A stretch of DNA of 32,000 nt from Candidatus Saccharimonadota bacterium (GTDB lineage Bacteria > Pseudomonadota > Alphaproteobacteria > CAJXXZ01 > 1604HC). The notes under the pieces were generated by a model. That model searched no databases. It was not told where the DNA came from and saw nothing but the letters and a program-made list of their open reading frames with translations. Location of the stretch: contig NZ_CP043316.1 of NCBI RefSeq assembly GCF_008189405.1, positions 360,001 through 392,000 of the forward strand, read 5' to 3'. Made by a program: the position numbers and the translations under genes. Positions 1 to 32,000 of this stretch are shown piece by piece (position 1 is the first letter of the stretch; each line of letters opens with the position of its first letter).

Positions 1-35
1 TTTGCTTATCAATTCTTAAATTAATAAGCAAGTTC

Positions 36-165
36 TACAAGCTCATGCTATTCGCTTGCTTAATCTATATAGTAAATTCCTTATGCCATTGGAGAGATTT
101 TACAAGCTCATGCTATTCGCTTGCTTAATCTATATAGTAAATTCCTTATGCCATTGGAGAGATTT
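36..165. repeat. Perfect tandem duplication, 2 x 65 bp (36-100 and 101-165). It includes the last 17 nt of tRNA-Thr(GGT).
   Basis: Base-by-base comparison shows tacaagctcatgctattcgcttgcttaatctatatagtaaattccttatgccattggagagattt twice, with no mismatch. Copy 2 runs into the real tRNA. Copy 1 leaves an orphan tRNA 3' fragment at 84-100. Confidence 0.95.
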
Positions 166-220
166 GAACTCTCGGCCTCTCCCTTACCAAGGGAACGCTC
201 TACCCCTGAGCTACAACGGC
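149..220 (-). tRNA. tRNA-Thr (anticodon GGT)
   Basis: The minus strand folds as a cloverleaf: GCCGTTG TA GCTC AGGGGTA GAGC G TTCCC TTGGTAA GGGAG .. GAGAG TTCAAAT CTCTC CAATGGC A. The anticodon loop TTGGTAA gives GGT. Confidence 0.9.
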
Positions 221-504
221 ATAAATAAATTGATCCCATAAAAATACAATAAAAACAAGATACATATATATAAAACAACACATAATTAACATGCTTTTTA
301 TGTTTTGAGCTATACATTACTCCAATTTATCAACATTTATAAAATAACATAACAATACTTAATAAAGATATGGCATTTCTATTTATTTGCCAAATTAAGA
401 CTTTTTTTCATCTAAATTTACATAAAATTATATATAAATTTTAGTTTTTTTTTACTTTTTTGCCTAAAAATGTTTTTATTAACTTATGGATAGGAGAAAG
501 TTCT

Positions 505-1326
505 ATGAAAGTCCTTCTAATAGAAGACGATAAGGCAGTAGCATCTGCGATCATTGCAATGTTGAAATCACAAAGTATCATTTGTGACCATGATATAAAT
601 GGTCAAGATGGATTTGATTCTGCAAGATTATCAGATTATGATGTAATAATTTTAGATATGATACTACCAGATATAAGAGGTGAAGAATTACTAAATAGAA
701 TTAGAGCCTGCGAAATCAAAACTCCAATTATTATTTTGTCATGCATTTCTGAAACAAATCAAAGAATTAAAGCGCTATCTGATGGAGCTGATGATTACTT
801 GCCAAAGCCATTTGATAAACACGAATTGCTTGCAAGAATAAATGCGATTGTTAGAAGGTCTAATGGGCATGCAGCATCAGTTATTAGAATAGGAACATTT
901 GAAATAGATTTACAACGTAAAACTGCTTCTATTGCTGGGAGAAACCTGGTACTAACTAAAACGGAATATAATATACTAGAATTATTAGCTAGAAGAAAAG
1001 ATTCTTTTTTACATAAAGATTCATTCCTAGATCATTTGTATAATTCTGATTGCAATGAACCTGGTAGAAAAATCGTTGATGTATTTATGTGCAAATTACG
1101 TAAGAAACTTTCTAATGCATTAGGTGACTCTAAAAATGATGATAATAGCCCAGCTATTGCTACGTCATGGGGGAATGGGTATAGATTAGATCAACGTAAA
1201 AATTTAGCAGATTATTTACTCCCCAAAAACAAAACCCAAACTAAGCAAATTTCAGATAATCAATTTAATAATAAGCATGATTTTATCAACTCTAAATTAA
1301 GTAAAAAAATTAAAATAAGCAGTTAA
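505..1326 (+). CDS. ctrA: Cell-cycle response regulator CtrA (OmpR family) with a C-terminal extension of about 45 aa
   Basis: The receiver domain reads MKVLLIEDD...YDVIILDMILPD...KPF. The output domain carries CtrA-typical strings: AIVRRSNGH, LTKTEYNILELL and HLY..EPG.KIVDVFMCKLRKKL. An AGGAG sits at 492-496 upstream of the ATG at 505. The ORF-track start at 460 is probably too far upstream. Confidence 0.9.
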   Translation: MKVLLIEDDKAVASAIIAMLKSQSIICDHDINGQDGFDSARLSDYDVIILDMILPDIRGEELLNRIRACEIKTPIIILSCISETNQRIKALSDGADDYLPKPFDKHELLARINAIVRRSNGHAASVIRIGTFEIDLQRKTASIAGRNLVLTKTEYNILELLARRKDSFLHKDSFLDHLYNSDCNEPGRKIVDVFMCKLRKKLSNALGDSKNDDNSPAIATSWGNGYRLDQRKNLADYLLPKNKTQTKQISDNQFNNKHDFINSKLSKKIKISS

Positions 1327-1465
1327 AATTTTATAAACATTACCTATTCTATAAAGCATATTGTTCATTTTATTCTAATTAATATTTTGTAATAAGATAT
1401 TAATGCATTAAAGAGGTCACACTTTAAATTTGACCTGCATACCTAAAGCTGATAACCTTTCAATA

Positions 1466-2077
1466 ATGATTAATTGTTTTAATGTTTTTTTTGAATCATA
1501 TATTTCGGTATTTTTTATTTTCAACGCGTTTATGAATATATTTATTATAATCTCATTTACTCCCCATATGAATTTCATACAAAGACAAAATACTATTAGA
1601 AAATCTATGCTTGTTGCTGCTGCTGCAGTGTTTTTATTTGCAATCATAGGGCAGTTAATGCTTGATGTTCTAAACGTTACAATGTCTGCTATGAAATTAA
1701 CGGGAGCAATACTGATTGGTCCAGCTGCATATGATATGGTTGTGGGACATTCTATAGATAATAAAAAAGAACACAAAAATGATATGCACTTCTTCCCTAT
1801 AGGAGTCCCAACACTTGCTGGACCTGGAGTATTCACAACAGTATTAATGATTCTAAAAAATGGGGGAGCTGCTGATTTGATTCCGTCAATATTAGGCATA
1901 ATTGCAGCACTATTTACAACGTATTTTGTAGTTAATACAGGAAATAGGTTTTTCAGCACTATTAACAGCTCATATATACGTATGATGAGTGTGTTTTTCG
2001 GAACAATATTACTAGCATTATCAGCACAATTCTTTATTGATGGAATGATTATGGTTAGTAAATTAATTATAAAATAA
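1466..2077 (+). CDS. MarC-family (UPF0056) integral membrane protein
   Basis: The protein is multi-TM and contains PIGVPTLAGPGVFTTV, which matches the MarC PLxxPLLAGPGAI motif. The N-terminal spacing fits a start at the ATG at 1466. A TTG at 1430 is the alternative start. Confidence 0.7.
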   Translation: MINCFNVFFESYISVFFIFNAFMNIFIIISFTPHMNFIQRQNTIRKSMLVAAAAVFLFAIIGQLMLDVLNVTMSAMKLTGAILIGPAAYDMVVGHSIDNKKEHKNDMHFFPIGVPTLAGPGVFTTVLMILKNGGAADLIPSILGIIAALFTTYFVVNTGNRFFSTINSSYIRMMSVFFGTILLALSAQFFIDGMIMVSKLIIK

Positions 2078-2198
2078 GCAATGATTTATAATAAACAATC
2101 TCATAAAGCTATAGATAAAGATAATATGCTAAAATTTTAAATTTTCATCACATATACTTATCGTATATTTTTATTTTTTTTTCAGATAAAATTACATC

Positions 2199-4643
2199 AT
2201 GCATATTAAACAAAAGTTTTTAAACTATTTTGAAAATAAAAATCATAAAATAATACCCTCTTTCTCCTTAATACCATTAAATGATCCATCCTTACTTTTG
2301 ATTAACGCTGGAATGGCACCAATGAAAAAGTTCTTTCTAGGCCAAGCAACTCCTCCAAACAGCAGAGTTGCAAACTGTCAAAAATGCATTCGTGCTGGGG
2401 GGAAGCATAATGATTTAGATGATGTAGGATATACCAAAAGGCACCATACATTCTTCGAAATGTTAGGAAATTTCTCCTTTGGAGATTATGCACACGAAGA
2501 AGCAATCAATATGGCATGGGATTTCTTAACAAATATATTAAATTTATCACCAGATAAATTATATATAACTGTACACCCAGATGATACAAAATCACGTGAA
2601 ATATGGAAGAAAATTCCAAATTTAATTCATAAACATATAGTAGATGAAAATGAAAATGAATGGAGCGCTGGAGAAGAAGGACCGTGTGGTGTTTGTACAG
2701 AAATATTCTATGATCATGGAGATCATATTCCTGGAAATATTATTGAAGGTGATAGATTTGTAGAAATATGGAATATAGTATTTATGACACATACTGTACT
2801 TAATGGAATAAAGATAGAATTAGAAAAACCATGTGTGGATGCTGGAATGGGTTTAGAGCGAGTTGAGGCATTATACCATGGGACAAATGATAACTATGAA
2901 GCACCATTTTTTGCAAAAATGATAGATATAATCTCTGTAAATGATTCAAACAATACTAATAATAGAGTAATTGCTGATCATAGTAGATCAATAACTTTTA
3001 TGATTGATGATGGAATCATACCTGAACCTGAGGGGGCTGGTTATATTTTACGTAAAATCATACGTAGAGCAGTACGAAGATCTCTAAATAATAATTCAGT
3101 TGAACTATGTATAGATTATATCATTAAAAACATGTCAGATGATTACCCTAGCCTATTACAAAATCGTAATAAAATTTTAAATGTTTTTAAGCAAGAAAAA
3201 GAGCAGTTCTTACATGTATATTATTCTGGAATCGAAAAACTAAATGAGTATATAAGCCAAAATAATATGGTGAATAATATAGATAGTGATACTAATAATG
3301 TTAATACAATTGATGTGAACAATGAGAATGGTAAGAAGAACGATGAGAGTTCATCAAATGAGCATAAAGTATTTGAATTATACGATACTTATGGATTTCC
3401 ATATGATATTTCATTCGAAATTTTACGAGAAAAAAACATTCAATATGATTTTAATAAATTTGAACAAATGCTTAATACTCAAAAAACAATATCAAAGTTA
3501 AAAAAATACACTATCGAGAATACAAATACCTGTACGCCTTTCGTTGGATATGAGCATGAAGAAATAGAATGTAATATTTTGGAATATAGAGAATATGAAT
3601 CAAAAGAACAAGGCAATGATAAATTTGAATTGATTCTACTTGATCAAACTCCATTTTATGTTGAATCAGGAGGGCAAAAACATGATATAGGACAAATCAT
3701 AACGTCAGATGGAGTTTTTGAAGTATATGATATGCAAAAAGATAAAAATGAAATATGGCATATAGGAAAATGTATTGCTGGCAAAATAAAACAAGGCAAA
3801 GCAACGGCAAAAATTGATTCTAAGAGGCGAAAAGGACTTAAACAGCATCATACAGCCACTCACATCTTATTAGCTATCTTAAGGCAAAGATTTGGAGATT
3901 CTGTTCTGCAAAAAGGATCTAGTGTTAAAGAGGATGGATTGCGACTAGATTTTTCTATGAATAATTTAATTAATCAAAGTGATTTAAAAAAAATAGCGTA
4001 CGAAGCAAATCAAATTATACAAAATAACTTTCAAATTTCTACAAAAATTATGAATTATGAGTCTGCTATTAAATCTGGAGCACTAATTACAGAAAAAAAC
4101 TATCCAAATGAAGTTAGAGTACTAACAATTGATAATGTTTCTACTGAATTATGCTGTGGAACTCATGTTTCTGCTACTGGAGAGATAGGGTTATTAATTA
4201 TTAAAAGCCATAAAAGCATTTCTGCAGGAGTAAAACGTATCGAAGCGATTTGTGGAATGAGTGCAGTTGATAAAATCTTTGAAGAAAAGCATACAGATAA
4301 AAACAATAATAAACTTAATATACAGGCTAATTTGATAAAACGTGAGACTATAAATCAGAGAAATATCAAAATAATTATAGAACAGTATTCTAATGCTAGT
4401 TCTAAATATTTATTAGATAGAAGTGACGAATATATTTCACAATATGATATAGTGATTCTAGCAAATGATCAAAAAGCATTTTTGGTCAAGATGAGTGATA
4501 ATGCAATAGATAAAGTTGGAAAAGCTACAGAAATCATGCAAAAACTTGGAGGAAAAGGTGGTGGTCGTAAAAACATGGCACAAGGAAATATAAATAAATT
4601 CAATATCGAAACAATTACTAAGCAAGTTATGGAAATATTATGA
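2199..4643 (+). CDS. alaS: Alanine--tRNA ligase
   Basis: The N-terminus reads FLNYFENKNHKIIPSFSLIP.NDPSLLLINAGM. The editing-domain motifs HHTATHIL and CCGTH are present, as is the C-terminal GGKGGGRKNMAQG. An N/D/S-rich insertion lies at about nt 3261-3369. Confidence 0.95.
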   Translation: MHIKQKFLNYFENKNHKIIPSFSLIPLNDPSLLLINAGMAPMKKFFLGQATPPNSRVANCQKCIRAGGKHNDLDDVGYTKRHHTFFEMLGNFSFGDYAHEEAINMAWDFLTNILNLSPDKLYITVHPDDTKSREIWKKIPNLIHKHIVDENENEWSAGEEGPCGVCTEIFYDHGDHIPGNIIEGDRFVEIWNIVFMTHTVLNGIKIELEKPCVDAGMGLERVEALYHGTNDNYEAPFFAKMIDIISVNDSNNTNNRVIADHSRSITFMIDDGIIPEPEGAGYILRKIIRRAVRRSLNNNSVELCIDYIIKNMSDDYPSLLQNRNKILNVFKQEKEQFLHVYYSGIEKLNEYISQNNMVNNIDSDTNNVNTIDVNNENGKKNDESSSNEHKVFELYDTYGFPYDISFEILREKNIQYDFNKFEQMLNTQKTISKLKKYTIENTNTCTPFVGYEHEEIECNILEYREYESKEQGNDKFELILLDQTPFYVESGGQKHDIGQIITSDGVFEVYDMQKDKNEIWHIGKCIAGKIKQGKATAKIDSKRRKGLKQHHTATHILLAILRQRFGDSVLQKGSSVKEDGLRLDFSMNNLINQSDLKKIAYEANQIIQNNFQISTKIMNYESAIKSGALITEKNYPNEVRVLTIDNVSTELCCGTHVSATGEIGLLIIKSHKSISAGVKRIEAICGMSAVDKIFEEKHTDKNNNKLNIQANLIKRETINQRNIKIIIEQYSNASSKYLLDRSDEYISQYDIVILANDQKAFLVKMSDNAIDKVGKATEIMQKLGGKGGGRKNMAQGNINKFNIETITKQVMEIL

Positions 4644-5233
4644 ATAGATATCAAGCAAATAATGTAAACTCTGCTCATCAAAACAGTGGCTTTACAAATC
4701 AAAATGCAAAATATAAGGATAAGAATGTAAAAAGTAAGAATAAAACTTATTTTATCAATGAGCTACCTACAAAAATCAAATATGAGATTGCATTGATTGG
4801 TAGGTCAAATGTAGGAAAATCATCATTATTAAATAGTATTTTAAATGAAAAAACTTCTAGAGTATCAAAAAAGCCAGGGTGTACAAGATGGCTTGGATAT
4901 TATGATTTTGAAAATGTAACACTCATTGATTTACCTGGTTATGGTTATGCAAATGTGAGTAAAAAACAAGAAGCATTAATTACTGTAATGGTACAGAAAT
5001 ATATATTATGTGGAAGAATTGACGAATTATGGATTCTAATAGATTCTAGGAGAGGTATTATGGGCTTGGATATTGAATTGATTAATTTCGTAGTGAACAA
5101 TGATATACCGGTAAAAATTATTTCGACCAAAATAGATAAAAAAGAGTCTAAAATAATTGACGCTAATTTTAGAGTTTCATCAAAAACTAAAGAAGGAATT
5201 CATGAGATTATAGATTATATTAAACATATATAA
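4640..5233 (+). CDS. engB: Ribosome-biogenesis GTPase EngB/YihA
   Basis: The G1 motif GRSNVGKSSLLN is present, followed by SKKPGCTR and DLPGYGY. The start overlaps the alaS stop as ATGA. There is an N/K-rich N-terminal extension. Confidence 0.85.
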   Translation: MNRYQANNVNSAHQNSGFTNQNAKYKDKNVKSKNKTYFINELPTKIKYEIALIGRSNVGKSSLLNSILNEKTSRVSKKPGCTRWLGYYDFENVTLIDLPGYGYANVSKKQEALITVMVQKYILCGRIDELWILIDSRRGIMGLDIELINFVVNNDIPVKIISTKIDKKESKIIDANFRVSSKTKEGIHEIIDYIKHI

Positions 5234-5391
5234 TAAATTAAACATTTCTTACTTATTTATTGAAGTTTAACATTCTTTCATAAAATCACTACTTGTTTGC
5301 TCATTAACAAATTCCATTTTTCAATCTATTAAAATTTATATCAAATTACTTGTATTGTATACAAAGCTAATTATGAGTTATGATCAAATTG

Positions 5392-5462
5392 TGGGGGATA
5401 GTTTAACGGCAGAACTCTTGACTCTGGATCAGGTAATCTTGGTTCGAATCCAGGTCTCCCAG
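5392..5462 (+). tRNA. tRNA-Gln (anticodon CTG)
   Basis: Cloverleaf: TGGGGGA TA GTTT AACGGCA GAAC T CTTGA CTCTGGA TCAGG TAAT CTTGG TTCGAAT CCAGG TCTCCCA G. The U1-A72 pair and G73 discriminator are typical of bacterial tRNA-Gln. Confidence 0.85.
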
Positions 5463-5549
5463 AATACATGAGATTAATCTATTGAGATTTCTATAAAATA
5501 ATGGAATAATCTCTAGTAAATTTGGCATATATTTTTATTAGGAGGTTAT

Positions 5550-6116
5550 ATGAACAGCTTTTCAGAAGATAATAACGTTAATAGCAGAAAGATGGGAAGT
5601 TGTTTTGAGCACGGTAATGATTCTAGCGATCAATCTGTTGTATATAGAACCTGTACAATCAAGTGGTTTAAAAACAAAAAGGGATATGGCTTTTTAATTT
5701 CGGATGATATATCTGAAGATATTTTTCTACACCATTCTAAAATTAAGGAAGCAGGAATCAATGTTGACCTAATACATGGTGATACTGTTGAATGCGATAT
5801 TATAATGGTAGGCCATATGCAAAAACCACATGTTGTAAAAGTTCATAATTGCTTACGGAAAAATGCAAATCTCAAAAATCTAGTCAAATCAAATGCTATT
5901 GTGAAATGGTTTAATGCTGTTGCAGATTATGGATTTCTTAATAATGGGCATGATGATATTTTTGTATCAGGTACTTTATTACGTAAATTTTATATTTCAG
6001 ATGAAAACTTCTGTGAGGGTGTAGAAGTAGAATGTTACTTCCTAGAAATAGAAAATAAAAAAATAGCATATCAAGTTACAATTCCAAATAAGGATGAAGA
6101 AGCGATTTACGCGTAA
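5550..6116 (+). CDS. Cold-shock-domain protein with two tandem CSDs
   Basis: CSD1 reads IKWFKNKKGYGFLISDD..DIFLHHS (RNP1 KGYGFL). CSD2 reads VKWFNAVADYGFLNNGHDDIFVS and has a degenerate RNP1. A GGAGG sits at 5541-5545 before the ATG. Confidence 0.8.
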   Translation: MNSFSEDNNVNSRKMGSCFEHGNDSSDQSVVYRTCTIKWFKNKKGYGFLISDDISEDIFLHHSKIKEAGINVDLIHGDTVECDIIMVGHMQKPHVVKVHNCLRKNANLKNLVKSNAIVKWFNAVADYGFLNNGHDDIFVSGTLLRKFYISDENFCEGVEVECYFLEIENKKIAYQVTIPNKDEEAIYA

Positions 6117-6213
6117 CTAAAACAACTAAAACAACTAAAACAACTAAAACAACTAAAACAACTAAAACAACTAAAACAACTAAAACAACTAAAACAACTA
6201 AAACAACTAAAAC
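6115..6213. repeat. Perfect tandem repeat, 11 x 9 bp (AACTAAAAC)
   Basis: Counted directly: units start every 9 nt from 6115 to 6205 with no mismatch. The first unit overlaps the TAA stop (6114-6116) of the CSD gene. Confidence 0.95.
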
Positions 6214-6449
6214 CATACATCAAATTTCACCAAAACATGTGTAAAAAATAGCATATCTTGTAAATATAATTCTAGCAGTACAAATTTACTAGAATAAGGT
6301 TTATTACAATGAACTATATAAAGCTATAGTTGTGTTCTGATAATCTAGACAATCCTAGTTATATAAATATGACTTTCAAAACAAATATTATTCATCAAAT
6401 AAACCTAAAAACGTTCATAGATCAAGCCTTGTTTACTCGCAATTTAGTA

Positions 6450-6477
6450 TTGACTTTTATTACTAATATTCTATATT
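6450..6477 (+). promoter_or_regulatory. Candidate sigma70-type promoter for tRNA-Leu
   Basis: TTGACT (6450-6455), a 16-nt spacer, then TATATT (6472-6477), ending 10 nt before the tRNA 5' end. The AT-rich background makes chance matches likely. Confidence 0.35.
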
Positions 6478-6487
6478 TGATTGTATT

Positions 6488-6570
6488 GCCTCTGTGGCGG
6501 AATGGTAGACGCGGCAGACTCAAAATCTGCTGTCCGTAAGGATGTGAGAGTTCGAATCTCTCTGGGGGTA
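6488..6570 (+). tRNA. tRNA-Leu (anticodon CAA), class II with a long variable arm
   Basis: The sequence GCCTCTG TG GCGGAATGGTAGACGCG GCAGA CTCAAAA TCTGC TGTCCGTAAGGATGT GAGAG TTCGAAT CTCTC TGGGGGT A closely parallels E. coli tRNA-Leu. The discriminator is A73. Confidence 0.85.
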
Positions 6571-6822
6571 TTGTTTATTTGAATTATTCAAGTAATTCAG
6601 GCATGCAAAAACTTATAAATTCTCATTTTATATTTTTATATGTTCTTATATTAAATAACTTTATATACATTATCATTGGCAAATGTAATTACCTGATCAT
6701 AGTGAAATAATAATCAATGAATAATAAATTTATTTATAGTCACATCAAATTATATGGGTTTAATAACTAATTTAATGGTTTATATAGATATTTCATATAA
6801 ATGATTTGTATTATTTAATAGC

Positions 6823-7263
6823 TTATATAAATGTTTTGATTTTTTCATAAATATTATTAGAGAAAACGTAGTTATAAGTGCTTTTTTTGAATCCAATGAT
6901 ATTTCTTTTTACCCATTCATCTGCTTCCCATTTATAATCTACAAATTCTTCATTTAGAGATACTTCATCAATATCATATACATTTGCATAAAACCATTTT
7001 TGCTTTTTCCCAGATTTACTTCTAAAAAACTTATTTTTACGTACTGAGTCTGGAAAGTTATATGAGTGCCAATTAGTTTCTCCTAACCATTCAACATTTA
7101 CTATCCCAGTTTCTTCTCTTAATTCTCGCACAGCAGCTTGAAATGGAGTTTCATTATATTCTATATCACCTTGAGGCATTTGCCATGTTCCTTGCTTAAA
7201 TCTCTTACCAACAAAAATCAGACCATTATGTATAGCTACTATACCAACATTTAAATCATACAC
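6823..7263 (-). CDS. rppH: RNA pyrophosphohydrolase / Nudix hydrolase (RppH, InvA-like)
   Basis: The Nudix box is present: WQMPQGDIEYNETPFQAAVRELREETGI. The N-terminal YDLNVGIV matches YRPNVG of RppH. The start codon appears to be GTG. Confidence 0.85.
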   Translation of the reverse strand: MYDLNVGIVAIHNGLIFVGKRFKQGTWQMPQGDIEYNETPFQAAVRELREETGIVNVEWLGETNWHSYNFPDSVRKNKFFRSKSGKKQKWFYANVYDIDEVSLNEEFVDYKWEADEWVKRNIIGFKKSTYNYVFSNNIYEKIKTFI

Positions 7264-7425
7264 ACCTAATTGTATTGCAATTTTGATTTATAGTGAATGA
7301 TTGCTCACTGACTACAAACTAATCATAGTTTAGTAAGTAACATACACTAATAACTAATTTATAAATATTTATTTATTCTGATTTCTTAATATTTTCATAT
7401 TATATAAATGCTCAAATAGCAAAAT

Positions 7426-7498
7426 TGCCAAAAAGGTGAATCGAACACCCAACCTCCTGATTACGAATCAAGCGCTCTACCTATTGAGCTATTTTGGC
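7426..7498 (-). tRNA. tRNA-Thr (anticodon CGT)
   Basis: Minus strand: GCCAAAA TA GCTC AATAGGTA GAGC G CTTGA TTCGTAA TCAGG AGGTT GGGTG TTCGATT CACCT TTTTGGC A. Confidence 0.9.
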
Positions 7499-7633
7499 TT
7501 AAAATCTTTTTACAATTTTTGGAAAAAACTATCAAGACATGTGTAAAGGCAATTTGATTTAATGGTGATTTTAACATAAATAATTTTTTTATGTAAGCGC
7601 TCTTTTTTATTAAGTATATGTTAAATTCTTCTC

Positions 7634-8806
7634 ATGACTTTTGCATTTTTATTAGGTGGATTTTTGATCTCAAAATTCTGGCAAGATACTTTAATGTTAT
7701 CAATTCCATCAATAGCAACATACATTGGTATGCCTGCAGCAATCATAAGGCAATCTGTAGTGTTTTCTGGGATTGGATTGACATTAGGAGCTATGATAGT
7801 AGGGCCAATTAATGATCGATTTGGACCAAAAAAAACCTTTCCCGTCTATTTGGTTTTAATTAGTATTTTGAATATTTTTTTAACATATAATCTAAGTGTT
7901 AATTTATTAAGGGTTGTTTTATTGCTAAGAAGTGTTTGTTTGGCCGGATCAATTAATAATACATATGTTGGAACATCTTTATTATATAAAGGAGATCAAT
8001 TACCTAGAATGACTTCAGTTCTATATATGGCTTTATTTGGTTTAAGTGCATTATTTCCTATTGCATTTTCATTAATTGTTAAAAACTACTCATTTCAAGT
8101 ATTATCCATTATAAGTTCGATAATTTGTTTAATAATTTCATATTATATTTTCGCGCATTTGCCAAACAAAGAGCCTATTCCTATTAACTTTCAAACATTT
8201 AAAAAATGGAAAAACTTTCTTAAAGATTTTAAATTTATAGCATGTTCTGCAGTTTCTATGATTTGTATTGGTGGCTTCTATGGGTTCATTGCTATATACG
8301 CTGCTCAATTCTCCAAATTGAATGGAAAATTAACAGTTAATGGAATGTTTAAATTTGCTATAACCTTAGCATTAATTCAAGGTATTGGTCGTTTTTGTAC
8401 ATTTATTACAGCAACTATGTGTTCTGTTAAATTAAATCTTGGGAATGTAGGAAAATACTTATCTTTAAGCATGCTAGGTATAGCGATTGGAATGTTTTGG
8501 ATGTTTATAAGCGGAATGGTTTTCGACAAATTAATACTATTCGGAATATTTGGATTTTTCCTAACTTGCCTAGCCTCAGGAATAGCACAACCAGCAACAA
8601 AATTAGCTCTTTTAACTATTTTTAAAGATTCTCCAGGTAGTGGTCAATCTCTTGTTGGAACTGGAAATAGCGTTTATGAAGTAATTGCAATATTATTTGT
8701 ATTTAACATTCCATACCAACCATTAGGTGGATACTTATACTTATTACTAACATCTGTTGTTACTTTCTATCTTTTCTTATATTTTAGGAAGATGGAGAAA
8801 ATATAG
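7634..8806 (+). CDS. MFS transporter (Bcr/CflA-like)
   Basis: The protein has about 12 hydrophobic segments and the loop 2-3 motif GPINDRFGPKK, which matches the MFS G-x-L-S-D-R-x-G-R-R/K motif. Confidence 0.75.
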   Translation: MTFAFLLGGFLISKFWQDTLMLSIPSIATYIGMPAAIIRQSVVFSGIGLTLGAMIVGPINDRFGPKKTFPVYLVLISILNIFLTYNLSVNLLRVVLLLRSVCLAGSINNTYVGTSLLYKGDQLPRMTSVLYMALFGLSALFPIAFSLIVKNYSFQVLSIISSIICLIISYYIFAHLPNKEPIPINFQTFKKWKNFLKDFKFIACSAVSMICIGGFYGFIAIYAAQFSKLNGKLTVNGMFKFAITLALIQGIGRFCTFITATMCSVKLNLGNVGKYLSLSMLGIAIGMFWMFISGMVFDKLILFGIFGFFLTCLASGIAQPATKLALLTIFKDSPGSGQSLVGTGNSVYEVIAILFVFNIPYQPLGGYLYLLLTSVVTFYLFLYFRKMEKI

Positions 8807-8808
8807 GC

Positions 8809-10005
8809 ATGAATACAAGTATTAATATCAACAATATAAAAGATAAAAATCATATTATAAACCTTAACCTTGATGAAATAGAAATCACTTCTAGACTAAA
8901 TTTATCCCAATACATTAAATCTCTATTTCCAAAAGGATCAAAAATTGTGGCAGCCATGTCCGGTGGTGTAGATAGCTCTGTGACAGCTGCATTAATGATC
9001 AAAGCTGGATATGACGTTGTTGGATTAACACTAAAATTACATGATAATCCGTCAACTAATCATAATATTAGAGATGCAAAAGCAATAGCAGATTTTCTAG
9101 GATTTGAACATAATGTTTTAGATCTTAGAAATGAATTTCAAGAACATGTTTTAGATAAATTCATGTCTGAATATGAAGAAGGTAAAACACCAAATCCATG
9201 TATGAGATGTAATAGAAATATCAAATTCAGCGGAATGGTAGAATATACAAAATCTATAGGTGCACAGGGGTTAGTAACTGGTCATTATGTAAAAAGAGTA
9301 ATAAAAGATGATAAACATCGAATTATGATGGCAAGGGATTTTAATAAAGATCAAAGTTACTTCTTATCTATGATTTCCAAGGATCATTTACCATACATTG
9401 GATTTCCACTAGGAATTATGACTAAGCCTATTGCACGAAGAATCGCTGAATTCTGGAATTTATTTGTAGCTAAAAAAGCTGAGAGTCAGGACTTGTGCTT
9501 TGCTGTAAGTAATAAATATTACGATGTATTAAAAAATATGGGAACACAAGATGAAAGTGGAGATATTGTAGATTTAGATGGGAAAAAGCTTGGAAAGCAT
9601 AATGGAGTTTCTAAGTTTACAATTGGCCAACGTAAAGGTTTAAGCTTAGCAGGTGGTCCATGGTTTGTGAATAAAATAGATAAACAAAGCAATACAGTAA
9701 TCGTTGGAAGCCTAAAAGATTTAGAATGTTATGAAGTGTATTTTGAACAACTAAACTTATTAGGTGATTTTGATTTGCATAATATGAGTGATCTAAAAAC
9801 CAAAGTCAGAGGGACTCATAGGCCTGTGCCCTGCTCTGTAGAAGTATTTGATAATGGAACTGGAATTATACATTTAAAGAACCCTGAATATGGAGTTGCA
9901 ACTGGTCAATTTTGTGGATTCTACCATAATGAGATTCTATTAGGTGGTGGCTATATTGTTGACAAGGATCTTGTATTGAAAAAACAAACAAATAAAAACG
10001 TATGA
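8809..10005 (+). CDS. mnmA: tRNA-specific 2-thiouridylase MnmA
   Basis: The PP-loop AAMSGGVDSSV is present, along with NPCMRCN, DQSYFL and GQRKGL. Confidence 0.92.
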   Translation: MNTSININNIKDKNHIINLNLDEIEITSRLNLSQYIKSLFPKGSKIVAAMSGGVDSSVTAALMIKAGYDVVGLTLKLHDNPSTNHNIRDAKAIADFLGFEHNVLDLRNEFQEHVLDKFMSEYEEGKTPNPCMRCNRNIKFSGMVEYTKSIGAQGLVTGHYVKRVIKDDKHRIMMARDFNKDQSYFLSMISKDHLPYIGFPLGIMTKPIARRIAEFWNLFVAKKAESQDLCFAVSNKYYDVLKNMGTQDESGDIVDLDGKKLGKHNGVSKFTIGQRKGLSLAGGPWFVNKIDKQSNTVIVGSLKDLECYEVYFEQLNLLGDFDLHNMSDLKTKVRGTHRPVPCSVEVFDNGTGIIHLKNPEYGVATGQFCGFYHNEILLGGGYIVDKDLVLKKQTNKNV

Positions 10006-10102
10006 TTTTTAGCTTTCATAATTACCAGCATTTTCAGAACTATATTATAATTAGCTATGTAATATATAGTTATATAAAAATATTACACATAAGGCATACA
10101 AT

Positions 10103-10561
10103 ATGATTATTGGAATTGGTATAGATTTAGTCAATTATAATAGAATAGAAATCTTATTTAATAAATATGGAGAAAAATTAGCAGCAAAAATTCTTAGTGA
10201 TTGGGAAATCCTAAAGTTCAATGATAAACATATCGCAAACCATAATGATAAATCAAATATTAAAAATGAAGCATCAAATCTATTTTATAAAAATAAATTA
10301 ATAAATTTAATTGCAAAAAAATTAGCAGTAACAGAAGCAATAAGTAAGGCAAGTTCCACTGGAATAGGAAAATATTGTAGATTTCATGATTTGCATTTAT
10401 ATAATGAAATATCAGGAAAACCACAAATAAATGTTACAGGCCAAACAAATCAATATTTAAGTAAAAATAATAAATACAGAATCCACATCAGCTTTAGTGA
10501 TGAAATCATTGATGCTCATAAAATAGTAATATGTAATGTTATACTGTGTAATGTTGAATGA
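10103..10561 (+). CDS. acpS: Holo-[acyl-carrier-protein] synthase
   Basis: The N-terminus MIIGIGIDLV is present, followed by the LAVTEAISKA motif (FA.KEA..KA). There is an N/K-rich internal insertion. Confidence 0.8.
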   Translation: MIIGIGIDLVNYNRIEILFNKYGEKLAAKILSDWEILKFNDKHIANHNDKSNIKNEASNLFYKNKLINLIAKKLAVTEAISKASSTGIGKYCRFHDLHLYNEISGKPQINVTGQTNQYLSKNNKYRIHISFSDEIIDAHKIVICNVILCNVE

Positions 10562-10749
10562 AGCAAACAAATCAATTAGTACAAATCAGTAAGATTGAGA
10601 TGACTGGACTAATTCAATCAAAATAGTCAAATTAAGTAAAAATTACATGCAAAATAAATTATACATAATAACTATATAGTATGATTACAGTCAATGCATA
10701 TTCACCACTTATTGCATTTATATGCTAATATATGTTATAAATTGGCTAA

Positions 10750-11964
10750 ATGTCTAGTAAAAAAATAGGATTTATATCTCTTACATCAATTATAATTGGA
10801 AATATTATGGGAAGTGGAGTACTTCTATTACCAAAAACAATTGGTAAATTTGGAATTATTTCATTATGGTCTTATGCAATTAGTGCAGTAGGATTTCTTG
10901 CAATAGGACTATTATATGCACAAATGCAAATGTGGTTAAAATGTGAAGGTGTACATGGACCTATTTTAAAAGTTTTTGGGAATAAATATGGTAAAGCTGC
11001 AGCATTTTTATATTGGCTATCTGTAGTCACAGGAAATAGTGCATTATTTACTAGCTTGTTTTCATATATAGGGTTTGGAAAAATATCTTTATTAACATGT
11101 TTATCACTAACATCAATAATCTTGTTTTTTGCAACTTTATTTAATTGTATTGATTTAAGAGCTGTAAAAATAGTTGAATTATTTGTCGCAGCTGTAAAAA
11201 TGATACCATTAATTGGTCTACCTTTATTGTGTATTTATTATGCTTGGAAATCCAATGTAGATATATATAAAATATATGAAACCACTACATTCACTTCTGG
11301 TATTCAGCAAACTTTAACACATACATTATGGGCATTTTTAGGTGTAGAGACTGCAGTGGCAATAGGAAGTAAAATTCATAATCCAGAAAAAACAATAGCA
11401 AGGTCAATGATAGTTGGAATGTCAACAATTGCTATAGCATATATATTAGGAATGTGGGCAATTTTGAAAATATTACCTAATGTAAGCGAAATAAATGCAC
11501 CGTATACAGAGCTTCTTATGTTTATAGTGCCTCAATCAATTAGAAGTTTCGCATCTCCCCTTATCTATGGATTAGCAATATTTTTGATTTTAGGATCTGT
11601 ATATAGCTGGATTTTCACAACTGGTGTTATTGCATCTGATTCAGCTGAACAAGGACTGTTTCCTAAATTTTTAGCATATAAAAATAGGTTTGGGGCTCCA
11701 TCAAATGCATTAATAGTTTCTTCACTATTTTCATTATTGTTTCTTATTGCAACTTATAGAGATGATTTATCTACACATTTTGATATTATGATTAATTTTC
11801 TTACATTGATTACATTTTTTGTACACTTTGCTACAAACATCGCATTCTTTAAATTTATCTTCTCTCAATCTAAACTGACAATATATAATTTATTCATAGG
11901 AACCACAGCTATAATAGCTAATATTATAGCAATTTCCATAATAATTATGCAAATTTTAACATAA
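10750..11964 (+). CDS. APC-superfamily amino acid/polyamine antiporter (ArcD/PotE-like)
   Basis: The N-terminal LTSIIIGNIMGSGVLLLP and the later FGNKYGKAAAFLYWLSVVTGNSA match the APA-family pattern. The protein is polytopic. Confidence 0.75.
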   Translation: MSSKKIGFISLTSIIIGNIMGSGVLLLPKTIGKFGIISLWSYAISAVGFLAIGLLYAQMQMWLKCEGVHGPILKVFGNKYGKAAAFLYWLSVVTGNSALFTSLFSYIGFGKISLLTCLSLTSIILFFATLFNCIDLRAVKIVELFVAAVKMIPLIGLPLLCIYYAWKSNVDIYKIYETTTFTSGIQQTLTHTLWAFLGVETAVAIGSKIHNPEKTIARSMIVGMSTIAIAYILGMWAILKILPNVSEINAPYTELLMFIVPQSIRSFASPLIYGLAIFLILGSVYSWIFTTGVIASDSAEQGLFPKFLAYKNRFGAPSNALIVSSLFSLLFLIATYRDDLSTHFDIMINFLTLITFFVHFATNIAFFKFIFSQSKLTIYNLFIGTTAIIANIIAISIIIMQILT

Positions 11965-12122
11965 ATCACATCAATAATTCATGTTAAATCACATCTAAAC
12001 AATACAATATCAAATCATTATAAATCATACAATTATTTATATGAACCTAACCATTTTAACCTTTTATTCACATCTTATTTATAATCTTTAAATATACAAA
12101 CAATTTTTTGGAGGTAAAGTAT

Positions 12123-13115
12123 ATGTCAAAGTATTTAGCTTTATTACTATTAGGAGCAAAATTATATGCATTAGATGGCATAGTATTTGATGACACTGAA
12201 ACAGATGCAACTTCTGTTACTGGTATTGGTATAGAAAGATCACCATCAGGCTATATCATTAAAGAAAATAAAGATGCAATATCTGTTCATGGAGTTGATT
12301 CAGCAGCACCAACTGAATCATATGCACCTGAAGATGCAGATGCTTTATTGCGTACTTTTAATGACCAAGATCATATACAAACAATAGAACTAACAGAACA
12401 AGACTTAGTACAAGAAACTGCTAGAAGAATGAGTGTTAATAATGGACAATCTCAATCAAATATATCAGAGCTCAGCTTAAATCAAAACACTGCAATGAGC
12501 ATAGAAGAAACTGCATATATTACAAAAAATGCACATGATATCGTAAAAAATACAGGCTCATACACTAAGGAACAGGTAACTGCAGCTAGATTGCACTTAT
12601 CTTTAGTAAGCGAAGCAGCACATGGTGCAACTCCTGAAAAGCAAAAAAGCACATCAATCCAGTTAAGCCAAACACCAAAACACCAAAGCATATCAAAGCC
12701 ACAATATGATACACCACAACAAGTATCTTCAGTACAAAAGACTCCAGAGACTGCTATAAAAAAATCAGCATCTGTAGGAAGTGTCGGAAGCATTGTAATA
12801 GATCAAAATGGAATAGATATAGGCGGATTGGTCAAATATAATAGTGAGCATGGATTTAGTGTGGATACACCTCAATCACCTATTCCTACAGGAGTCAAAT
12901 TAGATGCAAATGGAACTCTAACACTTACACATGAAAGCCCTGCAAATAATGGACAAAATCAAAAGAATAATCAAGGTATTAACCTTAATGAATCTATTAA
13001 ATCAATTCAATCCCTTTTGCAATCCCCAACACATAAAAACCCAAAACCTATTGCTAAAAACAACCAAAGACCTGCTAAAGGTGGTGGTTGTGGATGTAGC
13101 TGTACTATTAGCTAA
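12123..13115 (+). CDS. Orphan secreted, low-complexity (S/T/Q/P-rich) protein with a C-terminal polybasic + Cys-rich + CaaX-like tail
   Basis: A GGAGG at 12110-12114 precedes the ATG at 12123. The N-terminus MSKYLALLLLGAKLYA|LDG looks like a Sec signal peptide. I recognise no enzymatic motifs. The protein ends ..KNPKPIAKNNQRPAKGGGCGCSCTIS*. Confidence 0.7.
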   Translation: MSKYLALLLLGAKLYALDGIVFDDTETDATSVTGIGIERSPSGYIIKENKDAISVHGVDSAAPTESYAPEDADALLRTFNDQDHIQTIELTEQDLVQETARRMSVNNGQSQSNISELSLNQNTAMSIEETAYITKNAHDIVKNTGSYTKEQVTAARLHLSLVSEAAHGATPEKQKSTSIQLSQTPKHQSISKPQYDTPQQVSSVQKTPETAIKKSASVGSVGSIVIDQNGIDIGGLVKYNSEHGFSVDTPQSPIPTGVKLDANGTLTLTHESPANNGQNQKNNQGINLNESIKSIQSLLQSPTHKNPKPIAKNNQRPAKGGGCGCSCTIS

Positions 13116-13739
13116 TTATATAAACTATTTTCTACTATATAAATTGTATAATCATAACACACAAAACTATGAGAATTAATCTCACTATTATAAAAATCAT
13201 AAACTATGCTTATAGCTATCAACGTATTTTAATCTATACTAGATCATTATGGATATAAAATTTATTACTATAAATATATTGAAGATTAATCATATATGAT
13301 GCTTATTATACATAGGTTTACATAAATTCATATATATATAAATCAGAACGAAATATCATCATAAATTCATATAAACTCATAATAATAAGGTTCATAACTC
13401 TATTCTTACTTAATTCATTTTAATATATCAAAGTTATTTATTCTCTAACTTACTATATAACCCAATGTGATTTAGTGATTCAAACTTATTTGCTAATATT
13501 ATATTTGATTAAGCGTTCTGATCAATCAATATACTGTCTATTCAATAGCAATATTTATAATTTATAAAGCGTATTTAAGGATAATAAATTTGTATATTTT
13601 CTGATTACATTAAAATTATAGTATAATCTACATCTTTAATGCTATAAGAATAACAAAAAGCAATGCTTTCATGTAAACAATTTAATAAGAAAAACAAAAT
13701 TAATTGCAAAATATTTATGGAATAATAATATATTTCTGA

Positions 13740-14360
13740 TCACATAGATCTAGAATACATCTCGATAACCATTGGCATATCCATAATAGCAGGATATTTG
13801 ATTTCTTCAATGTTATCAGGCAGTTTAACCAAAGAACCAGACAAACCATCTTGCGCTACATCCATGTAAGCAGGAACATCTCTTTCTTTTAATTCTATAG
13901 AATGTTTAATCACACCCATATTTTTAGATTTATCTCTAAGTTCAATTTTATCGCCAGGAGATACTAAGTAAGAAGCAACATCAACTCTTGCTCCATTAAT
14001 CAATATGTGACCATGGTTAACTAATTGCTTAGCTCCAAAAATAGTAGCAGACCATTTCAAACGATAAATACATGTATCTAATCTTCTTTCAAGCATTTGA
14101 ATCAAATTAGTTCCTGTATCACCTCTTTTATTCATAGAAATCTTAAAGAACCTTCTAAATTGTCCTTCTTTCATTCCATAATAATATCTAAACTTTTGTT
14201 TAGCGATTAATTGCAATGCATAGTTAGATAATTTTTTCCTTCTTCTACTTCCATGTTGGCCTGGTCTACTTTGTCTTTTGTTGAAAGGACTCTTATCCCT
14301 ACCCCAAAGATTAACACCACATGCTCTATCAATCTTATATTTACTTCTGATTAAATGCAT
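13740..14360 (-). CDS. rpsD: 30S ribosomal protein S4
   Basis: The N-terminus contains KYKIDRACGVNLWGR...RPGQHG, and the S4 domain LERRLDTCIYRL is present. A GGAGGT sits immediately upstream of the ATG. Confidence 0.95.
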   Translation of the reverse strand: MHLIRSKYKIDRACGVNLWGRDKSPFNKRQSRPGQHGSRRRKKLSNYALQLIAKQKFRYYYGMKEGQFRRFFKISMNKRGDTGTNLIQMLERRLDTCIYRLKWSATIFGAKQLVNHGHILINGARVDVASYLVSPGDKIELRDKSKNMGVIKHSIELKERDVPAYMDVAQDGLSGSLVKLPDNIEEIKYPAIMDMPMVIEMYSRSM

Positions 14361-14403
14361 ATGACCTCCAATATACCACGCAATATCTTCACATTCATTA
14401 ACA

Positions 14404-16788
14404 CTATGATAGCTTTTTATAATCTTTTGTCAATTCTAAACCTAAATTAATTTCTTGTGATGCAATATTACTTTCTTTAGCATAAGCTTTGAAAATAATA
14501 TCAGACAATTTATTCTTAACTGTATATATATATAATTGTTCTTTAGATCTTGTGATAGCAACATAAAGCAATCGATCATACTCATATTCTGATATATGCT
14601 TTCTTTTTTTCAAAGCATTTTGATATTTTATACTTTGTTTATGTGGGAAGATAACTTTTCCACTATCATATAACACATCTTGAATATTATCATATTTGCT
14701 ATCATCAAAAATAATTACTATCGGAGATTCTAGCCCTTTAGATGAATGTACAGTTTTAATTCGTATTCCATTATTATGATGGTTTACCATTTTTTTTGAT
14801 TTCCTTACATAATCAAAAAATTCTAACCATGACTCTTCACCAAAATCATTCACTATTTCCCAGAAGGCCAATATAGAATTATATCCAAGTTTCATTAAAT
14901 ATTTACCATAATTATCATTAAAAACAATCTGTGAAAAGAAAGGAATAATATTCTTAGGATAAGAAACCCATCGCTTAATATATTTATTTAATTCTATAAC
15001 TTTTGCTAGAAACTCATCTGACATATCACTATAATTTCCAAGATTTATACAATAATCTTCATTTAAGTTAAATATATTTTCCTGCTCACAAAATAACATT
15101 TCTAAATCCTCATAACTCCATTTAAAATATCCATTTTTTAATATAGCTATTAATGCAGTAGAATCTTTAAATAGCGCAAACTTAGCAATATTTATCAAGC
15201 TTTCGACTATGCAATCATACATAATGTAAAAAGGATGCTCATTGATTGGAATTCCAGCGTTTTGTATTTCAGACAACAGGCGAAATGTAGAGTTGTTTCT
15301 TTTTTTGATTAAAATTAAAATATCTTTGAACTCAACATACTTACCTTGCTCAAATAAATAATATTCATTGACTAAATCACGTATTTTCTTAATCATATCG
15401 GTGAATATTTTACTATCTACTCTATTATCATCAAACAATTTGCATTGCACTTTACCTCTAAAATTCACATTTGAAATGTGTTTAGTAGGGTAATTTGTAT
15501 ATGACATCACTGTATCTACAAAGTGTAAAATGTCATCTGAAGATCTATAAGATGCATGTAATTTCTTCACTTCAAACTGCAAACCATATGTTTTGGCATA
15601 ATTTTGTAAATTTCTTTTCATTTTTGTAAATAATGGCCCGTCAAACGTATTTGATGAGTAAATACTTTGCTTCTCATCTCCAACAATATATAGCGTACAT
15701 TTATTACTAGATTGTATTTCTTTATATAAATTAAGAACAACATCCCATTGCCCCTGAGATAAATCTTGTGCCTCATCTACAAAAATATATTTAATCGGTA
15801 TGATCTTTTGTAAAACATTATAATCTGCAAAGTTAACGTTCTTAATTAAATCATTAAAATCTACTAGTTTGTTTTTATCTTTTTCTGCTCTATACAACAA
15901 TTTGATATGATTGATAAACTGCCCTATAGAATTTGATTTAAGATTTACTTGATACTCGTTATATTCATCAGATTTTTCTTTAATTTGAATAAAATAGTTA
16001 TCTAACCATTCTCTGGATTGTATATGATTCATGCCCCATTTCTTAGAGTATAATTTTTTACGTAACTCACCATCTTTAGTCATAATAATATTAAAAACAT
16101 GCTCAGGCGTTATATTCTGCTTAGATACCCTATCATATGAATTTACCCCACTATTATGTGCATCTAACCTATTATATTTATCTGCTATGTTACTACTACT
16201 ATCATTACTGTTTTCTGATGTTCCATGATCATTTATATCGCTATAGCTATCATCATTAGTATTATTATCATTACTACCTTCTATGCTATTAATACTATTG
16301 GCATTTAGAAGCTTTAGCTCTAAATTCCCTCCTTTGTTCAAATCACATATTACAGAATCAGGAAATTCAATTGGATTCCATACAAAATCACATAAATCAT
16401 TCAATGTAACAATGTTATCTTGCTTAACAATCATAATAATATGACTTAATAGAGAAGCCCACTCATCTAATAACAAATAAATCAAATCAAACCATGCTTG
16501 CTCTTGCAACACATCATTGATAATTCTTTTAATTAAGTTTTCTGATTCTATTTCATTAATCAGTTGTGAATCATCATAAAAAGTATTACAAAAACTATGC
16601 ACAGTATAAAACCTTATCTTATCTGAATATGCCCTTAATCTATCTTTCATTTCATTTGCTGCAGCATTACTAAAACTCAAACATAATATTGATTCTCCAT
16701 GTACTTTTTTCAATATAAGTTTTTTAATTTCTTGAACTAAATTATAAGTTTTCCCTGAACCAGCTGATGCATCAACCCATGTAATCAT
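14404..16788 (-). CDS. addA: UvrD/AddA-like superfamily-1 helicase without a C-terminal RecB-type nuclease domain
   Basis: The helicase motifs are present: I DASAGSGKT, Ia CLSFSNAAANEM, II FVDEAQDLS, III VGDEKQSIY, then TVHSSKGLE and VI LLYVAITRSKEQLYIY. The protein ends about 35 aa after motif VI. The gene overlaps the upstream partner by 17 nt, as in alphaproteobacterial addB-addA. Confidence 0.7.
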   Translation of the reverse strand: MITWVDASAGSGKTYNLVQEIKKLILKKVHGESILCLSFSNAAANEMKDRLRAYSDKIRFYTVHSFCNTFYDDSQLINEIESENLIKRIINDVLQEQAWFDLIYLLLDEWASLLSHIIMIVKQDNIVTLNDLCDFVWNPIEFPDSVICDLNKGGNLELKLLNANSINSIEGSNDNNTNDDSYSDINDHGTSENSNDSSSNIADKYNRLDAHNSGVNSYDRVSKQNITPEHVFNIIMTKDGELRKKLYSKKWGMNHIQSREWLDNYFIQIKEKSDEYNEYQVNLKSNSIGQFINHIKLLYRAEKDKNKLVDFNDLIKNVNFADYNVLQKIIPIKYIFVDEAQDLSQGQWDVVLNLYKEIQSSNKCTLYIVGDEKQSIYSSNTFDGPLFTKMKRNLQNYAKTYGLQFEVKKLHASYRSSDDILHFVDTVMSYTNYPTKHISNVNFRGKVQCKLFDDNRVDSKIFTDMIKKIRDLVNEYYLFEQGKYVEFKDILILIKKRNNSTFRLLSEIQNAGIPINEHPFYIMYDCIVESLINIAKFALFKDSTALIAILKNGYFKWSYEDLEMLFCEQENIFNLNEDYCINLGNYSDMSDEFLAKVIELNKYIKRWVSYPKNIIPFFSQIVFNDNYGKYLMKLGYNSILAFWEIVNDFGEESWLEFFDYVRKSKKMVNHHNNGIRIKTVHSSKGLESPIVIIFDDSKYDNIQDVLYDSGKVIFPHKQSIKYQNALKKRKHISEYEYDRLLYVAITRSKEQLYIYTVKNKLSDIIFKAYAKESNIASQEINLGLELTKDYKKLS

Positions 16789-18736
16789 AATACCTCACTA
16801 AATTAATCAGTTTATAATTCATGTTAATGTTTTTAAATCCAAAATCATAATTGTAATATATTGGCAATTTGATTTGCTTCTCAATAATAAAATACAAATC
16901 ACTAAAATTAATTTCAGACAAAAGCACTGTAAAGATTTCGTTCACTGTAACAAAACATAATTTAATATCCCACAAATTATACTTAAATAGCAAATTAGAT
17001 GCAGTTAAAACAATTATATTAATATATAGATTCCTCATTAATAGAATGTCTTTCTGATTTATAGTTGTAAAATACATAAATTTAAATAAGATGCCACTTT
17101 TATTCTGCAATATATAAAAACAATCATAATGCGAATTTATAATAACTGCATTAGCAATATTCAAATTTATTTCCTCATAAATATTAAACATTTTCTTTGT
17201 TATACTATTTTTGACTATATTATGAAAATCCACTATGCTCTGCACTTTATGAATCAAAGCATATGATTTTATTTTTATTTTCATAGCATCTAAAGCAGCA
17301 AAATTACTATTATATAAATATTTTTCTACTTCATTTATATTAAATTCAACAAAATAATTACATAAAATCACTTTTACATGATATGTAATATAATCATCTA
17401 TTTCATAATTGATTGATTTTAATCCTAATATACATTTTACATAGAATATTAAAATATCATCTTTAATATCACGTAGTTTAATAGAAAATATTTTCTTTGG
17501 AATCAAATGTTGTTTTATTTTTAAATCATTAAACTTAAACTGTAATTTCAAAGCACTTTGAGCACAATTATTCTGCACTGTATTTATCGTGATATTTTTT
17601 AATGCCTCAGCATGAATATGAGAAGAAGCATTACATGATATATTTATATTTATATAATTTTCATTAAAGCAAAACAAATCCAAATTATGATTCACAGGAT
17701 TACATATATATAAATTATCTGCAAACAAATATGGAATGGCATTAATAGGAACAATATGATTTTGTAGTTTACACTGCATATTCATATTAAGAGTCATAAT
17801 ATCTTCTAGAAATTTGATATAATCTTTTCTGTTTGTTTTTTCAATCAGATTATATGTATCATTTGTATATTGATCATTTATTTGTATTTTATTTCGAATT
17901 AATTCATCAATACTTTCAATATAATTATTTAGCACTTCAATATTAAATTGTTTGATGAGTTTTATATTGTTATTCCAAATACTTAACAAATCACTTACTT
18001 CAATAACCAATTGCCCAATATAACTTTTATCTATTTGATATATATTCATCAATTCTTTATTCTCATATTCTTTATTTATATTAAGCAATAATTTAGTACA
18101 TTGTAAAAACACAAACCTTTCATATTTATAAGCTTTATCATCAAATACACGTAAATCTGGATTCATACTTAGCAAAGTATTTTTCATAATTTGACTATCA
18201 GTCGCAATAAAATAATGTGTGGTTTTTTGAGTTAACAATTCATTTTTATCTTGAATTGATATGTTATTTCTACTATTTATTGATGGTTTATCATGCCTTT
18301 TAATAGATTCAATAACATATTTAGCTTCCTCTATCACATCTGTGAATTCTAAGCATACACCATTAATTTTTCGTTTTTTTAATATATATATACCATATAA
18401 ATGTATACTATCGGAATGTATAGCATCATATAAATCCATACTTATTTTTCCTTCAATTTCAGCTAAATCATCTGATTGTAATATTAATTTATTAGTACTT
18501 ATTGTTTTATTAGCACTTGTTATAAATGAATCAGCGCTCATATTATTCGTTGATGAATTTTGATTAATCACTAAAGAGCTTAAATTAAATGATCCTGAAT
18601 TAATTGAGTTGATTATTTCATCCAAGCTTGTATATGTAAATTCTATTTTTGGAAAACTATTTTTCAACCAAAATATCCAAGAACTGTCAGATACTACAAC
18701 TTTTTTAGTTTCTTGTAAAAAGAGGTGTAAATTCAT
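16772..18736 (-). CDS. Hypothetical protein, possibly a highly degenerate AddB-like partner of the downstream helicase
   Basis: The 654-aa ORF is N/I/K-rich and is translationally coupled to the helicase gene in the addB-then-addA order. I can recognise no Walker A motif, no intact PD-(D/E)XK motif and no terminal Cys cluster. Confidence 0.45.
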   Translation of the reverse strand: MNLHLFLQETKKVVVSDSSWIFWLKNSFPKIEFTYTSLDEIINSINSGSFNLSSLVINQNSSTNNMSADSFITSANKTISTNKLILQSDDLAEIEGKISMDLYDAIHSDSIHLYGIYILKKRKINGVCLEFTDVIEEAKYVIESIKRHDKPSINSRNNISIQDKNELLTQKTTHYFIATDSQIMKNTLLSMNPDLRVFDDKAYKYERFVFLQCTKLLLNINKEYENKELMNIYQIDKSYIGQLVIEVSDLLSIWNNNIKLIKQFNIEVLNNYIESIDELIRNKIQINDQYTNDTYNLIEKTNRKDYIKFLEDIMTLNMNMQCKLQNHIVPINAIPYLFADNLYICNPVNHNLDLFCFNENYININISCNASSHIHAEALKNITINTVQNNCAQSALKLQFKFNDLKIKQHLIPKKIFSIKLRDIKDDILIFYVKCILGLKSINYEIDDYITYHVKVILCNYFVEFNINEVEKYLYNSNFAALDAMKIKIKSYALIHKVQSIVDFHNIVKNSITKKMFNIYEEINLNIANAVIINSHYDCFYILQNKSGILFKFMYFTTINQKDILLMRNLYINIIVLTASNLLFKYNLWDIKLCFVTVNEIFTVLLSEINFSDLYFIIEKQIKLPIYYNYDFGFKNINMNYKLINLVRYYDYMG

Positions 18737-18751
18737 CTATTAATGATTTTT

Positions 18752-20842
18752 TTACCTAAATATAAACTTAATTATCAAAATAGCAATAATATTAACCATT
18801 TTAATCATAGGGTTTAACGCTGGACCAGATGTATCTTTATAAGGGTCTCCAACAGTATCTCCAGTCACAGCAGCTTTATGGGAATCAGAGCCTTTTCCAC
18901 CATAGTTACCATCTTCTATGTATTTCTTAGCATTATCCCAAGCACCACCACCTGTAGTCATAGAAATTGCAAGCAATATACCAACTAATGTTACACCTGT
19001 AATTAATCCACCCATTCCAGCAAATGCATTTGCAAATCTAGCAGATGGTTCAATTAGTAAACAAATCAAGAAGAAGAATATTGTACCACCAAACACAACA
19101 GCAATAGGTGCAAACATGCTTTTAATAGATTTTTCAGTCAACATACTCACTGTACGTGCGTAGTCAGGTTTAGATTCTCCTGTCATTATTTTTGGATCAT
19201 TATCAAATTGATTCCTCACTTCATCAACAACAGATTCTCCTACTACAGCAACAGAATTCATTGAGAAAGAACTATACCAATATGTCAAAGCTCCACCAAT
19301 TAACAAACCAGACATAACAAATACATTATCTAATCTAAAAATATTTTTAGATAACAACGTAAATTCATAAGTATCTTGAATATATGTATAAAGAATAATA
19401 ATAGCAGCTAACGCCGTAGATCCAACTGCATAACCTTTTGTTAATGCTTTTGTAGTATTTCCAATAGCATCTAACTCATCTGTTCTTTCTCTAACTTCAG
19501 GATCTTGCCCAGACATTTCTGCAATACCACCAGCATTATCTGTAATTGGACCATATGCATCCAAAGTAACAATAGAGGTAATCATTCCAAGCATTGAGAT
19601 AACACTAATTCCAATACCTTGTAATCCTAATGCAGAATAAGAAACTAACATTGCAACTACAATTGATGCAATTACTCCAAAACAAGATTCCATTGAAATA
19701 GACAATCCAGTAATAATATTCATTGCATGACCTGATTTTGAAGACCTAGCAATTTTATGTACAGGATTATAGTCACTTGAAGTATAATAATTTGTAATTA
19801 AAACTAAAGCAAAAGTTACAAAGATACCCATAGAAAAAGGTATCGAAATCATTGCTGCAGCATTGAAATTCATAACATGATGTAAAAATGCAAAGTTCAT
19901 TACTAGTGAAAACAACGCAGATCTAATTAAAATAGATGCTAAACTAGATAATGGGCTACGTCCCATTCTGTTAACAGATAGAATAGCAATGTAACATCCT
20001 AAGCTACAGATCATTGCTATAATAAATGGATAATTAAACATAAATGCATCATTCATACTATTGATCATACTTTTCATAATGCATAAAACAGCCATAAATC
20101 CTACAATATATGTTTCAAATAGATCTGCAGAAGTTCCAGCACAGTCACCTACATTATCACCTACATTATCAGCAATTACAGCAGGATTTCTTGGGTCATC
20201 CTCTGGTATATTTTTTTCGATTTTACCAACAAGGTCAGCACCTACATCAGCAGCTTTAGTAAAAATTCCACCACCTAATCTAGCAAAAACAGAAACTACA
20301 GAGGCTCCAAAACTAAGCCCAAGCAACAAATCAAGAACGTATTGAACATTCATTCCTTTTACTATCATAAAAAAACATGCAGCAACACACATCATTGATA
20401 TTCCACCAACAACAAATCCTGTAGCTTTTCCTGCCTTCAAAGCAATATTAAAAGCATCGCTTAGCCCTTTCTTAGCTTCTTGTGCAGTTCTCATATTACT
20501 CATAACAGCAATATGCATTCCAATCACACCGCATAATCCAGATAAAAAACTTCCTATAATAAATCCAGATACAACATATATATTAAAAATAAAATACATT
20601 AATGCAGCAGAAATAACAGAAACTAATGCAACATATGTATATTGCTTTTTTAAATAAGCTTGAGCAGCATCTTTAATTGCGTTTCCAATTTCTCTCATAG
20701 ATTGATTCTGCACACCATTTGCAGACAATTTACGCAAATCATCAACTTCAATATTAACAATTTGACTATAATAATAATAAGCATGCACAAGCGGTAATAT
20801 GAAACTCAACCCAAAACATGCGTAATAAATAGTTATAAACAT
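18752..20842 (-). CDS. hppA: Membrane-bound H+-translocating pyrophosphatase, K+-independent type
   Basis: The signature motifs are present: AADVGADLVGK, DNVGDNVGDCAG..ADLFETY and AIGNTTKALTKGYAVGS. The Lys in GNTTKA marks K+-independent enzymes. An AGGAG sits 8 nt upstream of the ATG. Confidence 0.93.
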   Translation of the reverse strand: MFITIYYACFGLSFILPLVHAYYYYSQIVNIEVDDLRKLSANGVQNQSMREIGNAIKDAAQAYLKKQYTYVALVSVISAALMYFIFNIYVVSGFIIGSFLSGLCGVIGMHIAVMSNMRTAQEAKKGLSDAFNIALKAGKATGFVVGGISMMCVAACFFMIVKGMNVQYVLDLLLGLSFGASVVSVFARLGGGIFTKAADVGADLVGKIEKNIPEDDPRNPAVIADNVGDNVGDCAGTSADLFETYIVGFMAVLCIMKSMINSMNDAFMFNYPFIIAMICSLGCYIAILSVNRMGRSPLSSLASILIRSALFSLVMNFAFLHHVMNFNAAAMISIPFSMGIFVTFALVLITNYYTSSDYNPVHKIARSSKSGHAMNIITGLSISMESCFGVIASIVVAMLVSYSALGLQGIGISVISMLGMITSIVTLDAYGPITDNAGGIAEMSGQDPEVRERTDELDAIGNTTKALTKGYAVGSTALAAIIILYTYIQDTYEFTLLSKNIFRLDNVFVMSGLLIGGALTYWYSSFSMNSVAVVGESVVDEVRNQFDNDPKIMTGESKPDYARTVSMLTEKSIKSMFAPIAVVFGGTIFFFLICLLIEPSARFANAFAGMGGLITGVTLVGILLAISMTTGGGAWDNAKKYIEDGNYGGKGSDSHKAAVTGDTVGDPYKDTSGPALNPMIKMVNIIAILIIKFIFR

Positions 20843-21160
20843 TCTAACTCCTATAAATTCACTTATTGAAATATTTACATACTAAGCAATACTAATCAAT
20901 ACTAACAAGTATCAATCATGCTCCAAATCTAAACACCAACTACCATATAAATCTCAATATTTAATCATGTTATTTGGTCAATATAATGTTAATTAATCAC
21001 CTTATAAATATAATTAGTCATCTGATGAATATACAGTTTATATATAGGTGTATAGGACTTTCGGATAGCACTTTACATCCTCATATATTATATAAATATA
21101 TAGATTGCACGTATAGGTTATTAAAATATCAATCATTTATCACCATAATTTAAAAGTATT

Positions 21161-21262
21161 TGTGGAAACATTTATACCTAGTTTTGCACAGCCTGTGGAA
21201 AACTTTGTTAATAACTTCCCATGAAATCCCATTGACTCCCTCTCTAACCCCATGATACATTT
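21161..21262. promoter_or_regulatory. Candidate mraZ/dcw operator. It has two TGTGGAAA boxes (21161-21168 and 21194-21201) and four CCC motifs phased at exactly 10 bp (21228, 21238, 21248, 21258).
   Basis: Read directly, 21221-21260 parses as ataacttCCC atgaaatCCC attgactCCC tctctaaCCC. On the minus strand these read TGGGG/AGGGA/TGGGA/TGGGA with 5-nt spacers. The array ends 8 nt before the mraZ ATG. Confidence 0.45.
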
Positions 21263-21268
21263 TTATCA

Positions 21269-21697
21269 ATGAATGTGTTTCTTTCTACCTACGAGAAAAA
21301 AATAGACAAAAAAGGTAGAGTATCTACACCTGGTAGTTTTAGAAATATATTATCCAAAGAATCATTCAATGGATTTATTGCATTTAAGTCATACTTTTTG
21401 CCTACTATAGATTGTTTTGGCATTTCAAAGATGGAAAAACTTAGTGATAAACTAGAAAATGAAAATCCGTTTACAAATCATGAATCAAACGTAGAAGAAA
21501 ATGCATTTGCAGATGCTATAATGATACAATTTGATAATGAAGGCCGTGCAACTATATCAAAAGACCTGCTTGAACATGCACAAATCTCTTCAGACTTACT
21601 ATTTATAGGAAAAGGATCAACTTTCCAGATCTGGGAGCCAAACTTATTCCAAGAACATCAAGAAAATATGAGAAAAAGAATCAAAAAGGAAATATAA
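21269..21697 (+). CDS. mraZ: Transcriptional regulator MraZ
   Basis: The N-terminus MNVFLSTYEKKIDKKGRVSTPGSFR matches the MraZ pattern (DxKGRxxxP). A second half repeat, FDNEGRATISKDL, is present. The gene lies first in the dcw cluster. Confidence 0.9.
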   Translation: MNVFLSTYEKKIDKKGRVSTPGSFRNILSKESFNGFIAFKSYFLPTIDCFGISKMEKLSDKLENENPFTNHESNVEENAFADAIMIQFDNEGRATISKDLLEHAQISSDLLFIGKGSTFQIWEPNLFQEHQENMRKRIKKEI

Positions 21698-22542
21698 TGC
21701 ATACATTAATGCAAAAACATATATCTGTTTTAATGAAAGAAGTAATACAAATTTTAAGACCATCTAATTCAAAAATATTTGCTGATATGACATTTGGATT
21801 AGGGGGACATACCAAAGAGCTTTTATCATATGGTTGTAAAGTTATCGGACTTGATAGAGATTTGAATTCATATAAATATGGGAAAATACTAGAATCTCAT
21901 AATCAAAATTTTACATTTAAAAGATCTAAATTCAGTGAAATTCATGGAAAAATACCTTTATTAGATGGTGTGTTAATGGACCTTGGAGTTTCATCTGTAC
22001 AATTAGATGAAGCAGATAGAGGTTTTTCATTTATGAGAGATGGCCCTCTTAGTATGCAAATGGGGTTAAATGAGATTTCTGCTGCAAATATTGTTAATAC
22101 TTGGAATGAGAATGATATAGCTGACATTCTATATTATTATGCTGATGAAACTAGATCACGATCTATAGCTAAAAGAATAATTGAAGCAAGAAAAAACAAA
22201 GAAATAACTACAACCCTAGAATTAGCTGATATTATTTATCCAGGCAAGAAAAAACAAAAAATTCATCCAGCCACCAAATCTTTTCAAGCATTACGAATTG
22301 CTACAAATGAAGAATTAGAAGAGTTATGCATAGGCCTTGAAATTGCAAGTCAAAAATTAAAAATAGGAGGCAAGTTGGTTGTGATCTCGTTTCATTCTAT
22401 AGAAGACAGAATTATTAAACGCTTTTTTAAAAAATCCAGATTTCTTCTGAAAAAGCCCCAACCTTTGTTCCCTACCAAAGAAGAAACTAAATATAATATA
22501 AGATCAAGATCTGCAAAGTTGAGATGGGGAATCAAAATATGA
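21697..22542 (+). CDS. rsmH: 16S rRNA (cytosine1402-N4)-methyltransferase RsmH/MraW
   Basis: Motifs HISVLMKEV, DMTFGLGGHT, MDLGVSS.QLD...RGFSF and SFHSIEDRIIK are present. The start overlaps the mraZ stop by 1 nt (TAATG). Confidence 0.92.
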   Translation: MHTLMQKHISVLMKEVIQILRPSNSKIFADMTFGLGGHTKELLSYGCKVIGLDRDLNSYKYGKILESHNQNFTFKRSKFSEIHGKIPLLDGVLMDLGVSSVQLDEADRGFSFMRDGPLSMQMGLNEISAANIVNTWNENDIADILYYYADETRSRSIAKRIIEARKNKEITTTLELADIIYPGKKKQKIHPATKSFQALRIATNEELEELCIGLEIASQKLKIGGKLVVISFHSIEDRIIKRFFKKSRFLLKKPQPLFPTKEETKYNIRSRSAKLRWGIKI

Positions 22543-22784
22543 AAATTCTTAATATCGCTATCGCAGTACTAACTTTAAATTTAATAGTATTACACTATAA
22601 AAACTCTAAAACAAAAAATAATATTAGTAATTTAAAAATAAGTATGATTAAGCAACAACAAATCTTAAATCAACAAAAAATTATTTTATCTAATTTAAGT
22701 CATCCAGAGAGATTAACCAGATCATCTCAAGTGCTCACGAATTATGGGCCAACTAATGTTAGGCAATTTATTAAGATAACATGA
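22539..22784 (+). CDS. ftsL: Cell division protein FtsL-like (small bitopic membrane protein)
   Basis: The gene sits between rsmH and ftsI. It encodes a single TM segment (ILNIAIAVLTLNLIVL), then a Q-rich coiled segment and PERL. The ATG overlaps the rsmH stop (ATGA). An in-frame ATG at 22524 is the alternative start. Confidence 0.65.
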   Translation: MKILNIAIAVLTLNLIVLHYKNSKTKNNISNLKISMIKQQQILNQQKIILSNLSHPERLTRSSQVLTNYGPTNVRQFIKIT

Positions 22785-22816
22785 GTATGCAGTATGCCAA
22801 ATAGCGTGAGAATAGC

Positions 22817-24304
22817 ATGAGAAGTAAATTTATCTTTTCATCATTTATAATATTTTATAGTATATTGTTATTTAGAATTGGATTTTTATCTTATAAAGCT
22901 CCTGTAAGAAAGTTTTATAATAAAGTAGAAGTAAGGAAAGAAATACTAGATTGTCAGAATGAAGTATTAGCTTTTACAGAAGAAACCAAATCAATCTATT
23001 GCATCCCACACCAACTAAATAGTAATAGTATATCGTTTATCAAGCAAACATTTAATATAGATATCAACATACACAAGAAGAAATCATTTTTATGGTTAAA
23101 AAGACATGCAAGTCAAAATGAAATAAATGTAAGTAAGCATAAAAAAGGCATAATCATTATTAAAGATCATAGAAGAGTATATCCATATGCAAACAACACT
23201 TCTCATATTATTGGGTACTGTGATAGAAATCTTCATGGCAAATCTGGAGCTGAATTATCATTTAATACTTCGTTGATTAATAATACATTACAATTAACTA
23301 TTGATATTAGGATCCAAAACATATTGCACAATATTATCAAAGAAATTTCTGAAGAGTTTGAGAGTGAAGATGCGTCAGGAATTATTGTAGATGTTGAATC
23401 TGGGGAAGTAAAAGCTATGGTTTCATACCCTTCTCCCAATTCGAACATTCCATCTACATATTTGAAAAAAGAAAATAGAAATCATAATTTATCTGCAATA
23501 GAAGTTGGATCCATATTAAAATTACATAATGCTGCAATGTGTTTAGAAAACCAAATTGTAAATTTAGATAGCGTAGTTGATGCTACTGGAACATTACAAA
23601 TAGGAGAGTTTGAAGTTACAGACTTTTTTGGTAAAGATAAGAAAATGACATTTTTAGAATCTGTGAGATTTTCATCTAACATTGCTACTGGAAGATTAGC
23701 ACTTGAAATAGGTGTCGATAAACAAAAGAATTTCTTCAGAAAGATTGGATTCTTAAATCATATCGAATGGTTACCAAATCAATTTGCAAAACCATTACTC
23801 CCTAAAAGGTGGGGTAAGTCTACTGTAGTAACTGCATCATATGGTTACGGCATAGGATTAACTTCACTGCATATCACACAAAGCTTGATGCGTATTCTCA
23901 GTGGGAAATCACGAAATATTACATTTTATGCATCAAATAATCAAAGCAATAAAGAAGAAAAGATAATTAGCAAGCATACTATAGAATCAATTAAAATCAT
24001 CATGAGAACAATTATTAAATCAGCGTATAGGAGTATCAACATAGATGGATATGAGATAGGAGGAAAAACAGGAACTGCAAATATGTGTGAGAATGGAGTG
24101 TATGTAGAAGGTAAAAACAGAGTATCTTACTTGGGTGCTTTCCCAATGCATAGGCCAAAATATATTTTCTTAATACAAACAACCAATCCAAAAAAATCAA
24201 AATTAAAATATGGTAGATATGTTGTTGCATCTAACGTTTTAACACAAAAAGTAAGATATGCTGTACAAGAAATTGCATCTATAGAAAATATCGAGCCTAT
24301 ATAA
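22817..24304 (+). CDS. ftsI: Penicillin-binding protein 3 (FtsI), transpeptidase
   Basis: The protein has an N-terminal TM anchor. All three active-site motifs are present: SxxK (GSILK), SxN (SSN) and KTG (GGKTGTA). The gene is in the dcw position. Confidence 0.88.
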   Translation: MRSKFIFSSFIIFYSILLFRIGFLSYKAPVRKFYNKVEVRKEILDCQNEVLAFTEETKSIYCIPHQLNSNSISFIKQTFNIDINIHKKKSFLWLKRHASQNEINVSKHKKGIIIIKDHRRVYPYANNTSHIIGYCDRNLHGKSGAELSFNTSLINNTLQLTIDIRIQNILHNIIKEISEEFESEDASGIIVDVESGEVKAMVSYPSPNSNIPSTYLKKENRNHNLSAIEVGSILKLHNAAMCLENQIVNLDSVVDATGTLQIGEFEVTDFFGKDKKMTFLESVRFSSNIATGRLALEIGVDKQKNFFRKIGFLNHIEWLPNQFAKPLLPKRWGKSTVVTASYGYGIGLTSLHITQSLMRILSGKSRNITFYASNNQSNKEEKIISKHTIESIKIIMRTIIKSAYRSINIDGYEIGGKTGTANMCENGVYVEGKNRVSYLGAFPMHRPKYIFLIQTTNPKKSKLKYGRYVVASNVLTQKVRYAVQEIASIENIEPI

Positions 24305-24479
24305 AACAAATTAAGGCAGAACATATAACAAATATAGTATAATTATAATACACATTAGAACATAAGCTGTATCTTGCATTGATATATACAATTGCATTTA
24401 GGTGATAAGAAAATTAAATATTCATCTATACATTGATCCATAGCACCTAAATTTATATACTGAGATAATACATATTACT

Positions 24480-26087
24480 ATGAAAATTAATTGCTTAAAA
24501 TTTAAAAATTTATACAGTCAAGATTTGGAAACGTGCAATACGGAGTCAAATATAAAAATTAATTCAATTTGTAAACATACAAATTATTTAGATCAGTCTG
24601 AGTGGTTTTTGAATGAAAATAAAAATAGTAATAAAAACTTACTAAAAGCTATAGAACACAATAAAAATATTATTAACTGCAATTTAAGTAAGGTTATGAG
24701 TTATGATGAAATCAAAGCTATAGATTGTAAAATAAATTATATAGAATCTATAAATCCACAGAAAACATGGTCAGAATTAGCTTCAATTGCATTTCCAGGC
24801 AAACCAAAATTCATCGCTTTAATCACTGGAACAGATGGTAAGACTTCCACTGCATGGATCACATATAAAACATGGCAACTATTAGGAATCAAAGCTGGTT
24901 ATATAGGCACTTTAGGCATTTTCTTGCATGAAGAAAAATTTGAATCAAACTTAACTACACCTGATAGCGCCGTACTACACTACTATTTAAATGAAATGAA
25001 AAAATTAGGAATAGAGCATGTTGCTATAGAAGCATCTAGTATTGGATTAGAACGCGAAAGATTAGCATTTATAAAGGCAGATATCGCTATTTTCACTACT
25101 TTCACATCAGATCACTTAGATTATCACCATAATGCTGATAATTATTTAAACGCAAAATTAAAAATTTTAGAAAACATATCATCTAGTAAAGATTTATTTA
25201 TGCACACTTCAATCAAAGAAAGTAATAATTATAAGGAGAAAATAGAGAGCTTAATAAAGATATCAACAAATTCTATAGAAAGCACTATGCAAAATGCAAC
25301 CAATAAAATACATAATCGATATGAACCAAAGAATCAATATGGAAATGGATCAAAATTTAGTGCATTTTATAAAAATAATTATTGGGTTTTTAATATTCGT
25401 AATAATACTTATCATATACAGAATAAATTAATTGGGAATTATAATGGAGATAATATGCTTGCTGCTTTTTTGATAATTGAAAAAAGTGGGTTTATGGAAA
25501 ATGAAATCATCAATACGTTTGCTAAACTACAGCCAGTCCCTGGCAGATTAAGTTTAATCGATAATATAAATAATTGTGATATCTTTGTGGATTTCGCTCA
25601 TACTCCAGATTCATTAAAACATACTTTGACAACTCTTAATCAACATTATAAAAAAATAAATATAGTTTTTGGATGCGGTGGGGATCGTGATAAATCAAAG
25701 CGTAAAGAGATGGGATTAATTGCAGATCAACTTGCAGACAATGTAATTATTACCAATGATAATCCTAGATCAGAGGACCCACAAAAAATAGCAGATGAAA
25801 TTAAATCTAAATGTGCAAAAGCTAAAATCATACTAAATAGAAGAGAAGCAATGAGATATAGCATTGATCAACTATCACAAAACCATAAACATAGCCCAGA
25901 TAAATCAAAGCAAATCAATAAACATAATTCAGAAAAATCAGAACAAACATTACTAAAGAGTCAAGAAGTACTATTAATTGCTGGTAAAGGTGAGGAAACA
26001 ACTCAAACCTTCCATGATCGTATTGAAGAATTCCATGACCAATCAGTAATAAATGAAATAATCACACTCAAAAATCAAAAACTGTAG
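24480..26087 (+). CDS. murE: UDP-N-acetylmuramoyl-L-alanyl-D-glutamate--2,6-diaminopimelate ligase
   Basis: The P-loop ITGTDGKTST is present. The DNPR motif (TNDNPRSEDP) is specific for meso-DAP-adding MurE. GKGEE lies near the C-terminus. There are two N/K/S-rich insertions. Confidence 0.9.
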   Translation: MKINCLKFKNLYSQDLETCNTESNIKINSICKHTNYLDQSEWFLNENKNSNKNLLKAIEHNKNIINCNLSKVMSYDEIKAIDCKINYIESINPQKTWSELASIAFPGKPKFIALITGTDGKTSTAWITYKTWQLLGIKAGYIGTLGIFLHEEKFESNLTTPDSAVLHYYLNEMKKLGIEHVAIEASSIGLERERLAFIKADIAIFTTFTSDHLDYHHNADNYLNAKLKILENISSSKDLFMHTSIKESNNYKEKIESLIKISTNSIESTMQNATNKIHNRYEPKNQYGNGSKFSAFYKNNYWVFNIRNNTYHIQNKLIGNYNGDNMLAAFLIIEKSGFMENEIINTFAKLQPVPGRLSLIDNINNCDIFVDFAHTPDSLKHTLTTLNQHYKKINIVFGCGGDRDKSKRKEMGLIADQLADNVIITNDNPRSEDPQKIADEIKSKCAKAKIILNRREAMRYSIDQLSQNHKHSPDKSKQINKHNSEKSEQTLLKSQEVLLIAGKGEETTQTFHDRIEEFHDQSVINEIITLKNQKL

Positions 26088-26553
26088 CTAAAACTATATA
26101 AAAATAGGAATTAATACATTATTAAGGTATTATTACCAATATAATAAAACAGTTGTCATGCAGTATTTAAAATAGCAAATTGTGAATTAATATTTCCATG
26201 CGATTATGATTAATGCGGTGATTAATCAAACATTTTTATAAATTCATATCACTTCAAAATCATGTATAACGCAAAGTCACTGTGAACTATTACATAATTT
26301 ACGTATAACTCAAGTATTATTCAACACAATACTACGTAGTATAGCATTTTGATCATATATAATATTATGCAAAAAAACAAAAATGTATAAACATTTTATA
26401 ATACCTAATGACTTCCAAATCAAGCATACCTATCGAACTATTTAAAGAAATTTTTAATGTAATTTTAATATGAATATTCTATATAGATTCAATAATAAAT
26501 ACTGGACTTATGAATATTAACATTATATTTAGAGTTTAAGAAGGTTTAGGAAG

Positions 26554-26805
26554 TTATATATCCATCATTCCGAATCGCTTACTAAACCTAGCAGCCATAC
26601 CATCTTTTTCAAGACCAAGCTTATCTTGCTTTGTCCATGCACGATGTGATTTAGGATCAATATCTAGTTCAACAGCTTCTTTCCCACCCCTAGAACTCAT
26701 TATTTCAACTGTAGATCCATCTGTTAAAGTCAAAACAACTTTATTCATTTTTGGATGCTTGGACTTAGCAGACTTATTTTTATTTACTTTATTAGCAGTG
26801 TTCAT
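26554..26805 (-). CDS. rpmE: 50S ribosomal protein L31 with a Lys/Asn-rich N-terminal extension
   Basis: The strings TDGSTVEIMSSRG....LDIDPKSH.AWT and ...ARFSKRFG match the L31 core. Confidence 0.85.
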   Translation of the reverse strand: MNTANKVNKNKSAKSKHPKMNKVVLTLTDGSTVEIMSSRGGKEAVELDIDPKSHRAWTKQDKLGLEKDGMAARFSKRFGMMDI

Positions 26806-26972
26806 AAAACCTCTTTTACAAGATAGTACATAAATATAAGATTTAAATCAATTGCTCATAAAGCTTCAGCATCACACTATATATTTATTCCTCCAGTATA
26901 TCTTCTACATTATTGTAATAATCACACATTGTTTTTATATATTTTATACATCAATTCACCTACAATTAAGGC

Positions 26973-27440
26973 ATGCTATTTTATATAGATCAAGTAAAGC
27001 AATTAGCAAAACGCGTATCAGAAATAGTGAAACATGGAGATGTGATTACTTTAGATGGAGAACTAGGGGCTGGAAAAAGCACATTCTCTAAGTTTCTAAT
27101 TGAAGCATTAGGATTTGATTATATAGGAAGCCCTACTTTCTCTAAAATCATAACGTATGAATCTCCAAAACATTGCTTATGGCATTGTGATTTATATCAA
27201 ATGGGCGATCAGTCAAATCAAAAACATACAGTGATAAATAGCAAACAAAACACATTCAATCAACTAAATGAGTATATATATGATTCTGAAAGTGGTATTT
27301 TAATTGTAGAATGGGCATGTAAATACCCTAATCTAAAATTATTAGAAGATATTATAGAAATAAAGATCGAACATTATTCAGAAAATCAAAGAAAAATATC
27401 TATAACCAAGCATGGCAGATTCAACTATATAACAATATAG
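26973..27440 (+). CDS. tsaE: tRNA t6A37 biosynthesis ATPase TsaE (YjeE)
   Basis: GDVITLDGELGAGKSTFSKFL is present, followed by SPTF and HCDLYQ (H.DLYR). Confidence 0.85.
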   Translation: MLFYIDQVKQLAKRVSEIVKHGDVITLDGELGAGKSTFSKFLIEALGFDYIGSPTFSKIITYESPKHCLWHCDLYQMGDQSNQKHTVINSKQNTFNQLNEYIYDSESGILIVEWACKYPNLKLLEDIIEIKIEHYSENQRKISITKHGRFNYITI

Positions 27441-27587
27441 AGTAGTATATACAAATTAGCGATATAAAATCCAAAACCTATAGAAATGTAGATTGTTATA
27501 AAAAATTACTATAAATCAATACAGAAAACCAAATATAATAACTACCTAAACAATGCAATATTTATCAATAATATATATAATTTGATT

Positions 27588-28886
27588 ATGATCAAAAAAT
27601 ATAATCTAGTTATGGTAAAAAAAATGATTTATGCACTAATATTAATTTTTAATATCACACCCAACATTAATATGAATGCAACTACATTTGTAACTGATAT
27701 AGAGTTTGATGTTACTTTACGGAAAATTATAAAAAAAATTGATCCTCATTTAAAGTATGAATTATTCATTATCAAATCAAATGAAGAAAATGCATTTACT
27801 ACTATAGATAAAAATGGGAATACCATTATTGCGGTATATACTGGATTAATCAAATCCTTGACAGCAGAGGAGTTTACCGGAGTATTATGTCATGAGATTG
27901 GACATATAAAGCACAAACATGTAATTAATTTTATATATGTTTTGAATAAGCAGAAAGCTAGCTTAAATGCACTATCTTTACTAAGCATAATCCCATATAT
28001 CAATATAATTTCTCTCATACTTTTATCTGCTGAATTTAATAATTTAATGATATATTCTCAACAAAATGAAATTGATGCTGATTTATATGCATTTAAAAGA
28101 TTAAACCAACTTAAATGGCCTGTAAAAGGATTAATAGATTTATTTGAAAAATGGAGCTATAAAGAAAATAAAAATTACTTTTCATCTCACCCATGGTCAT
28201 CTTCTAGAAAGGCAATGGCTGAAAAATTCATAGTAAAATCAAATATATTACCAGCAAATATAGAAAAATCATATAAATCAATAAAATCTAGAATTTCAAA
28301 AGAATTATATGAAAATGGGAATCCTAAATTCATACCTTCTAACAATTATGAAAAAATATGGAATAATTATTTAAATCATAAATACGATCTCAATTTACTT
28401 CAAGAAATCACTGAAAGTAAATATCAAAATAAAAGTAGCAAAGATACAAGTCAAAATCATAAAAACAACTATTATAGAAATGAATATATATTACTTGTAC
28501 TGAAAGCAAAAATTCTACTGAAGCAAGGGAAGTATCAAAATGCTATAGATGCTATGCATAAGGTATATGAGCAAACACAAAGTTCAGAAGCATTGTTTTA
28601 TGAAATCTTATGGAAATCACACTATACAAAAAATATCAAATTACATGAAATACAGAATTATCAGCAGAGCAATCCAAGTGACATGCGTATTTGGAATTTA
28701 TTCGCGTATTATTATGCAAAGAAAAATGATAGATCTGCATTTTACTATTATAAATCTGAAGCATCATTAGCTAAAAATGATATGAGAAAAGCTAAATATT
28801 ACTTAAACCGAGCATTGAAAATCACAAAGCAAAACTCCCCATTCAATATCAAAATACAAGATTTAAAGAATGCTATATTAAAGTAA
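27588..28886 (+). CDS. Exported M48-family zinc metallopeptidase with a C-terminal TPR-like region (BepA/YfgC-like)
   Basis: The N-terminus is hydrophobic (MIYALILIFNITP). The HExxH motif is present as CHEIGHIKHKH, with a downstream NEIDAD third-ligand region. The C-terminal half has helical repeats rich in Y/A/K. The start codon is uncertain: 27582 (TTG), 27588, 27612 or 27624. Confidence 0.75.
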   Translation: MIKKYNLVMVKKMIYALILIFNITPNINMNATTFVTDIEFDVTLRKIIKKIDPHLKYELFIIKSNEENAFTTIDKNGNTIIAVYTGLIKSLTAEEFTGVLCHEIGHIKHKHVINFIYVLNKQKASLNALSLLSIIPYINIISLILLSAEFNNLMIYSQQNEIDADLYAFKRLNQLKWPVKGLIDLFEKWSYKENKNYFSSHPWSSSRKAMAEKFIVKSNILPANIEKSYKSIKSRISKELYENGNPKFIPSNNYEKIWNNYLNHKYDLNLLQEITESKYQNKSSKDTSQNHKNNYYRNEYILLVLKAKILLKQGKYQNAIDAMHKVYEQTQSSEALFYEILWKSHYTKNIKLHEIQNYQQSNPSDMRIWNLFAYYYAKKNDRSAFYYYKSEASLAKNDMRKAKYYLNRALKITKQNSPFNIKIQDLKNAILK

Positions 28887-28954
28887 TCTCTATCTTTATA
28901 TTATATATTTGCATTTAATTAAGTAAATATGTATAGTCCAACAAAAGGATTTTT

Positions 28955-31198
28955 ATGTTAAGAAAACTTATAATTATGTTACTTATGGCAAATAAGTCAT
29001 ACGCTATGGAAAACGAAGAGATGGATATGATGGATGAAACACATCAATCTATTGATGATGCATACAGTGAACATACTGTATATTCTGAACCTTTAACTGT
29101 ATCAAAATTAGCTCAATTAGACCCTAAAAGCAAACCAAGCACATCAGAACTTCATTTTGATATTGAAACCATTGGAACTATGAGTGTATGCACTGATGAT
29201 AGCATGAGTACAAGTAGCAGTTATAGTGAATTTGGAACAAAGCAAAATGATTATAAGAAAAAACTAAGTCATAAACTAAAAAAAGAGTATGCGCGCAGAT
29301 CAAATGATTTATTATCAAAAATAAAAGCAGATTCAAGCAAAGCATTAAAGGATAATATGATGAAGATTCTGTCTAATACTGCCAATGATGAAACATATTA
29401 TCGTAGTCAAATAAAAGAAGATAGAGCTGATGATTTTGCTCATATTACTTATATGCAAAAAGCAGAACTGGAACTGTTACGCAAAATGGAAAATAATCTT
29501 AAATCTCAATTAGGAGATGGTATAGATTCTTCTCACCTTAGCGCAATAATCAAGCAACTAGAAACTGAGAAATATAAATCAATACAGGCAGAATGTGAGT
29601 TAGGCGAAAAATTAGAGCAACTAAAACTTGATCTTGCGAATGAAAAAAACGCACATAGTAAAGCAAAAGAGCAATTGAATGATGCAAAACAAAAAATAGA
29701 AGCAATCAATGAAAAAGACAATGCAATTGCTGAGCAAAATGCTACAATTGAAAAATTAAAACTTGAGTTGCAAGACAAGCAAAATGAATTTAATGATCAG
29801 ATTGCAAAATTACAAAATGAAGTTACAAATTTAAAAGTAAATAAAGTAAATGACAATGATAAAACAGATCAATCTGAACTAGGCGAAACTAATGAATGTA
29901 TTGATAAACTAGAGACTGATAAAAATCTAGAGAGCCAACCTAATACAGAGGAATGTGAAAAGATTGCAAAACTATATGAACATTTAGGTAATTCTAAGAG
30001 AGCTGCTCAACTATATCAAAAAGCTGCAGAAGAACACCAAAAATATGAAAGCGAGCATTACATTGAAAAACCTCCATTCAAATCTGCTCAATTATATGAG
30101 AAAGCTTTTCAATTATATAAGAGTATAGGAATGTATGATGAATATACAAAAATGTATAAAAAAGCTGTGGAACTATATGAAAAAGCAAAGCAACATGAAA
30201 AAGTTGCAGAGCTATATTTATACAATTCTCAATATGAAAAGGCTGCAGAACAATACATAAAAGCAGGGCAATCAGAAAAAGCTGCAAAGCAATATGAGAA
30301 TGCACATAAATGTACAGAAGCTGCAGAGCAATATATAGAAGCAAAGCAACCTTTGAAAGCTGCAGAGTTATATATAAAAGCAAATCGATATGAAAAAGCT
30401 GCAGAGCAATATATAGAAGCAAAGCAATATGGAAATACTGCAGATTTATATAAAAAAGCTGCAGATTTATATATAAAAGCAAAGCAATATGAAAAGGCTG
30501 CATTGTTTTATGAAAAAGCCGCGGAACAATATATCAAACTTGCACAAGAATATACAAAAATCATACAGTATGAAGAAGGAAATGGAGGACAAAACGCAAC
30601 AGATGCTACATATTATTATAGTTGCACCGCAAGTAACTATGAATACTCTGCACAGCAATATGCACATTCTGCACAACAATATACAAATGCACATCAATAT
30701 GAAAAAGCTGCTAAACAGTATGAAAAAGCTGCAGAGCAATATGAATGTTATTCGAATGTATATGAAAAAATAGACCTACAACATATTGCTAGTGGTTATT
30801 ATAGTAGTAGTGGCTTTAGTGTTGAAAGTTTGAATTATTTTCGAGCACAGGAAGCAGATTCAAATAGAAAGAATAAAAGTGAAGCATTACAGCGCGTACA
30901 TGCAAAACAACAATACGCATACGCTGCAAAGCAATATGCAAATATTGCAAAACAGTATGAAAAAACTGCAGAGCAATATATAAGTGTGCATAAATATACA
31001 AAAGCTGCTGAAGAATATGAAAAAGCTGCAGATATTTATAAAGATACTGCACAACGATATAAAATGAATGATATATATGTCAAAGCTGTAAAACAGTATA
31101 GCAATGCAATGGAACAATATAAAAATTCAGGAGAATATGAAAAAGCTGAGAATATGCGAGAGAAAGCCAGTGAAATGGAGAAATTAGCTAAATCATAA
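28955..31198 (+). CDS. Orphan secreted repeat protein with a signal peptide, an acidic region, a coiled coil and a long array of ~13-residue 'AAEQYIxAKQYEK' (AAxxY) helical repeats
   Basis: An AAAGGA lies upstream of the ATG. The N-terminus is MLRKLIIMLLMANKSYA|ME. Residues ~150-300 are heptad-rich (LEQLKLDLANEKNAHSKAKEQLNDAKQKIEAINEK..). Residues ~340-745 carry dozens of (K)AA(E/K)(Q/L)Y units spaced 6, 7 or 13 residues apart. Confidence 0.8.
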   Translation: MLRKLIIMLLMANKSYAMENEEMDMMDETHQSIDDAYSEHTVYSEPLTVSKLAQLDPKSKPSTSELHFDIETIGTMSVCTDDSMSTSSSYSEFGTKQNDYKKKLSHKLKKEYARRSNDLLSKIKADSSKALKDNMMKILSNTANDETYYRSQIKEDRADDFAHITYMQKAELELLRKMENNLKSQLGDGIDSSHLSAIIKQLETEKYKSIQAECELGEKLEQLKLDLANEKNAHSKAKEQLNDAKQKIEAINEKDNAIAEQNATIEKLKLELQDKQNEFNDQIAKLQNEVTNLKVNKVNDNDKTDQSELGETNECIDKLETDKNLESQPNTEECEKIAKLYEHLGNSKRAAQLYQKAAEEHQKYESEHYIEKPPFKSAQLYEKAFQLYKSIGMYDEYTKMYKKAVELYEKAKQHEKVAELYLYNSQYEKAAEQYIKAGQSEKAAKQYENAHKCTEAAEQYIEAKQPLKAAELYIKANRYEKAAEQYIEAKQYGNTADLYKKAADLYIKAKQYEKAALFYEKAAEQYIKLAQEYTKIIQYEEGNGGQNATDATYYYSCTASNYEYSAQQYAHSAQQYTNAHQYEKAAKQYEKAAEQYECYSNVYEKIDLQHIASGYYSSSGFSVESLNYFRAQEADSNRKNKSEALQRVHAKQQYAYAAKQYANIAKQYEKTAEQYISVHKYTKAAEEYEKAADIYKDTAQRYKMNDIYVKAVKQYSNAMEQYKNSGEYEKAENMREKASEMEKLAKS
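30150..31180 (+). repeat. Intragenic degenerate tandem repeats with a 39-nt (13-codon) period
   Basis: An exact 30-nt copy, gctgcagagcaatatatagaagcaaagcaa, occurs at 30320-30349 and at 30398-30427. The two copies are 78 nt apart, which equals two 13-codon units. Many diverged copies surround them. Confidence 0.85.
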
Positions 31199-31490
31199 TA
31201 AAACTATCTAAACCTTAATTCTTTTTAACAAGTTAATCCTAATCTTTAGAGATTCTATAATACTCATATCTAAATATGTAATGCACAAAATCTAGGAGTG
31301 TAATAATTAGCCAAAGAGCTATATAGCGTACTAAACCTTGTAATACACTAAACTAAAAGCTACCTATATTCAAGATATAATACACATGCCAATCAACCTT
31401 ACGTACATATATGAAATTCAGTCTGATTCTACCCGAATTCGTGATTTGCGAATTTTTAAATTGAGTTTATTTTGATATTTTTATAGTTCA

Positions 31491-32000
31491 TTAATTTTCA
31501 GATTTTTCAGCTTCTTTTGCTAATTTCTCTTTCCTTGCTTCTTCTTTTATTGCTGCTCTTTCTAATGCTTTTCTTTCAAGAACTGCTTTTTTACGCTCTT
31601 GCTTCTCAATTTCTGCTTTTTCTAACTTTTCTTTTTCGATTCTATTTTGCTCAATCAACTCTTTTTCCAAAGCTTCTTGATCAATTAATTCTTTTTTCCG
31701 TAATTCAATCAAATAATCATGTACGAAATCCAACATATCGTTAATTCCAAGCTTATCCCAACTTGCAAGGCAAAATACATTCTTATATTTCTGTTTTACC
31801 TTTGCTTTTGCTTCTTCAATTTCTTCTTCGTCAACTAAATCACATTTAGTCAGACAAATACAACTTACTTTTTCTGAAAGCTTAGGATCATACTCATGTA
31901 TTTCAGTCATAATGCATTCAATATCTTGCTCAAAATCTGGACTACTTATATCTGCTAAATGTAATAAAACTTTACATCTTTCAATATGTTGTAAAAATTG
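31491..32000 (-). CDS. obg: GTPase Obg/CgtA, 3' part only (the gene continues beyond the window), with a ~70-aa Lys/Glu-rich C-terminal tail
   Basis: The minus-strand frame is open to the window edge. It reads QFLQHIERCKVLLHLADISS...CLTKCDL, which matches Obg FLRHIER..LLH and the G4 NKxD-like TKCD. The ATG at 31910 in the ORF track is therefore internal. Confidence 0.8.
   Translation of the reverse strand, partial: QFLQHIERCKVLLHLADISSPDFEQDIECIMTEIHEYDPKLSEKVSCICLTKCDLVDEEEIEEAKAKVKQKYKNVFCLASWDKLGINDMLDFVHDYLIELRKKELIDQEALEKELIEQNRIEKEKLEKAEIEKQERKKAVLERKALERAAIKEEARKEKLAKEAEKSEN

Follow-up and report, generated by a model that had tools for sequence, protein, structure and literature searches.

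Gene and genomic context

The DNA analysed here, a window of 32,000 nucleotides with a G+C content of ~28-30%, comes from Candidatus Cytomitobacter primus, which belongs to Holosporales and lives as an endosymbiont in the diplonemid Diplonema japonicum. Positions 12123-13115 hold a coding sequence for a genus-restricted hypothetical protein of 330 amino acids (P0001), running from an ATG at 12123 to a TAA at 13113-13115 on the forward strand, as do all features of the gene described below. The identical 330-amino-acid protein is annotated in two assemblies, so its C-terminal tail is no sequencing artefact. A Shine-Dalgarno sequence, GGAGG (12110-12114), lies 8 nt 5' of the ATG, and GGAGG is also present in the corresponding region (L001) of Ca. 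C. indipagum. A promoter-like site at 12056-12085 (TTAACC, 18-nt spacer, TATAAT) is a 10/12 match, in an AT-rich region where such sites are without enrichment over shuffled sequence; the -10 element, TTTATAAT, aligns identically in C. primus and Ca. C. indipagum.

The gene is preceded by alaS, genes for a cold-shock protein, a NUDIX protein and an MFS transporter, mnmA, acpS and an amino-acid permease gene, and is followed by rpsD, addA-like and addB-like genes, a gene for an H+-pyrophosphatase, mraZ, rsmH, ftsI and murE. These neighbours are housekeeping genes, and a search of the window found no secretion-system or effector cluster near the gene. The stretch 3' of the gene (13116-13613) is non-coding; it matched no structured RNA family in an Rfam search, and no terminator-like site was found 3' of the gene. 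Synteny with Ca. C. indipagum breaks within this stretch: window positions 5392-11853 are collinear with L001 4713-11104, and positions 13614-17494 (rpsD, addA/B) are inverted with respect to L001 4557-870.

Relatives and conservation

A word-indexed homologue search returned a single match, a 100%-identical 'hypothetical protein' of Ca. Cytomitobacter primus. Pfam and NCBIfam domain searches gave nothing meaningful (only dipeptidase PepV, whose 17 bits fall far below the cutoff of 435), a PDB sequence search found no relative, and an exhaustive phmmer search of 1.84 billion representatives recovered nothing beyond the query itself. Nesciobacter abundans and the other Holosporales yielded no homologue, and a metagenome scan with the conserved N-terminal peptides produced 77 pattern matches and 0 relatives. 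The syntenic region of Ca. C. indipagum was recovered by way of the neighbouring permease (73% identity), and directly 3' of that same amino-acid permease lies the positional orthologue (L001:11469-12296, 275 amino acids, FZC35_01805). A profile built from both orthologues brought in no third member. The sequence-only reading of this DNA had described the protein as an orphan of an undescribed family, and this description holds, with two Cytomitobacter proteins as the only members and no Pfam, NCBIfam or PDB match. It had also described the protein, apart from its two ends, as S/T/Q/P-rich and free of recognisable motifs. The mature protein (amino acids 17-330) is 40% S+T+Q+P+N, has a net charge of -9 and matches no domain.

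Similarity between the two orthologues is confined to the start of the gene. The proteins share 47% identity across amino acids 1-47 (E = 2e-7), with MSKYLAL(L/F)LLGAK(L/I)Y(A/G) and a (G/A)IGIE motif common to both; the latter (12222-12236) falls in the conserved N-terminal segment of the mature protein (amino acids 17-47, 12171-12263). The sole DNA-level match within the gene is 46 nt at 87% identity, at the start of the coding sequence. Past residue 47, identity is 13% and local alignment scores are within those of shuffled sequences. For the flanking genes of the same species pair, identity is 71.5% (permease) and 42% (AcpS). The synteny breakpoint may have contributed to remodelling of the gene's 3' end; it does not account for divergence of the whole body.

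The body of the C. primus protein (12264-13034) is acidic, low in complexity and rich in S/T/Q/P/N; no similarity to the orthologue or to other sequences could be detected, and residues 1-300 carry a net charge of -12. The mature orthologue is of similar make (34% S/T/Q/P/N, net charge -5). An AlphaFold2 model from the single sequence (pLDDT 35, pTM 0.16) is mostly coil and helix and uninformative, a result compatible with either disorder or orphan status. Open reading frames of 330 and 275 codons persist in DNA of ~30% GC, where random frames at such a composition would meet a stop about every 12 codons, as estimated from base composition.

Putative export signal and possible delivery route

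The N-terminus is a putative Sec signal peptide (MSKYLALLLLGAKLYA, 12123-12170), judged by inspection, as is the cleavage site that we place after YA. It is read as MSK-YLALLLLGA-KLYA followed by LDG, the n-region containing a Lys, the hydrophobic core spanning 9 residues and position -1 being a small residue. Hydropathy peaks within residues 1-16 only, and no further hydrophobic segment follows. The orthologue carries MSKYLALFLLGAKIYG at this place, 13 of the 16 residues matching by a count from both strings, and the putative signal peptide is the best-conserved part of the gene; the earlier remark that the N-terminus resembles a Sec signal is supported, by inspection. Other envelope classes were considered and set aside. 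A bacterial lipoprotein is disfavoured by the lack of a lipobox ([LVI][ASTVI][GAS]C), the first Cys being residue 323; an outer-membrane beta-barrel fits neither the C-terminal residue, which is Ser and not aromatic, nor the model, which is mostly coil and helix at low confidence; and a prepilin reading was rejected by inspection.

To our knowledge, the CaaX effectors described so far all leave by a T3SS or T4SS and carry no Sec signal. C. primus is reported to retain secABDEFY, ffh, gspD, gspF, pilB, pilQ and a modified T6SS, and no T1SS, T3SS or T4SS is listed for it. It is further reported to have 60 signal-peptide proteins, 169 hypothetical proteins and only 7 pseudogenes, the signal-peptide figures in the supplement of George et al. 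being counts. The symbiont lies free in the host cytoplasm, without an enclosing host membrane, and the association of the symbionts with the mitochondrion is graded. Since no host membrane surrounds the symbiont, a protein that passed the outer membrane would meet host cytosolic enzymes, and a two-step route (Sec, then passage of the outer membrane) is topologically possible.

C-terminal tail and chance expectation

The C. primus protein ends in ...KGGGCGCSCTIS* (in full form ...THKNPKPIAKNNQRPAKGGGCGCSCTIS), laid out as S301 PTHKNPKPIAKNNQRPAK GGG C323 G C325 S C327 T I S330. Three elements follow one another in this tail, which by inspection is Gly-rich and hydrophilic: a basic, K/N/P-rich patch, K305-K319 (KNPKPIAKNNQRPAK, 13035-13079); a Gly-flanked cysteine cluster, GGGCGCSC (C323, C325 and C327, 13080-13103), which holds the protein's sole cysteines; and a CaaX-type ending, C-T-I-S plus the TAA stop (13101-13115), in which C327 is TGT at 13101-13103. 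Human GBP1 has the same tetrapeptide as its farnesylated box. The final 30 amino acids contain 5 K/R and 0 D/E. No read-through extension that might conceal a further CaaX was found in C. primus.

Most of what the sequence-only reading had said of this tail could be read directly from the open reading frame: the last codons, tgt act att agc (13101-13112), encode C-T-I-S, two additional cysteines, C325 and C323, precede the CaaX Cys at -2 and -4, and a basic stretch (K305-K319) lies upstream of the cluster. The tail sequence that it quoted is correct as well, but the start given for it, 13041, is P307, and the quoted string begins at K305 (13035). Its likeness to H-Ras holds for X = Ser and for the Cys at -2; it fails for the second Cys, at -4 in place of -5, and for the polybasic patch.

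The orthologue ends in ...GSFGCCGGTKKNPNKRK (GCCGGTKKNPNKRK, or in a longer form ...KVSGSFGCCGGTKKNPNKRK*) and has no CaaX box; a check of all frames of the C. indipagum orthologue for a box lost by frameshift found none. The sequence-only reading had staked its proposal on orthologues keeping the CaaX Cys, and this Cys is absent from the sole orthologue. With a single orthologue that cannot be aligned at this end, the absence amounts to weak negative evidence. A natural orthologue of Legionella AnkB has likewise lost its CaaX and uses another anchor (PMC5506055). The orthologue's last 30 amino acids contain 8 K/R and 1 D/E, and its tail cysteines lie at -12 and -11 from the C-terminus, so that in both proteins a Gly-flanked Cys cluster occupies the final 12 residues. 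The orthologue has eight cysteines in total, with two CX4C pairs among them, and the six outside the tail pair make that pair less surprising. An acidic body joined to a strongly basic tail is found in 2 of the 22 proteins of the window. Homology of the two C-termini could not be demonstrated, as local scores are no better than those of shuffled sequences and the MAFFT pairing of ASVGSVGS with GSFGCCGG plus a KNP tripeptide is insufficient. The comparison suggests, post hoc and on two sequences, that the basic thiol-bearing tail, and not the CaaX spacing, is the retained feature.

The caveat that a four-residue motif can arise by chance proved well founded. A strict CaaX box was defined as C-x-[VILMFT]-[SMQAC], and Cys frequency (1.29%) was taken from the 8,585 residues of the window's 22 genes (~5% of the genome). 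At this window frequency, ~0.5 strict CaaX endings are expected per 550-protein genome (P(>=1) ~0.4), and ~0.16 among the 169 hypothetical proteins reported for C. primus. Cys at -4 from the C-terminus alone is expected ~7 times per genome, and the housekeeping gene acpS (10103-10561) of the same window ends in CNVE, a second Cys at -4. At least 3 Cys within the last 8 residues have P ~1e-4 per protein, or ~0.06 per genome. The CaaX box by itself is thus no more than chance, and the Cys cluster is unusual. By eye, the codons of the cluster form a hexamer-like TGTGGA-TGTAGC-TGTACT, a loose TGTNNN x3, so the three Cys may be non-independent events; an origin of the cluster in a tandem repeat was rejected, as TRF calls no repeat there.

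Host enzyme and known lipidated tails

H-Ras (GCMSCKCVLS) resembles the C. primus tail in having a CaaX box with X = Ser and two upstream cysteines, one at -2. Its palmitoyl cysteines are at -2 and -5, the second differing from the -4 of the C. primus protein, and it lacks a polybasic patch, which is a feature of K-Ras4B. A Ras-superfamily GTPase was excluded as the identity of the protein, since Pfam, NCBIfam and PDB searches find no P-loop or GTPase domain before the tail. Human GBP1 is the better comparator. It ends in ...MRRRKA-CTIS, the identical tetrapeptide after a basic stretch, and CTIS directs its farnesylation; GFP-Gly4-CTIS goes to the Golgi in a farnesyltransferase-inhibitor-sensitive manner and, with a polybasic stretch, to the plasma membrane (PMC2903825, PMC2998424). 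The classification of CTIS as a farnesyltransferase-type box is thereby confirmed for human cells, and because it is the farnesylated box of GBP1, it is a motif that mammalian farnesyltransferase, at least, can use. GBP1 is otherwise unlike the C. primus protein, being a eukaryotic GTPase of the cytosol that has neither a signal peptide nor extra cysteines, whereas the C. primus protein has no GTPase domain.

Diplonemids are the sister group of kinetoplastids. Farnesyltransferase is present in Euglenozoa, and the enzyme of T. brucei, the nearest characterised proxy for that of Diplonema, does not readily modify boxes with X = Ser, Thr, Ala or Cys (PMC3206815), which counts indirectly against host farnesylation. 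Legionella AnkB and PelA-like proteins and Salmonella SifA and GtgE are, like the protein described here, products of intracellular bacteria with a C-terminal CaaX. In SifA, acylated cysteines adjoin the CaaX, a further likeness to the C. primus tail. These effectors differ in being T3SS or T4SS substrates without a Sec signal (neither system is listed for C. primus) and in having had their lipidation proven experimentally; the C. primus box, for its part, is not conserved in the orthologue, and its host is a euglenozoan for which the nearest characterised farnesyltransferase disfavours X = Ser.

Interpretation

With a probability of roughly 0.55, we read the gene as encoding a Cytomitobacter-specific, fast-diverging, Sec-exported protein of the envelope or host interface, its tail cationic and Cys-bearing, its CaaX ending incidental. 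The two species have kept the -10 box and ribosome-binding site and, in the protein, the 16 residues of the signal peptide together with ~30 that follow; the other ~280 residues have diverged to random-level identity with their general build intact: an acidic, Ser/Thr/Gln-rich, probably disordered body leading into a basic tail with a Gly-flanked Cys cluster. Once its signal peptide was cleaved, the protein would stay in the periplasm, sit on the cell surface, or be released through the GspD/PilQ secretins or in vesicles. Each of these places could put it at the symbiont-host interface, a position that would explain its rapid divergence, and the cationic thiol-bearing tail may serve, as a generic module, to attach it to anionic surfaces or membranes. 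The CTIS of C. primus is most likely species-specific and incidental, not the conserved functional element; its exact arrangement would owe itself to the placement of the stop codon after the Cys cluster. As the sole relative has no CaaX, host lipid tagging is possible and is not the likeliest reading. On the side of the preferred reading stand the restriction of the family to two members, the retained Sec and secretin genes and the disfavouring of other envelope classes. On the other side stand a farnesyltransferase-competent CTIS with the apparently flexible Gly linker and upstream basic patch that prenylation predictors seek, a three-Cys cluster that is improbable by chance, a symbiont directly exposed to host cytosol, and a signal peptide and localisation judged by inspection.

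The same cysteines admit other explanations, which differ in where the protein ends up and in what becomes of its thiols. If the protein stays in the bacterial envelope, the cysteines could, without any modification by the host, form intermolecular disulfides with envelope proteins or bind metal, the motifs in question being CxCxC and CC. Metal sites of the metallothionein type look similar to CxCxC, the putative Sec signal is accompanied by no further targeting signal, and the cysteines of the C. indipagum protein are even in number, with two CX4C pairs of the kind typical of exported disulfide loops; but the C. primus protein has an odd number (three) and no CX4C pairs, and neither the domain searches nor the model support this role, so we consider a bacterial thiol role unlikely. 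Release of both orthologues into the host, where the basic patch and S-acylated, Gly-flanked cysteines (GCGCSC in C. primus, GCCGG in C. indipagum) would anchor them, has the attraction of making the C. primus CaaX an optional add-on. Hosts are known to S-palmitoylate bacterial effectors such as Salmonella SspH2/SseI and Legionella GobX and LpdA. A basic tail with a Cys cluster in the final 12 residues is common to both proteins in spite of their lack of sequence similarity there, the pairing of acidic body and strongly basic tail is uncommon in the window, and P(>=2 Cys in the last 15 residues) is 0.016 at genomic Cys frequency. Against this, the pattern was noticed post hoc with n = 2 sequences in tails that are not demonstrably homologous, the C. 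indipagum pair has P = 0.07 given its six other cysteines, and delivery into the host cytosol is putative; host S-acylation is accordingly a rather improbable account.

Host farnesylation, the proposal of the sequence-only reading, would take the protein through Sec and then secretins or vesicles into the Diplonema cytosol, where C327 would be farnesylated and C323 and C325 possibly palmitoylated, and the lipids together with the basic patch would anchor it on a host membrane, e.g. that of the mitochondrion. Much of the setting suits it. The box is that of GBP1, whose GFP-Gly4 fusion is membrane-targeted; the tail has a Gly linker, five K/R and no D/E; the extra cysteines recall the H-Ras and SifA tails; the symbiont is free in the cytoplasm and associated with mitochondria; Sec and GspD/PilQ are kept; and CaaX effectors are an established paradigm. 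But the orthologue does without a CaaX, such endings are expected about every second genome and a housekeeping acpS also has Cys at -4, the T. brucei enzyme is poor on X = Ser (PMC3206815), the gene has no effector-island context, and the thiols could be oxidised during passage of the periplasm. A Sec signal is, besides, foreign to the known CaaX effectors. Of the claim for a host-prenylated effector there remain an orphan protein, a host-dependent alphaproteobacterium and a competent box, set against a chance-level motif and an orthologue without it, and we hold the claim to be very unlikely. Much the same low standing applies to the broader form of the idea, in which Sec and secretin export into the host cytosol is followed by farnesylation and/or palmitoylation of the Cys cluster, pinning the protein to host membranes. 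The most doubtful account takes the gene for a remnant, decaying or already functionless, within a reduced genome, and denies its tail any function. Its extreme divergence, its place beside a rearrangement breakpoint and the lack of any matched domain would all fit decay, and yet long open reading frames are kept in the AT-rich DNA of both species, the -10 box, Shine-Dalgarno sequence and signal peptide are conserved, and C. primus is credited with so few pseudogenes.

Were host lipidation true, the protein, and perhaps the bacterium with it, would be pinned to membranes such as that of the mitochondrion. With it, a host-lipidated effector would be known for the first time from Holosporales and from a euglenozoan host, and for the first time one that relies on Sec. 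The paradigm of CaaX effectors would then reach into protist symbioses and Sec-dependent export, and a host-lipidated symbiont protein would offer a handle on how Cytomitobacter attaches to, or enters, the Diplonema mitochondrion. The case also illustrates that small AT-rich genomes produce four-residue eukaryotic motifs of perfect appearance at the rate of chance, and that evidence of conservation or enrichment is needed before CaaX-like endings are read as mimicry. On the preferred reading, of an exported protein at the symbiont-host interface with an incidental CaaX, it resembles the lineage-specific signal-peptide orphans of reduced endosymbionts, which are likewise domainless, fast-evolving and assumed to play a role in symbiont-host interaction. 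The C. primus protein is set apart from these by the unusual conservation of its signal peptide and N-terminal segment, and by its Cys-rich basic tail.

The signal-peptide codons of the target gene, which encodes a 330-aa orphan protein with a putative Sec signal peptide and a CaaX-type ending (CTIS), share ~87% DNA identity between Ca. Cytomitobacter primus (window 12123-12170) and Ca. C. indipagum (11469-11516 of the syntenic region, L001), most synonymous sites included. Outside these codons the gene is unalignable between the two species. Such DNA conservation is unusually strong for a signal peptide, and a constraint on translation initiation or export may lie behind it. The protein encoded by the holo-ACP synthase gene (AcpS; window 10103-10561, forward strand) ends in ...ICNVILCNVE, and its C. 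indipagum counterpart in ...NAIIESA. This cytoplasmic housekeeping enzyme likewise carries a Cys at -4 and provides, within the window, a control for the base rate of CaaX endings.

Synteny breaks directly 3' of the target gene (window 13116-13739; L001 12297-13481), with long non-coding stretches at the breakpoint in both species (0.6 kb in C. primus and 1.2 kb in C. indipagum); a search of the window's stretch against Rfam gave no match. In C. indipagum the rpsD-addA/B block (window 13614-17494) has the opposite orientation (L001 4557-870) and is found on the other flank of the tRNA-Gln...permease block. In that species the non-coding DNA that follows the orthologue also holds a perfect 9-bp tandem repeat (L001 12833-12979; unit AATCCATAA, 16.3 copies), absent in C. 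primus.

A 654-aa ORF (window 16772-18736, reverse strand) shares 17 nt with the 3' end of the UvrD/AddA-like helicase gene. It has no Pfam match and probably encodes an AddB-like partner that has diverged strongly. A 747-aa TPR protein (window 28955-31198, forward strand) has a signal-peptide-like N-terminus (MLRKLIIMLLMANKSYA/MEN), and its repeats also match PF14938 (38.9 bits, cutoff 25), the family of eukaryotic soluble NSF attachment proteins (SNAP). The protein is possibly an exported repeat protein of a eukaryote-like kind.
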